A stretch of 64,000 nucleotides of DNA, from positions 3,100,001 through 3,164,000 of the forward strand of contig CM030332.1 of NCBI GenBank assembly GCA_017654855.1, given 5' to 3'. Position 1 is the first letter of the stretch. Every line of letters begins with the position of its first letter. Below the pieces are notes generated by a model. The model searched no databases. It was not told where the DNA came from and worked only from the letters and a program-made list of their open reading frames with translations. Shown here one piece after another: positions 1 through 64,000 of the stretch. The position numbers and the translations under genes are program-made. This stretch comes from Podospora anserina (lineage: Eukaryota).

Positions 1-935
1 GGTGTGGGATCAACAAACATAGCCCCATCCTCGACCTACCTACTATAAGGAACCTGGCTCCAAATTCCGTCTTGTCTACTCCGTCAGGTTTGAATATGAC
101 TCCTTGATATCGAGCCCGTTAAACAATTGTGCTTTGGAGGGGGGGGCGGGGGGAAGGATTCATAGCTTGAATTGTTGAAATTCAGTCTGTAAGGGTTCGA
201 GAGCGATGTGTTTGGGTTTGCAAATAATTTCGAGTCTGCGTGTGAGGACGATGTATCCATTGCCCGAGCATGCCAAATCTGCATTCGGGAATGTTCTATA
301 TAGGTGACCTTGCAATCGTCAGATAGTATGTGATTCTTTAGCAAATTGGCGGCAAAATTAGCGTTTATGGGCGAAAAAATTGTTCTTGCTCACCGGTCTA
401 TAGTTAGCACTTGGCCACGCTGCTCTGGGGAAGTGCCCTGTTTGTGATTGATAAAAACCTCCTAAAGAAGCGCTAGGCTGCTGGATGTCTTCTTCAAGAT
501 GATATGGGCAAGCACTAGAATTGTTGAACTCAATTCTCGAAACAGTGTAGAGAAACGCTGCAAGAAAAGAGACAATAGTTTCGAGACCGCAAAGAAAATG
601 CTACCTAGGCATACCCCACGCTATTCGGCACCCATCGAGGATATCAAAATTTGAAACTTGAACAAGCCACCTTCAAAAGGGCAGGAGCGATCACAAGGGG
701 CAGGCACGTAATCGTCCGGTCTCCGGCATCTCACTGAAATCGGGCACTTGGACTCGGTATCAACACTCAGCAATATGACTTCCACGTCAAGGGCATTCAT
801 CCCATCCCAGATCTGACTCACCACATGACATTCCAGGCAGGGGAGACAGAATGAGGTATTATAATACATATTCAACATAATTGTACAACAGAACTAGGAC
901 CAAATGTTGAGAAGCGGGGTATCATAGATCGCCTC

Positions 936-2467
936 TCAAAAGACCTTCATCCCATTCCCGGCCGCCTGGTTCATGACAAAGGTTTTCAGGGGTCCGAGAG
1001 CGTTGACGGCGGACAGCCCCAACGATCTCAATGGCACCAGAGGTCCGCTGCCAAAGGAGTACAGCTTGTGGAGCTTATCGCAGACTCCGAGGAGGACGTG
1101 ATTGGCGGCATATCGTTCAGAAACATATGACTCCAACGACATGCCCACACCGATATCTTGCCCATGTGTAACAGCGTACTCGATGGTCTTTGCGAGACTT
1201 TGTACGTCGCCCTGACCTTGGTTCAAACCTTGACCGGCAAGCGGGTGAATGGTGTGAGCGGCGTCACCGACTAGGGCCACTCGTTCGGCAACATAGGTGT
1301 CCGCGTGTCGTAGCTTCAGAGGAAAGGAAGCAACTGTGCCTTCCTGGACGCCCGTGACAACCTGAGGAACTGCGCGGTGGTCCACAGGAGTGTGTTCCAT
1401 TCTCCATGAATATTCTTCCTCTTGTCCAGATTTCTGAGTGTGCATGTATTGCAGGTCAACTGTACTTAACGTGAAGGCAGCATTGACCATGGCGGTGAAA
1501 TCCTTCGGCGAGAGGCTCTTGAGAAGGGCCGCGTTGCTCGGCGTGGTGGACCAGACCAGTGTAGAGTATTTTCCAGGCATTGGCAGCATGGCAACTGGGC
1601 CAGTCGGTAGGAACCTTTGGTAAGCAATCTTGGTGAACTCACCACCCCAGCCCTCACCTTCCAATTCCACAGTCGCTACCACGCCATGGCGGTTGTAATC
1701 CCATCCCTTGGCCTCGATATTCGCAAAGGACCTCACAGGGCTGTTGGCTCCATCCGCCCCAACCAGAAGCCTGGCAGAGAGTTGCTTCCCCCCAGACAGC
1801 TGTACTACCGGCCATTCCCGCAGATCCAGTTCCTCTGTTTCCTCGCCGTGTGTGATATTTTCCACCCTTGCGTTGTCAAAGGTAGACACTCCACCAAGCT
1901 CCTCCAGCCGCTTCAGCAGACCAGACGTCAGATTCAAGTTCTCTGTCATGTAGGCAATTGTTGTTCCGGTATTTGGGGCAGCACCCGCCCAGTCGAATTC
2001 GATCCTAGCGCCAGATACTCCATCCCAGACTTGCATCTCCTGATATGGCTGTACCCGGTCTCGGGCCATGTGCTCCCATGCCCCAATCTGCTCGAGAAAC
2101 TTGACCGAGGAGGGCGTAAGGGAGCTGCATCGATTCGAGAACTTGGTTGGTGGAAGGCTCCATGATCTGATTTTGGAGAGATCTTGGGCTTCGACAAGGG
2201 CAACTCGGAGGTGGGAGGTGATGGGGTTTGCGCCTGGAGAGGCTACGGTTAGAAACACCGTTCGGATGGTCAGGAATGTACAGTACGGAAAGACTCACGT
2301 AAAGCAGTCAAGAGACTGAGACCAGCAGGCCCTCCACCCACACATACCACATCGTAGATATCCGGTCGAGGGGGAGCACTGGAGTAGTTGCGCCAGAGCG
2401 GTTGCCGAGCGCTCCGAACGCAGCTTTGGCACACATATACCGCTCGTCTTCTGAGGAGAGCTTCCAT
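936..2467 (-). CDS. COQ6: Ubiquinone biosynthesis FAD-dependent monooxygenase COQ6 (2 exons; intron 2243-2298)
   Basis: Rossmann motif YDVVCVGGGPAGL, LLVGADGANS, ALVGDAAHTIHPLAGQGLNQG. Arg-rich N-terminus. GTGAGT donor, CTAAC branch point and TAG acceptor join ORFs 2270..2515 and 936..2258. Confidence 0.93.
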
Positions 2468-3026
2468 GTTGTCTTTAGAAGCCCAGGTGCTTTCTTGCAC
2501 CAAACTGGGCCTCAATTGCTGTCAATGCTTCAACAAAAGAAGGTGGGATGAGGTTGCGAACAAGGGTCTAAGCTCCACTTTATGACATTGAGTAGAGTTT
2601 GGTAGCCAACCCTAACCCTGGTTCCGCTCGTACTTGGAAGCCATCTCGCGATTCAAACATGGCGATGGCTTTGTGAAGCTGCCAATTCAAGCTCCTTTGG
2701 TGGGACTCGCGCCGAGATAAATGATGAGATCCAGTTCAGTGGTAACCCGAGGCCAAGCTAGTGACTGCCGATGCGGCGCGACTGGTGCGTTTCACATCAT
2801 CACCCGTCCGCAGCTTTCCTTGGTTCTCTTTTCCTGATCCTCGCGTTATAAGCCCGCCAACTCTCATGCGCAGTGCCTCCGGTTACTAGATCTCACAATC
2901 CCATCGTCACATCAAATTCATACCAAGCCTCTGTATTGACCTAGTTTTGACTTCGCACTCGGAAACTGCAACAGACGGCCATTTACGACTCCTCAACCAC
3001 CTATCCAGCTCGCACAACTCACCAAC

Positions 3027-3623
3027 ATGTCTTGTACGTTCCTCCTCTCTTCCTTTTACAGACAACGGACAACGGTCTAACAATCCCCAGTCCTAACCAC
3101 AACCACCAACCTATCCCACTCCTCCACCCTCCCAGAAGGAACCACCCACTCCCTCGCCCTCTCCATGCTCTCAGACTACGAATTCTTCCTCTCCTGCGAC
3201 CCCGTCCTCGATTCCTTCAAACCCCTCCCACCAAATCCCTCTCCTGACCTTCCCTCAAGTATCACGTCCCAAATCCGAACTGATACCCACCAACAACGGG
3301 GTATCTCCTACACCGTCATCGACATTGTACACACCACAATCTGGGACTCCAAAGTCGTCAGCACGTACGAGTTCACCGACATTACCAATGGGGTCTTTGT
3401 TCGAATCAAGTCACCGATGGGGATAGTCATGGATACAGTATGGCAAGTTAGGGAGAAGCAAGATAAGAAAGGGGAGTGGGAGCTGGTGGAGGACTTGGAG
3501 ATAAGGTGTAACCGGCTGTTGGTGGGTGTGGTGAAGGGGCAGTGTGAGGAGGGGTGGGGGAAGATTCATGGGAAGATGATTAAGAGGTTGGAAGAGGATA
3601 TCAACAAGGCAGGTGGGAAGTGA
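3027..3623 (+). CDS. Fungal hypothetical protein, about 180 aa (intron 3034-3090)
   Basis: ATGTCTT|gtacgt...ctaac...cag|TCCTAACC splices into ORF 3165..3623, giving MSFLTTTTNLSHSSTLPEG...; protein-like C-terminal half. Confidence 0.7.
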
Positions 3624-4744
3624 GTTGTTGAGAGAGGTACGGTAAGGTACCCAGGTAGGTAGGTTGGATTAGGTTGATTGTAACAGAAACTGTTGACGGT
3701 CGGAGTTTGGTTTAGCGCCAGAGCAAGTCTAGAAATACAGTCATAGAACCGACTCTACAACCACACTCTATAACTACACTCCATACAAAACTGTACCACT
3801 ACAACTACCACTCCCCACGAGCCAATAAGCGGCCCCAGAATACCATAGCGTCAATCATCATGAAGCCCAGCAAAGAGGTCGCTCTAGAAAACACACTCAA
3901 GCTGCTCCCAAGGAAAGAACGATGTGACACGTGCACGTGAACCTACAAACGGGATTTCCCCGACCCACAACTTTGAAGCTGGCTCAAACTCCGTTTCACA
4001 ACCGGACGCCCCGTTTTTCCCAAACGGATTGAGGACGCTAGGCCTGTTTCAGATAAACGCCCAATCTGATCATGTCGGTGAGGCACACCTTCTAAGCTGG
4101 GAGTTTGGTTCAACAACATTGAAGTGTGGTTGTGTTGTTTTTTTGTTTTGGTGATTTAGGTAAGTAATTGTTTCTGTTTTTCTTTGTGATGAGGGTTGGA
4201 AATGGGATTTGGGAGTAGGAGAAAGGGGCGCGCGGATGGAGGGACGGGATGAAAAGAGTTGGGGGATCCGAGCTGAGAATTGAGCCGTGATGGAAAGAAG
4301 GGCTGGCTTACAGCCCTGATAGCCTCACGCATCAGGACATCATCGGCAGAGCCCCTCAACTCAACGTTGACGTCATTTGGGGATTATTTGCAATTGATTC
4401 ATGGCTGACAAATCGACAGAAATCTGTTTGGCGCTCTCACTCTTCTCTTGCCAAAGATTGGGCTTCACAGGGGACGGTCACAACCGCCCTCTTCTCAGAA
4501 CGCCAAGGCTGGCTACTCTTGCCTCTCTGACAACATCCCAAAGGAGTAGTACACAAGCCTCTGGCTGTTCATGAGGTGGCGATTCTGAAGCTCCCCTCGG
4601 TAGGTAAACACTGGGCTCTCGTTGTTCCATCCCAAAGTCGAGAGTCACCTGTGATGTCGACACACCCCGGCCACTAACCACAAGCAGACCAACAACGGCA
4701 GTCTTTTATCAACAAACCTGCCATTTTCCACCACAACAGCCAAG

Positions 4745-7423
4745 ATGTCGAACCTCCAAGTACGCAACTCAGACTACTTCTCTTCTGCCACCCGGCAGAA
4801 GGCCATGGAGGACGCAAAGAAGATGCAAGCATCCGTCCAAGATGAATGCGTCAAGGCCGGAAAAGAAGCACCGCCATACCTCCTTCAGGAGCTGATCGGG
4901 AAGGGAAGCTTTGGTCGGGTGTACAAGGCGACTGATTTGAACACGAAAGCCCTGGTGGCCGTCAAAATCATCGACATTGAAGAGAGCGACACCCTCAACC
5001 CGAAATTGGCTGATACCTACAGCGAGTTCATGAAGGAAATCAGCGCCCTCAAAATCCTCAGCGACAGTGGGGCGAGAAACATCAACCTCATTCTCGATGC
5101 GCTGCCAGTCGGTCAGGCCATGTGGATGGTGACAGAGTACTGCGCTGGAGGCAGTGTGGCGACCCTGATGAAGCCGACAGCTCCGGGAGGCTTGCAAGAG
5201 AAGTGGATTATTCCGATTTTGAGAGAGGTGGCGGAGGCTGTGTATTGGGTGCACAAAGAAGGCATCATTCACCGCGACATCAAGTGCGCCAATGTGCTGG
5301 TCACAGAGAGCGGAGCGGTTCAACTATGCGATTTCGGCGTTGCTGGCATTGTTGAAACGAAGCTTGATAAGCGGTCGACCTTTATCGGCACGCCTCACTG
5401 GATGGCCCCCGAGCTGTTCGACCCTGTGCCTTCTTACAGCACACCAGTCGACATCTGGGCCTTTGGTTCTCTGGTGTATGAGATTGCGTCTGGTCTGCCT
5501 CCCAACGTCATGCAAGGGTTTAACATACCCCAGCTTGGCAATTACATCAAACATAACGCCCCACGGCTGGAAGGTGATCAGTACTCGGACCAGATCAAGG
5601 ATCTTGTTGCTTTCTGCTTGGTCGAAGACCCAGCAAAGCGACCGACTATTGAGCAGGTTCAACGGCATCCATATATTGCTAATACCGAGGGCACACATCC
5701 TACCTCGAACCTTGCCAACCTGGTAAAGGCCTACAAGCTCTGGGAAGGACAGGGAGGCATCAGAAAGTCGCTCTTTGCTCCTGTTGGCGCGCAGGGCCCG
5801 TCCGACTACACGTCCACTGCTTTGGCCAACGATGAGTGGAACTTCAGCACGACAGTCGACTTTGACCAGCAGCTCATGAACACTGATGCCCAAGCAGTGT
5901 ATGATGTCTACGGCACAAACGTGGAGTTTGACTTTAATGAGCAGTTTGCACCCCCTCCCAAGCAGAAAGCGCGGCGTCGCCTACCTCCCCAATTGCAACC
6001 AGCCGTCAAGGCTCCCCTCGAGAAGCTCTTTGATCCCAACACAATCTCGGGCTACGAAGAGAACTCTCGTGCGTATTACGGCAGACCCCCACCTCCCCCA
6101 ACCTCAACATCTGATCTTCCGTTGAGGGACGATTCTCTTCATTCCACCTTGCGAGAGTCCCTCATCGATCTCGACATGTCTTTCGATGGCGATGATCTCT
6201 CTCAGTTTGTCGACATCGAAACCAACATGGAAACCATCCGTGCCGGCATGCGAGCTCCCAGCGAGTCAGATTTTGAGGAGAACACCCTCACCGCGGCCGA
6301 CAGCAACAACAGCAACGACCTGAACAAGCCTCCCCGAAGTGACCCTGCAGACTTCAACCCCAACCGCCGCACCCAAGACTGGAAATTCCCCTCCATGGCA
6401 GCCCCCGCATCAGCTACATCAGAAATGTTCCGCTTCCCAGCCATCAGCGAAAACAGACCTGCCCCCCTCGCCCCAGCACCCACCAACGACCGCCCCCCTC
6501 TCATTCACCACCAAACCGATCCCTTGGGTATGCACTCAGAGCCCTACGTCGAGCTCATGACCCCCAACCAATTCCAAGACAACCGCGCCTCTGTCGGGAG
6601 TCTGATCGACCTTGACGAAAGTCTCGCCATGCCGGAGTACACAAGACCGTCAACCGCCAACAGCGACGTCGCCTCTATGGCGGGATCTGACATCGGCGGC
6701 GCCAACCCCTTTGACCTCGAACGCCACGCCTCGCTGTATCAACCCTTCCAAACCAACAGCACCAACGGCAGCTTCGGCGGGGGTGTTGGACCACCGAGCG
6801 GCATCAGGGAACCGTCCATTTACATATCTGACGACACGGATTTCTCTCGTCTTAGTCTGGCGAGCGCACCCGAGGATCAGATTGTGATTCCGGACTTTAG
6901 CACGCCGCCGCCGAGCAGTGTTAATGGTGGGGGTGGGGGCTCGAGGGCGCAGTCGAGGGCGCATTCGAGGGCGGATAGTTATGATGAGGATGGATATTCG
7001 GCTAATGAGTATGGCGGTGATTCGGAGTATCTGACTATGATGGGTGGTGGTGGGCCGACGGGGGGGAGTGGGAGGAGGTCGAGGGCGCAGAGTAATGCTA
7101 GTGTGCAGTTGCAGTTGCCGAGGATGTTGGGGATGAGCGGTAATGGGGGGGAGTATAGTGATAGGAGGGGGGAGAGGATGGTGAATGGGGGTGGGATGAA
7201 CATGAATGGTGGTGGGATGGGGATGGGTGGCGAGATGCCTGCGCTGCCGGGGCCGCCGAATGCGAGGGTGATGCAGGGGATGGCGAGTAGGGAGGAGACG
7301 AGGGAGGATGTGATGAGGTTGTTGTCGAGCTTTTCGGAGCATTTGAGCTTTGCAAATGTGCATGTTTCTGCGTTGCCGGTGAGGGCAGGGCGGAGAGGAA
7401 GTGAGACTTATGCTCCTTCTTGA
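4745..7423 (+). CDS. STE20/germinal-centre Ser/Thr kinase, POD-6/Kic1/Nak1-like (MOR/RAM pathway)
   Basis: Single 892-aa ORF. N-terminal kinase motifs IGKGSFGRVY, VAVK, HRDIKCAN, CDFG, FIGTPHWMAPE, then a long low-complexity tail. Orthology to POD-6/Kic1 is inferred from architecture. Confidence 0.88.
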   Translation: MSNLQVRNSDYFSSATRQKAMEDAKKMQASVQDECVKAGKEAPPYLLQELIGKGSFGRVYKATDLNTKALVAVKIIDIEESDTLNPKLADTYSEFMKEISALKILSDSGARNINLILDALPVGQAMWMVTEYCAGGSVATLMKPTAPGGLQEKWIIPILREVAEAVYWVHKEGIIHRDIKCANVLVTESGAVQLCDFGVAGIVETKLDKRSTFIGTPHWMAPELFDPVPSYSTPVDIWAFGSLVYEIASGLPPNVMQGFNIPQLGNYIKHNAPRLEGDQYSDQIKDLVAFCLVEDPAKRPTIEQVQRHPYIANTEGTHPTSNLANLVKAYKLWEGQGGIRKSLFAPVGAQGPSDYTSTALANDEWNFSTTVDFDQQLMNTDAQAVYDVYGTNVEFDFNEQFAPPPKQKARRRLPPQLQPAVKAPLEKLFDPNTISGYEENSRAYYGRPPPPPTSTSDLPLRDDSLHSTLRESLIDLDMSFDGDDLSQFVDIETNMETIRAGMRAPSESDFEENTLTAADSNNSNDLNKPPRSDPADFNPNRRTQDWKFPSMAAPASATSEMFRFPAISENRPAPLAPAPTNDRPPLIHHQTDPLGMHSEPYVELMTPNQFQDNRASVGSLIDLDESLAMPEYTRPSTANSDVASMAGSDIGGANPFDLERHASLYQPFQTNSTNGSFGGGVGPPSGIREPSIYISDDTDFSRLSLASAPEDQIVIPDFSTPPPSSVNGGGGGSRAQSRAHSRADSYDEDGYSANEYGGDSEYLTMMGGGGPTGGSGRRSRAQSNASVQLQLPRMLGMSGNGGEYSDRRGERMVNGGGMNMNGGGMGMGGEMPALPGPPNARVMQGMASREETREDVMRLLSSFSEHLSFANVHVSALPVRAGRRGSETYAPS

Positions 7424-7869
7424 ATTGCAGGCATTATTCTGGATGACGAAATAATGTTCACATTGGTATTAAGGTCTATTGTAATCAATGATAATAAACT
7501 TGGAAGTTTTGGCAATGTTAAAATGGCTGGTCGTGTGTGAGGATTGAGGGACTCGAAAGATAAAGGTTGGGAAGTGGCAGCCAAGTTTTGAACGCGAGAG
7601 GATCATATCAAGAGAAAAATTTCTGAATGACTCAACTTCAGCACTTACACCACAACAACGCGCCTACAACACGTCCTCAAAACACGACTCAAAACGTCTC
7701 ATTTTATTGAAACAACGTCAGTCAATCGATCCAAATCGACAAATTGGCTCCCTTTCCCCGCCCCAGTCTTTCCTCGCGGTGGTCCGCAGCAACACCCTTC
7801 AGGTTCTCACTCCAACATTTTCACCCCACCTTTCACCATCATCACCACCACCACCACCTCACTTCCAAA

Positions 7870-9111
7870 ATGTCAACCACCAACCCACCACCACCACCCC
7901 GCAAACTCAAAACCCGCATCCTCACCATCCCCCCCTCCTCCCCTTTAGGATCCTGGTCCTCTCCCAACTCCCTCCAAACCTGGACCCTCCCCCCAACCCC
8001 CCTCATCCCCCCCTCCCTCACCCTCGCAGCAACAGCCCTCACAACCTCCACCGCCTCCTCCTTCAGCACACCCGTAGCCTTCCCAACCGAAACCGTCTAC
8101 GGCCTCGGCGCCGACGCAACCTCGTCAACAGCCGTGAAAGGGATTTACACGGCAAAAGGCCGACCAAGCGACAACCCTCTCATCGTCCACGTCTCCGACC
8201 TCTCCATGCTCAGCACCCTTTCCACCATTCCAGAGATTTACCACGAGTTAATCTCCAAGTTCTGGCCTGGACCACTGACTATCTTACTCCCTGTCCCGAC
8301 CTCCGGTCAGCTGCTAGCCCCAGAGGTAACGGCTGGACTGACCACCTTTGGCGCGAGGATGCCTGACTCCCCGTTGGCAAGAGCGTTGATTCAACTGGTG
8401 GGCAAGCCGCTCGCTGCTCCGTCCGCAAACGCCAGTACGCGCCCTAGCCCGACAAAGGCTGTGCATGTGCTGGAGGATTTGGAGGGGAAGATTGAGCTGA
8501 TTCTGGATGGAGGGGATTGTGCAGTGGGGGTTGAGTCGACTGTTGTTGACGGGTTATGCAACCCACCGGTGGTTCTGAGGCCAGGAGGGGTAGGCATCGA
8601 GGAGATAAGACAAGTCAAGGGGTGGGAGGGGGTGGTGAAGGGGTATAAAGACAGGAGCGAGGTCGGGGAGGGGCATAAGCCGAGGGCGCCGGGGATGAAG
8701 TACAAGCATTACAGCCCCCGGGCGAGGGTGGTGCTTTTTGAGGGGCATAAACCCGTCAATGTGGGAAAGGAGCTGGAGGGGGGCGGACAAAAAAAGGTGG
8801 GGGTTATCAGGACGGGGGAATGGGAGGGGTTGGCTGGGGAGACAGAGGGGAGGATAGAGAGTGAGGAGGGTGGTTTTGCTGTTCGGCAGGGGAGTTTGAG
8901 GGATGAGGAAGGGAAGGAGTTGGCCACGGTGTTGGATGTTGATCTGGGACGGGATGTTAAAGGGGTGGCTCATGGGTTGTTTGCTGCTTTGAGGGAGCTG
9001 GATAGGCTGGGGGCTGATATCATTTTTGTGGAAGGGGTTAGTGATGGGGATGATATTGCTGCTGCGGTTATGAACCGTCTTCGCAAGGCAGCATCCGAGA
9101 TTAGGCCTTAA
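7870..9111 (+). CDS. SUA5: Threonylcarbamoyl-AMP synthase SUA5 (t6A pathway); possible non-AUG N-terminal extension from 7744
   Basis: VAFPTETVYGLGADA, KGRPSDNPLIVH, FWPGPLT, AAPSANAS, GVESTVVD, APGMKYKHYSP, AVMNRLRKAA. First ATG at 7870. Confidence 0.95.
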   Translation: MSTTNPPPPPRKLKTRILTIPPSSPLGSWSSPNSLQTWTLPPTPLIPPSLTLAATALTTSTASSFSTPVAFPTETVYGLGADATSSTAVKGIYTAKGRPSDNPLIVHVSDLSMLSTLSTIPEIYHELISKFWPGPLTILLPVPTSGQLLAPEVTAGLTTFGARMPDSPLARALIQLVGKPLAAPSANASTRPSPTKAVHVLEDLEGKIELILDGGDCAVGVESTVVDGLCNPPVVLRPGGVGIEEIRQVKGWEGVVKGYKDRSEVGEGHKPRAPGMKYKHYSPRARVVLFEGHKPVNVGKELEGGGQKKVGVIRTGEWEGLAGETEGRIESEEGGFAVRQGSLRDEEGKELATVLDVDLGRDVKGVAHGLFAALRELDRLGADIIFVEGVSDGDDIAAAVMNRLRKAASEIRP

Positions 9112-9330
9112 CTCAGAGTCAAAAGGCGAACAGACATCGATAGACACGATCTCCCAAGAGAATACACCTCATCAAAATTCTGCCCACACTATACTCACTA
9201 CTTCATACGGTAATTTTTTAAAAAGGACCCCGAATTCATAATTCTAAATATCAGAGACGCCTGCTTAACCCTCCCTTATTCATTCTCCCCCACCCAACAA
9301 CATTACATGACCACAATAATGGCCTCCAAT

Positions 9331-10066
9331 CTACCGCATCCACTCCAAAATCTTGGACTTGCCTATTTGCGCCAAGTTGTTCATGCCCTGCTCGGTGAAG
9401 GGGTCGATACGCCCCAGGTTGGTGTCTTGATTTGGCGCCTTGGAGCACCGCTGCACGATGATAGTCGGGTCCGTCTCCAAGACCACACCATCATCAACAA
9501 TCTCGTCGATGGCGAGGGAGACGAGGTCGTAGTTCTCGATGATGGTGCGCTTGTCGACCGACTGCTTGAAGAGGAGGTGGAGGGCGTCGCGGAGGGCGAG
9601 GAGGACGTTGTAGAGGAGGATTTCGTTTTCTTCGACGCCGCCGACGACGTAGATTGCCACGTCTTTTGATTATCTGTCAGCATAGCTGCTGAGAAGGGAG
9701 GGGAGGGATTTAGAGACAGGACATACCAGCCTCCATCTTATAAAGCACGATCCGGTTGTCGAATAGAAGGATGTCTCCTGTTTGCTTGGCCGTCTTTTGG
9801 AGGAGGGCCTTCTCGAAGCGGACTTGGGCCGTCTTGTCGGCGAAGGGGTTCTGGGCGGAGGCGGGGGCGGCGGTGCTGGAGGGCTGCTGGTTGGCGGCTT
9901 GGTGGGGAGGGTTGTACCATTTGGAGAAGATGCGGGAGCCGTCTTCGCTGGAGAGGATTACTATCGTCGGGGGCATGGCAAGTCAGCTTCAGGAGTAGGT
10001 GTGCTGGAGCTTTGGGAAAGCTTTACGGATAGCGTTGACGCTGTACAGCGACATTCCTGGGGCCAT
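9331..10066 (-). CDS. RET3: Coatomer subunit zeta (introns about 9961-10026 and 9663-9726; possible tiny terminal exon ending at 9251)
   Basis: Spliced product MAPGMSLYSVNAI-ILSSEDGSRIFSKWY...LLFDNRIVLYKMEADVAIYVVGGVEENEILLY...KRTIIENYDLVSLAIDEIVDDGVVLETDP, typical of zeta-COP. Confidence 0.9.
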
Positions 10067-10360
10067 TTTGGCTGTGTATTAGTGGGTATCTTATGGTTCG
10101 CGGTGTAGGGTGAGGGTGGTGGAAAAGGGGTATCTCGTTCGGGGGCGGTGGTATCGTCGTCGTGGATGTTGTTGCTTGTGGCTGATGATGTGAAGCTGTC
10201 CACACAATGGAAATTGTGGGGTCCAACTTTTAAAAGGGAGCGGCTCGCTGATGTGGCTTGAGCTGGGTGTCCCCACATTTTAAACGGCACGTACCTGGGC
10301 CAGGGGTTTAATGGATTGGGAGGCCCCGCCCCCCCCCCACTTCCCCTTTGACAGGCTGAG

Positions 10361-10400
10361 ACGCGTAAAGTGGTTTTTTTTTGCTGGACGCGTTTTCGCG
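10361..10400. promoter_or_regulatory. Two MCB boxes (ACGCGT at 10361 and 10388) plus an SCB-like TTTCGCG upstream of MCM4
   Basis: Exact ACGCGT hexamers about 200-235 bp upstream of a G1/S replication gene. Confidence 0.55.
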
Positions 10401-10595
10401 TTGCTCCTTTTCTCATTCCAACACCCTGAAGTTCTTCAGAGTCCCACTCTGGGTTTCCTAGGAAACACCTTCATCCCACCGCTGCCAACACCCCCTTCAA
10501 CCACCATATCGAATCCTCGTCTGTTGTAAATCATTGGTCTTATTTTTTGTGCCCCCAAATTCAGTCAAAACAGACGACAGAGTACAACTTCAAAA

Positions 10596-13500
10596 ATGTC
10601 TTCACCATCGAAGCGGTCAACGCGCAGCACCAGGAGTTCCCAGGCTGCTCAGAGCAGCCCCGCTGCCGAGAACTCGAGAACTCCCCGCCAGACTCGGACC
10701 TCAGCATTGGCCTCAAGTCCTATGGTATACGATTCCTCCTCTCCCAACAATGCGCCCTCGTCGCCTCTCCGCCAGATGAGCAACACTCAGAGCACCGCCG
10801 GAAACAATGCCGCCAGCTCGCCCTTGCGCCAGCAGACCGAGACGCAAAGCACTGGTGATCGCACACCTCGCGCAAGCGGTCGTGGTCTCTTGGTTGGAGG
10901 TAAACCGCTGAAAACAATGGCTTTTCTTTACATTCAAAGCTAACATACCCCTGACAGACTCGTCCCCTATCCGCTATGATGAATCCAGCCCAGGGCCCAA
11001 CCTCACCCAGCAGTCGGACCTTCGCAGTGAAAGCAGTGCGCTTTTCGTAAACGAGCGCACAAGACCTTCCCGGTCTCACCGTGGGGATATCAACCCAGAT
11101 GTCATTCGCACACCACGCATGCCACGCCGAATTATCTTGGATGACGCAGGCCGAGTCGTTCGTGATGGCTCTCAAGTCGGGTCCGACGCCGCTTCCTTCT
11201 CCAACAACAACCCCAACACATCTGAGGCAAACGCCCTTGGTGGCATGAGCCAGGGTCTCGTATGGGGTACCACCGTCTCACTTGAAGACTCCTTCGCGGC
11301 CTTCAAGGACTTTCTCCGAAACTTCACCAAAAAGTATCGCATGTGGGCGGATGGCGCAACCGAGGCTGACACCATGGGGAACCCCGAGGCGGATTCCAAA
11401 CCATATTGGGAGGCTTTGGAGAACATGTTGTTGCTGGGCAGCAACAGGTTGTACCTTGATCTTCGTGATCTCAAGGCGTACCCGCGAACGCTGAAGCTAT
11501 GGCATCAAGCCCAGGCCTACCCCACCGAAATTGTTCCAGTCATGGATCAATGCGTGCACGACTTCATGATTGATCTTGCGCGCGCTGAGATGGCTAGTCA
11601 AAGACAGGCCTCTCTTGCTGGTGGAAATATGCCCAACTCTTCCCAGAGCTCTGATCTGAACTTCCCCAGTTCTGATCGTGGGGAGGAGCCATCAACTCCC
11701 AGGCCTACCCAGGGACAGCAGATGACCCTTGAAGACCAGGTCTCCGCGGAGACGTATGTTGTGCGCCCATTCGGTATCGAGAAGAATACCAACCTGAGAG
11801 ATCTCAACCCTTCAGATATGGACAAGCTTGTCTGCATCAAGGGTCTAGTGATCCGTACCACGCCTGTGATTCCCGACATGAAGGACGCTTTCTTCAAGTG
11901 CAGTGTTTGCGGACACTCCGTCACCGTTGAGTTGGACCGTGGCAAGATTCGGGAGCCGACTGAGTGCCCTCGCAATCGTTGCAAGTCCAAGAACTCGATG
12001 CAGATTATCCACAATCGCTGCACATTCACGGATAAGCAAGTAATCAAGCTGCAGGAGACTCCTGATGACACGCCTGCTGGCCAGACGCCTCATTCCGTTT
12101 CCATCTGCGCTTACAACGAGCTGGTTGACTTTTGCAAGGCCGGTGACCGTGTAGAGATTACGGGTATATACAAGGTTACTCCTGTGCGTGTCAACCCTCG
12201 CATGCGGACGGTCAAGAGTGTGCACAAGACGTATGTGGACATTGTCCATGTCCAGAAGGTCGACAAGAAGAGAATGGGCAATGACCCTTCTGTTCTTGAC
12301 TTGGCTGAGGAGGAAGAGGCCCATATCAGCGGCCAGAGTCTTGATGAGATCAAAAAGATCTCGCCAGAGGATGAGGCCAAGATCAGGGAGACTGCTGCTC
12401 GTGCCGACATCTACGAGCTTTTGTCCCGGTCTCTCGCTCCATCAATCTACGAAATGGAGGATGTCAAGAAGGGTATCCTCCTCCAGCTGTTTGGTGGTAC
12501 CAACAAAACCTTTGAAAAGGGCGCCAGTCCCCGCTACCGTGGCGATATCAACGTCCTGTTGTGTGGTGACCCTTCAACGTCCAAGTCTCAGCTTTTGGGT
12601 TACGTCCACCGCATCGCCCCCCGCGGTGTGTACACCAGCGGCAAGGGTTCCTCTGCGGTCGGTCTTACAGCCTATGTCACCCGCGACCCAGAGACCAGAC
12701 AGCTGGTTCTCGAGTCCGGCGCCTTGGTCTTGTCCGACGGTGGTGTGTGCTGCATTGACGAGTTTGACAAGATGAACGAGTCCACTCGCTCTGTTCTCCA
12801 CGAAGTGATGGAACAGCAGACCGTCTCTGTCGCCAAGGCAGGCATCATCACCACCCTCAACGCCAGGACTTCCATCCTAGCCTCTGCCAACCCGATCGGC
12901 AGTCGTTACAACCCTGACCTCTCCGTCCCGCAAAACATTGATCTTCCCCCTACCCTACTCTCCCGTTTCGATCTGGTCTATCTCATCCTCGATCGAGCCG
13001 ACGAGAAGCAAGATCAGCGCTTGGCTAAGCATTTGCTGTCCATGTATCTCGAGGACAAGCCTGACTCGGCCCACTCCAACAATGATATCCTGGTATGTTC
13101 ATCCCTCTTTCTCCATCTACTTCCTCCCGACTAACAGTCTCCAGCCAATCGAATTCCTCACCTCTTACATCTCCTACGCCCGCCAAAAAGTCAACCCCCA
13201 GATCTCCAACGAAGCCGCCAAGGAGCTCGTCGACTCGTACGTCGAGATGCGCAAGCTCGGCCAGGACGTCCGCGCCGCAGAGAAGCGCATCACGGCCACC
13301 ACCCGTCAGCTCGAGAGCATGATTCGTCTCTCTGAGGCTCACGCTCGCATGCGTCTCTCCGAGACGGTCACTCAAAATGACGTAAAGGAGGCCGTGAGGC
13401 TGATCAAATCCGCCCTCAAGACGGCGGCGACGGATGCGCAGGGCAGAATCGACATGAGTCTCCTCACTGAAGGCACGTCGGCGGCGGACAGAAGGAAGAA

Positions 13501-13726
13501 GGCCGAGATCAAGGACGCCATTGTCAGACTGTTGGACGAGCTGACTGCCGGCGGGCAATCAGTCAAGTTCGCCGAAGTAGCCAGGAAGTTATCAGATGGT
13601 GCCAGCGTGCCGGTGGAGTCGGCCGATTTTGCCGAGGCGATGAGGACGCTAGAGATGGAGGGTGCCATCATGGTCAGTGGAGAGGGTGCGAGAAAGAGTG
13701 TAAGAAGGGTCACGGCTCAAGTGTAA
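10596..13726 (+). CDS. MCM4: DNA replication licensing factor MCM4 (introns 10900-10957, 13093-13144)
   Basis: S/P-rich N-tail, zinc motif CSVC...CPRNRC, Walker A GDPSTSKSQ, CCIDEFDKM, arginine finger LLSRFD, ATTRQLESMIRLSEAHA. Confidence 0.96.
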
Positions 13727-13875
13727 CGCCTTTCTGACGGGGATAATTTCCAACTTGTTATTTTTCAAATGAGAAAAAAAAAACAGCTATCAACAACGCC
13801 CCCCCCCCGCCTTTCAAACAGAAACGCAAAACTAGGTATAATGACGAAATCAGAAATCTTTTCTCCTCCTCATGA

Positions 13876-15008
13876 TCAATTCGCCGCCGCCGTCCCATTA
13901 CCCACATTGACCACCGTCTCCGTCATGCTCCCCCTATCCACCTCCTTTCCCTTGTCAACCTGAGGTACTGCCGCCCCAGAGCCGGACACCTTACTGTCCT
14001 CCTCCTCCCCCAGCAGCCCACTAGGCCTCCAATCCCTGAGATCATCCTCGGCATCATTCAATATCTGCCTCGCCTGCCCAGCATGAGGATACGCCGGTTT
14101 GACATCCCCCGGCACGACAGGTGTATCATCCAACAATTCCAACAACCTCAACCCATGCCTCGCAAGAATAATCTGCTTATCCGCCCGTTCAATCGTAGCC
14201 AAAAACTCGGCCTGGTACGCCTCCTTCAACTTTTGCCTTGTCTACCACAATATCAGCACACTATCATCATCAGTGCTTATCAGGGGAAATACATACAACA
14301 TTACTCAACTGCGCCTCAGCAACCAACCCCTCAGCCTCAGCCCTGACAAGCTCCTGCTCCAACACCACCAATTTTGTCGACTGCGGCTCCCTACTCTTCA
14401 ACTTTGCAATCTCATCCCCGATCTTCTTCTTTCCCTCTCTTGTTGGTTGGACGCTTCGTTCGGTGTTTCTGATCACCTTGAGCGCTGCGCGCGCGTCGTC
14501 GAGGGCGTGGGCGTAGTTGTCTTCTTGCTCGCCTATTTCTGAGAGGAGGACGCCGATTTTGTCCGAGATGTCGGAGATGGAGTCGTCTTGGGTTGCCTCA
14601 CCCCATTCAGAGAGCTGGGTTGCGATGGAGAGGCGCTCTTTGGCTGCGGATTCGTGGTGGGAGGTGAGGGAGGAGGAAGATTTGAGGAGGCGGGTGAGGC
14701 GTTTGGAGAGGTCGGGTTGGGTGAAGGTTGGGGAGCGGAGGGAGGGGAAGGAGAAGGGTTTTCGGTGGTGTTGGGATGGGGTGGAGGTGGTGGTACCCGT
14801 GGAGGAGCGGTATTGGGAGCGGATTGAGAGGGCGCGGTTCCTGGAGGAATTGAGCGTGTTAGCAATCGTGGGACTGGTTTTGTGGTGGCGGCGTGGGTAC
14901 CACTGGGCAAAGGGGTAGAAGCGGTTTGTTTCGTTGCTTTTGCGGGACATGATTTCCGCAGATGAATAGTAAACGGTTTGTGAAAAAGGGATATGTGACT
15001 TACAACAT
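13876..15008 (-). CDS. Eisosome BAR-domain protein of the Pil1/Lsp1 family (5-nt first exon; introns 14841-15003, 14242-14296)
   Basis: ATGTT|gtaagt...cag|GAACCGC gives MLNRALSIR. Conserved Pil1/Lsp1 motifs QLSEWG, DISDKIGVLL, LKVIRNTERSVQP, LEQELVRAEAEGLVAEAQLSNV-TRQKLKEAY, LLELLDDTPVVPG. Confidence 0.9.
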
Positions 15009-15952
15009 GATGCTGGGCTTAGGCTCTGTGGTGTGGAACTGAACGTATTCGGGACTTGGGTCGCAAGAAGAGGTCAGACTTGCTCTTTCCTCAGTAAACA
15101 CGAGGATATGTCGGCAACCCAGCAGGATACACAGGTAAAGAATAACACAGGGGGGTATCAGTATGCACAACGAACTGCTAAATCATCAATCGTTTGCTTG
15201 CTTTCAGAGCGTGAGGGTAAATGGGTAATCAGGTTGTGGTGTACGGGATAAAGACAATGGTGGTTCGTGATGACCGCCCGCGCAGCGTAGTGGTATATAG
15301 ATAGCAGCAGTAGGCCATAAACGGTCGCTCATCACGTCACTTTACATGTCTGGCTCAGGCTAGTAGAGCAGTCAGTTTCCCCAAGCCTTCTTCTGAACTC
15401 TCACGGAAACCCTTGGTGCAGATGTCGTCAGAGCTTTGGGATGAACAGGAGTTTGTAATTTCAGTACCTACACAACAACCCTTTTTTTTCTAACCCCATT
15501 CATGTATGTTCCTGTATGAATGGCTTCTCATACCATCGAAAGTCATCTCCCTCATGGAAAATATCTGTAAAGCTGTCTTAAACAAAGCATGTAGTGTAGA
15601 GTTCCATGTGACGTCATCCCACCCAACCACATCCCAGCCCCACCAAAGCTCTGCTCAGATCGAAGATCATTCATTCACCCCAACCACAGAACCACCTCCT
15701 CGGTTCTTGGCATCTATCCCCATCACCAGACCAGATCGATCACAAGATGAGACGAAGACAGATTACCTTCTCATGTGGCTTGTAGGGTAAACAACCCTCA
15801 TTATTATCCCGCCTATTACGGAGTAGCTAGCCAACCAGTCTATCTCAAACGAAGCCCATCCAAGCCAGACATGTACCCAAACATTTATTCATAACATCGT
15901 GATATCATCCTCCGCATAACCCATACATCCCCGTCCCATTATCACAAATGGA

Positions 15953-16309
15953 TCAATACCTCCTAGTAGTCTCAACCCGACTACTACTCCTCTCAATCTC
16001 CACCACCCTCTCCCCGTGACTCCGCCCTCTGCTCTCCCCCCTATAGCTCGTCATGCTCGCCCTCGGACTTGGAACAATAACTGTCGTTCTTGTTGTTGGC
16101 GGACACAGATAGGTCCCGCTCGTTCGAGGCGAGACATGATGGTGGTGGTGGTGGTGAGAAGAAGAAGAAGGGTGGTGGTGGTGGTGGTGGTGGGGGTGTC
16201 GGCTGCTGCTCCTGCTGTTGTGGTGATGGTGGTGAGAGGATGGCCGGCGGGTGGGGACGATTTCCTCGTGGTAGTAGTATTTTTCTGAGGAGGGGGTTCC
16301 GAAGCACAT
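15953..16309 (-). CDS. Small His/Ser/Arg-rich hypothetical protein (118 aa)
   Basis: ATG in good context (AAACATG); MCFGTPSSEKYYYHEEIVP start; poly-His tracts; TATA-like TTTATAAA about 170 bp upstream. Confidence 0.6.
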   Translation of the reverse strand: MCFGTPSSEKYYYHEEIVPTRRPSSHHHHHNSRSSSRHPHHHHHHHPSSSSHHHHHHHVSPRTSGTYLCPPTTRTTVIVPSPRASMTSYRGESRGRSHGERVVEIERSSSRVETTRRY

Positions 16310-17105
16310 GTTTTCTTCTTGAGGGCCGAGACTGAGTGATGGAATGTTTGTGGCGAAGACGTATGGTCTGTGTATGTGTGTTTTGTTTGATGATTATACC
16401 CGCAGACAAGGTAAGATGTGGAAGCTGAGATGGAAGAATAAAAATAATGAACAGACAAATAAACTGGAAGGTCAGGTTTATAAACACTTTTCTCCCTCGC
16501 CCGAAATACCCCAAGACCCTTAATAAATCAACTGACCAGATCCACCATCCCAGACAGAGAGACACTGGGCAACATCCGAAAAGAAAAAGAAAACAAGCCA
16601 GCATGCAGGGACCTCGAGGGACCCTGACGCACCACCCGTCTTGCTGCATGCTCACATGCCTTGCTTTCCTTCCCCACCAGGCCCCGGGGCTCAGCATGCG
16701 ATACAAGGCCTCACACTCATATGTAGCCTTACCAAACACCCTTCAAAAGTAACACTGCATGAATTATACGAAGGTTGATCTTCCAACACGTTGCAAGTCG
16801 GCCTTTGACACGAGCGGACAAGGCGACGTGGTAAGATAGTGGATCATCTTCTAGACAACCGACTCACCATCTATTCAAAAGCAAAAATAGAAACACATGC
16901 TCAATTCAATAGAGCATCTCGAGAATGTTCCCTTCTACAAATCTCACCCGGGTGGTCGGCTCAACGATGCCCCCCACCACGACCCAAGATCCACCATTCC
17001 AACGCTCCAGAGATCACCCCACCAAAAGATCTCCACCACCACCCAAAAATAAAAAATGAACTTTGTAAGTTGAAAAAGAAAATGCCGCCAAAAGATATAA
17101 TTCTT

Positions 17106-17179
17106 TGATTTCGTCCAGGCTCGAACTGGAGACCTTCAGTGTGTTAGACTGACGTGATAACCAACTACACCACGAAACC
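17106..17179 (-). tRNA. tRNA-Val(AAC), intronless
   Basis: Reverse complement GGTTTCGTGGTGTAGTTGGTTATCACGTCAGTCTAACACACTGAAGGTCTCCAGTTCGAGCCTGGACGAAATCA folds as a cloverleaf; anticodon loop CTAACAC. Confidence 0.95.
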
Positions 17180-17417
17180 ATTGCTTATTATTGAATGCCT
17201 CTTCCACTTTTACTAATATCAAAATACCACGGTCAAGCACCACTCACAACATCCCCATTACATCCCTTTTCAACCCTTTTTTTTCCTCTTAATAAACCAA
17301 CACTCAATACAAATACACATTTATTCGCCTTATAATCAACCTCAATACCAAACAAACAAAAGCTTTCAAAATATCAACCCCCTCCCATTTTTATTATCCC
17401 CCCTTTTCCCTCTCCAT

Positions 17418-18978
17418 CTATTTCTTAGCAGCAACATGGCCACTCGACGCAAACTTCAACTCAATATTCCCCACCAACCACACAGCCACAAAAAAGGCAA
17501 TAGCACTACTAAAGACAATAACCGGCTTGCGCAGGCTGGCCGAGAGAGGGTAGTCGTACGACACGATCAGCTCCCGATCCCTAAAGTCATCCACCAGGTT
17601 CCTCGCCTTGATCACCAGCGCCGTCCGCCCAATCGTGTCCAAAAAGGTCTTGTGGATCTCGACGTCGGCCGAGGTGATGGATTGGGTTGGGATCGAGGTG
17701 ACGTACTTGACGTTTCTGCAAAACATACAACAGTCAGTATTTGAAGTCAACAGAGGGGGGTGACAAAGGGGAAACGTACTCAGCACCCTCAGGCAAAATA
17801 ACCCTGACCTCGACCTGCTCATACTCCACACCCTCATTCTGCTTGGGCCCCTCAAGAAAAGGCACGTTCAGCACGAACCCTCCGGCTGCCGTCTTCCTCA
17901 AAAAGTTCTTCGCATCCGAGTTCCACCCAATGGTAAAGGGGTACTTCCAGCCGCCAAAGACAGGGTAACGAGGCTTGATCTCAAGCGACGCCTCCCGCTT
18001 GTTGCTTCTGAATCTCGAGGTCGACACATTGCCAATGACGTCAGTGTAGTAAGGGTCAACACTCCCAACACGAAGAGGGAACTTGAGCTCCTTCAGCGCA
18101 TGGGTATTGCCCTGCTGGTAGTACTGCGACTGCTGCCACTTGACCCTGTTGAACAGCGATGAAAGGTTGGCCCCGCGGTGGTAGAGAGTATAGCGCTCCT
18201 CAAAAGCAACATTTCCACCCCAGTGGCTGACCTCAATGTCCCGCTCCAGACGGGCAACGTGAGTGACTGGCCTGTTGAACTCGAAACGGACGCGGATGGG
18301 CTCGTACGCGCCGGCGGGCTTCTCGTCAAAGGGCCCGTAGGTGAGCTTGGTGCCCTGCTTTTGGGGGAACTCCTTGATGTCGCCGCTGCCTGGGAGCTTG
18401 GTGTAGTCGGGGATGTTGGCGGAGGGGAACTTGACTTCCGTCTTTTGCTTCGAGGTGGTGTACACCGAGGGAACGTAGGCGGAGAAGGTGTAGGTGAGGA
18501 ATTGGGCCTCCTCCTGCTTGATGGCGGCGGGAAGGGGCGAGTACGCCTTGAGGATGTAGTAGCTGATGCCGAGTGTCTGCTGTGCGCCGGGGGCGAGGGG
18601 CTTGGGAAGTCGGATGCGGAGGTACTGGGTGTCACTTTCGGGGTCGAACTCGACGTTCTCGGCGACGAATGGCCCGGCGCTGGTGTCCTTGCGATCCTTT
18701 ACCTCGACGCCACCGAGGCGCGAGATCTGATCGGCCGTGAAGGGGAGGTAGTATTCATTCTGTGGCTTCTTGTCGATATTTTCTACGACGACATTGATGT
18801 TCTCCTTGACGTAGTTCTTCTCGACGGAAACAACGTGGACGAGGTTGGCGTTCTTGAAGACCTGTGGGGGCTTGAAGGTAGACGGGAGTGTTGATTTGGA
18901 GCTGCCCTTGTCGGAGCTGGCGGCCGAAGCTAGCGACAGCAGCGAGAGAAAGGCAGAGAAGACGGCTGATGTCTTCAT
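17418..18978 (-). CDS. OST1: Oligosaccharyltransferase alpha subunit (ribophorin I); intron 17716-17779
   Basis: Signal peptide, IEVSHWGGNVAFEE, YYTDVIGNVSTSRFR, PRYPVFGGWKYPFTIG, VILPEGA, FLDTIGR, C-terminal TM helix. Confidence 0.94.
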
Positions 18979-19477
18979 GTTGTAAGAGAAAATGACATGT
19001 GCCCGCCCAATTGAAGAAATTCCACTGTCGACTTACTTGTTGGACCCTCAAGAGACCCTCCTGAGCATCACCGTGGCCTTCTGCCAAACAGCTGTCTCCG
19101 AAAAGCTTACGTTGCTGAAACACCCCTGTCCGTTTTGCCGGCTGGGACCCACAGCTTCCCGGACTGCCAAGAGAATCCGACATAGCTTACATAAACCACA
19201 TCTGGTGTAAGTTGCGGTTCACTTCACTTGAACTTTTCCAGTTTCACCATCGACCTTCCTTCCCATGCGAGGCAACCGCGACTTGCATCATGACGAAGCT
19301 TCCTCGAGCGGAAGGGACTTCCCACGGATTCATCATGAACCTATGGGAATCCATTGTGGCTTCTTCCGCTCTTCTGCTCCATGACCTCTCCCGTTCACAC
19401 ATCAGCATCAGGCCCGGATGTCACTATCATCACTCCTCGTACCTTCATTCGTCCAGGATCAACACCAACATCAAACC

Positions 19478-21433
19478 ATGTCTCCGCCTGCGAGATCGCA
19501 CCTCAGGCGGAGGAGACACATACTCCCAGCGATCCCGTTAGCACTAGATTTCAACATCTGGGCGGATCATCAGAGGTCCTCGACGAGACCCCCACCAGAG
19601 GAGATCCAATACCCAGACCTGCAACAGAGGGTTCAGACACAGCATGAAAAAGTTCTGCAAACTCGGGGCATTCATTACCTCAAGTCAAAGAGTCCCGTGT
19701 TATTCAAAGACTTCCATTCTCAACTCGCGGATGCAGCACGAGAGGAGATTCTTGACGACGTGTTTGGTGATCGGTATTGGACTCATGGCGAGGGGGACAC
19801 ATCATCGCTTATCAGAAACTAGAGGTTGTTCGGCGTGAGATCCGGGAATAGAGTCCCTTCAGAGGACTCCCCCTCAGCGAACGCCTCGTCAGAAGACTCG
19901 GAGAAAGCCACCTCACAAGACTCACAGAAACCCCCCTCAGAGAAACCCATCTCGGAGGAAACCCCTTCAGAAGACTCGGAGAAACCCACCTTGGAGGAAA
20001 CCCTTTCACAAGACTCAGAGAAACCCACCTCAGAGGAACCCATTTCACAATACTCGGAGAAACTCACCTCAGAGGAACCCCCTTCACCACACTCAGAGAA
20101 ACCCCCCTCAGAGAAACCCTCCTCAGAGAAGCCAACCCCAACAGCAGTAGCCTCTGCGGAAAATATGAAGGTGATGGATAAATCTATGGGGAATAGAGAC
20201 ATGATCCCGGTAGAAATACAAGAGTGGCTCAAAGCCAATGCTGTGGGCAACGGCGATAAAGCCTGGGCAAAGGAGCTAAAGAGGGCAATGAAATACAGCA
20301 AGGCAAAGGCATTAAAGGAGAAAGGCGTAAAGCTACAAGCCTCTGTTCTAGCGAAGCTCATCTCCTACCTGCCCCGATCAGGAGAACCTACTGGCCAACC
20401 CGCCTGGCGCAATCTCGATCCTAACCCATCAGGAGAGCCCACCAGCAGCAGAACAAAGCTCACGTTCAACAATCTCAGAGCCCTCGTACATGACACTCAC
20501 GATATCACTCTTTTCCTTGGACAAAGTATTAATTGCCTTGTATGGCACAACCAATCCGCAGCAGACCGCTACGCAAACCGAATCAACGCCTGGCTCGACT
20601 CCCTCTCCGCAGAATTAGCCAGTAAGCACGCTGTCCTTCCACCGGGGGTAGGATCAAGCGTAGGATCCCAGTCAGGACATGGTTCCTCCATCTCTCACAG
20701 TGTCCGTTTTATCGGGGCCCATCCTGCCAGTGTCGATAACTCGGAACAGTCAGCCCCGTTCCCGTTCTCTATCAATGCTGGCGGTTCGTTGACGTCGTCT
20801 GGGGCACGCAGGTTGAGGGCAGATGTTGGGGAGACGAATGAGAGGGGAGCTGAATGGCAGGATAGTGTGAACGAGTCTGCCATGGGTGGTGAGTACGAGT
20901 ACTCACCGTCGGAAGAGTGGGACCATACGCCTTCGTCTGGTTGGGGGCAGTGGGGGGAACCGCTGGAGAATTCGAGGGGGTACAGCACTCCGAGCAGGCA
21001 GACGGATACGAGGGTCGCGCTATTGAAGTGCGCGTAGGGAAGCACGTTCCCGGAGAACCCTCCTACACCATTTTTGAAGATGCTGGATGACCATCTGCCT
21101 GACGCGCTGTTGGCGAACGGGCTGCTGCCGACGGTGTTGGTGGATAGAGCGATGGAGGCGGGGTGGGAGGGGAGTGAGTGGAATATCGGTCTTGATAAAA
21201 GTGATTGGGTTAGTCTTGGACCATCAGAAAGCGACAGTCAAAGAGGGGGAGTAGAACCAAGCAGACGGGCAGGAGGGCCAAGTCGTAGAGGAGGAACAGG
21301 CCGTGGAGGGGGAACGAGCAGTGGAGGAGGAACAAGCAGTGGATCACCTGATGCTAGTGGGGAGGTACCTGATCGAGGAGGAGGAACAGGCCGTGGAGGA
21401 GATATCTGGCCGTGGAGGAGGAACAGGCAGTGA
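19478..21433 (+). CDS. Orphan gene with two in-frame TAG codons (19820-19822, 21035-21037); 651 aa if both are decoded as Trp; otherwise a pseudogene
   Basis: ORFs 19418..19822, 19826..21037 and 21074..21433 share one frame and are separated only by single TAGs. ATG at 19478 in AAACCATG context (alternative ATG at 19418). Confidence 0.6.
19859..20137 (+). repeat. Coding minisatellite built from 15-bp (TCAGAGAAACCCNCC, SEKP[P/T]) and 9-bp (TCA[G/C]AAGAC) modules, about 39-bp higher-order unit
   Basis: Repeated peptide SEDSEKPTSEEP; repeats are frame-preserving. Confidence 0.8.
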
Positions 21434-21521
21434 AGGAGGAACAGGCAGTGAAGCATGTGATACTTGTGGAGAGGTGCATGGTCGAGGAGGAGGAGGACCA
21501 AATCGGGGAGGAGCTAATGGC
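21287..21521 (+). repeat. Degenerate 18-bp tandem array (GGAGGAGGAACAGGCCGT, GGGTGR) with one 19-bp unit at 21395-21413
   Basis: About 13 consecutive units can be aligned in register by eye. Confidence 0.75.
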
Positions 21522-22395
21522 CAGAACCCTCAATTTGTGTTTCAATAATACCAACCACGTGCGCCAGGCCCAGTCTGTTGCTCTTCTTGACGGTGCGGTG
21601 CGGTATTATAGCAAGTGGTGGAGAAAGAGGGCCAGGTAGCGAAGAAGGGATGGCGAGCGGAAATTCTTCAAGGACAGGTTTACCCTATGGTGACTTTTTT
21701 ATCACTTGAAAAAGTCCCGGCGTGGTGCTTCGAGAACAAGCTTGTCTGGTCAGACTGGAAAGGAAAACACCACGGACATATTCTCACCTCGAGGGCGGGA
21801 GAGCGTTGTTGGTTTCATAACCAGAGTAGCGATAGGTCAGCGTTTGCGGGTATATATGGATTATTACAACCAGCTATCATCTCATTTTGAAACTCACCTC
21901 GCGGTTTTTCTTGTCAAACATAGACTTGTCGACCTAGCAGTTGTGTATGGTATGACCTCGATGTCGTTGCTGAATGAGAAAAGTGATATACCTCTGATGA
22001 TGACCCAAGGTAAGGTAGCTTAACTACCTACATCCACCCACCAAAGCCAGGAAAAGGTAACCATAATAACAGCAACATTAAACTCTTTTATTAAGTATCC
22101 CCTGAATCTAACTAATCCCCTGAACCCGGATGGAGCTACCGAGGAGATCAGGAGACACAGCAACACACAAACCTCGTCACTAAATTGGTTGACGTACGGC
22201 CTTATTCAAGACAGCACAGCACAGCACAGCATCATCACCCCCCACCCCCTTCATTTATGCCAACCACCACCTCACAAATCACCACAGTATCACATTTCAT
22301 CAAATGACCATCATCACATCACTCCCCAACCAGTAGTAATAATCACCAGCAGAATCAAACTTTGGTTCCCTGAATTATAAAAACCTTTGCTACCA

Positions 22396-22592
22396 ACACA
22401 CACACACACACAACACACCCAAAAAAAAAGACACCGAATCCCAAACACAACAAAGAGGGGAAAAAAAAAAAAAAAAAAACGAAACCCGCCAGAACACAAA
22501 AAACTCCATCCCGCGCCACGCCACGCCATAAAAAAGGCTGTCCCTATAAAAGATATACGGAGAAAGACAACACCAAACAACACAGACAACAG

Positions 22593-22625
<33 letters not shown>

Positions 22626-22745
22626 ACAGACTCAAAAAGGAAACTCCATTTTTCTTTCTTCCCCCCCTCTCCCCCCCCAATCTCGCTCGCTGACACAAAG
22701 TAGCCTAACAATATTCTCAAACCAAACCAAACCAAACCAAATAAA
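22396..22745. repeat. Low-complexity block: (CA)n, poly-A (2 tracts), (CAA)n, (CCAAA)n
   Basis: Directly visible simple repeats between convergent genes. Confidence 0.8.
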
Positions 22746-22760
22746 ATATCATGCTCATGC

Positions 22761-23729
22761 TCAATCAATACCCCTACCCCCCCACTTCGACCTCCTCTCC
22801 AACCCCCTCTTCCTAATCCTCCTCGCCCTCCCCCTAAAATCCCAATCCCAACCACCACCACCCACAAACCTCTCCCTCTGCATCCCCGCCCACCGCTCCA
22901 TCTCCCCCCTCCTTTCCAGAGCCTCCTCTTGTCGCTGTAAAGGCCCCACAAAAAATTCCTCGTACTCCTCTTGCTTGTCAAAAAAGTCCACCATCTGTTC
23001 CTGTTGCTGTTTAACAAGTCTCTGCATTTCTTCCATCTTCTGCTGGAGTGATTCTTCCAACTCTGCCCCGTCACCACCGTGATCACAAGTGCCCTCCTGG
23101 TCATCAGACTCCAGATGGCCTCCTCGCAGTCTCAAGCCCTTTAAGTCATTCACCCACGGCCAAAATTCCTAGTAGTTTGATAATGCCGGCATGTGGTCTG
23201 GTGGTAAAGGAGAAGGCCGTAACAATGTCATGTATTCCTCCCTCTCAATGTCGGACGAACTGAATTGCGGTTTAACTGATGCTGAAGAGGTTGCCTCAGT
23301 TCTACAAGCCCGACCTTGTTCCGCCCCATCCTCGGGCTTGATTTCAACGCTAGCCTGGACAATGTCATGTTTCTCATATTCCAAGGGCGGACTTCTGGCT
23401 CGGCGCGTGGGAGCTGAGACGTGCCGGTTGCTTTCGTTTATAACAGGTGATGCCCATGCTGAAGGGGTTCGGGAAAGTTCAAGGGGGGAGAAGGATACTC
23501 CATTGATGCGCTCTTCTGACGCGGGTCCAGGGTGGGCATCGAGCCCAAGTTGGATTCTGATGAGTTCTTCGTCAGAATTCTCTATGGCCGAGGGCAGAGA
23601 TGGCTCCAGCGACTCACTCTTCGGCTTGATAGGCGGTGTCTCGGACTTTGGCTCCAGAGGCTTGTCCGCTCTTGCCGCAGAGTCCCGGGAGCGTATGACC
23701 CTCTGCGGCAGACAAGCACGGACAGCCTT
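22761..23729 (-). CDS. Putative stop-codon-gated C-terminal extension of the BAH-PHD protein (186 codons, TAG 23169-23171, 135 codons, TGA 22761-22763)
   Basis: The frame stays open after the TAG at 23730-23732 (hand-checked codon by codon to 23385, ORF track beyond). The second part has a coiled-coil-like E/Q segment and a basic tail. Confidence 0.6.
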
Positions 23730-25314
23730 CTAGTTAACCGTTGTTGCACAGAGGAGGCACTTGACGGGCTCAGTCCACGTCTTTTCGCCACCAACGATGC
23801 CCTCCCGCAGGTCTCTGAACTCCAGCACTGGGGGCCCGTTCTTTTCTGTGTTGAGAGTGACTTCAAAGAGCCCCTCCCATGGCCGTGAGGTCTCTCCGTT
23901 TGCCTCCCCCTTCTTTTTCGGCTTCCCACCCTTCCGACCCGACGCTGATTTGAGAACCAGCTTGGTGCTGGGGGTGCCTGTGCCGGCGGCTGCGCTCGCT
24001 GAACGACGGCCTGAGGAGGGTGCAGCATCCTCGGGAGCAGTAGGACCATCTTCCTCCTCTGTTTGCTTAACGTCCACGTTGCCACTCCCATTCTGTGCTG
24101 GCTCTGCTTCGGCCTTGACGTCGATCGAATGTTGGGCAGAAACGGCGGCGCCGGTATCGGATGGGCTTAGCGGACGCTGGCCTTCGATTTCGCTCTCGGC
24201 CTTCTTGATAGGCTCAGGGGGCAGGTGTGGCTTGTCGGCACCGAGTCGCTTGTATGTCGACTGGAGAGCGTCTTCAATGATACACTCTTCGTGCATCCAC
24301 TTCTTGCACGCCTCCACTGTGCATCCGAGTAGTTTCCTGTCGGGGTTCGCTGGGGTATTGCATAGGCAAACCAAATCAACAGACTGCAAACAAACAATGG
24401 TTAGATGACGCGCTCAAACGTGAGGGGAAATGCTGAGATCAGTACATACCGAGAGTTCGTAGCTCCTGACGTCAAAAGCTTGTCGCCAGTAAAGCGCGTG
24501 TTGAATCTCCTCGTCGTTCTCCTCAAACCACTGCCTGACCGTCGCCTGAGACGTTACACTGACCACATTGATAATATCCACTGAAGAAAAAAGTCACTGT
24601 TAGCAAATCGAAGCTAGACATGCACCGGAACAGCCATATGTGCTTACTGTGATTCGACGCGACCAACTCATTCATTCCATGGTATGGCTGCCTCCCTTGA
24701 ACAAACTTCTTCCCGTCAAGAGTGCCTGCAGGAAGCTCGTCTGGCCAGTACATCCAGTAAATACGAGCGTAAACATGGTGCTCGTCGCTCGCGCGGATCT
24801 CGAGAATTCGCGCCACCCAGTCGTCATCTGACTTCTTCCTGATTTGCATCGGCTTGTTGTCATTGGCAGCCTTTTGCCGTTCGATACTGGAATCATTGGC
24901 GACATAGATGAAGCCCTCGCTAAAGTACTTCACCCCATTGACTTTGTGCCGGAGGTGCAACGTTAGCCCACACCGCTCGTCTGAAATGTTATGCATCAGA
25001 TGTTATGAAAGGAGAGCAATGCACTTACGAACAAAACTGTTGTACCTGGTCATGTCGGTCCACTTCTTCGGAGGGCTGACCTTGAAGTACAAGTCCATCG
25101 TCTCATGTTTCTTGAACTTGCCGCAGGGCGCGAAGGGCGACATCTGGAGGTTGACCTTGGCCGTGGCATCCTCATCCTCACCCTCGGTCTTGCGCTTCTT
25201 TGACTTTCTCTTGCTATCCTTGTCATCTGGGTTGACGACGTCGATCTTGAATGGGCACTCGGCCCGGTTATCCTCGGGCTCCTGTCTTGGCCTCTTGCGA
25301 GCGGAGGAAGCCAT
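23730..25314 (-). CDS. BAH-PHD chromatin reader, EPR-1/BP1 (plant EBS/SHL-like H3K27me reader) type; 454 aa; introns 24942-25028, 24581-24647, 24384-24449
   Basis: BAH motifs WVARILEIRASDEHHVYARIYWMYWPDEL and ELVASNHMDII. PHD ligands CLCNTPANPD...CTVEACKKWMHEEC, with the last CLLC pair split off to the C-terminus. All splice sites are canonical and in frame. Confidence 0.88.
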
Positions 25315-26506
25315 GACGACCAGGTTGTGTGTGTTTTGCGGGGTCTTTAGATGAAAAGGAAGGGATCGCGTCGGGCAGATGGGATGTCGGAGCACAGGTT
25401 GGGCGCCTGTGAGCGTTTGCGCAACAATAGGTAGTTGCGATGTGCAAATAGAGTTTGGGTCGATGGCGATGCGCAGAGGTTGCAAGGTGGGTTGGATTGG
25501 GGTGGGCGACGGTGTGAAGGTGGCTGGGAAAGCGCCTACCTTCGATCGGCTTGTTGAGGGGGAGGGGGAGGTGCGGTGTGCTGTGGTGCGGTGCGGTGCG
25601 GTGCGGTGCGCGATGTTGTGGACAGGACCGATCCGGAGCGAGCGAGCAATGGGCAGTGAGAGCAATGAGAGCAATGTCAACAGCACAGGGCAGCCCGGTG
25701 GTGCCGGGTGAATGAATCACCTGGGCCGGTGATGGATGGGCTGGGGAGCAGAGGGCAGGTTCGGTCCGGAGTTGCTGGCGCGTGGGCGATGCTCGCGATT
25801 CAATGGCCGATGGTTCTCGTGGTTGTCGCAACACGGGATTGCTTCCTTGCAACTCGCAACGCAGGCAGCGGGAAGTTTGACACCGATCAAAATTTACGGG
25901 AATCGCGTCCGCCACCCTTGGTTGCCAGAAAAAACACGGGCCCTCCCCCAGCCACGTGATTACGAACCAAGTGAGGAGAAATGCTGTGGCTGGTTACCTT
26001 CCTTAGGAAAGCCTCCACGCCAAGCGCCAAGGAATGGGGAAAGCAAGCCGGAAAATGTGGCCCAGCAGCAGCAGCAAGCATTGTCGAGCTGTCCAGAGCT
26101 TCTCTCAGAACTTTCCCTCTTTCACCTGTTTGGAACCCAGAACCATCAGAGCCAATTCCAGGTGAAATCATCACCTGTGACTCAGCTTGTGCCAATTCCA
26201 CAGAGAGATTGAAATCATGTTAATTTCGCCTGAGGCAAACAGACACTTGGTCACAGGCACCTCTGACATCTTGGGGGTTACGTCTGAGAGGATATGAATT
26301 GCCGGAGTCATCCAAGAAAGCCGCGAGGGGTAATGTCACACACACTCATTGAACCGAGTAATACATTATTCCCATCCCAGTCCAATGCCTAAATCCCACC
26401 AACCTAGGAAATAAACCATGGAAATATAAACAACGCCGGCGCTATGCACCACACCCATCAAACCCATTAAACAGGCCCTCCCATTTCCCAAACATGACGA
26501 ACAACC

Positions 26507-28683
26507 TCACCGATCAGTCTCATACCCCTCCAAAATCCCCCTCTGCCCCTCCCCCTCCCCCTCACTAGTATCAGTCTCACTCAACCCAACCTTGAACCCC
26601 TCAATCACCTCCGCCAGCTTCTTCCCCTCCCTCTTCCCCCTCTCCACCTTGATAAACCAAATCAACGGCGCCGGAAACCCAACCAGCGCAGCCAGGAACC
26701 AAAACGCCGGCCTAATCTCCCCGCTCGCATCAATGATGGCACCCACAATCGCCGGACCAAACACGCTCGAGCCCTTGTCGGTGATAGCATAAAGAGCATA
26801 AAATGCCGCCTCGGATCCGGGGGGGATCAGCTCCCCGTACAACGACCGGCAGTAACTGCTCAAACCCCCGAGAACAACACCGTAGACGGCCGCGAGCGGG
26901 TACATCTCCCAGGGCTGCTGCAGTCCAAACACGCCCCAATTCTTGACAAACGGTAGGTAACCCAGTAAGCCATAGATGGGGATGAGTTCAAAGAGGGCGA
27001 TGCAAGCGAGGATGGTTTGGTGAGCCTGGAGGTTCAGTTTGCGGGAGATGAAGGACCACGAGAAGGCCCCGATTACGCCGGTGGCGGTCGAGATGACGTT
27101 GATCATGCCGAGGGCCCACGGTTCCATGTGAAGTTGGGTTTTGGCGAACAGGATGGCGGTGGAAGAGGTGGTGGCAACGGCGTCAGAGAGGAGGAACCAC
27201 CCGCCAAGGAAGAGCATGATGTCTACCAGCCGTCCAGCCAGCTTCATGGTACGCCAGAGAGACTTCCATGCGTCGATGGTGTAGGAGAAGAGGGCTCTGA
27301 CACCGGTGTGGTTGGATGATGCTGGCAATGGTGGGCCAGGTCGTGGACGAAGCCACATGGCAGCCGGGACTGTGAAGATAGCCCACCATGCACCGATGAC
27401 AAAGAGGACAATCCGTTGTGACCATGTCGTGTTCTTCATCTGAATCAGAATGAAGATGGCGACACACTGTAGGAACAACGCGGCCAGGTAACCCGTACCA
27501 ATCCCCTTGGCTGAGATTTGGGATGACAGACCGAGCTCAGTCGAGGTGAGCTCCTCCCGGGTGCGCACTTTCGAAATAGGGGTCCCAAGCGATGTCTGCC
27601 TCGGTAGCAAAGCAGCAGTCGAATCAACCATGGCCCTCTCAGCATCCGTGTCGGCGGCAGACTCATCCTCCACCTCATCAGCATCACTCTCATCCAGCGC
27701 GGCCACATGCTCAACTTCGGGGTGATGCCTAACAAGAAGTGGCAGAAACGAGTTCAGCAACACAAACGACGCCCCTAGGGAAGTATTCGAAATAATCGCC
27801 AGCAATGCGCCAAAAAGATAGAGGTCTTTGGACACGAAAATGTAAAGCATCACACTCCCGCTGCCAATCCAGCCAAACGCAAGAAGCAGCTTCTTCCGAT
27901 AGTTGCCGTGGTCTGCCGCGCAGCTTATGCTGACCACCAGCAGCGCCTGCAGTAACACGCTGATGCTGAAGGTGTACATGGCGAAGCTCGCCGTGTTGAT
28001 TTCCATGCCGAGCACGTAGACCACGCACTGTCCTCCATCTGCACTATTCTTGTCGTTGCTTGGCCCACAAGGTGTTGTCCGATCGGATAACAAAACGCCA
28101 TTTTCTCTTGCTAGGCTTTCGAGCAATATTGGGATGAATGATGCTGTGATATCGTTAGTTTATGTTCGCAACGACGCGCGCGCTGACCGGGGGATGAGAT
28201 GGGCCAGGAGGGTTCTCATTCTCCACGATGGAGAACGACGTCAGCGTAGCGGGTGGATTGGTTTCAACATACCGATTCCTACAAAACAACAACAACAACA
28301 ACAACAAAATTGTCAGTCAAACTTGCATCACCCTCAAAATCCATCAGCAACTCACCACAGATAACATAAACCTCTGCCGCAAAAGCATACGCATACCACC
28401 CAGCCAACTCCTTCTGGCTCGTCGGCCTCGTGTCCTCCCCCGGGTACCTCGGCGGCCGGTAACTGTGCGCAAACAGGCTGCTCATGCTGCTCCGCCTGCT
28501 GTTGTCAACACTCATCAGATACTCCTCCCCAGAATGATCGCTTGACCTCTCGTCGTCGGCCTCGAAGGAAGATGAATGCGATCGAAAAGACTTTTTGGAC
28601 GCGTAGGATAATCGGGAGAAGAGGCGTGGTGCTGGTGGTGGACGCAGCAGCTGATGATGATCTGGGTTGTTACGGGGAGCCAT
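26507..28683 (-). CDS. ATG22: Vacuolar amino-acid efflux permease ATG22 (MFS); introns 28279-28355 and 28144-28272 flank a 6-nt exon
   Basis: [96 protein letters not shown]. Confidence 0.93.
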
Positions 28684-30804
28684 CGCTTCCCTAAAACGGC
28701 CACAAACCCACTTAAACGGGCAGCGGCGGCGGCCTTTCGGCAGGCAACGACGCACCGACCAACGGTTGGTTTTGGTTGTGTTGGCGGGAGGGGTGCGGTC
28801 ACCTGTCACCCGATCAAAAGCTACAACCACAACCTGTTCCTGGTTGTGTCACCCAGGGGCTGCTAGGTTGTTTGAAATGATAGTTTGATCGGATTTTTGA
28901 GTGTGGGATAGGTCAAAAGAGATGGATCTTTTGTTTTGTCCGACTGTTGGGCTCTGGATAATAATCTACCGACCGTTACAACCACAGGGCAGTTGGGCGT
29001 TCGTTGGCCTGCGGCCCCTCCAAGTCAACCGTCTGCAATGGTACCCCAGCCGCAAACGGGAAGTAAAGCTTCAGGATCGATATTTCGGAAATGAATGAAC
29101 AAAGGTAAACAACAAAAAAGTAGATGAACGAGCCGCTGCTGGATCAGAGATTACATCCTTCAGAGGCATGGCTGGCTGTTCGATATCTCTGCATATCCTT
29201 GTGGTGGTTCGTGCTGCTGTCGAGAGAAGAGAAGCAACCAAGATCACCCACCGTGGGCGAGCCTCAACGACTACCAACTCTAGTTTATATATCCTGCAGT
29301 CCCTCCCCTACCATTCCACCGGGGACTTACCACCATCTCCATGGTCCCCGGGTGAATGGGGTTTGGGTTTCTGGTTTTCCACCTTGCTTGTACGTACATA
29401 TAACTACCCACACCGGCACACTACACTATGCACATCCGGGGAGCATAAGCGGATGGGCAGTGATGATCCCCCCGAGCCGCCCACATGGACCCCCTCCCTT
29501 TTCACCACCGCCCAACCGAACTGGCACGCACACGCACCTTGGGATGGATAGGTAACTTGATTTGAGCAATCTTGGTCTCCATTACCAGCGTTGCATCGGG
29601 TTGGTATAGCTCGTACGATGTATACCCTCCTACCTTCACAATCGAAAAGATTCGACCACCTACTTCTGTACGGAGTATTTAGACAGAGCTATCCCCAGGT
29701 TGAGTTGCAGATGCGAGGTGCTGATCCCATGCTGGGTGGCCACCCTTGATGGGCTGAAAATTCACAGCTTGTTGAGGTGAGACATGTTCTTCACAAGCGG
29801 CCGTCTTCTTCTATGGTCTAGAGTGGAGTTCGGGATAGTGTTGGAGTGTGAATAAGGGTCCCTTTCAAGCTTGCTAGTCGCCAAGCCCGATGGGCATAGC
29901 GGGCATGACTCCATGAGGGGTAATGACGATGTGTTCCCGGATCCGATGCGACGGTATTTGACTACACTATGCTTTTGACAAAACGGCGGTTAGGTATTCC
30001 CGGTTCTTGAAGAAGGACCGCTTCACCACATGATCACAGTTGTCAAGGGACCTTCAACCAGGAGAATAAATCCTCAAGGTGGTGACACGGCATGTGTGTG
30101 CAACTGCCGGAGGCGTAGTACCGCGGTTTGCTTTCCTGGCTCCGATCTCGACATATACTGGTTTTGTTTCCCTTAACACCATGAACCTGGAAGTTATATC
30201 GGATGGTGTATGTGTGCATTCTTGCGCGTGTTGTGTGAGTGGGACCTGCAAGATGCAGGTTCAACTCCCACATCAGGCAGCACATGGTTCCTGGGTTGGG
30301 TTACAAAGTCAAACCAGTACCCCGTAGGCGATGGCCAAAAAGCAAGGCACGAAGCGCCCCAAAGCAGCCAAGAAGGAAGATTCAATATCAGAATGGCTCA
30401 CCTGCTCACACCGGTCAAGGTGTGTGTGTGGGTTTCATTACTTACGAGGAATCTCTTTTCTTGGTGAAGCTCCTCGTGATCAGCTTGATGGTGAGGTGAT
30501 GTGCGGTTCTTGCGGTGGTTGGAATCAGGACAAACAAGCAAAGCACACAAAAAAGAGCTAGAGATATTGCCAAAAGCTTGCCATTATAGTATACCTTGCG
30601 TCCCAACTCATATCCACCTCATTATCATATCTCATCTCTTTGATATAAACACCCCCCTCCCCCCCCCCCATCCCCACCTCCTTCAAATAAAGCCGAAATT
30701 GCAAAACGTTCAACAAGTCGTGAACAAAATGTGGTATCAGTGCAGATTGACAGTAGAAAGCAAGAGAAAGAAAAATTCCAGACAAACACTCCCACACCTT
30801 CTGT

Positions 30805-31494
30805 CTATTTCTTGAACACTCCCAAAATCTTCCTCTTCAGTCTGTCTGCCAAACCGACAGGGTTCGTCTCCCCGTCCACCACCTTCTTGGCGTGCTCCTT
30901 GGAGGCATCCTTGTACTCGTTACCAGCACCGCCGCGGCCAGTGTGGTAGTCCGTGTCCTGGGATGGACGAATGGCAGCCTCGGGAACCAAGTCCTTGTCG
31001 GCACGGACGGTCTGCTTCTTGCCAGTGTCGGCGATGTTGGCGGCGCCTTTGGAAATTCTCTAGTTAGCCTTTTTGTTCTGTTCGGGTCATCTTGTGTGTG
31101 GAGAAAGAAAGCCTTATCGTCCTGCCGAGCCTTGGCGTAGGCCCCGTGGGGGAGGCAGCAGGGGTGCTGGGTCGAGGTCGATAAGGCTAGCATGACACCA
31201 CCTCGACCACCATCATCATCATCACCAGAGTGTTGTTTTGTCCCTTTGTTTGATTGTAGGGGGAGGAGACAAGTGGACAGCGATGTTGATGGCGTGGGTC
31301 ATGGGCTATATCCTAGATGATATATGGGACAAAAGAGACCGAAGCTTACCTCCACGACCAGTGCTGAAAGCTCCATCGCCATGGCTGCCCTCGGCGCCAA
31401 CACGGACGACCTCTCCATCAACGTACTTGGTGTCATCGGGGTTGATGTTGCCGGCGCCACCGCGGCCGTGGGAAACTTCAGGAGGAGCGGCCAT
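30805..31494 (-). CDS. DUF3602 / Par32-like protein with three GRGGAGN-type repeats (intron 31047-31349)
   Basis: SHGRGGAGNI, STGRGG|AANI, HTGRGGAGNE. GTAAGC donor, CTAAC branch point, AAG acceptor. Confidence 0.85.
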
Positions 31495-32891
31495 TTTTTG
31501 TTAGGTGTAGTCGTTGACTCGCGGTATGTGGAACGACGAATATGTCCGGTAACCAGGTGGTGAGCTGATGTGTTTTTGGTGACAGCAACAAAAGCTGAAA
31601 AAAAAGGGAGAAAGGGAGGGTCGCAAGGGCGAGGAGATGGGATATGCGCCTTATAATGCACCCCGGCTGCACACGCACACACACACCACTCAGGTTGCTT
31701 TCGTCTCGAGGCGAACACCAAGGTAAGGTAAGTAGGCGGGTAGGGAGACCTAACGCAATAAGGGACGCCGAGCACAGGCGCTGCAGGACACTCGAACTCG
31801 ATCAGGATTGGGCAGATTTGGAAAAAGACAGCGAAAAAATCATATCATAGGATGGCTGGTTACTGGCACCTGGGTTGTACCAACTGGCGGATAGAAATGA
31901 TACGGATCATCACCTTTGGAGAGAGGGAGAGATAACACCATTGAAAAGCCAAGATCTGGAACGAAGACAGGACGGGAGCATCCCGGCTAGTTCCTGGAAT
32001 GGCGAGCTAGGACAGAAGGGGAAGTATCGACCCCCACATGCTGATTATGTGTAAGTCGTGATCATCTTTGTTAGGACTGCGAGCGGAAATGTCTGTAGAA
32101 AATGACCAGTACTTCTTAGATATTGGTTGAAGAGCACAGGTCTCAGGAATAAGCTGTTATACAAACAGCGAGAGCCGCAATATAATGCAATGTAATTGAA
32201 CGCTTGAAGTTGGAGCAACAGTAAACGCACACCAAAAACATGTGCTCCAGCTTGGCAGAAAAGAATCGGCCCTAGCCTGATCAGGCATGCGCCACAAACA
32301 GTGGGGAGCCACAGCTTCACCCACAGGCTGACCACTCACAACTGCTCCCTCCCAACGACACACCTAACCACATTACGTACCGGGTTCAGCCAAAGGCGCA
32401 GCTTTCCACTCACCCATTTTCCGACAGAAAAGCTCAAAGATATGGAGATCCTCCTTCTGCATGGTTGTATCGCGCTGCATGTCAAAGTGCGGGAATGCGC
32501 CTTGTCGTGATTTAAGCTCGGCAAGGTGGAGACAGCATCTCTAAGCATGAAAAGATTCACTGTGGCAACATTCAGTTTGATGTCTACAACATGAGAGGTT
32601 ATGTTTCTTTATATACCTATATTGTTCCTTATCTCATTCTACCCAACCCAATTCGCTATTCAGCTCCCCAAACCTCCAGCCACGGGGTATTTCCCTTCTC
32701 CAAGAACGCCCCAGGCAATGACGTACCCAAATGGTCCAAAGATAAGATAAGAGCTTCCCATCTCAAATCTTTATGCTGATTGGTGGGCGGGGGTTTTCAC
32801 ATCCCCCTTGTTCCTCGACTTACACTTAGACGCTCGTCGCACGGACCACATCAACTTCACATGCCACCATCACCACTTCACCTCTCATCAG

Positions 32892-35125
32892 CTACTCTCC
32901 TCCCCCCTCTAAAATAATAACCTCCCTCTCCCTCTCCTCCATCTCCCTCAACATCCTCCCCCTCTCCTCCCAAACCAACCTCCCCCACTCTGCCTCCATA
33001 ACTTGCCTCCGTCTCAGCTCCCTAGCCTCTTGTCCTAGTTCCTGCTCAAGTTTTTCCCTCTCCCTCATTAATTCCCTCTCCTTTCCCCCCTTTTCCACAA
33101 TTTGCTCCAGTTCTAACATCCCCATCTCTCTGTTTTGTGTTGATCTCATTTTTTGGTTTAGGGTGACGTATCCAGTCTGGAGTTTCCTCTCCTCTGGTGA
33201 TTTCCCTGCGTCTGGGATAGAGTCAGAGGGGGATTCTCCTACTTTGAGAGAAAACTCCCTTTCGACGCCTTCGTGTTTCTTTTGAAGGGAGGCAACACCT
33301 GCAATGTGGGAGTTTTGCATGCGGGTGAGGGCGGTGGATTGCTTTAGATTCAAGCTGCGACGGCGAAGGGCATGGGACTGGACGAGCTGGGATGTTTCGC
33401 GGGAGTGAGACGTGATTAAAATGTCAGATTGGTGGTCCGTTATCGAGGTCATGATAAAGGTGAGAAGGGAGGAGTGCTCGGATATTTGGGTCAGTCTCGC
33501 GAGTGTTGATTCATCAGCTGGGGTGGTGGTGGGTTGTGAAGCTTGGCTGCTGCTGCTGGCAGGTTCGCTCTGTTGTTGCTGTTGTTTCTCATGCCGGCGC
33601 GCGGCGGCTTTTGATTTCATCACGTCTACCTGTCTCTCTGCGCAGAAGCAAGTCTTCCACCTGGCGCCGCAGACGTAGCAGAACTGGCCGCCGCAGGGGC
33701 AGGTCATGTGTCTACATCCGGACACGTGCTCTACGACGCGTTTGCAGCGGTGGCATTTTTGCCAGCCGGACTCTTGGATGAAGGCTTTGGTGTGGAGGTA
33801 GTCTGGGTCTTGGGGGCAGTATTCGGTTTTTTTGTGGGCTTTTTGGTGGCAGGTGGGACACATTTTGTGGCCTTTGGTGCACTTGAGGTAGGGGGTGGTG
33901 GTGGTGCCTGTTTGGGGGGTGATGATGGTGGTTTTGTCGTGCCATCGGCCGCAGTCGGGGATGGGGCAGTAGATTCTGTCGGTGGTTGCGTATTCGGTAG
34001 ATTTTTCGTTGTAGAGTTTTCGGGTTGATCGTGAGGTGTACTTTGTGATGGTGCGGCAGGGGATGGGGTTGAGGCAGCATTTTGGAGGGAATTGGGCTTC
34101 GGTTTGGAGGCCGGTGAGGACGAGCTGCTCGAAGCAGGGTTTGCAGTAGGTGTGGTTGCATATGGCGGCTTTTACCGAGTCGGCTCTTTTAGTGGGTTCG
34201 AGACAGGCGGTGCATTCTCTGGGTAAGAAAGTTAGTCGAGAGGAGGGAGGTTGGGTGGGAAGGGTAGGTATGGGGCGTACATCTCTTCTCTAGATTCCTT
34301 GGTGCCGTCTGAGGGACGGTTGAGGGTTTTGAATGTGAGCCTAATAAAAGCACTGGGCGATCCTGGAGTTTCCTGGTTGTTATTCTTTTCGCCGGTCTGA
34401 GATATATACCGCTCCAAGTGGCGATGAGAGAACACCCTGCGACGCCAGGACCGGGATGGCTTGAGTGTTGGTCGTTCTGGCTCGGTTTGGGCCTCGCTTG
34501 GTAGTGATTGATCCTCCACGCGAGAAGCAGGCGAAACGACCACCGCCGTTGTCAAACTCTCCGCGGGTAGTTCATTTTCTTCTGTCATTTGTTGATTTTC
34601 TGTTGCCTGTTCCTCTTCCTCCTGTCTCGCCGTGTCTGGGGCCACACGCTGGGCCAATGCCACAGCCGCCTCTTTCTCTGAACGGGCTCGTTCAAAGACT
34701 GCGTCTATCGATAATCGTACAACCGTGCGGATTGTATCTGGTATATCTTTGAGCGCGGGTGGGTACGAGGAAAGGGTTTCTGGCACGGGGTAATCGACGA
34801 GGAAGTGTTCGCCGTCATTCAATTCTTCGTTTTCAAGCTGCGGTGGTGGTAACCACGTTGTGGGTGAGTTCTGAGGAAGGCTGACAGCAAGATTTGCCTG
34901 TTTTCCTTTTTCTTTGCCTTGAGCGTTCGGGGTCTCGTCTGGTGGATCTATGCGCAGCGGATCGTCGTCTACTGGCGTGGTCTCGACATAAATAGGCCGA
35001 TTCGGTCCCCTTGTCATATCTCCAACTGCAGCGAGAGCCATAGCTTGCAAAGCTGCCCACAGAATGACCTGCAGAAGTGGCAGGGTGTCTTTGTCGAAAA
35101 CACCGGCCTGTAGAAGTTCTGGCAT
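32892..35125 (-). CDS. RBR (RING-IBR-RING) E3 ubiquitin ligase with C-terminal coiled coil (intron 34219-34280)
   Basis: After splicing: CTAC...CNHTYCKPC...FPPKCC, DRIYCPIPDCG...CTKGHKMCPTC...H...C, GWQKCHRCKRVVEHVSGCRHMTCPCGGQFCYVCGARWKTC. The start codon is less certain. Confidence 0.88.
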
Positions 35126-36214
35126 TGGGTCGTTCTCGGGGATTCGCAGATCGAGGCGATAGCTGGGCCTGGCAAGAGGACCAGAAGATAGAAAGGAAGT
35201 AAGAGGATATTTTCAAACAGAGATTAGGAGTTTGACTTTGATATTTCTTTGCTGCTCGTTTTTTGAGCCACCGCGAAGTGGCTTCGAGTTTTGAGGTAAG
35301 CCACAAAGTTAAGTCTCGGGTTTTGAGAACTTTATATGCTTTGTAAAGTGAGCAACGATTAGGAATTCACGACATCTTTAGAAGCGTGGTACTCCAGTGT
35401 CAGGTTATCTCGATATATAGAGAAACTAGCTGTAACCGGAGCATGCATCCCTCGAAGCGGGTTTCCAGGCGACCTTTCGAGGCGAGCCTCGTTTTGTGTG
35501 GAAGGTGACCATCCATTGGTCCAGTTTGAGCTAATATGGTCACACTCTTTGCAGTAGGCATACCGGGAGGCTGTGTGTTTACTTGTTTGGACTTGGTCTC
35601 GTTGATCGGGGCGAAGCTACATTGAAACAATGAGCTGGAATTTGTTTATACAGAGCAAGGCAGATTCTAGCTCGAGGCTCGCTCTATTTACTACAAGAAG
35701 CTAACCAGTTCAACGTGGCAGGTCTTGGCGATTGAGAGGTCTCTGAATGGAAATGCGGTAAGTTTGAGCTTTGAGCTCAGCCCTGGCGACCGAAGTCCCG
35801 ATTATAGCTCGGTCTGCCTAGGCCGTGTGGGGCCGTCGATCCACTGCCGCTCCGGACGGAAGCGCTCAATGGAGCGCCGAAGCGGCCGCTGGATTGCCGA
35901 GGTTCCACTATAACAGAGGGTCTGTGCGAAAGCAAGACCTCTCTCCGTAGGAGAGAAGGCTACTTTTTCACCAGACAATATATTTCGACCGGACAGTACA
36001 CCTACCAAAATACACCAAAACTAAGTCTATTTTTTTTCATGAAATTTATATATTAACTAATAACTAGATATATCTACAATAGCTATAAATTAACTAATAA
36101 ATATTAAAACCGTAATAATTTATTTTAAATCTTAAAAATATAATAAAATTATACTATAAAATATATAGCTAATTTGTTATAAATTTTTATTTTAATTGCT
36201 ATTAATTTACTATA

Positions 36215-36656
36215 TGTGACGAACCCCTGTACAGAACCTCTGAAAGGGATACAGGTTAAAGGTAACTTCTGACAATTAGTTTGGTGCAGCTAGACAGTGC
36301 ACAACAAGATGTCTCAATATAAACACAAGATACCGTGAATACAACTGTAGATTGCATACTGCGGAACTATCTATCTACACCAGCCAGTTCCTCCGTATAT
36401 ATAGATCCTGGAGCCCTGAAGTGCTCGCCCTGCTACGGCCCCGATTACCCATAGCACATTGCATCCTGCAAAGTGCTCGTCGTGCTATGCCTCTGATCAC
36501 TCGTACCATCTTGCATCCTGCAGAGTGCTCGTGTGTCTTAGCGCCATAGCACTTTCGTCCAGCCCTGATTGGCTATCTCCTGACTTCTCTAATGATTGGC
36601 TAGGGACGTTCTGCGCCCTACATATAGCGCGGCCTGCTGTTGGGTTAACTGTGACA
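36215..36656. mobile_element. Solo LTR (442 bp) with 5-bp TSD CTATA, nested in the DNA transposon
   Basis: TGTGAC...GTGACA termini; CTATA at 36210-36214 and 36657-36661; abrupt GC increase relative to flanks. Confidence 0.88.
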
Positions 36657-36828
36657 CTATATTAATTCTAATTAGAAATATTTATTTTAGGTAATATATA
36701 GATATTTAGCAGATATTATAATCTTTTAATAAAAAAGTCCAGCTAGAAAGCTCTTAAAAAGGCTCTCTAGAAAGTTCTGTAAAAAAATTCTAGAGAGAGG
36801 TTGACTAGTAGGCTTTTAAAAGTAGGTT

Positions 36829-37596
36829 TGTTACGGTTCAGGAGAAGCGAAGACGCCAGGACTAGTGAGACTAGAGCGGGCGGACAATTGGGGCCTGTGG
36901 AGTAGGGAATAGCACGGGTTAGGGGATCTAGAATTTAAGAGATAGATCCGTAGATCTATGGATTTAGAGCTAGATCCAAAGATCTAGAATTTGGAAGCTA
37001 GATCCAGGAGATCTAGGAAATAAAGGATAGATTCAAGTACAGAGGTACTTAGAATTCTAGTGGTTTGGGGTGCAGCTATAGGCCTAAGGGTATGTGTGAG
37101 GAAGTGGGGCTCACGGTGGATTCAGGGGTTCAGAAGTTATATATAAAAGCAGTTTGCTTCTCGCATTCTATTTTAGACAGGACATCGCCTTTTATTTCTT
37201 TAAATTTTGTGCCTTATACGCGTGCAGGCAATTCTAGCCCTCTGATTAGGCTAATCCGGTGCTTATTATATGGCTTGCGAGCCCATAGCGTTTTTTCTTT
37301 GTCCTACGTGAAGTGCGGCCTGTAAGCGAGTCACTGTCACGCAGGTATATTCATTCAGAGACCTGTTGAGGGTATATTTGTAGTGTTGTAGTTATTTTGT
37401 GTGTTTTCTCACTATTTCATTATTCGTGTCACAGTGCCGACCAAGGACTAGGGTAAGTGTCTTGTTATTGCGCGAGGTAAAGGAAAAGAGGCGCAAAGCT
37501 CCCTCCGAAGCGGTGTCTAAATACAGCTGAAGCGGCACTGCTCTTTCCGAGCCTTACACTCTGTTTTCCTATGAGCCTCGCTTTGATGCCGTGACA
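36829..37596. mobile_element. Second solo LTR (about 768 bp) with an internal approx. 28-bp x4 tandem repeat; flanking 5-mers do not match
   Basis: TGTTACGG...CCGTGACA inverted termini; TATATAAAA box near 37139; repeat GATCTAGAATTT..AGCTAGATCC at about 36925-37035; sharp GC boundaries. Confidence 0.75.
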
Positions 37597-38000
37597 TTAC
37601 TTTTGTATTAATTAATATCTGTATAGTAATTTTAATATTAGTACTGTTCATAAAATAGTTATTGAGAAAAAAAATTTACTTACGTAATTGAAAATAAAAA
37701 ATCTTTTTATTTATAATAATAATTATTACTTTTTGATAGAAAACTATTATTTTTTAATTTAATTTAGCTAAAAAATACATAGATATAGGATACATTAGAT
37801 TTTTTAGCTATTTTGGCTCGTATTATATTATCCAGTTAAAAAAAATAACCCTCTCTCCGTAGGAGAAGGGAGCTTGCTTTCGCACAGACCCTCGGTTAAT
37901 TGTGCCATGGATTTTCGACGTCATCTCATTCAAGGTGCAGCATGTCAATAATCTCAAATCGCCCTGCATCATCCAATTGCGCTATACTCAACACCCCAAG

Positions 38001-38287
38001 ATGCGTCTCTCAGGTCTCCAAAAAGAAGTCCTCGGTCTTTATCGGCAGTGTCTTCGAGAATGCCGCAAGAAGCCGGAGGCCACACGGAAACACTTTCAGA
38101 CCTTTGCTCGGTAGGATGCTCACGCTTCACTACATGACTTCAATACTGACCTTGAAACAGCGAGGAGTTTGAGAAAAGCATCAGTCTAGACAAAAGAGAC
38201 TTCTCTGCAATTGAATTCCTACTGCGCAAGGGTCGTCGCCAGCTCGAAATGTATGCATCACCAGGGGTCAAAGACATCAGGAAATAA
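38001..38287 (+). CDS. SDH6: Succinate dehydrogenase assembly factor 1 (LYR-motif protein); intron 38111-38160
   Basis: Spliced MRLSGLQKEVLGLYRQCLRECRKKPEATRKHFQTFAREEFEKSISLDKRDFSAIEFLLRKGRRQLEMYASPGVKDIRK, typical SDHAF1/Sdh6. Confidence 0.9.
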
Positions 38288-38612
38288 TCGCCCTGAATGC
38301 TCATGCTCTTTCTCGAGCACCTATAAGGAGTGAGCCAGTAGTGGCAGTAGTTACCACGAACAACAACAAAAACAGTTCCTGGCGCCTGCCACTATGAGCC
38401 ATCTCGAGTCCCCCTTCTCAGCTCGGTGTCGCAGTTTCCTCTCCTTTGCTTCCGGTTCCGTCCAATACAATGTTGTTTGAGGTCTGAGACTCCTCTTCCA
38501 TTTACCACCCATACTGTTCACACAAACGCGCCCAACAGCCATACCACCGGCTCCTTGCCTGGTTTTTTTTTTTTTTTGGAATCGAGTTTTTTTTTTTTGG
38601 AATATATGGACG

Positions 38613-41600
38613 ATGCCTGCATTCAACTTAACTTAGAAGGAAAGTTCGCACCGTCGGCCAAAGTTCAGACCAACGCCATCACCACCACCACCACCCAATG
38701 TCAATCCAAATGCTCCCCCCATTTTAAGTCCTTCAACCGCGAGTGCCAGTCCGGCTCATAGAGCTGCTCAGGAGGCCATACGGAAGCCTCTGAGCGAGTC
38801 CCTTAGGAAGCTACGCCGTGCCCAACGTGCCCTTACACGGCGAAAGAGGAGGAGCAGGGTTCGTGTATCGTTTAGACACTCTACTGGCAGTCGGACCTCT
38901 AGTACGGCCAAGCGAGTGTCGAGGCAGCTCAAGGCTGGTGATGTCAAACAAGGCGGCGGCAGTCCAAGATCCCGTCCTCTTCCCCCGCCGCCGTCGTCAG
39001 AGGAAAATGTGGGAGGTTGCTCTTGGAGCCCGTCGAAGCCACCGCGTCCGCCGCCGAAAGATAATATTCGAGCGAATATCAAGCAAGCCGGTGAAACCCG
39101 ACACAGACACGCGCCGCCAAAGAAACCTGCGCCGCCAAAGAAACCTGCGCCGCCAAAGAAACCTGCGCCGCCAAAGAAACCTGCCCAGCCATCATCACAT
39201 CCCAACACCAGGAACCAGACATCGGGGGGCCCACAGACTGAACACATTAAGGCTGTTTTCGACTGTACCAAAGGGAAAACACTAGTCGCAACACCAGTAG
39301 ATCACAACCTTACACGACGCCGAGTGCAGACTCCTCGCTATTCAGTATTCCCCAAGGCCCATCCCCGCCACTGCAAACGTTCAGTTGACCCAGTCAAGGA
39401 GTCGATCATGATCCGGAAAAGTCCGATTATTCAACAGCAACGGCTATCAGCTTTGGTACTGTCACCGCCAGCACAGACCACAACAACAACAACAACACCT
39501 GTTCCCCCCCACCAGAAACAACTCCCCGATGTAGCAAAAATTTCAGGTATGAACCCCAAGCAGCGGGAAGAAGCAGCCACAACAACAAGAACCGAACCCA
39601 AAACCGACTCTGAACGAACCCTTGACGAATTTGTCCGTGAGCTGGAGGGGTTTGCAAAGGCGTTTGATGGGACTCGTGGGTCGTTGTTGTTGTCTACACC
39701 GTCAACGACGGCTTCGGTGAGGACGGTGCGGGAGCTTTTGCCTTGGAGGGAGGAGTTTTGGGAGGTGGGGTTGGCGGTTACTTCTTGCGAGCAGAAGGGA
39801 CAGGTGAGGAGGTATGATGAGGGGGGAAAGAAGTTGGAGGGGAGTAGGACGAGGAGGTTGGATCAGTTTGGGGGGAGTAATGTGCCGAAGGTTGGGGCGA
39901 AGGGGAAGGGGGGTTTGGGGATGGGCGTCGTGAAGAGGGTTTCGTCTTTGGATATCACTTTGGCTGCTAAAGAGTTGAGTTTTGGGACGGGGGTTATGGA
40001 GGGGGTGGCCTCTTTGGGGAGTAAGGAGTCAAGTTCGGGGACGGTGGTTGTTTATAAGCCGAGACGGGGGATGATGGCTGATGAGACGGAGATGAAAGAG
40101 GAGGGCAGCAGCTCGCGGAATAACGAGATTTATTCGGGGTCGAGTAGTACGTCTGTTGAGCCGGTTAAGCTGGCGGCGGTGGAGAAGAGAGTTGTTAGGG
40201 CGAGGGCGAGTACGGTGTTTTTGGCGAATAAGCCTTTGCCTGTTGCGCCGGCGTCGTCTGTGGCGGCGAGTTCGGAGGATGTGGGAACTACGGTGGGATC
40301 GCAGAGTGAGGTAAAACCGGAGGGATATCAGAAGCTGGGGTCTAGTTCTGGGAGTGAGAAGGAGCCGTTGCTGCCGCTTTCGGAGCAGCCGGTGAATAGT
40401 TCCTCGGGGGAGAGGTCGGTGAAGGGGAAGGAGGTGGATAGGGGAGGGGGGGAAGATGAGAAGGTGTTGCCTGCGCTGCTGCCGCCAAGGACGGCGCCGC
40501 AGGTGAGGCATGGGATCAAGAGTGATTGGCAGGCTGGGGGTAGTATGGTTAGTGCGTGGAGGCAGTTGCCTACTACTATTGTTGAGGAGAGCGAGCCGTC
40601 GCCGGAGAAGGAGGTGAGGGTGTTGGGGGTGAAGGGGAGTATCGATCAGGAGCAGAAGCTCTTGATGGAGAACAAGGGTGTTAATCAGGCGCATGGCTTG
40701 AACAAGCAGGCGGGAGTTTTGAAGACAAAGACAGAGTTGGAGGCGAAGGGGAAGGGGATTAATACTCCTATGCCAACACCAGCTCAGGGGAAGACACCGG
40801 TAAAGGCACCATTTGTCATTAATCGCGGCGTTATCACCAAGACACCTGAGCTTCTCCTCCCCCAAACATGGGAACACCACCCCCTAGGCACGCCATCCTC
40901 CTTTAAGAGAGCGCTCGATGACGTGGTGCGAAAACTCGACGCGATGGAGGTGAGGGAATGCTCCTCCCCCTTTGGTGCAGTGTCATCGCCAACGACAATG
41001 ACAATCACAACAAGCAGCAGCACCAAAAAAAGAACGTCTTCGTCGTCTGGGAGCAACGGGAAAACCCCCTCACCAACAACACCGGCGCAGAGGCTGCAGA
41101 AGGCGGCGATGATGAGAAGGGAGAGGATGGATGCTGAGCAGCAGCAGCAACAGCAGCAGTGTGCTAACTTGCCCCCTTCTGCTTCTATTGTTCAACCGGT
41201 ACGTTCACGGGAGTATATACCGTATATGATGCCGCCTCCTGGAGGGTTGGGGTTCAGGCCGAGTGAGTCGAACTCTTCTAGAGGGTTGGGGCAAGGGCGG
41301 AATTTGAGGAAGGGGCTTTTTGCGGGGGTGGGAGCAAGGGAGATGGAAGACGACAGGGATATTTCTGATGAGGATGTGCTGAAGGGACTGAAGATTATTT
41401 GTGCGGCGTCGGCGGATAAGGAGTTTGATGGGTTGGTGAGGAGGGAGACGGGGTTGAGGTTGAGGAGGTTTTTGGCGGATTTGAGGACTTTTGAGTTTTT
41501 GGGCGGGAATGGGCAGGTGCCTGGGCTTGGTGGTGGTGGGCGGCAACAGATGGGGGTTATGGAAAAGAGGAGGAGGGATGTGCAAGTTGAACGGGAGAAT

Positions 41601-41759
41601 AGGAGACGGAGTATTAGGGGGATGGATGGGTTGAGGGGTCTTGGGGATGGAAAGAATATGAAGGAGAGTAAGAGAGAGGGAATGGGAGTTAGAGAGAGTG
41701 TGCGGGATAGGGATACTAGGAGGGGTTTTAGGGGGTTGGGGAATGGACTGATGAGGTAG
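38613..41759 (+). CDS. Large low-complexity hypothetical protein (1048 aa) with a premature TAG at codon 8 (38634-38636)
   Basis: ATG CCT GCA TTC AAC TTA ACT TAG AAG GAA..., then open to 41759; the next in-frame ATG is at 39408. C-terminal globular-looking motif DISDEDVLKGLKIICAASAD...ETGLRLRRFLADLRTFE. Confidence 0.7.
39110..39184 (+). repeat. Perfect 18-bp tandem repeat x4 encoding APPKKP
   Basis: GCGCCGCCAAAGAAACCT repeated four times. Confidence 0.9.
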
Positions 41760-41987
41760 TTGGGCGAGGGTATTGGTTTGGTCATGCAATGGAGAAAATG
41801 ATTTGGCCGGGTAATGGTAGTTTTAGGATAGAAATAAAGGCTTTTGCATATATACACTGCGCAACGGGAATGATACTTGCTGGAGTGCTCTATGGTGTTT
41901 TAGTGCCCCTGAATGCTGCATCAACAGTGCGATGGAGAGAGCGGCCAATGTGTAGCTTGGGTTTGTTTAGTAAAGGCATCAACGAAC

Positions 41988-42104
41988 GGTGAGATGGCCG
42001 AGCGGTCTAAGGCGCCAGGTTCAGGCCCACCTGAATTTCTGATTCTTCTCTGAAGTATCTTCCTGGTCTCGAAAGGGGCGTGGGTTCGAATCCCACTCTC
42101 ATCA
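41988..42104 (+). tRNA. tRNA-Leu(CAG) with an approx. 35-nt intron and long variable arm
   Basis: GGTGAGATGGCCGAGCGGTCTAAGGCG, anticodon arm CCAGG-TTCAGG[intron]T-CCTGG, variable arm TCTCGAAAGGGG, GTGGGTTCGAATCCCAC, acceptor TCTCATCA, downstream T-run. Confidence 0.92.
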
Positions 42105-43260
42105 TATATTTTGACTTTTTATTATTATTTTTAATACCATCTCTCTGAATGGACAAGCTCTCTCATGCATGGGTTACCCTCCCTAAAACATAGCAAAATT
42201 TGTTGGTGTTGCCGTTGGGCTTAGGATAAAGGAGGAATACAGAGTTTATTTCAGGAAGTTGCTGTGTCTTGGTCTGGGCTTGGCTTGTTTGTGTACCTAA
42301 GAAAGGGGCCCCCTTTTTAGGCTTCATGCAGTCAGACAACATGAAAATATCTATGCACTGACAGAGTAAATCACAGCAACCATAAAAGAGGTCTCGGAGT
42401 GCAAATTGGTCAGTTATGTTACAGAAGCATTCTAGAAGCTGACTTTATCTCCCACTGCTGTGGGCGATTGGTGCGCCTCTGATGTTCTATTTATCACAAA
42501 CACCACAAATAGAACAGATCGGACTTTACTGATATCCTTCTATGATATTTGAGTCAAGTTAATACCTCACCGTTATACTATCCATCCCCGCAAGTGACGC
42601 GTTATCTCTCTCAACTTTGAATCTTATTAGAGTGCGTGGTTTATTATTGTTCCTCCTGCAAAGTATTTGAGATATTTTGTGTGTGTTTGTTCAAGACTGT
42701 CTTCATGATCTCCATTGCAGGAGGTGTATCACCGCATATAGATTGTCTCCCTCTGCAAGTCATTCAAAACGGTCTATCTTGTCGTGATCATATCATGATA
42801 GTGATATGAAAACGAACAGACTCTCGGTGCGGGTCACGGCTCGCGGCACGGCATGCTTATTTCTCTGGTACGGTAGGATTTCAACAGTACCTGTGATCCC
42901 CGTTTCTACATGGAGTGTCTGAACGGAAGTGTGGGACTGATCCCTCTGGTAGCCCAGTCCAGCAGCGTATCCGTCGGAGCCCAGTAATCAAACAACCCCG
43001 GTTTGACGCTGGCTCTTGCATATTAGATTACGGGGCTGCACATTCCAAGACAGACAAGGCGTGGAATTTTGGTATGTGTCTTGGTTCAAATTTATCTGGG
43101 TCGAGCGATGTCCCCTCTCGTCGTGGTCTCAACACCAGAAACAAAGAGGTTGCCCTGTATAAAGCCAGAAGCGAAAGGGAAGTTCTGTGCAGTAGCTCTG
43201 CATACACCTATTCACCCTTATGCAGAAGAGACAGGTGAGGTGTGTACATCCGCGGTGGGG

Positions 43261-43263
<3 letters not shown>

Positions 43264-43342
<79 letters not shown>
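43264..43342. repeat. Compound microsatellite (CA)n(GA)n
   Basis: About 24 CA units followed directly by about 15 GA units. Confidence 0.95.
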
Positions 43343-43343
<1 letters not shown>

Positions 43344-44968
43344 AAGCACAAGGGCTAGATTCAATCAAACTGGGATCATCCCGACTGCTTTCGGGATGGC
43401 GAATGTGGTGGTACGAAGTCAAGTCCGAAGGCGGGCAAGTAGTAGTAAATACACGGGAAGTCTAGGAACGACGAGTATCCGGTACCTGCTCGCCATGTGG
43501 AGAACGGGGTCGAGGCCAAGATGCCCACTCCCAGCTGTTTGGGCTATTTTGCCTGACCGGGTATTATGCTTTAGTGCCACGGGTGAAAAGGGTTGGCGTG
43601 CAGGAGTGGTAGACGGTACCTAGGGGTGAGGTAGGGGGTACCTTGAAGAAGGAGAAAGGGTGTGTGGGGGGGGGGGATAATGGGGAGCGGGTAATATAAA
43701 TGATTGTGGTTTTATCGATCAATTGCTCGAGTTGGGAAGCTGATCGTCAGAGGGGAAGGGGGGTGGGAATGTTTGGTACGGTGGTATCGATGGGAATAAT
43801 CAGTTGAGGATGGATGGGGATGTGATGATGCGTGGCGGATTGTAACCTCTTGGTTTCTTCACGGTCCAATGTGATGTTCCCATTTCGCTTCTAGAACTTC
43901 TCATCTCGTCTCATGATGCCCTTTTGTAGTAGAGACTCTAGGCTGGTCTAGTGCTGTTGTCTTTGCCACATATTCCTACCTCGATGTTGCCCTCATGTTG
44001 CTGTAAGATCTAGGCTTTGTCTGGTGGTGGTACCGACCCTCGGTCTCCTCGCTCTCCAACTTGCGGCAAGAAAACCCTTCTGGAGAGTCTGGTCCGGGAA
44101 AAACCCACGCGAGGTGCAAAAGATGCCTGAAGTTTGGAAACCCCTCCCCGAATCGTGATGGACCCAAAACCCGAGTGGACGGAACAGATCTAGTGTTTCC
44201 CTACATCAGGCAGGGCCAAGGGGGCAATGAACCGGGCGGATGGGAGAATGTCAAGACGTGAAGCGAGAGTCAGGCAGCCATTGGGATCATCACCGGTGAT
44301 GAGTTGTCCCAAGTGAAGGGGCCATGATGACCGGTGATGAGATCCAATCAACATCGTCATGCGAAAAAAAGAAAAAGTTACCATCAGCCCTCCATATTCC
44401 ATTTCCGGCAACAAGGTGAAGTGAAGCCATCACCACAAACCTCTCCACCTCCCTCACCGTGGTTAAATCCAAGAGATAACGACATAATCAGCACACCAAT
44501 CCAAAATAACGAGTCAGAGATCCAAGGTGAAGCCATCACCACCTTGAGACAATCTCCCTCACCGTGGCTAAATTCAAACGCGGCACCCCCAATCTTCCAA
44601 ACTATCCATAAGGCACAACCACCATATATCACAAATTTCATGAAACCGAGCGAAAAGCATAATTTTCCAAACACATATATTGAGTAGGTGGTTTGTATTG
44701 AGGTAGTAATAGTATTGGGGGGGGGGTATATAGTAAAAAATAGATTATTCCATCCAACAACAGAGACACGCGCGCGCATATTAAACAAAATCCACCACTA
44801 TGCAACTTCAATGTTTTTTTGTTCATCGTTCGCGTAAACACATAATCTTCAATGTCCCGAATTAAAATAATAAGCGACATCAAAATCGCGCGCGCACGCA
44901 AAACAAAACATCAAACAAGTCGCCTTTTTTCCCCACAAAAAGCAAGAGCTAAAAACAAGCCAACTGCT

Positions 44969-46659
44969 TTAAGCAGACTTGGTCTCGCTGATCTGAGTCT
45001 CCTTCTCGACCTGGTTAAGGTCGACGCGGGCAACCTCAGCCTCGTCACCGTCGATGATCTTGGCGAGCTCCTCGAGGGTGGGGCCCTTGGTCTCGACATA
45101 CATGAAGTAGACAAAGGCAAGCTCGAGGAAGATCCAGCAGGTGTAGATGAGGTAGAGCTTCCAGGTGCTGTTGGTGGGGCCGAAGAAGTCGAAGGCGACG
45201 GGGTTGGCGTAGATGTTGAGGGTGAGAGCGCACTGGACGGACAAGTTCATGACCATGAGACCCTTGGCGCGGAGCTTGTAGGGGAGGATCTCGATGGCGT
45301 AGCCGACGAGGAGACCGGACCAGGCGAGAGAGTACATGATGCCGAAGACCCAGATGAAGAAGATCATGGCCTTGTCGGCACCGGGGGACTGCTTGGTGTC
45401 CCAGAGAGCAGAGCAGATGGTCCAGAAGACAAAGGTGCAGAACATGCCACCGGTGGAGGCCAGGAACATGGGGCGGCGACCGACCTTGTCGACAAGCATG
45501 GCCATGGTGACGGAGACGATGAGGGCAAGGCAGGTCTGGCCGGCACCGAGACCGAGCTTGGCAGTCTGGTCGGTGACACCGGCCGAGTCGTAGAGCTTGG
45601 AGGAGTAGTTGGAGATGATAGCGTTACCAGACCACTGGGAGAAGATACCGAGGGAGATGAGGACGGCGAATCTGTAGCGGTTGCCCTTGGTGCGGAAGAA
45701 ATCGGCGTAGCTGGAGTTGCCCTTGGCCTCGTACTCGAGACGGATGGTCTCCTTGATCTCCTGGTACTCGAACTGGACGGTGGGGTGCTGGTCGTTGCCG
45801 TTGGCGTGGTACTTGGCGAGCATGGCAAGAGCCTGGTCGTGCTTGTCCTTGGCAATGAGGAAACGGGGGGACTCGGGGACCCAGTAGATGAAGGCAAGCT
45901 GGATGAGCGAGGGGAGAGCCTGGAGAAGGGCGGGCACACGCCACGACCACTCGGTGGGGACGTAGGCGGTGCCGAAGGCGAGCCAGGAGACGATCAAGGC
46001 ACCGACGTTCCACAGGCAGTTGTAGACGCTGGTAAGACGGCCACGATGCTGGGGATGGCAGATTTCGGTGAGAAGCATGGGAGACGAGATCTGGGCGAGG
46101 GAGTTGCCGAAACCGAGGAGGACACGGCCACCCATGAAGACACGGATGTTGGTGCAAGAACCCTGGATGACGGCACCGACAATCATGATAACGCAGCCAA
46201 TGGCGATGGGGAGCTTGCGACCAAAGTTATCGGCGAGGAGAGGGCTGTAGACACGGGCCAGGTCAGCAATCGTTGATTGTCATTGGGCTTCTTTCTGGAA
46301 TCCAAAACTTACACGATAGGGATAGAGACCAAAGAACCAATCTGGTAGAGAGCACCGACGAGACCGAGGAGGGAACCTCTGGGTCTCTCGAAGTAGCTGT
46401 CCCACTGCTCCATGTTCTGGACAGCGTTGAAAAGCATACTGTATATACCATGTTAGCAAGGGACCCCCCAGTTTTGCTTCCGAAACCAAACGTACCCATC
46501 GTAACCGGTGGTAGCAGAGGCAACGCAAAGAATGATGGCGAAGAAGTAGAGCTTGCGAAGACCGGGCTCCTGACGCCAGTTGACTCTCTCAAACTGAGGA
46601 GCCTCCTCCTGGGCGACCTCGGCCGCCGCAGCTTGGGGCTTCTTATCGAAGATGCCCAT
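44969..46659 (-). CDS. cdt-2: MFS sugar porter, cellodextrin/xylodextrin transporter CDT-2 type (introns 46439-46495, 46245-46312)
   Basis: N-terminus MGIFDKKP...QEEAPQFERVNWRQEPGLRKLYF...ASATTGYDGM resembles Neurospora CDT-2 as I recall it. Sugar-porter motifs PESPRFL, SQWSGNA, DKVGRR, ETKGPTLEE. Strong codon bias. Confidence 0.88.
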
Positions 46660-49600
46660 GGTGATGGATGGTTGGTGTGTGAACTCGACGATGGGCTGTG
46701 AGGTACGAGAGAGGCAGCAATTGAATGGCTCTCAAGAAAGATGTTGGCGACACAGCTGACCCGGCTCCTTGGATCCTAAAAGGGTGGGATTGTCAGGAAC
46801 GCAAAAACGAGGATGGGATGGGGGATTATAAAGACATGTTGCTCAGGGACGGTCAACCAACCCTGGGGTACGGAAGAGTCGTGGAGACCAAGACGGACAG
46901 ACGGACCGGCCAGGCGTTCGAGGGACAACCGGGGTTGGGCAGGCATCATGGGGGGAGGAGGTGTGGGACATGTTCACACCAGAGAAGCTTGACCAACTGC
47001 GGCCCTGAGCCCACCACCTCACCACCCCAGAACCGCTACCCGTACGGCGAATCCTCCACTTCTGCAAATAGCTAGTGTCTTTTGTTCAGTTCCAGGCACG
47101 TCTGGATGGGGCTCGCATGCACGCCGATACAGCCCGTACAGGTCGTCGGTACGGGACAGGACGGCAACAGATTGCTGGCTCTCAGTTGAAAGTACCCCCT
47201 CGCGTTGGTCTCGCCAGTTCCCGACGGGCTGGCCGGAGACGGGTTGCTTGTCAATGAGGCTAATATGATATGTATGTATGTCCCATCAAGCCATACGTAC
47301 ACAGTACTCATATTCGAGATGCTTCACTCAGGACTGGACTGTGTCAAGCTCGTGAAACTTTCCTCTCCTGATTTCCGTGACAACACATTTCCTGGGGACC
47401 CCAGGTCTCCCCAGCCCGCTCCTCCCCGTACCCCAGAGAAGTCTGCAAAAAGATGGAGCGATGACACCAAAGCATCGTGGAGTCGAGTTGATCACCAGGT
47501 CTCTCCAATCTTTCCCCAACTTTGACCACTTCTCCCCCAGCTTTGGCCCTTCCTGTGGGGACCCGCACTTTTTTTCCTTGCCGAGACTTGGCAGACATGG
47601 GCCTCGATGGCGCCCCTGGGGGGGCAAGCTCGTCTGCTTGCCCGTCTTGGGGATCGGGCCGGTTTTCGCGTGGGCTCCTGGTCAGCGTCCAGCCAACCGA
47701 GCAGCGTCGAGCGAATGGGAGCATGCCGCCGCCGCCACTTTCAGCAACCTATGCACGGCCGGTGGAAGCGGACCGACAAAGAGATCGCGCTGCATATTGG
47801 CGCTGAGATGTGGCGCGCACTTGAGCTTGATTTGGCCAACGCTCACTAACGTCTCAACGTCGTCCTGTGATGGTTTCGTTTCTGTCATCAGGGAGGGAAT
47901 CAAAGGCTCTGCTCTCTCAACTCGTTCGAGAGATAACCATGGTTGGCAGCGGAAAAGAGACGAATTGTTGGCCCACGGGAAGGCAGGGGTGTACTCCTTT
48001 CTCAATTAGGCAGTATTTGCCAAAGTCGGGAGCTCCCCGGGGGTCCCAGGATGTCACGGCGGCAGGTATATGAGATGCATACCGACTGCAATGTTATGGC
48101 CATGCGTGCCGATAATACACAGGCCTCGCTTGGGCTGGCAGAAGCTGGGCACAAACCCGACGCTTGGAAACAAGCACATCCCGCTCCGCGTAGACGACTT
48201 GGAGATGTGCCGGTACGTCGAGGTCGAAGTCAGGCGGCCGATGCCAAGGTGGCGGTGATGGTGAAGAAGGTTACGGAGTAAATCTAGCTACATACTAATG
48301 CGGGCAGAGCTGGTAGCCAGTCGGAGGAGACATCTCGTAGGGAAGCCGGAGTGGCACACCCTCGCCGCCGAAGCACATGATGGTGATGTTTGGAGACAGC
48401 CAGTGGGCCAGTGGGGTAGCGAGCCGTCAAGTTTCCAACGACAGCCGGTGATTGGTCCGTAGGAAGCCTCCCCGTGTTTCCGACGAGTGGGAATCCGGGG
48501 CACCCCGCTTTCTTTTCGGCCTTGATCAATGTTTTCGGCGCTGACTTGAGGCCCTTCCAAAAGGGCGACATGTCACTGCCAGAAGCACTAGTGGCTGTTG
48601 GGCAAACACGCTTGTGCAAGAACGAAGATGTTTCTCCGGGTTGGTGAGTGATGATGCTCTGTTTCGCGAAGTTCGCCCTCATGGCGGCATCTCCAGCTGG
48701 GCGTTCACTGGGCGTTCTGGGGTGCGGCTCCCCCGTTGATGCTAAGGGATCGAGCTAACGCTTGCCTCGCAACTTCTCCCGGCTTGGCTTTTCATTCAGG
48801 CTAAAAGGACCTGGCCCTCAGCCGTTTTTGCTCAGCAGGCGTTTCCTACCCGTGCTTTCTAGCGTCCAGATAGCGTTTCCAAAAAGACTTTTTCCGCTGG
48901 TGAGCTGATCCCATCTGATCTGATCGGCTCGCGGCCGGTGAGGCGCGTGTAGGGGAAAGGGGAAGGGCGCGGTGAGTGCCGGACACATGGCCCGAGGCTA
49001 TTACTAGTAGTTTTGCTAGTTTCTGCAGCTGTCAACCAGGAAGTTGTCGTGAGCTCGGTGCCTTCTCCGTGCCTTTTGCCATTTTACCATGTGGGAGACA
49101 CGCTATGTGGCCATCACCGAGTCCACTGTGGAGAGAGTGCTGGAAACTCGAGACCACAGGCGGCCTGATATCTCGATGGATCAAAAAGAGGCGGTAACAT
49201 CATGCTTGAAGCCAACGAAGCCAATGAAGCCAATGACGTGCAGACAAGTCTTGAAGCACGCCAATATTGTCACCTCGGGAAGGGAAATAATGCACCCTGC
49301 CATCCGAGGCTAGAGGCGCTGATATCAAACACACGATATCACTTGGACGACAAACACGATTCCCAGGTGCCCGGGACGCAGAGACAGAGAGCAGAGATGA
49401 AATCCATGAAATGCATTATTAACTGTCGCATCTGGGTGTGGAACTATTCCCAAACAGCCACGGTGGTTTGCGGCACCAGGACAAAATAAGGGAAGCATAG
49501 GCGGGACGGCACCGTTCGCCGGTGGCACCTGAGGTCCTAGGGCCGCCCAAGAGATGTCTAGGCCTCTCTGCATGAGTCTTGGGTGTTGTTGACTGTAACC

Positions 49601-49904
49601 GCAAAGTTTGGTCCCGATGCCTACCTAATATCGGGCATGGCACCGAGGGCATTGAATTTGGAATTTTCTGTTCTCCTCTTTTGAATCAACATGCCATCTC
49701 TCTCGAGGAGTTGTTGAAGAAGCAGCGGTGATGCCGTTGTCTCTTCCCGACTGTTTCCGCTTGGGTGATGGTTGGGAAAAAAAGGCAATGGCCGGGGCCA
49801 TCCCTACCAAACTCCGGGGGGCGGCAGACGGAGTTTGAGGGGAAGGCTGGAAAAAGCGCGGGGTTAAGCACGGGCCACGTTGCGGTCATGTGAATTCTCT
49901 GCAG

Positions 49905-49996
49905 ATGCAACCACTCAATTGCGCGGCGCGTTTCAATGCAACCACTCAATCGCGCGGCGCGTTTCAATGCGCGCGTCCAATTTTTTGGCTACGCGT
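49905..49996. promoter_or_regulatory. 31-bp tandem duplication of a CGCG-rich element plus ACGCGT (49991), upstream of MSH3
   Basis: ATGCAACCACTCAAT(T/C)GCGCGGCGCGTTTCA x2 at 49905-49966; exact MCB at 49991-49996. Confidence 0.6.
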
Positions 49997-50094
49997 CTGC
50001 CGTGGAGTACAGTCGTCTCTTTCTGGTGCCGCCGTGACATCACCGTAACGACTACACATAGCATCGCCAACCAGACCAAATCCACTGCGGCATC

Positions 50095-53000
50095 ATGGTT
50101 GGGTCTTCGAAACCATCCGAAAAGAAGCAGTCATCCTTGACTAGTTTCTTCACCCCAAAGACTGTCAATGGCTTGTCACAGAAGTTGGCTGCCCAGAAGC
50201 CAGCCAAAGACGACTCCAAAGCCGGACGCTCGTCCTCGCCATCTGCCCCTGGACCGTCTCAAGTCTCCAGGTTCAAGCGACCTCTCCAAGAGGACAATGA
50301 CTCTGGGAATGGGACTGAAAAGACTACCAGGTCTAGCCGTTTGACCAAACGCGCCAAGCGTGTCCTTGATGACGATGACGAGTCCGAGAATCAGGAGCTT
50401 CCAAGCTCGCCTCCTGCTGGAAATGGCCCAAGTTCATCCAGAACCGGAAAATATGTCTACGATGCGGGGTCCGCCTCAAAGACTGGCGCACCCGACGAGG
50501 ACGAGACCGAAGATGCGGCAACGAGACGGAAGAAGGAGGAGCTGCACAAGAAGTTTGTCAAGAAGCTTGGCCATCCAGACAGCATGTCGTACATGAAGAG
50601 GCGCAATGGTGCCCCAGACAGTTCTACTCCAGGCCTGGAGGGTGATGACGCCGAAGGAGAGGATGAGGCTGAGGAGGACGAACCACCACCGACCAAGGGC
50701 AAGAAGAAGGGTGCCAAGACTGGCAAGCTTACGCCTATGGAAATCCAATTTCTCGATATCAAGAGGAAACACATGGATACTCTCTTGATTGTCGAAGTTG
50801 GTTACAAGTTCAAGTTCTTTGGCGAGGATGCTCGGATAGCTGCCAAAGAGCTGAGCATTGTGTGCATTCCTGGCAAATTCAGATACGATGAGCGTAGGTG
50901 CAACTTGCATGTGTTGTGTTCCGATCGTTATGCTGACCTTTCGCCAAGATCCATCCGAAGCCCATCTCGACCGATTCGCCTCTGCCAGCGTGCCAGTTCA
51001 CCGACTCAACGTACACGCCAAACGCCTTGTTGCTGCTGGTCACAAAGTTGGTGTTGTCCGCCAAGTTGAGACTGCAGCCCTCAAGAAAGCCGGCGACAAT
51101 CGCAACGCACCATTCGTCCGAAAACTTACCAATGTCTACACCAAGGGCACATACATCGACGAGACAGGGGAGCTGGATCAACCGGGAGACACCACTGGTG
51201 CTCCATCTGGTGGCTATCTGCTTTGTCTTACTGAATCCCCGACCAAGGGGTCTGGCACTGATGAGAAAGTGCAAGTCGGAATTATTGCCGTACAGCCTGC
51301 AACCGGAGATATCATCTATGATGACTTTGAAGATGGCTTCATGAGGCGCGAGATGGAGACCCGGTTGCTCCATATCTCGCCTTGCGAATTCCTCATTGTC
51401 GGTGACTTGTCCAAGGCCTCCGACAAAATTGTCAAGCATCTTTCTGGCAGCCGTACCAACGTGTTCGGTGATCGAAGTCGGGTTGAGCGGGTGCCCAAGT
51501 CAAAGACGATGGCTGCTGAGGCTCACTCTCATGTCACCCAGTTTTATGCTGACAAGACCAAAGAGGATGACGAGAACTCAGCAGCGCTTTTAGAGAAGGT
51601 CTTGAAGCTGCCGGAGTCAGTCACCATCTGTCTGTCAGCAATGATCAACCATCTCACCGAATATGGCCTGCAACATATCTTTGGTTTGACCAAGTACTTT
51701 CAGTCGTTTAGTACACGACAGCACATGTTGGTCAACGGGACAACACTTGAGAGTCTCGAGGTCTACCGAAACTCTACGGACCACTCTGAAAAGGGTAGTC
51801 TGATGTGGGCATTGGACAAAACCCAGACCAGGCCCGGCCAGAGACTGCTGAGAAAATGGATTGGTCGTCCATTGCTTGACCAGCAGCGTCTAGAAGAGCG
51901 TGTCACTGCAGTAGAAGAGCTTCTAGAGAAGCAGTCTGCCATTCAGGTCAGCAAGCTGACCGGCATGCTGGCCTCGATCAAGGCCGATCTGGAGCGCAGC
52001 TTGATCCGTATATACTACGGAAAGTGCACTAGGCCAGAGCTTCTGTCAACCCTTCAGACTCTCCAGAAAATTGCCATGGAGTATCACAGAGTGAAGTCTC
52101 CGGCAGAGACAGGCTTCAAGTCAAGCCTGCTCCAGGAGACCCTTCTCTCTCTGCCTGCCATCGGTGACATCGTCACCTCCTACCTCGACAAGATCAACGC
52201 CCAAGCCGCCAGAAAAGACGACAAGTACAACTTCTTCCGCGAGGAAGAGGAGACAGACGACATCACCGATCACAAGCTGGGGATCGCGGCGGTAGAGGCC
52301 GATCTCGACGCCTACCGCAAAGAAGCCACGGCCAAACTCAAGAAGAAGGTTTTGGTGGAATACACCACCGTCTCCGGCATCGAATACCTCATCGAGGTAG
52401 CCAACACCGACCTCAAAAACGTCCCCGCCTCTTGGGCCAAAACCTCTGGCACCAAGAAGGTCTCTCGGTTCCACACCCCAGAGGTGATCAAACTCATCAG
52501 CGAGCGCGACCAGCACCGCGAAGCCCTCGCCGCCGCCTGTGATGCCGCCTTTTCGGCTCTTCTCTCGTCTCTCGCGGCGGAGTATCAACCACTCCGCGAC
52601 GCCGTCTCCTCTCTCGCTACATTGGACTGTCTTTTGTCCCTCTCCCAGGTGGCCTCCCTACCAGGCTACTCCAAACCCAACTTCCTCCCCATCACGGCCC
52701 CCCCTTCGATTTCCATCGTCGAAGGCCGCCACCCCATAGCAGAACACACCCTTTCCACTCCTTACATCCCCTTCACCACCTCCCTCTCCTCGCCTGCCCC
52801 GTTGGCCCAACTGATCACAGGCCCCAACATGGGCGGTAAATCCTCCTACGTTCGCTCCGTCGCGCTCCTCGTTTTGCTTGCTCAGGTGGGGAGCTACGTC
52901 CCCGCAACAGAAATGACGCTCACCCCCTGCGACGCCATCTTCACCCGCATGGGCGCGAGGGATAACCTCTTTGCGGGGGAATCAACCTTTATGGTTGAGG

Positions 53001-53518
53001 TCAGTGAAACAGCTTCTATTCTCCGCTCCGCCACCCCGAGGAGCCTGGTGATTCTGGATGAGCTGGGCAGGGGGACGTCGACGCATGACGGGGCGGCGAT
53101 TGCGCATGCGGTGCTGGATTATGTGGTTAAGGAGGTGGGGTGTTTGACCTTGTTTATCACGCATTATCAGAACCTGGCGAGGGTGGCGGAGGGGTTGGGG
53201 GATGGGAGGGTGAGGTGTGTGCACATGAAGTTTAGGGTTGAGAGAGGGGGGGATGGGGATGGGCAGGAGGAGGAGGTTACGTTTTTGTATGAAGTTGCCG
53301 AGGGGGTGGCGCATCGGAGTTATGGGTTGAATGTGGGGAGGTTGGCGAGGTTGCCGAAGCAGGTGTTGGAGGTTGCGGGGGTGAAGAGTAGGGAGATGGA
53401 GGAGGAGGTGAAGGAGAGGAGGCTAAAGGGGGTGGTGGGGTTGTTGGGGGGGTTGATGAATGGGGAGAAGGGGGAGGAGGAGTTGGAGCAGCTTGTGGAG
53501 GGTATTGAACAGCTTTAG
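50095..53518 (+). CDS. MSH3: DNA mismatch repair protein MSH3 (intron 50894-50948)
   Basis: PIP box [11 protein letters not shown]3-type [14 protein letters not shown]; ATPase motifs [44 protein letters not shown]. Confidence 0.95.
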
Positions 53519-54658
53519 GTGGGCAAGGGATTATGGAGTGTGGTAATTGTTAATTGTGGGAGTATACATAGGACTGGAGTTGGTTGGGGTTGGTAATTGG
53601 TGTTGGGAGGGGGGTTATTGCAGCTACCTACCTAGGTTTGAGTCGGGGAGATATCTGGAAGGTAGGTGCAGTACATGAAATAGAATATTCCACAATTGTG
53701 TATATGTAGGACCCAACAATGAAGTCCCTGTTATATCTTGCACCAGCCATGTTCAACACATTTGATCTACTTCATACTGAGAAGAGGAGGTTTGACATGA
53801 CGACGATAGATCATCTTCCAATCTTTCCACCCCATGAACTTCATCCATGCCTTGAACCTGCTAGACGACTCTGCTTAATTTCTTCTTGTCTCTGGCGGCA
53901 GAGCTCCTGATGGAACGGTATCCCAGTAGTTGTTTGTATCCTCGATCTCCAGACATTTATTACAACGTCGTTAATGCTCGCATTGTGTACAGAGCGTTTC
54001 CATCGTTTCTCGCCGATACGGTCCATGCTGATGGGGGCACTACGGGGGTTTCATGTTACCTTATCAGTCTCGGGACATATGTGCAAGGGATATGGTGATG
54101 GTAAAGACTTACGCAATACCAGAGGAACCAGACGGTTGGTGGGTTGGGTTTGTTGGTGGCATTGTTGATGTTGTTGATGTTGAGGAGGATGGAATAAACT
54201 GGAAGATCCAAAGGTGTGTTTGACTTGTTAGGTATTTGCAGTGACGAGTGCTACAATAACTGACGACAACAACGAATCTATTAAGAGAGGACGAAAATGT
54301 TTTTGAGAGGGGAGTCAAGAAGGAGGGGGCTTGCCTGTCCTGAAGATGTCGAAGACATTCCGACTCCGTAAAAATCTGAATGGAGTGATATGATGTTGGG
54401 GCAAGCAAACGACATTTTCAGAGTACAAGATAAGAAAACAGTAAAATAGATAGTCGGTGATATCCAATTGAGGAAATCGTTCGAGTCGTTTCACAGGTAT
54501 TCTGAACAACACTTTAAGGATGGAATGTGATTTATGACATGTGGGAGACCTATGAAATGTAGCTCTGTCAAGCTGAGAGGTAAGTAAACAATCAAGACAG
54601 GTTCAGACAGTCGAGGCAAAACGGATGGCAACACAACAGGAGCCAAAAAGGCAAGAAT

Positions 54659-54743
54659 TGATCGCGGCAGGGATCGAACCTGCGATCCTCTGCGATACTG
54701 GGATATTGTAAAGCAGATGCCTTAACCACTGGGCCACGCAACC
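54659..54743 (-). tRNA. tRNA-Val(TAC) with an approx. 12-nt intron
   Basis: Reverse complement GGTTGCGTGGCCCAGTGGTTAAGGCA-TCTGC-TTTACA[intron]C-GCAGA-GGATC-GCAGGTTCGATCCCTGC-CGCGATCA. Confidence 0.9.
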
Positions 54744-54940
54744 TATTTGATTGGTGGATGTTGACCGCAATTGAGTTTATGACAGGACCAAGCGGGAGCG
54801 GCCCGCATCTTGGCAAGCTCTTATCTTATCAGTGAATGTGGTTGCACCCAAAGCTCAACTCCCTGCCAGCTTGAGATCAGACGGTACCTTGAGAGCTACA
54901 GGTGGAGCAACTGAAAGTGTCACAGACCGTACCAAACAAA

Positions 54941-55877
54941 ATGAACTCAATCAGAGTGGCCAATTCCCTCGTCCGCAGCAACGTGACGGCTGCTGTGCTC
55001 AGGTACGTCCCTCCCAAGACTCCATTGACTTTACTTTCCACTAACAGAAACCCCAAGAACCACCCCCTGCATCCTCCTCCCTCAAGCTCAAAGGCCATGG
55101 CTCCCCCAACAACTCCCACAACAAACCCCCCCCGTCCGGTCCTTCTCTCACTCCCCCTCCCTCTCAAAACGTAACCGCAAAGAAGAAGAACCCGAAGAAG
55201 ACGACCCCCGAGGCAAAAAAGGCGGCAAGAAATCCAACAAAAAAGAAAAGGGCGGTGCCCCAGCCCAGCAGCAGCAACAAGAAGCCCAACCCTCAGCAGC
55301 CGCCGAAGACCCCTTCAACCTCGACCCCCTCATCGCCCTCTTCCAAAAGACCGAATCCCACTACACCTCCCAGCTCGCCCTCCTCCGCTCCCCCACCGGC
55401 CGCTTCAACGTCGAGTCCATCGGCGCCATCCCCGTCTCCCTCGACAAGAAGTCCACCGTCACGTACCGCCTCCAGGAGCTCGCCACCGTCGCCCCCCTAG
55501 GCGGCCGCCGGTGGTCCATCCTCGCCTTTGAGGAAGCCTCCGTCAAGCCCATCATCTCGGCCGTCCTCAAGTCGCCAGACTTCAACCAGCAGCCCCAGAG
55601 AAATGAGGAGAACCCCCTCGAGCTGACCATGACGGTCGAGCCGGAAAAGGTCGACGACCTGGTCAAGAGGGCAAAGGATCTCTGCACCGAGTGGAGGAAT
55701 AAGCTCAGAGACGAAACGCACAAGCACGAGACCCATGTCAAGAAGAACAAGTCGCTGCTGAAGGATGACTTGTTTAAGATCAAGGAGGCGTTGAAAAAGC
55801 TTCAAGATGAGAGGATGAAGGTTGTTGCGAATAAAGAGAAGGAGGTCGTGGCTGCTATCCAGTCCAAGGCCAAATAG
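54941..55877 (+). CDS. RRF1: Mitochondrial ribosome recycling factor-like protein (intron 55003-55057)
   Basis: Presequence MNSIRVANSLVRS...VRSFSHSPSL; RRF-like LRSPTGRFN...YRLQELATVAPLGGR...VKPIISAV...FNQQPQ and helical C-terminus. The AAG acceptor at 55057 restores the frame. Confidence 0.75.
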
Positions 55878-56081
55878 ACGACCTGGGTCTTAAAAAGGTT
55901 GTAGATGTTTTGTTAGATAGTTGGTGCCCATACGAGGCGTTAGATCTCAAGTATACCAGTGTGCGTTTCATATGCCATCACCAAAAAAAGGACGAGTTAC
56001 ACAAAAGATTTCTTTCAGTCTAAATTCATATCACAGTAATATACCTAATGTTACATCGACAGCCTCACTGTCTTTTGTTGT

Positions 56082-57203
56082 TTAAGCCCTCTTCTGGGCA
56101 CCCCCCTTTCCCTTAGCCGCCTCAGCAGGCAACAAACTCATCACCTTGTCCAAAAACCTCCTCTGGTCCTCCCCCCTATAACTCCACGTCCTCGCCGTGT
56201 AGTTCTCAATCAACCCCTTCACATCCCCCAACTCCTTATACCCCACCTCCTTGTAATTGCCCAACACAGCCAAATCCAACACCGCCTCCCTCGCCTTCAG
56301 CGGGGCCCGTCCAGGAAAAAACCTCTCCCCCTTTTCCAACCAATCCCTCTCCCCCTGACTGTTGAAAAAAATCGGCTTCCCCTCCTTGAACGCCCTCTTC
56401 CTAACCGCAGTGATATCCATCGTAACCCCACTATCCCTGTTGAACGCCTGGCCCCCGCCCATAAGCCTCATAGTCTGAATCACACTCTGCACCTTCCCCC
56501 ACTGCGCAGAGGTAGCAAGCCCACCCCCGTAACCACTCAGATCCTTCCTCCTCAGCTTAGGAACAAACGGCACGACTTCTCCTTTTTCGTACCGATCCAC
56601 AACCGCCTTTTCCGCCTCGGAAAGAACCATCTTTCCTTCGTTGGCCTCCTTGGGCTTTTCTTTCTTGGCTTGCTTGTTTCCCCCCTTACCACCAGCACCA
56701 CGGGTAAACTTCCCGCTTAGACGGGCAGGTCGATTGCCTGACTGTCTCCCCCCCGCACCGGGACCAGCACGACGGAATCCAGTTTGTTGTTGTTGTTGTT
56801 GTTGGTTGGAGCGAAACCCAGTGCTTGGTCTCGGTCCTACAGTCCCGGCTCCACCACCGGGAGTGTACCGGGCAGCTAGACGAAGGGATTTGATACTGAG
56901 AATTTTTGCCCCGGTTGGAGCACCACTAGCAGAAGGGGCTTTCCCAAAAGGGCTGGCGCTGGGGCCGGTGTTGTTGGCGCGGAGGGTGCGGATGTCGAGG
57001 GGGCGTTTGACGGCGGCGCCGGTCGAGATCTTGGTTAGTCTTGTTGCAGCGGAGATTGAACGGGTGGGCTTGTTGTTGTTGTCTTCTTCGGCGAGTTGGG
57101 GGCCCGAGGTGGTGAAGCTGCGGGTAGCGGCGGAGGTTGTTGTCGTCGACGGCGGGGCACGACGCCCGAGGACGCCGGCCCGGAGGATTTGCTGCCTGGG
57201 CAT
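56082..57203 (-). CDS. Basic hypothetical protein with mitochondrial presequence (373 aa); possibly mitoribosome-associated
   Basis: Single ORF with Arg/Thr-rich N-terminus and RSFTTS cleavage-like motif; function not identified. Confidence 0.7.
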   Translation of the reverse strand: MPRQQILRAGVLGRRAPPSTTTTSAATRSFTTSGPQLAEEDNNNKPTRSISAATRLTKISTGAAVKRPLDIRTLRANNTGPSASPFGKAPSASGAPTGAKILSIKSLRLAARYTPGGGAGTVGPRPSTGFRSNQQQQQQQTGFRRAGPGAGGRQSGNRPARLSGKFTRGAGGKGGNKQAKKEKPKEANEGKMVLSEAEKAVVDRYEKGEVVPFVPKLRRKDLSGYGGGLATSAQWGKVQSVIQTMRLMGGGQAFNRDSGVTMDITAVRKRAFKEGKPIFFNSQGERDWLEKGERFFPGRAPLKAREAVLDLAVLGNYKEVGYKELGDVKGLIENYTARTWSYRGEDQRRFLDKVMSLLPAEAAKGKGGAQKRA

Positions 57204-60200
57204 GTTGAGAGAAAAAATTGTCGCCTTGGGGAATGGGTTGAAAACCCCTCGATAGGCGACGTTTGAGGGTGAGAAAGGTTGGGTGAGCGGAAAAAAGTCG
57301 GCGACAACACCGGCGAGGTTTCGAGCTCACGGGCAGTGAGGTTCGTTTGACGATGGGGTTGAGTAGGAAAGGAAAATGGTTGGTGGGGTGTGATTGGTCA
57401 ATTCTGGGGACAGGTGGGTCTGGGGTTTGGGAGCTTGGTCCATGCTTGGCCTGTGCTGACTTGCACGATGTTTTGGATTTCCGCACTGGGTTGGTGGTGA
57501 GGGTTAGGAGTGGTGAAGATATTTTGCTTTTGATCGAATAGAATAATAGCTAATACTGTCTGACCATGAAGAGATATTTTACTAGAACAGTAGTGTCGTT
57601 CCTTCCCAGCTCAAAACATCATTCTCTATGCTTGTGCACTTAGTTGAACAATTCTGATGGTGTTATATGCATGTGCTGAACGTCAAGCGAGCAGCTCATG
57701 TGCTAAAATCATGATGATTTCTCCCGAACTGACACAGGAGTGCCAATGCATATCATCACTCAAGCTCCCAAGACATACCTACCTGAGATGTCAGATTCTG
57801 CAGATAAAATCCGATTGAATGGTCCACAGAAAGAGCCGAGCTCTTCATGTCGGGGAAGACAAGCATTCCAAGAGGGCAGGCAGGATCAATGCAAGTACCA
57901 CCAAAAGGCTTCCGTGTCCCCTTGTATTGGTCTGAGCGAGCAGTTGGAACGATCTTGTGACATCGTTTAAAGTATGCAAAGTGGTGAGCGTCAGACCCGA
58001 TCATGGTGAGAGCGACCGGTCCCCGCCAGGAGCCGATATCACCTTTGCGTGGCTAACCGAACTGTCGTCCTCTCAGCTTGCTCAACGCCACAATTGAGAG
58101 CGAAAAGATCAGATGTGACGTTTCACCGAGAAACCCAGTCAAACGCTTGAGCAGATCGCCTTGCTCCCCAGGTCGTCTTGCAATTTGGGTATTTGCCTGT
58201 TCTCAGGACACCAGGGTTCAGTCTGAACGCAGACCAAGACAGCACCCTGCTAGCCCTTGTGGCTCCAAGATTTGTGACAGCTACAACTGCCGCGCTATAG
58301 ACTCAAGGCTCGGAGCACCCGGTGATGCGATAAGAGGTAGCGGCACCATACCCACGCGTCAGACCACGCAAATAGAGTGCCTGCAGCTGATATATGAGAT
58401 TCAAGGCGTCAAATCGACCGTGGTGCCGGTTCGGCGGCGCATGGTGCCATTGCCCACTTTCCTCAAGTTGTCCCGTACATCGGGCGGTTAAGATGGAGTG
58501 GCCTCCACAGTAGGCCGTCGCCCTCGCTTGCTGGCGAGTCTCGTGTTGACAGGAGTCGTCGAGGGGTCAACGACGAGGTTGGGAGGTAGTCGACGCTATG
58601 TTCCAGTAGATCGTTCATTTCCCTTGCTGCAACCTATGAACAATGAACTTGAGCTTTCGTCCGAGATCTGCCAAGGTTTGTTGTGAAGCCGTTGGCGAGT
58701 TGTCCAGTTGGCAATACGTTCGTTGATGGCGTATCGTACAGCAACAACCACTCATGCGTGCTGGCTAGATCTCCTCATCTGAGAGGATTGTCGCTTCGAG
58801 GTCGGCCCACCGGCATGCTTCGACAGCATAGATTGTATAGTAGTCGACATTGGATCTCGCTTCCGATCAGACCCCTACCCGGGCTTGAGAAACGGCACTT
58901 CCAGGTACTATAGACGAGAAGTGGGTATTGCTGCGGTATGGTGGTGGCGATTGTAAAGAGCCTAAATGGCGTAGATCTTATCAGAATGTCAACATCATGA
59001 CCGGAGCAGACGACCAGCTTTGAAGGATGAATCCATTGAGTTTTGTGGGATAGAGATTCTTCGGCCCAGCTCTCCGAGCCATCTTTGGATTTGATTTGAG
59101 CCTGAAGAAGGACATATTAGGGAGGTCTGAGAAGATCGACTAGACCATCTCGTTAGTTGTCAGTTTCAATAAACCATAGCAGTTCACTTGCCTCTCTTAC
59201 CGAGCTCCCTAAAAGTGCACACAACCGCCGGTCAAACATGCTGTGACTAGCTTCGATGACAGGATAACTCCTAGTCGTAGCGACTTGGAACTAAGGTATG
59301 CACGAGGTAGCACTGCAGCTATCTGCATAGGGCTCAGTTAGTAGATGCTGCCATCGTGGACAAACAAGCTAGAAGCCCTAATTCTTACGGATAAACATTC
59401 CGAGAAGCCCCCTGGCATAAACAGGGTCGACTGCTGTTCGAAGGATCACCTCGCTACCGGACGGGACACTTCAGCCTCGAGGTTACTCGAAGTGAAGGGC
59501 GGTTAGCATGAAAATGTCGACGGCCAGGGGCTCAGTCAACACGAAGCCAAGTCAACTTGAACGCGAAGTCAAGATAGGAAGCTCGAGCTCTCGAGGCTCC
59601 CCACTTCCCGGTTGTGACGGGAGATGGTGCCGCAAAACTGTGTGACAGGTAGTCTGGGGCGTAACACCAAACGGAGAAGATCACCAGTTGATCAATCGGC
59701 GATGGTGGAAGGTTATATTCCGCCGTCCATATGCGCCAGCCTCGCCTGTCGTGTTTCCTATGCCTTTGGACGGGGGTCCTCCCTCCATTTGGTAGATATC
59801 CAAGTCCATGTGACCCAGTAATATTGGCCTTTACCAAATGAGGCTCTCCTGGGGGGTAGTATTATCCAGACAGTGCGCCAGAAGCACCCGTCAAGCTGGG
59901 GGAGGGCACCATTCGGAACAATCGCATGCAGAGACAGGCCGGAATGCAACGGGACCGATTGTCGACAACGTAGCAAGCAGGTAAAACATGCAGATGGGAG
60001 CCACCAGTCCAAAAGCCGCCCAACGGTATCGCAGCGTAGGCGAAGGGGGGTGGCGAGCCAATGGACAAGACTTGTTTGAGACGACGAGGACATAGCACGG
60101 CTGCTATTGCATGAATGTGTCCTAAGATTTCAGATGGGATTGGCATTTCATTGCCAGAAAGAATCAGAAGAACAGGACTATCCGTATCGGAAACCAGCAG

Positions 60201-63200
60201 TTGGCCATTGTTGGATGGTGGGAAAATGCAACGGTCTCTGTAAAGCTGGACGGAGAGCCGGGAACCCCAAACCGGGCCGATCGGGAAGACAAGAAGGCTT
60301 CAGGATTGATGATCTGAGGCTTGGGAACTCGGCATGCTGGAGAATAATAATTGGAAATTGGCGCAGACATGTCCACACTCCACACTTCGACGTCGTTGAT
60401 GGTAGTCTCGAAACACGTGAGTGAGATATAATCGGGAACGAAGCAGCCACATCCGGAACAGCGGGACTAGGCAGCGGCCCCTGCTTCGAGATCTTATCGT
60501 GGTCTGTGCTTCCCCCAGAGGAGTTTTAGTAGTGATCAAAGCTTTTATTAGGGACCTGGATTCCACTGTTTCTCGAAGGCTTCACGATGTTCTACTGTAC
60601 ACAGGAGCAGCAATTTTCTCCGATTTGTTGTTCAGCTTTGACTGTCGTGCTTGAAACTGCGTCTGTGGTCTGCGCCTATGGTTCGCAGCGTGTCGTCACC
60701 TTTCGGAGAAAACAAACAGCCTCCACACCAGGAACACCAAACCACCAACAACTGCGCCCCTTGCCAAGGATCACACCTTGAATCTCCGACCACCGGGTTT
60801 GATGCCGTTAGCTCCTGCAACAGACCCAGCAGGTGGTTGTATTTCGCCGACCAAGACCGGCACTGGTTCCCCATCTTGAACCTCGCCATTGGGATATTCA
60901 CAGCTTTGGATGCGTTTATGCGGGTGGCTGGCACCGTCTGAGAAGAAGAGAAAGCTAACAGATTTGAAATGAAGCCCGAAATCCTCCTACCTTAGCACCG
61001 AGCAGCTGTTGTTCGTAAAGTATCAATTTCTGGTTCATGGAAATCAGGTTCGCCGTTCCGATGGGCAGGCAGAGGCATCTGACCATGCAATTGGTGAGAT
61101 TCCCGGATTCGCAACATCCTGGAAGATTAGATACACATACATCCCTCTTCAGACGGCATCTGCACTTCAACCCGCCAACCGCCACCGCTTGGTCGGCCAT
61201 CGAGATCAGACGGTACCTTCATTAACAAGCATGCATGCCGCTAAGGTGCGGGCATCAGGTGCAAATTGCCATTTTGTCCCTTTATACTGGATTCTGTCGA
61301 TGGCCTTCATATTCGATATCACCACCATTTATATAAAAATGGGCGGCAGTGACCTGCTGCCGCGGACCACACGCACATCCTACTCAAGAGGAGCCATGCC
61401 CTTCGCAAGCAACCAATCCGCCGCCTTGCAGCCCGCCTTTCTGCGAGGATACCGGCCCGGAGTCCCGTTCCAAGCGAAATCCTCACCGCATCCGCACCGG
61501 GCCACCCAGGACCTCAACCAGCAGGAATTGCCTTCCCCGCAAAACGCCCAGTTTCCGCAAAACCGCCGTTGATGGTTTCCGATTGCATGCTCCGTCCCGT
61601 TACCCTGTTTCGTCGTGTTCTGTCTCCCTAACGAGTCTCAAACCCACAGCCGGTAAGTGGCTCGTTGTTGCCGGCTTCACCATCATTATGCCCCATTGAT
61701 CAGCACTCGATTGTGGATGCCAGCATACCAGTCTGAAAAAGATACGAGAGGCCATAGATTAGAGGAGGAGAGCTCGTGGGGTTGGTGGCCGGCAACCATC
61801 ATCGTCAAAACTGGACCTCTGTGTTTGTTGTTTCAACACTATTCTCGAGTTTTGACTAATGGGGAAGCCAAGACTCCCCACTTCTTTCGGCCAGGCGCTT
61901 GTTATTATCGGCTTGTCATCGTTGGGCTTTCATCATATTTGCGTTGGCTGGCTCTTCACCGACACCATATTTGTTTCTTCATGATTGAGTTGTAAGAATG
62001 CGGCATTCGCTATTGATTCAACAACTGATTTTTTTTGGGAGTACTACAACACTAAGACGGACCTACCGCCGCATGGACAGGGATCAAGCAATTAAGTCTG
62101 GAGACGCCGTTGCAAAGCCGTCATGGTCGCCACGTTACCTGCCTCCCGCCTGGCTGATCTGCGGAGCCTAGAAACCCACCGCCCGGCGGCATGGGTGTGG
62201 TTGGTGAGCTCGAGGTTGCACGGAATTCCATCCTTGCCTCAAAATCTTTACTTTCTCTATCACAATTTTCATATGACACGGGCTGGCCACGTGCTGACCA
62301 CGATGAAAACAGGGGGGTGTGGCAGAACAGCTGTGTCTAGACCTCAAAGCGGCGTCTCCTGGGGAATTAACTGCGGTGCATCGCGGCAATATCAACAAAA
62401 GTCGTCAACTCGATCCCAGGGACAGTCACGCAGTTTCCTGCTGCTTGGCATCGTTCAGGGATTCAAGATGCCCCAGGCTTGGCCTTGCCAGGGAGCCCAC
62501 AGTTGTTTACACCCCCCACTCGGCCAAATCCCCCCTGCCTGCCTGTCAGAACAAGCGTCTTATGCAATAATCGTTGCGGGTCGTCCTGTCCTTTAAGCTG
62601 GATAGCAAACAATGCTACCGCTCATACGGTCCGTTCCTACCGACATGGCTATTCTCACCCGAGGGCAACAATCAAAAAGATCACGGACAGGTCCCATCAA
62701 GTGACGCGACCGCCCTGATCTCTCACTCCCGTTTCCACTCACACTCCCCACGCTGCGGCGCCGTTCGGACATCCTGGTTGAACCTGGGTGCCTTGCTCTC
62801 ACACGCCCGCCATTGCTCGAGGACGTGACATATACAAGCGGTATCTTTTGGCTGTGATGTCTCCTCAAAGGTTCATCAACCGAGTGTCCCCCCCTCTCAC
62901 AGGGATACCATCCCCCCAAGTCTGGTCCCTACTCCGTTTGTACTCCACGGACCTAACCTCTTCCTTGTAATAACGCCCCATGAGGTCCCCCATTGAGCCG
63001 TTTTCGATATCTCACGGGTAATGTTCGGGAAAGAGACTCGGCCATCTTGATCCCCTTGAGGGTGTTGCCCGACTTATATACGATTCGGTGCTCCCTCTTT
63101 TGCAGTTTGTCCCAAGTGGGAATAAACGAGATAGACAGCCGTGCTGTGACTCTACTTTCTTCGACGCATGATACGAGCTTGATCTTTGATAAGTTCAAGC

Positions 63201-63318
63201 CTCGATCCCCAATCTCGAACCTCTCTCTCATCTTTGTTCCACCCCCTTTCCCAGGCTGGCGTGGCTTCCGTCCCTTTCCCCATTTGGTTCCAGAAGAGTG
63301 AAGAAGAAGAGAGCCAAG

Positions 63319-64000
63319 ATGACGACCATCACGCCCGTGGGGAGCCTTGAAATCAGCCCGGCCACCAGCCCAGGCATTGAAGACCCCAATGCCTCTCCCA
63401 TCGGCAGTATCGATAGCAATGTGACCCCGGACACTGAGTTCTCACCGCCTGACAGCCCGTTTCGGCACCACGCTACCTTAGCTCCCGTCAAGGAGAAGCG
63501 GGAGCTGGCGAGGAAGAAACTTTCGACCTTGACCCTTGAGGAGAAGGTGGGGTCTACCAGTTTTCCAGCGAGAGGACTTTATGCTGACGTCGAACAGGTC
63601 TCCTTGCTAACCGCCGCAGACTTTTGGAGAACCAAGTCGATTCCGGAGAAGAACATTCCTGCAGTGAAGACCAGTGACGGGCCCAATGGTGCTCGTGGTG
63701 GCATTTTCGTGGGTGGAACAAAGGTAGGCTAACGCCCCTGGGGTTGGTTGTCTCCCTCGCTGTTGCGCTAACACTGTTGGCAGGCAGCCCTCTTCCCCTG
63801 CGGCATCTCGCTGGCAGCAACGTGGAACAAGGACATCCTCCGTCAGGTCGGTCAGCACCTTGCTGAGGAGGCGAAGGCTCGTCAGGCCAACATACTGCTT
63901 GCACCTACTGTGTGCATGCACAGACACCCACTTGGTGGAAGGAACTTTGAATCTTTCTCTGAAGACCCCCTTTTGACTGGCAAGCTTGCTGCTCAGTACA
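63319..64000 (+). CDS. Glycoside hydrolase family 3 beta-glucosidase, no signal peptide, truncated by window end (introns 63547-63597, 63724-63783)
   Basis: LTLEEK|VSLLTAADFW, KTSDGPNGARG, AALFPCGISLAATWN, LLAPTVCMHRHPLGGRNFESFSEDPLLTG. Confidence 0.93.

What the first reader, a model, noticed from the sequence alone, without database searches (positions are those of the whole stretch)
22761..23732. Polycomb-mark reader (EPR-1/BP1-type BAH-PHD) hides a 323-aa extension behind two successive UAG codons
Seen: after the normal stop (GTT AAC TAG AAG, 23730-23732, minus strand) the same frame stays open for 186 codons to a second TAG (AAC TAC TAG GAA, 23169-23171), then for 135 more codons to TGA at 22761. 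The extension reads like protein: a P/S/E-rich linker, a coiled-coil-like ELEESLQQKMEEMQRLVKQQQEQM...QRQEEALERRGEMERW, and a basic RGRARRIRKR tail. Established: Sordariomycetes (Fusarium graminearum, Neurospora crassa, Sordaria macrospora) carry out ADAR-independent A-to-I mRNA editing in fruiting bodies, favouring a U just 5' of the edited A and turning UAG into UIG (Trp); EPR-1/BP1 read H3K27 methylation. Inference: editing acts as a two-step switch giving 454-, 641- and 777-aa isoforms, so the H3K27me reader gains a new interaction module only during sexual development. I do not know of this isoform being described.
Basis: partly seen in the sequence, partly recalled or inferred. Interest (0 to 1): 0.88.

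Follow-up and report, generated by a model that had tools for sequence, protein, structure and literature searches.

The report
Candidate edited stop in Polycomb reader
The Podospora gene for a Polycomb-mark reader ends in a UAG stop that is unusually conserved and sits in an RNA hairpin loop, so it may be a target of the known fungal stop-codon editing, but the 323-residue tail behind it looks like fast-evolving 3' untranslated sequence, not a hidden protein module.

Summary
In Podospora anserina Pa_1_8740 (EPR-1/BP1-type BAH-PHD, 454 aa), TAG at 23730-23732 is followed in frame by 186 codons, a second TAG at 23169-23171, 135 codons and TGA at 22761. Dinucleotide shuffles almost never give this (1 stop seen, 11.7 expected, 0 of 2000).

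The two-step 454/641/777-aa switch is not supported:
- RNA contigs of three studies show a 61-nt GT..AG intron (23557-23617) inside the "extension". When it is spliced out, read-through ends after 77 residues at a TAA.
- The tail has no homologue outside P. anserina-like contigs.
- In a related genome it carries frameshifting indels and then becomes unalignable.
- The RNA contigs showed no A-to-G at either TAG, but contigs drop rare variants, so this settles nothing.

Among 43 distinct orthologous loci the stop is TAG in 35, although neighbouring synonymous sites are saturated. In 27 of those 35 the TAG adenosine lies in a predicted hairpin loop, against 31-35% in controls. These are the published hallmarks of fungal stop-loss A-to-I editing.

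Best reading: a candidate conserved stop-loss editing site with a disordered, lineage-specific tail. This is a new member of a known kind, and editing itself is unproven.

Novelty: the claim needs tempering. Stop-loss editing is a described class, with 403 genes in F. graminearum (PMC13123824, section 15).

The parts
23733..25314 (-). CDS of the EPR-1/BP1-type BAH-PHD protein (Pa_1_8740), 454 aa. Exons 25314-25029, 24941-24648, 24580-24450, 24383-23733.
   Evidence: Splice joints 24941/25029, 24580/24648 and 24383/24450 appear in RNA contigs of three runs. The product equals P0072. Pfam BAH scores 23.3 bits, below the cut-off of 30.8. PDB matches to plant EBS and SHL have E=8e-9 and 1e-6. 59 orthologues were found.
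23730..23732 (-). Canonical stop codon TAG; candidate stop-loss A-to-I editing site (A at 23731).
   Evidence: TAG in 35 of 43 distinct orthologous loci, while neighbouring synonymous pairs are near parity (TGT 23/TGC 18, AAC 17/AAT 14, CAA 17/CAG 11).
23722..23741 (-). Predicted local hairpin: 6-bp stem including G-U pairs, 8-nt loop holding the UAG.
   Evidence: 41-nt fold, -7.8 kcal/mol, z=0.02, so no more stable than shuffles. The loop position recurs across orthologues: 27 of 35 against 31-35% in controls.
23618..23729 (-). First 37 codons after the stop, plus the first base of codon 38. All three frames are open here.
23557..23617 (-). 61-nt intron in the 3' region (GTGAGT ... CTGAC ... 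CAG), alternatively spliced or retained.
   Evidence: The joint 23556/23618 has GT..AG ends on the minus strand in X15, X16 and X19, and a 121-nt unitig (23527-23647) keeps the intron in the same three runs. The spliced form is also seen as Logan ORF P0061. Sequence.
23172..23556 (-). Main body of the 186-codon open frame, in frame with the CDS only if the intron is retained.
   Evidence: 0 stops against 4.0 expected (P=0.011). Weak 3-periodicity (p=0.07, like the 5'UTR control at 0.076). Codon-usage margin 0.07, below the 5th percentile (0.17) of coding windows. Predicted disordered.
23438..23440 (-). TAA that ends read-through in the spliced mRNA (Trp + 76 residues, 531 aa in total).
23169..23171 (-). 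Second in-frame TAG.
   Evidence: It lies in a predicted hairpin loop, but that holds for about a third of all TAGs.
22761..23168 (-). 135-codon open frame plus TGA. An E/Q-rich helical part is followed by a G-rich low-complexity tail.
   Evidence: 0 stops against 5.6 expected (P=0.002). Strong GAG-like periodicity up to 22914 (p=3.5e-7). Helices at tail residues 221-251 and 253-289. Called as a 126-130-aa ORF on P. anserina-like DNA contigs: P0078 identical, P0077 1 change, P0079 3 changes and 4 residues shorter.

Best explanation
The window is Podospora anserina, and the gene is its EPR-1/BP1-type H3K27-methyl reader. Its conserved UAG stop is displayed in a hairpin loop. It is therefore most likely a substrate of the sexual-stage, TAD2/TAD3-dependent A-to-I editing known in Sordariomycetes (stop-loss editing, UAG read as UGG/Trp).

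If the site is edited, ribosomes run into the 3' region and add a fast-evolving, largely disordered, lineage-specific tail. The tail is 77 residues (531 aa in total) on mRNAs that have spliced the 61-nt 3' intron, and 187 residues (641 aa) on mRNAs that retain it.

Shown:
- the gene model, the 3' intron and both of its splice forms;
- conservation of TAG and the recurrence of the hairpin loop;
- lack of conservation of the tail.

Inferred:
- that editing happens in P. anserina;
- that the tail is translated;
- what the tail does.

The second TAG and the 777-aa form are possible only on intron-retaining, doubly edited mRNAs. Nothing here supports them.
For: 1. TAG is the stop in 34 of 42 distinct metagenome loci plus P. 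anserina (35 of 43). Synonymous transition pairs in the preceding codons are near parity. TAG is seen in 32 of the 35 loci whose nearest named relative is in Sordariales. The two Fusarium-like and two Xylariales-like loci carry TGA or TAA.
2. The TAG adenosine lies in a predicted hairpin loop in 27 of 35 TAG loci at +/-30 nt. Controls: 168 of 544 other TAGs in the same loci (31%) and 246 of 700 flank shuffles (35%). At +/-20 and +/-25 nt it is 26 of 35. Median loop size is 6-7 nt. After clustering at 80% identity it is 16.8 of 23 clusters (P about 4e-4).
3. The stems use different sequences and registers in different clades, so the loop position has been kept while the stem sequence changed.
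4. The same three hallmarks accompany verified stop-loss editing of DBF2: TAG bias 94% against below 37%, hairpin loop 82% against below 34%, and a disordered, poorly conserved extension. 403 F. graminearum genes carry such sites (PMC13123824, sections 13 and 15).
5. The first ~210 tail residues are predicted disordered.
6. RNA contigs that are spliced in the CDS continue past the stop to about 22900-22946, so the tail region is in the mRNA.
Against: - No A-to-G was seen at 23731 or 23170 in the contigs of three RNA runs. Contigs drop rare variants and the developmental stage is unknown, so this is not decisive.
- Editing has not been shown in P. anserina in anything I read. The bioRxiv preprint 2024.12.09.627484 only lists ADAT genes.
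- The P. anserina hairpin itself is no more stable than shuffles (z about 0).
- RNAalifold finds no common structure.
- At +/-40 nt the loop signal is weak (13 of 33 against 23%).
- Read-through length in relatives is not systematically longer than each locus's own null (median tail fraction 0.40, KS p=0.5, 26 loci).
- Two loci have a second stop directly after TAG, so there an edit would add one residue only.
- In the one neighbouring gene that could serve as a control (Atg22-like), the stop was also mostly unchanged: TGA in 4 of 6 distinct loci. Stop codons may simply turn over slowly in this sample.
Confidence: 0.5

Rival explanations
1. An ordinary long 3' UTR. The open frame is a by-product of composition and triplet-like low complexity. 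The 3'UTR intron marks the mRNA for post-transcriptional control, for example EJC-dependent NMD of the spliced form. The conserved TAG hairpin serves termination or mRNA regulation rather than editing.
For: - The tail is not conserved.
- A relative shows frameshifting indels (9 of the 12 listed are not multiples of 3) and unalignable stretches.
- Substitutions fall 13/12/15 over codon positions 1/2/3.
- The 23172-23556 body has UTR-like periodicity and codon usage.
- The intron's 5' splice site lies 112 nt after the stop.
- No edited letters appear in the RNA contigs.
Against: - 1 stop against 11.7 expected over 966 nt, with 0 of 2000 shuffles as low.
- The stop distribution of 1/6/22 over the three frames mirrors that of the real CDS exon (0/1/7).
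- It offers no reason why TAG, rather than any stop, is kept, or why its A sits in the loop.
Confidence: 0.3
2. One reading: two successive edits give 454-, 641- and 777-aa isoforms, and the last adds a functional coiled-coil and basic interaction module.
For: - Frame openness is beyond chance.
- The helical segment is predicted with pLDDT 82-94.
- The 135-codon ORF is intact in three near-identical haplotypes.
- The second TAG lies in a predicted hairpin loop.
Against: - It needs intron retention plus two edits on one molecule.
- The module has no homologue anywhere.
- It is unalignable in the related genome.
- P. anserina-like haplotypes differ by 1-3 amino acids in 126-130 residues (2 in 34 for P0062). 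The 454-aa CDS differs by only 2-3 among named sibling species.
- The helical part is E/Q-rich GAG-like repeat sequence, and the tail is G-rich low complexity.
- A hairpin loop is the state of about a third of all TAGs.
Confidence: 0.07
3. An independent small ORF (about 91-130 aa, E/Q-rich, helical) lies in 22761-23168. It would be translated from its own transcript or by re-initiation, and would be unrelated to the reader's C-terminus.
For: - Coding-like codon score (margin 0.36, comparable to CDS exon 4 at 0.34).
- Strong periodicity.
- Gene callers report it on DNA contigs.
- It contains internal ATG codons.
Against: - No homologue beyond P. anserina-like contigs.
- No separate transcript start is visible (table 6: none).
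- One diverged haplotype yields only a 34-aa call (P0062).
- The composition resembles triplet low complexity.
Confidence: 0.07
4. Programmed translational read-through of UAG, helped by the hairpin, without RNA editing.
For: The stop codon and a neighbouring structure are conserved. PMC13123824 discusses read-through as a widespread alternative (abstract).
Against: - The structure puts the stop inside the loop rather than downstream of it.
- The TAG-specific bias within an order where UAG editing is known fits editing better.
- Read-through tails are not conserved in length.
Confidence: 0.05

Closest known systems
Stop-loss A-to-I editing of FgDBF2 and about 400 other F. graminearum genes (PMC13123824; abstract and sections 13 and 15 read)
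   Same: A canonical UAG kept across the clade, its A in a hairpin loop, and a poorly conserved, disordered C-terminal tail read from the 3' UTR.
   Different: Editing is not demonstrated here. The Fusarium-like loci of this gene end in TGA or TAA, so any site would be a Sordariales trait. The P. anserina tail is unusually long and is split by an alternatively spliced intron. Relatives' tails are not systematically long.
Premature-stop-correction editing, e.g. the tandem UAG UAG in PUK1 (PMC4817773, abstract in the search listing only; review PMC11156358, passages)
   Same: Two UAG codons in one reading frame that editing could turn into Trp.
   Different: In PUK1 the stops interrupt a conserved kinase domain. 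Here nothing downstream of either TAG is conserved.
EPR-1 (N. crassa NCU07505) and BP1 (F. graminearum FGSG_11913), BAH-PHD readers of H3K27 methylation (10.1101/868117 and PMC8501951, passages)
   Same: BAH domain plus split PHD finger, with the last CxxC four to five residues before the stop. 54-57% identity to the Neurospora and Fusarium proteins in alignment A1.
   Different: No long or edited isoform is mentioned in the passages I searched. Binding of H3K27me was not tested here.
3'UTR-intron mRNAs controlled by EJC-dependent NMD in Neurospora
   Same: A spliced intron more than 50 nt downstream of the stop codon.
   Different: NMD sensitivity is untested. Here intron retention also changes what a read-through ribosome would make.

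Membership tests
EPR-1/BP1 BAH-PHD readers | BAH domain | tested here: met
   Pfam BAH E=6e-5, 23.3 bits, below the curated 30.8. PDB matches to the BAH-PHD proteins EBS (E=8e-9) and SHL (E=1e-6). 44 of 59 orthologues carry PF01426.
EPR-1/BP1 BAH-PHD readers | Split PHD finger whose last CxxC lies at the extreme C-terminus | tested here: met
   Pfam PHD only E=0.011, 16.2 bits, below the cut-off of 24. C243, C245, C258, C263, H268, C271, C446 and C449 are invariant in 13 orthologues. "PHD finger (split)" appears in the figure legend of 10.1101/868117.
EPR-1/BP1 BAH-PHD readers | Orthology to NCU07505 / FGSG_11913 | tested here: inconclusive
   N. crassa and Fusarium proteins of the same architecture align at 54-57%, but no call ties those database entries to the locus names.
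EPR-1/BP1 BAH-PHD readers | Binds H3K27me2/3 and mediates silencing | not testable with these tools
   Needs biochemistry or genetics.
Fungal stop-loss A-to-I editing sites | Canonical stop is UAG (U at -1 of the edited A) | tested here: met
   TAG in 35 of 43 distinct loci.
Fungal stop-loss A-to-I editing sites | Edited A lies in a hairpin loop | tested here: met
   Predicted for P. anserina and for 27 of 35 TAG loci against 31-35% in controls. This is prediction only, and the P. anserina hairpin has z about 0.
Fungal stop-loss A-to-I editing sites | A-to-G in sexual-stage RNA, absent from DNA and vegetative RNA | tested here: inconclusive
   Contigs of three RNA runs show the genomic letter at both TAGs. 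Contigs drop minor variants and the stage is unknown.
Fungal stop-loss A-to-I editing sites | In-frame, mostly disordered extension that is translated | tested here: inconclusive
   77 or 187 in-frame codons. pLDDT is below 50 for tail residues 1-210. Translation is not testable.
Premature-stop-correction (PUK1-type) editing, for the second TAG | UAG interrupts an ORF whose downstream part is conserved | tested here: not met
   No homologue of the downstream part.
EJC/NMD-targeted 3'UTR-intron mRNAs | Spliced intron more than about 50 nt after the stop | tested here: met
   The 5' splice site is 112 nt after TAG. The joint is seen in three runs.
EJC/NMD-targeted 3'UTR-intron mRNAs | mRNA level rises in NMD or EJC mutants | not testable with these tools
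   Needs mutants.

The most novel reading that the evidence does not exclude
In Sordariales the Polycomb-mark reader EPR-1 is switched during fruiting-body development by editing of a hairpin-displayed UAG. The edited protein carries a destabilising or function-altering tail, which loosens H3K27me-based silencing in sexual tissue. In P. anserina, regulated retention of the 61-nt 3' intron additionally chooses between a 77- and a 187-residue tail (and, with a second edit, 323 residues), so that RNA editing and intron retention would act combinatorially on a chromatin reader.
Probability: 0.15. Interest if true: 0.7.

Novelty: new member of a known kind. Interest (0 to 1): 0.4.

Why it matters
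That would link two much-studied fungal systems, Polycomb-type silencing and A-to-I mRNA editing. It would also give a simple genetic handle (uneditable and pre-edited alleles) on how silencing is relaxed during development.

If it is not edited, the case is a useful caution. A 323-codon open frame behind a stop codon can arise in a fast-evolving 3' UTR and need not be a hidden protein.

Tried and rejected
- **RNA runs.** No RNA holder was listed by the run search. X15, X16 and X19 were only guessed to be RNA, and I treat them as RNA because their contigs carry the three CDS splice joints.
- **Editing letters.** None was seen in those contigs at 23731 or 23170. Contigs drop rare variants, so this settles nothing.
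- **Does the transcript reach 22761?** This stays open. RNA contigs stop at 22909 (X15, followed by adapter letters), 22899 (X16) and 22946 (X19). There is no cover in 22642-22869, of which 22583-22754 was skipped as repeat. Cover resumes at 22491-22582 and 22300-22385. No DNA run of the same organism was laid, so the gap proves nothing.
- **Unitig word-depths.** For the spliced against the retained form they were 25.6/53.1, 7/9.6 and 45.5/52.4. I use them only to say that both forms exist.
- **An in-frame 63-nt intron across the stop (23765-23703).** I considered it, but it has no joint in any run.
- **RNAalifold on 36 stop regions.** It gave no consensus structure, because the stems differ in register. 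I did not pursue pair counting.
- **Rfam.** One sub-threshold hit, in the CDS.
- **Tandem repeat finder.** Repeats lie only below 22825 and in the 5' UTR.
- **Read-through length in relatives.**
  - Frame 0 has median 35.5 codons against 20 and 22.5 in the other frames (n=34).
  - Those other frames are biased by the conserved hairpin arm.
  - Against each locus's own null there is no shift.
- **Neighbour-gene control for stop-codon turnover.** Only 6 distinct loci were available, which is too few.
- **Earlier notes of this scan.** Nothing found.
- **Literature.**
  - NCU07505 + editing returned only the EPR-1 preprint, where "editing" refers to manuscript editing.
  - A-to-I + H3K27me3 + stop-loss returned one unrelated review.
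  - The FGSG_11913 search was swamped by a generic third term and is uninformative.
  - Supplementary tables of editing sites (Du 2026 Dataset S1; Liu 2017) could not be seen and may already list this gene's orthologue.
Full report
**What is there.** The window is Podospora anserina. The 2008 model PODANS_1_8740 (P0069) and the later model (P0071) match the window's translation exactly apart from their start or first-intron choices.

On the minus strand the gene has four exons: 25314-25029, 24941-24648, 24580-24450 and 24383-23733. All three introns are confirmed by splice joints in contigs of three runs from three studies (X15, X16, X19). The 454-aa product equals P0072, an ORF called on 15 Logan contigs.

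The protein is a BAH-PHD protein:
- Pfam BAH scores 23.3 bits, below the cut-off of 30.8. PHD is sub-threshold.
- The PDB search finds the plant BAH-PHD readers EBS and SHL (E=8e-9 and 1e-6).
- 59 orthologues of 372-584 aa were found, 44 of them carrying PF01426.
- In an alignment of 13 orthologues, all end four to five residues after an invariant CxxC. This is the second half of the split PHD finger described for N. crassa EPR-1 (10.1101/868117, figure legend passage).

**The observation.** TAG at 23730-23732 is followed by 186 codons, TAG at 23169-23171, 135 codons and TGA at 22761-22763.

This is not what the local composition gives. With dinucleotide-preserving shuffles the whole 966 nt should carry 11.7 in-frame stops and carries 1. 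None of 2000 shuffles was that low. The other two frames carry 6 and 22 stops.

- Logan ORF P0061 and the laid contigs show a 61-nt GT..AG intron at 23557-23617, with a CTGAC branch site.
- In all three RNA runs both the spliced joint and an intron-retaining unitig are present.
- Because 61 is not a multiple of three, the 186-codon frame exists only on intron-retaining mRNA. On spliced mRNA a ribosome passing the first TAG stops after Trp + 76 residues, at TAA 23440-23438, giving 531 aa.
- So at best the isoforms are 454, 531 and 641 aa. The 777-aa form needs intron retention plus two edits.

**Is the tail a protein?** The evidence says mostly no.
- *Homology.* The tail has no homologue among proteins of 302-963 aa. 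HMMER against 1.84 billion representatives finds only P0061 and a 34-aa fragment, P0062. The search among shorter proteins adds only P0077-P0079, which are 126-130-aa ORF calls on P. anserina-like DNA contigs.
- *Related loci.* None of the 71 related metagenome loci matches the tail by tblastn or blastn.
- *A related genome (X21, "organism B").*
  - Its contig aligns across the gene and on to 23373.
  - Over 23405-23635 the mismatch density is 17%, against 12% for the rest of the aligned piece.
  - The 12 listed gaps all lie in 23470-23530, and 9 of them are not multiples of three.
  - 23137-23372 and 22524-23112 are replaced by unalignable sequence of similar length.
  - The 40 listed substitutions fall 13/12/15 on codon positions 1/2/3.
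- *Body of the 186-codon frame (23172-23556).* Its periodicity (p=0.07) is like the 5' UTR control (p=0.076). Its codon-usage margin (0.07) is below the 5th percentile of coding windows (0.17).
- *The 135-codon part.* It looks more coding-like (margin 0.36; periodicity p=3.5e-7), but its pattern is GAG-like and E/Q-rich, and it ends in a G-rich tract where two of the three frames have no stop.
- *Structure.* AlphaFold2 without an alignment gives disorder for residues 1-210 and two confident helices at 221-289. Such helices are common for sequence of this composition.
- *Rate of change.* P. anserina-like haplotypes differ by 1-3 residues in 126-130 (2 in 34 for P0062). The 454-aa CDS differs by only 2-3 residues among named sibling species. 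This is a weak hint of faster evolution, because the origin of those contigs is unknown.

**What is conserved: the stop itself.**
- *Stop codon.* Of the 71 loci, 49 gave a C-terminal match with a stop. These reduce to 42 distinct loci: TAG 34, TAA 5, TGA 3. With P. anserina, TAG is 35 of 43.
- *Neighbouring synonymous sites.* In the preceding codons the synonymous pairs are close to parity: TGT 23/TGC 18, AAC 17/AAT 14, CAA 17/CAG 11.
- *Taxonomy.* By nearest named relative, 32 of 35 Sordariales-like loci have TAG. The two Fusarium-like and two Xylariales-like loci have TGA or TAA.
- *Background rate.* Among 41 stop-to-stop ORFs of 200 or more codons in the window, TAG is 12.
- *Hairpin loop.* Folding +/-30 nt places the TAG adenosine in a hairpin loop in 27 of 35 TAG loci.
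  - Controls: 31% of 544 other TAGs in the same loci, and 35% of 700 flank shuffles.
  - Other window sizes: 26 of 35 at +/-20 and at +/-25 nt, but only 13 of 33 (against 23%) at +/-40 nt.
  - After clustering at 80% identity it is 16.8 of 23 clusters.
- *Stems.* They are built from different sequences and registers in different clades. This is why RNAalifold finds no common structure.
- *P. anserina itself.* Its own hairpin is unremarkable in stability (z about 0).

**Comparison with what is known.** Fungal A-to-I editing prefers U at -1 and hairpin loops, and it often hits UAG. "Stop-loss" edits occur in hundreds of genes (PMC11156358, passages).

For FgDBF2 the published signature of a conserved stop-loss site has three parts:
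- TAG bias, 94% against below 37%;
- a hairpin-loop context, 82% against below 34%;
- a disordered extension that is poorly conserved.

In that case the tail acts as a destabilising element. 403 F. graminearum genes have such sites (PMC13123824, abstract and sections 13 and 15).

The EPR-1 stop in Sordariales shows the first two signs and P. anserina shows the third, so I file it as a candidate new member of that class.

Points against a conserved role for the tail:
- Read-through lengths in 26 TAG loci do not exceed each locus's own null (median tail fraction 0.40, KS p=0.5; 6 of 26 fall in the top tenth).
- Two loci carry a second stop immediately after TAG.

**What is not shown.**
- Editing in P. 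anserina. The preprint 2024.12.09.627484 only reports ADAT genes.
- Editing at this site in any species.
- Translation of the tail.
- Whether the mRNA reaches 22761.

I found no paper linking EPR-1 or BP1 with editing. The searches were NCU07505 + editing, A-to-I + H3K27me3 + stop-loss, and term searches within the two BP1 papers and the EPR-1 preprint. The supplementary editing tables were closed and may list the gene.

**Verdict.** The main rival is an ordinary, fast-evolving, intron-containing 3' UTR (about 0.3). This is a new member of a known kind, of moderate interest.

Noticed in passing
window 24942-25028 (intron 1): The deposited P. anserina models P0069 (601 aa, partial) and P0071 (467 aa) read 13 extra residues because they use a different acceptor for intron 1. 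RNA contigs of three runs support the 87-nt intron and the 454-aa product, as annotated in sibling species.
   Followed up: partly
window 22755-22915, minus strand: An extremely G-rich tract with many G-runs (third codon positions 74% G, 0% A or C), just before a (GTT)n array at 22567-22624. It has quadruplex-like composition.
   Followed up: no
L004, L008, L019, L025, L027, L038, L052, L034, L063, L003, L057; about 10-30 nt after the stop: A shared 3' UTR motif of about 19 nt (GAATCTGGAAGAATGAAGG, near-identical across the 11 loci) follows the stop hairpin in these loci. It may be a conserved UTR element or may simply reflect close kinship.
   Followed up: no
L020, L036, L003 (stop region): Tandem or compound stops: TAG TGA (L020), TAG TAG (L036), and TAA followed by CTAG through a 4-nt insertion (L003).
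   Followed up: no
window 23176-23733, plus strand: A 185-codon antisense open frame is coextensive with the 186-codon frame. One plus-strand frame has 1 stop against 10 and 11 in the others. It is probably the mirror of the same weak periodicity. No evidence of use.
   Followed up: partly
   Followed up: partly
   Followed up: no

What the first reader, a model, noticed from the sequence alone, without database searches (positions are those of the whole stretch)
38613..41759. 1048-aa gene switched off by a premature UAG at codon 8
Seen: ATG at 38613 with A at -3, then M-P-A-F-N-L-T-TAG-K-E-S-S-H-R-R-P-K-F-R...; the frame is then open for 1040 codons. The next in-frame ATG is 265 codons downstream (39408), so the long ORF lacks a natural start unless the TAG is decoded. 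The context ACT TAG AAG fits fungal editing preferences. Established: 'premature stop codon restoration' by A-to-I editing gates sexual-stage genes such as F. graminearum PUK1. Inference: in vegetative cells the mRNA makes only a 7-aa peptide, and editing of A38635 turns on the full protein. Automated annotation would truncate its N-terminus.
Basis: partly seen in the sequence, partly recalled or inferred. Interest (0 to 1): 0.8.

Follow-up and report, generated by a model that had tools for sequence, protein, structure and literature searches.

The report
Conserved early stop codon gating a Podospora gene
A long Podospora gene really is interrupted by a stop codon at its eighth codon, at a spot where related fungi have tryptophan, which fits the known fungal trick of repairing such stops by RNA editing during sexual development, although the editing itself was not seen here.

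Summary
ATG 38613 is followed by six sense codons, TAG 38634-36 and then 1040 open codons; the next in-frame ATG is 39408. The gene is PODANS_1_8790 of Podospora anserina.

On its own the layout could be chance: 4 of 41 long ORFs in the window have an ATG that close. Comparison shows it is not.
- Two distant Sordariales lineages from metagenomes (31-36% protein identity) carry the same ATG, six codons and TAG in frame. Changes fall mainly on third codon positions on both sides of the TAG.
- Orthologues starting at the same Met have Trp (two lineages), Cys or Tyr at codon 8.
- The rival 5' intron (P. comata model, TAG as acceptor) fails. Its start codon and donor are absent in both other lineages. 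RNA contigs of four runs run unspliced through it.

Best reading: a TGG-to-TAG premature stop restored by sexual-stage A-to-I editing, a new member of the known class of premature-stop-correction (PSC) pseudogenes. Editing itself is not shown: the four RNA runs, of unknown stage, carry A at 38635. Confidence 0.6, interest moderate.

The parts
38613..38633 (+). Family-conserved start codon plus six sense codons (M-P-A-F-N-L-T)
   Evidence: Identical ATG and frame in L001 (9977) and L007 (1422). The 24 nt are 92-96% identical, against 40-67% for the 15 nt upstream. Orthologue proteins start MP.F.L..
38634..38636 (+). In-frame TAG at codon 8; A38635 is the presumed edited base
   Evidence: TAG at the same codon in L001/L002 and L007. 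W in P0165/P0188 and P0088, C in P0080, Y in P0061. A, not G, in RNA contigs of 4 of 4 runs.
38637..41759 (+). Body of the ORF (1040 codons plus stop TAG 41757-59); mostly disordered protein with conserved blocks, no Pfam family
   Evidence: 402 homologues at E<=1e-3. The Atlas model of orthologue P0004 has pLDDT 0.42.
39408..39410 (+). ATG used as start by the published P. anserina model (PODANS_1_8790, 673 aa) and by a 783-aa Logan-derived call
   Evidence: P0192 and P0193 begin MIRKSPIIQQ, identical to the window from this ATG.
38482..38636 (+). Stretch treated as a 155-nt intron by the P. comata-type model (exon 1 = ATG 38470-38481, MLFE); rejected here
   Evidence: P0001 starts MLFE then KGSPH. 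No such joint in contigs of 4 runs, which run through it. The ATG and the GT donor are absent in L001 and L007.
38545..38612 (+). Conserved upstream element: T-run, GGAATCGA, T-run, GGAATA, just before the start codon (promoter or 5' leader; role unknown)
   Evidence: Alignments A2 and A4.
38001..38287 (+). Upstream neighbour: LYR-family gene (exons 38001-38110 and 38161-38287), syntenic in all lineages seen and often wrongly fused to this gene
   Evidence: Pfam PF05347. Intron 38111-38160 is spliced in 4 of 4 RNA runs. The same gene lies upstream in L001 and L007. Fused models: P0010, P0096, P0163, P0194, P0040, P0059.

Best explanation
The gene (PODANS_1_8790 of Podospora anserina) encodes a protein of about 1048 residues, largely disordered, whose true start is ATG 38613. 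Codon 8 was an ancestral sense codon, most likely TGG (Trp), and is now TAG. The unedited mRNA can give only the 7-residue peptide MPAFNLT. The full protein is made when A38635 is deaminated to inosine, so that UAG is read as UGG. This would be done by the ADAT-type (Tad2/Tad3) mRNA-editing system that Sordariomycetes switch on during fruiting-body development. The gene is therefore a 'premature stop correction' (PSC) pseudogene with its switch at the very start of the ORF.

Shown here: the ORF architecture, its conservation, the sense codon in orthologues, and the failure of the intron model.

Inferred: that editing, rather than another recoding route, bypasses the TAG, and that this is specific to the sexual stage.
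For: 1. Three DNA lineages share ATG, six codons and TAG in frame with the ORF: the window, L001/L002 and L007.
2. L001 against L007 over 23 codons from the ATG: differences by codon position are 2/1/9, with 8 synonymous and 3 non-synonymous codon changes, spanning the TAG.
3. Indels after the TAG are 18 and 15 nt; indels before the ATG are 5, 6 and 8 nt.
4. In alignment A3 (7 N-termini), M1, F4, L6, K9 and S11 are invariant. Position 8 is TAG in 3, W in 2 (P0165, P0088), C in 1 and Y in 1. All are one base from TGG or TAG, the pattern Qi et al. 2024 report for PSC sites (PMC10776026, section 9 read).
5. The 257 codons before the first internal ATG include blocks that are invariant or nearly so across the 12 rows of A1, so they must be translated.
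6. Gene predictors dodge the stop in many species, by a splice landing right after it (P0001, P0003, P0163, P0059) or by truncation (P0192, P0002 cluster). Liu et al. 2016 describe this as typical of edited stops (PMC4817773, passages read).
7. A-to-I editing of UAG in perithecia is documented in the Sordariales N. crassa and S. macrospora (review PMC11156358, passages read). ADAT genes are differentially expressed in P. anserina sexual development (bioRxiv 10.1101/2024.12.09.627484, passage read).
8. In F. graminearum, 50 of 71 PSC pseudogenes encode disordered proteins and 43 of 71 hypothetical ones (PMC10776026, section 6). This protein is of that kind.
9. The target A lies in a small hairpin loop in the MFE fold of all three lineages.
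Against: - No edited transcript was seen. Contigs of 4 of 4 RNA-like runs from 4 studies carry A at 38635. Their developmental stage is unknown, and contigs hide minority variants.
- The hairpin is not more stable than shuffled sequence (z -1.19, +0.27, +1.35) and shows no covariation, because the sequence hardly varies.
- U at -1 and G at +1 come with any TAG.
- I found no genome-wide editing survey of P. anserina itself.
- The W-bearing orthologues are unnamed metagenome or ENA gene calls whose DNA I could not read.
- Orthology to any of the 71 F. graminearum PSC genes could not be checked.
Confidence: 0.6

Rival explanations
1. The TAG is the 3' splice acceptor of a 5' intron. Translation starts in an upstream exon: ATG 38470 (MLFE) with donor GT 38482, as in the P. 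comata model, or an ATG inside the LYR gene using that gene's donor, as in the C. samala model. The TAG is then never in the mature ORF.
For: GT at 38482 and AG at 38635-36 join in frame. P0001 (P. comata) and P0003 (C. samala) are built this way. A TTAAC branch-like motif lies just before the AG (consensus recalled). Contigs can hide minor isoforms (text).
Against: The joints table of 4 of 4 RNA runs has no joint at 38481|38637 or 38110|38637, although the neighbouring LYR intron is spliced in all four. Contigs of X1, X3 and X5 run straight from 38160 to 39110. The ATG at 38470 and its GT donor are absent at the aligned place in L001 and L007. The LYR +1-frame ATG route meets a TGA in L007 (read). 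The 24 nt before the TAG are conserved as an ATG-headed in-frame coding stretch, and W-bearing orthologues read straight through. The donor GTCTGA is a poor match to the fungal consensus (recalled).
Confidence: 0.1
2. The TAG is decoded without editing, by programmed translational readthrough (near-cognate tRNA). A small constitutive amount of full-length protein results, with an unpredictable residue at position 8.
For: The architecture (conserved in-frame stop in a conserved ORF) fits any recoding route. The unedited transcript is present in 4 of 4 RNA runs.
Against: The 3' context UAG-AAG-GRA does not match the known leaky contexts, UGA-CUA or UAG-CAR-YYA (recalled, not tested). The stop is always TAG, the one editable to a sense codon, in all three DNA lineages, and the orthologue residue is W, the product of editing. 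Editing is the documented route in this class of fungi (PMC11156358, passages).
Confidence: 0.1
3. The 7-codon ORF is an ordinary regulatory uORF. In Podospora the protein starts downstream, at ATG 39408 or at a non-AUG codon such as the ATA that replaces the Met of other species at ...EEV-M-xKPLSES.
For: Published models start at 39408. Many orthologue models start at the Met before KPLSES. The unedited mRNA is what is seen.
Against: The frame is open for 257 codons before 39408 and holds the best-conserved N-terminal blocks (PLSESL..RRAQRAL..RVRVSF). KGSPH.RPK right after the TAG evolves as coding sequence. W-bearing orthologues fuse the 'uORF' and the ORF into one reading frame. Podospora has no ATG at the Met position.
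Confidence: 0.08
4. The gene is simply dead (a true pseudogene) in the TAG-bearing lineages.
For: A stop at codon 8; no function or domain known.
Against: After the TAG the ORF is intact over 1040 codons in the window. It is intact as two ORFs (549+360 and 515+355 codons) in L001 and L007, with the break at the same place, which I read as an intron; I did not check the splice sites. It is 93% identical to P. comata. The same TAG is kept in lineages only 31-36% identical in protein. It is transcribed.
Confidence: 0.04

Closest known systems
PSC (premature stop codon correction) pseudogenes of Fusarium graminearum, such as PUK1, AMD1, FgAMA1 and FgRID (Liu et al. 2016, PMC4817773; Qi et al. 2024, PMC10776026)
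   Same: An in-frame TAG in an otherwise conserved ORF. Orthologues mostly have TGG, or codons one step from TAG, at the site. The protein is disordered or 'hypothetical'. Automated annotation invents introns or truncates the model to avoid the stop. The host is a Sordariomycete.
   Different: Editing is not demonstrated here. The stop is at codon 8, so the unedited product is a 7-residue peptide, not a truncated protein. The TAG is shared by Sordariales lineages with only 31-36% protein identity. Orthology to any of the 71 listed genes is unknown: Table S1 gives no sequences, and the supplementary PDF could not be read.
CHE1 of F. graminearum: a conserved premature stop edited in hyphae and stimulated by oxidative stress (Zou et al. 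2024, PMC11169179, abstract read)
   Same: A conserved in-frame TAG that keeps a gene off unless edited, with the transcript present outside the sexual stage.
   Different: CHE1 is a zinc-finger transcription factor with the stop at nucleotide 437, conserved only among close Fusarium species. Here the stage of any editing is unknown.
Conserved upstream ORFs (uORFs) in fungal 5' leaders (general knowledge, recalled)
   Same: A short conserved AUG-headed ORF ahead of a long one. In the unedited mRNA it would behave like a uORF.
   Different: The short ORF is in frame with and directly abuts the long ORF. The long ORF has no AUG of its own for 257 codons in Podospora. In other species the two are one ORF with Trp at the junction.

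Membership tests
Fungal PSC-editing pseudogene (A-to-I restorative editing) | In-frame TAG inside an otherwise intact, conserved ORF | tested here: met
   There are 1040 open codons after the TAG, and the coding substitution pattern spans it.
Fungal PSC-editing pseudogene (A-to-I restorative editing) | Orthologues carry a sense codon, typically Trp, at the site | tested here: met
   W in P0165 (and P0188) and P0088, C in P0080, Y in P0061. Proteins only; their DNA was not seen.
Fungal PSC-editing pseudogene (A-to-I restorative editing) | A to G at the stop in RNA of fruiting bodies, absent from genomic DNA | tested here: inconclusive
   A at 38635 in contigs of 4 of 4 RNA-like runs. Their stage is unknown, contigs drop minority variants, and no raw reads were available.
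Fungal PSC-editing pseudogene (A-to-I restorative editing) | U at -1, purine at +1, target A in a stable hairpin loop | tested here: inconclusive
   U at -1 and G at +1 are trivial for TAG. The A is in a predicted small loop in all 3 lineages, but z-scores are -1.19, +0.27 and +1.35. Preferences taken from PMC4817773 passages.
Fungal PSC-editing pseudogene (A-to-I restorative editing) | Host has the sexual-stage mRNA editing system | not tested
   Literature only. Editing is shown in the Sordariales N. crassa and S. macrospora (PMC11156358). ADAT genes are differentially expressed in P. anserina (bioRxiv 10.1101/2024.12.09.627484). No P. anserina editing survey was found.
Fungal PSC-editing pseudogene (A-to-I restorative editing) | Automated gene models avoid the stop by false introns or truncation | tested here: met
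   P0192 (673 aa) and the P0002 cluster are truncated. P0001, P0003, P0163 and P0059 splice in just after the stop. P0010, P0096 and P0194 are fused to LYR.
Gene with a 5' intron whose acceptor is the TAG | Spliced junction present in RNA | tested here: not met
   no such joint in 4 of 4 runs, and contigs run through 38482-38636. These are contigs only, so a rare isoform is not excluded.
Gene with a 5' intron whose acceptor is the TAG | Upstream start codon and donor conserved in relatives | tested here: not met
   the ATG at 38470 and the GT at 38482 are absent at the aligned columns in L001 and L007.
Programmed stop-codon readthrough | Leaky stop context (UGA-CUA, UAG-CAR-YYA) | tested here: not met
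   The context is UAG-AAG-GAA, or GGA. The reference motifs are recalled, not taken from a call.
Conserved-peptide uORF | uORF separate from a main ORF that has its own AUG | tested here: not met
   There is no AUG for 257 codons, and the 'uORF' and ORF are one frame with W in orthologues.

The most novel reading that the evidence does not exclude
The TAG at codon 8 is an ancient fixed switch. It is shared across families of Sordariales and, judging from gene models that dodge the same codon, perhaps by Xylariales and Diaporthales. The roughly 55 nt around it are held almost invariant as the recognition element for the editing enzyme: 92-96% DNA identity where the proteins are 31-36% identical. 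The unedited mRNA, which is what ordinary RNA samples show, would be a parked, uORF-like state. Output of this protein would then be set purely after transcription, possibly also by non-sexual cues, as for CHE1.
Probability: 0.3. Interest if true: 0.6.

Novelty: new member of a known kind. Interest (0 to 1): 0.45.

Why it matters
It corrects the start of a gene family that is misannotated across Sordariomycetes: truncated, given false introns, or fused to the neighbouring LYR gene. It also gives Podospora anserina, a genetic model for sexual development, a clean candidate for an editing-gated gene. Because the stop is at codon 8, the unedited state is a true null. TAA and TGG alleles would therefore give an unambiguous test of whether restorative editing matters. 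The deep conservation of the TAG and its flanks offers a natural substrate for studying what the fungal editing enzyme recognises.

Tried and rejected
- Whole-genome search: no genome is held for this window.
- RNA evidence: no listed holder is on record as RNA. The 14 'RNA?' runs are guesses. The four I laid behave as RNA, because the LYR intron is spliced in each. I laid 4 of the 20 holders, one from each of 4 of the 7 studies. They are contigs only, so starts, ends, minor isoforms and partial editing cannot be seen. In X2 the gene's first contig begins at 38587, after a gap from 38338; at depth under 4 beside T-runs this says nothing firm about the transcription start.
- N-terminal search with the TAG read as W: only P0001 among 125 candidates of 576-1834 aa.
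- Exact look-up of the read-through protein and of the 1040-aa ORF: neither is in the collection. The RNA strain differs from the window by a repeat length and a SNP, so a miss means little.
- Pfam on the protein: 0 families at E<=1. The UniRef label 'WH2 domain-containing' on sibling-species models was not reproduced.
- ESM Atlas: the window's sequence is not held. Orthologue P0004 has a low-confidence model (pLDDT 0.42) and no family.
- Hairpin: in a loop, but not stable beyond shuffles.
- Mapping to the 71 F. graminearum PSC genes: Table S1 lists IDs without sequences; neither 'Podospora' nor 'Neurospora' occurs in the tables; the supplementary PDF with the per-site trees could not be read and may bear on this.
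- Literature: no paper holds Pa_1_8790, and none among the 15 and 6 papers listed describes premature-stop editing in Podospora. The 2016 bioRxiv preprint 10.1101/059725 (passages) has nothing on an N. crassa orthologue.
- Earlier findings of this scan: none for this genome.
- ARAGORN missed the intron-bearing tRNA; Rfam found it.

Full report
**1. The observation**

The sequence reads gacg ATG CCT GCA TTC AAC TTA ACT TAG AAG GAA AGT ... The ATG is at 38613 and the TAG at 38634-36. The stop-to-stop ORF is 38637..41759, 1040 codons. The next in-frame ATG is 39408. This is the longest of the 41 ORFs of 200 codons or more in the window.

The layout alone is weak evidence. 4 of those 41 ORFs have an in-frame ATG within 8 codons before their bounding stop.

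**2. What the gene is**

A word-based search gave 11 relatives, all Sordariales. The best is P. comata P0001 (1033 aa, 93% identity, full coverage). A cluster of five shorter models includes PODANS_1_8790 of P. anserina S mat+ (P0192, 673 aa). P0192 starts MIRKS and is identical to the window from ATG 39408 over the 150 residues printed.

A profile search found 402 homologues at E<=1e-3, of which 150 were listed. Named ones span Sordariales, Coniochaetales, Diaporthales, Xylariales and Glomerellales. No Pfam family matches. An orthologue's Atlas model is disordered (pLDDT 0.42). The upstream neighbour is an LYR-family gene (PF05347).

**3. The intron rival**

The P. comata model starts MLFE and then KGSPH. 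In the window this corresponds to ATG 38470-38481, an 'intron' from 38482 (GT) to 38636 (AG), and then AAG at 38637. On that model the TAG would be a splice acceptor. I tested this in two ways.

(a) RNA. Of 24 runs listed, 20 hold the stretch; none is on record as RNA. I laid four, from four studies.
- All four splice the LYR intron 38111-38160, so they are RNA.
- In X1, X3 and X5 a single contig continues unspliced from 38160 to 39110. X2 has a contig over 38587-38889.
- The joints table has only three rows: the LYR intron, a 36-nt repeat-length difference, and one artefact.
- No 38481|38637 joint exists, and no letter other than A is reported at 38635.
- These are contigs, so rare isoforms and partial editing stay invisible. 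The stage of the runs is unknown.

(b) Conservation. A metagenome scan returned nine loci. L001-L003 (one lineage, close to Cercophora newfieldiana) and L007 cover residues 1-994 at 31-36% identity. I read L001, L002 and L007, and each has the LYR gene upstream. At the place of the window's ATG 38470 and its GT donor, L001 and L007 have neither. A second rescue route appears in the C. samala model: an ATG in the +1 frame of the LYR gene, spliced from that gene's donor. This route meets a TGA in L007 (read).

**4. What is conserved instead**

All three lineages carry cgATGCC(T/C)GCATTCAACTTA(A/G)CTTAGAA(G/A)G(A/G)AAGT... That is ATG, six codons and TAG, in frame with and abutting the ORF.
- The 24 nt are 92-96% identical, against 40-67% for the 15 nt upstream.
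- Between L001 and L007, over the 23 codons from the ATG, differences fall 2/1/9 on codon positions 1/2/3. There are 8 synonymous and 3 non-synonymous codon changes, on both sides of the TAG.
- Indels after the TAG are 18 and 15 nt. Indels before the ATG are 5, 6 and 8 nt.
- So this frame is read as protein across the TAG.

**5. The sense codon in relatives**

I scanned the 187 stored proteins by motif. Four orthologue lineages have models that start at the same Met:
- P0165, with its near-twin P0188 (ENA): W at position 8.
- P0088 (JGI metagenome contig): W.
- P0080: C.
- P0061 (Astrocystis sublimbata): Y.

In the alignment of seven N-termini, M1, F4, L6, K9 and S11 are invariant. Every state is one base from TGG or TAG. 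Qi et al. 2024 report the same pattern for PSC sites: TAG mostly derives from TGG, sometimes from one-step neighbours, and arises at various nodes of Sordariomycetes (PMC10776026, section 9).

Several annotated models enter the ORF exactly at the codon after the stop: P0001, P0003, P0163 (Cercophora sp. LCS_1) and P0059 (Hypoxylon crocopeplum). Others fuse the LYR gene further in: P0010, P0096 (Sordaria brevicollis), P0194 (Neurospora tetraspora) and P0040 (Cytospora mali). This suggests, without showing, that the stop is widespread. Liu et al. 2016 describe such false introns as the signature of edited stops (PMC4817773, passages).

**6. Mechanism**

The ORF is intact and conserved in TAG-bearing lineages, so the TAG must be bypassed. 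In Sordariomycetes the documented route is sexual-stage A-to-I editing of UAG to UGG by Tad2/Tad3 with stage-specific cofactors. It prefers U at -1 and hairpin loops (PMC11156358 and PMC4817773, passages). ADAT genes are differentially expressed during P. anserina sexual development (bioRxiv 10.1101/2024.12.09.627484, passage).

The product of editing, Trp, is the residue seen in orthologues. The target A lies in a small predicted loop in all three lineages, but the folds are no more stable than shuffles.

I therefore hold editing as the best explanation at 0.6. The rivals are readthrough (0.1), a rare spliced form (0.1), downstream or non-AUG initiation (0.08) and a dead gene (0.04).

**7. 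Against my reading**

No G was seen at 38635 in any RNA contig. I found no P. anserina editing survey. The W-bearing sequences are unnamed gene calls without DNA. Orthology to a listed F. graminearum PSC gene is untested; the supplementary PDF of that paper could not be read.

**8. Verdict**

This is a new, deeply conserved member of a known kind, of moderate interest.

Noticed in passing
window 37938-39887: In three of four RNA runs, one contig joins the spliced LYR gene to this gene without a break across the 325-nt spacer. Either the two transcripts overlap or there is read-through. Contigs cannot tell which.
   Followed up: partly
window 39111-39184: An 18-nt tandem repeat (4.1 copies) encodes PPKKPA. 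All four RNA runs lack 36 nt of it, and P. comata has a single copy. It is a length polymorphism inside the ORF.
   Followed up: partly
window 38563-38566 and 38709: All four RNA runs differ from the window in three ways: T>G at 38563, 3 nt fewer in the T-run, and A>G at 38709. The last changes Asn to Asp, the residue P. comata has. These are strain differences, not editing (-1 is A at 38709).
   Followed up: yes
window 38545-38612; L001 9935-9976; L007 1390-1421: A conserved motif lies just upstream of the start codon: a T-run, GGAATCGA(C/G), a second T-run, then GGAATA. It could be a promoter or leader element.
   Followed up: no
window 41757-41801: The natural stop is also TAG, followed by 13 open codons before a TGA. 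If it were edited, it would add a 14-residue tail (stop-loss).
   Followed up: no
window 41988-42104: An intron-bearing tRNA gene lies on the + strand (Rfam RF00005, 48.2 bits). ARAGORN, run in default mode, missed it.
   Followed up: yes
L001 11590-11650; L007 2969-2993: In the two distant lineages the ORF is split into two frames at the same place, presumably by an intron. In Podospora it is one continuous frame.
   Followed up: no
window 36000-36300 and 37500-37950: Two AT-rich patches (GC 0.23-0.27) lie upstream of the LYR gene.
   Followed up: no
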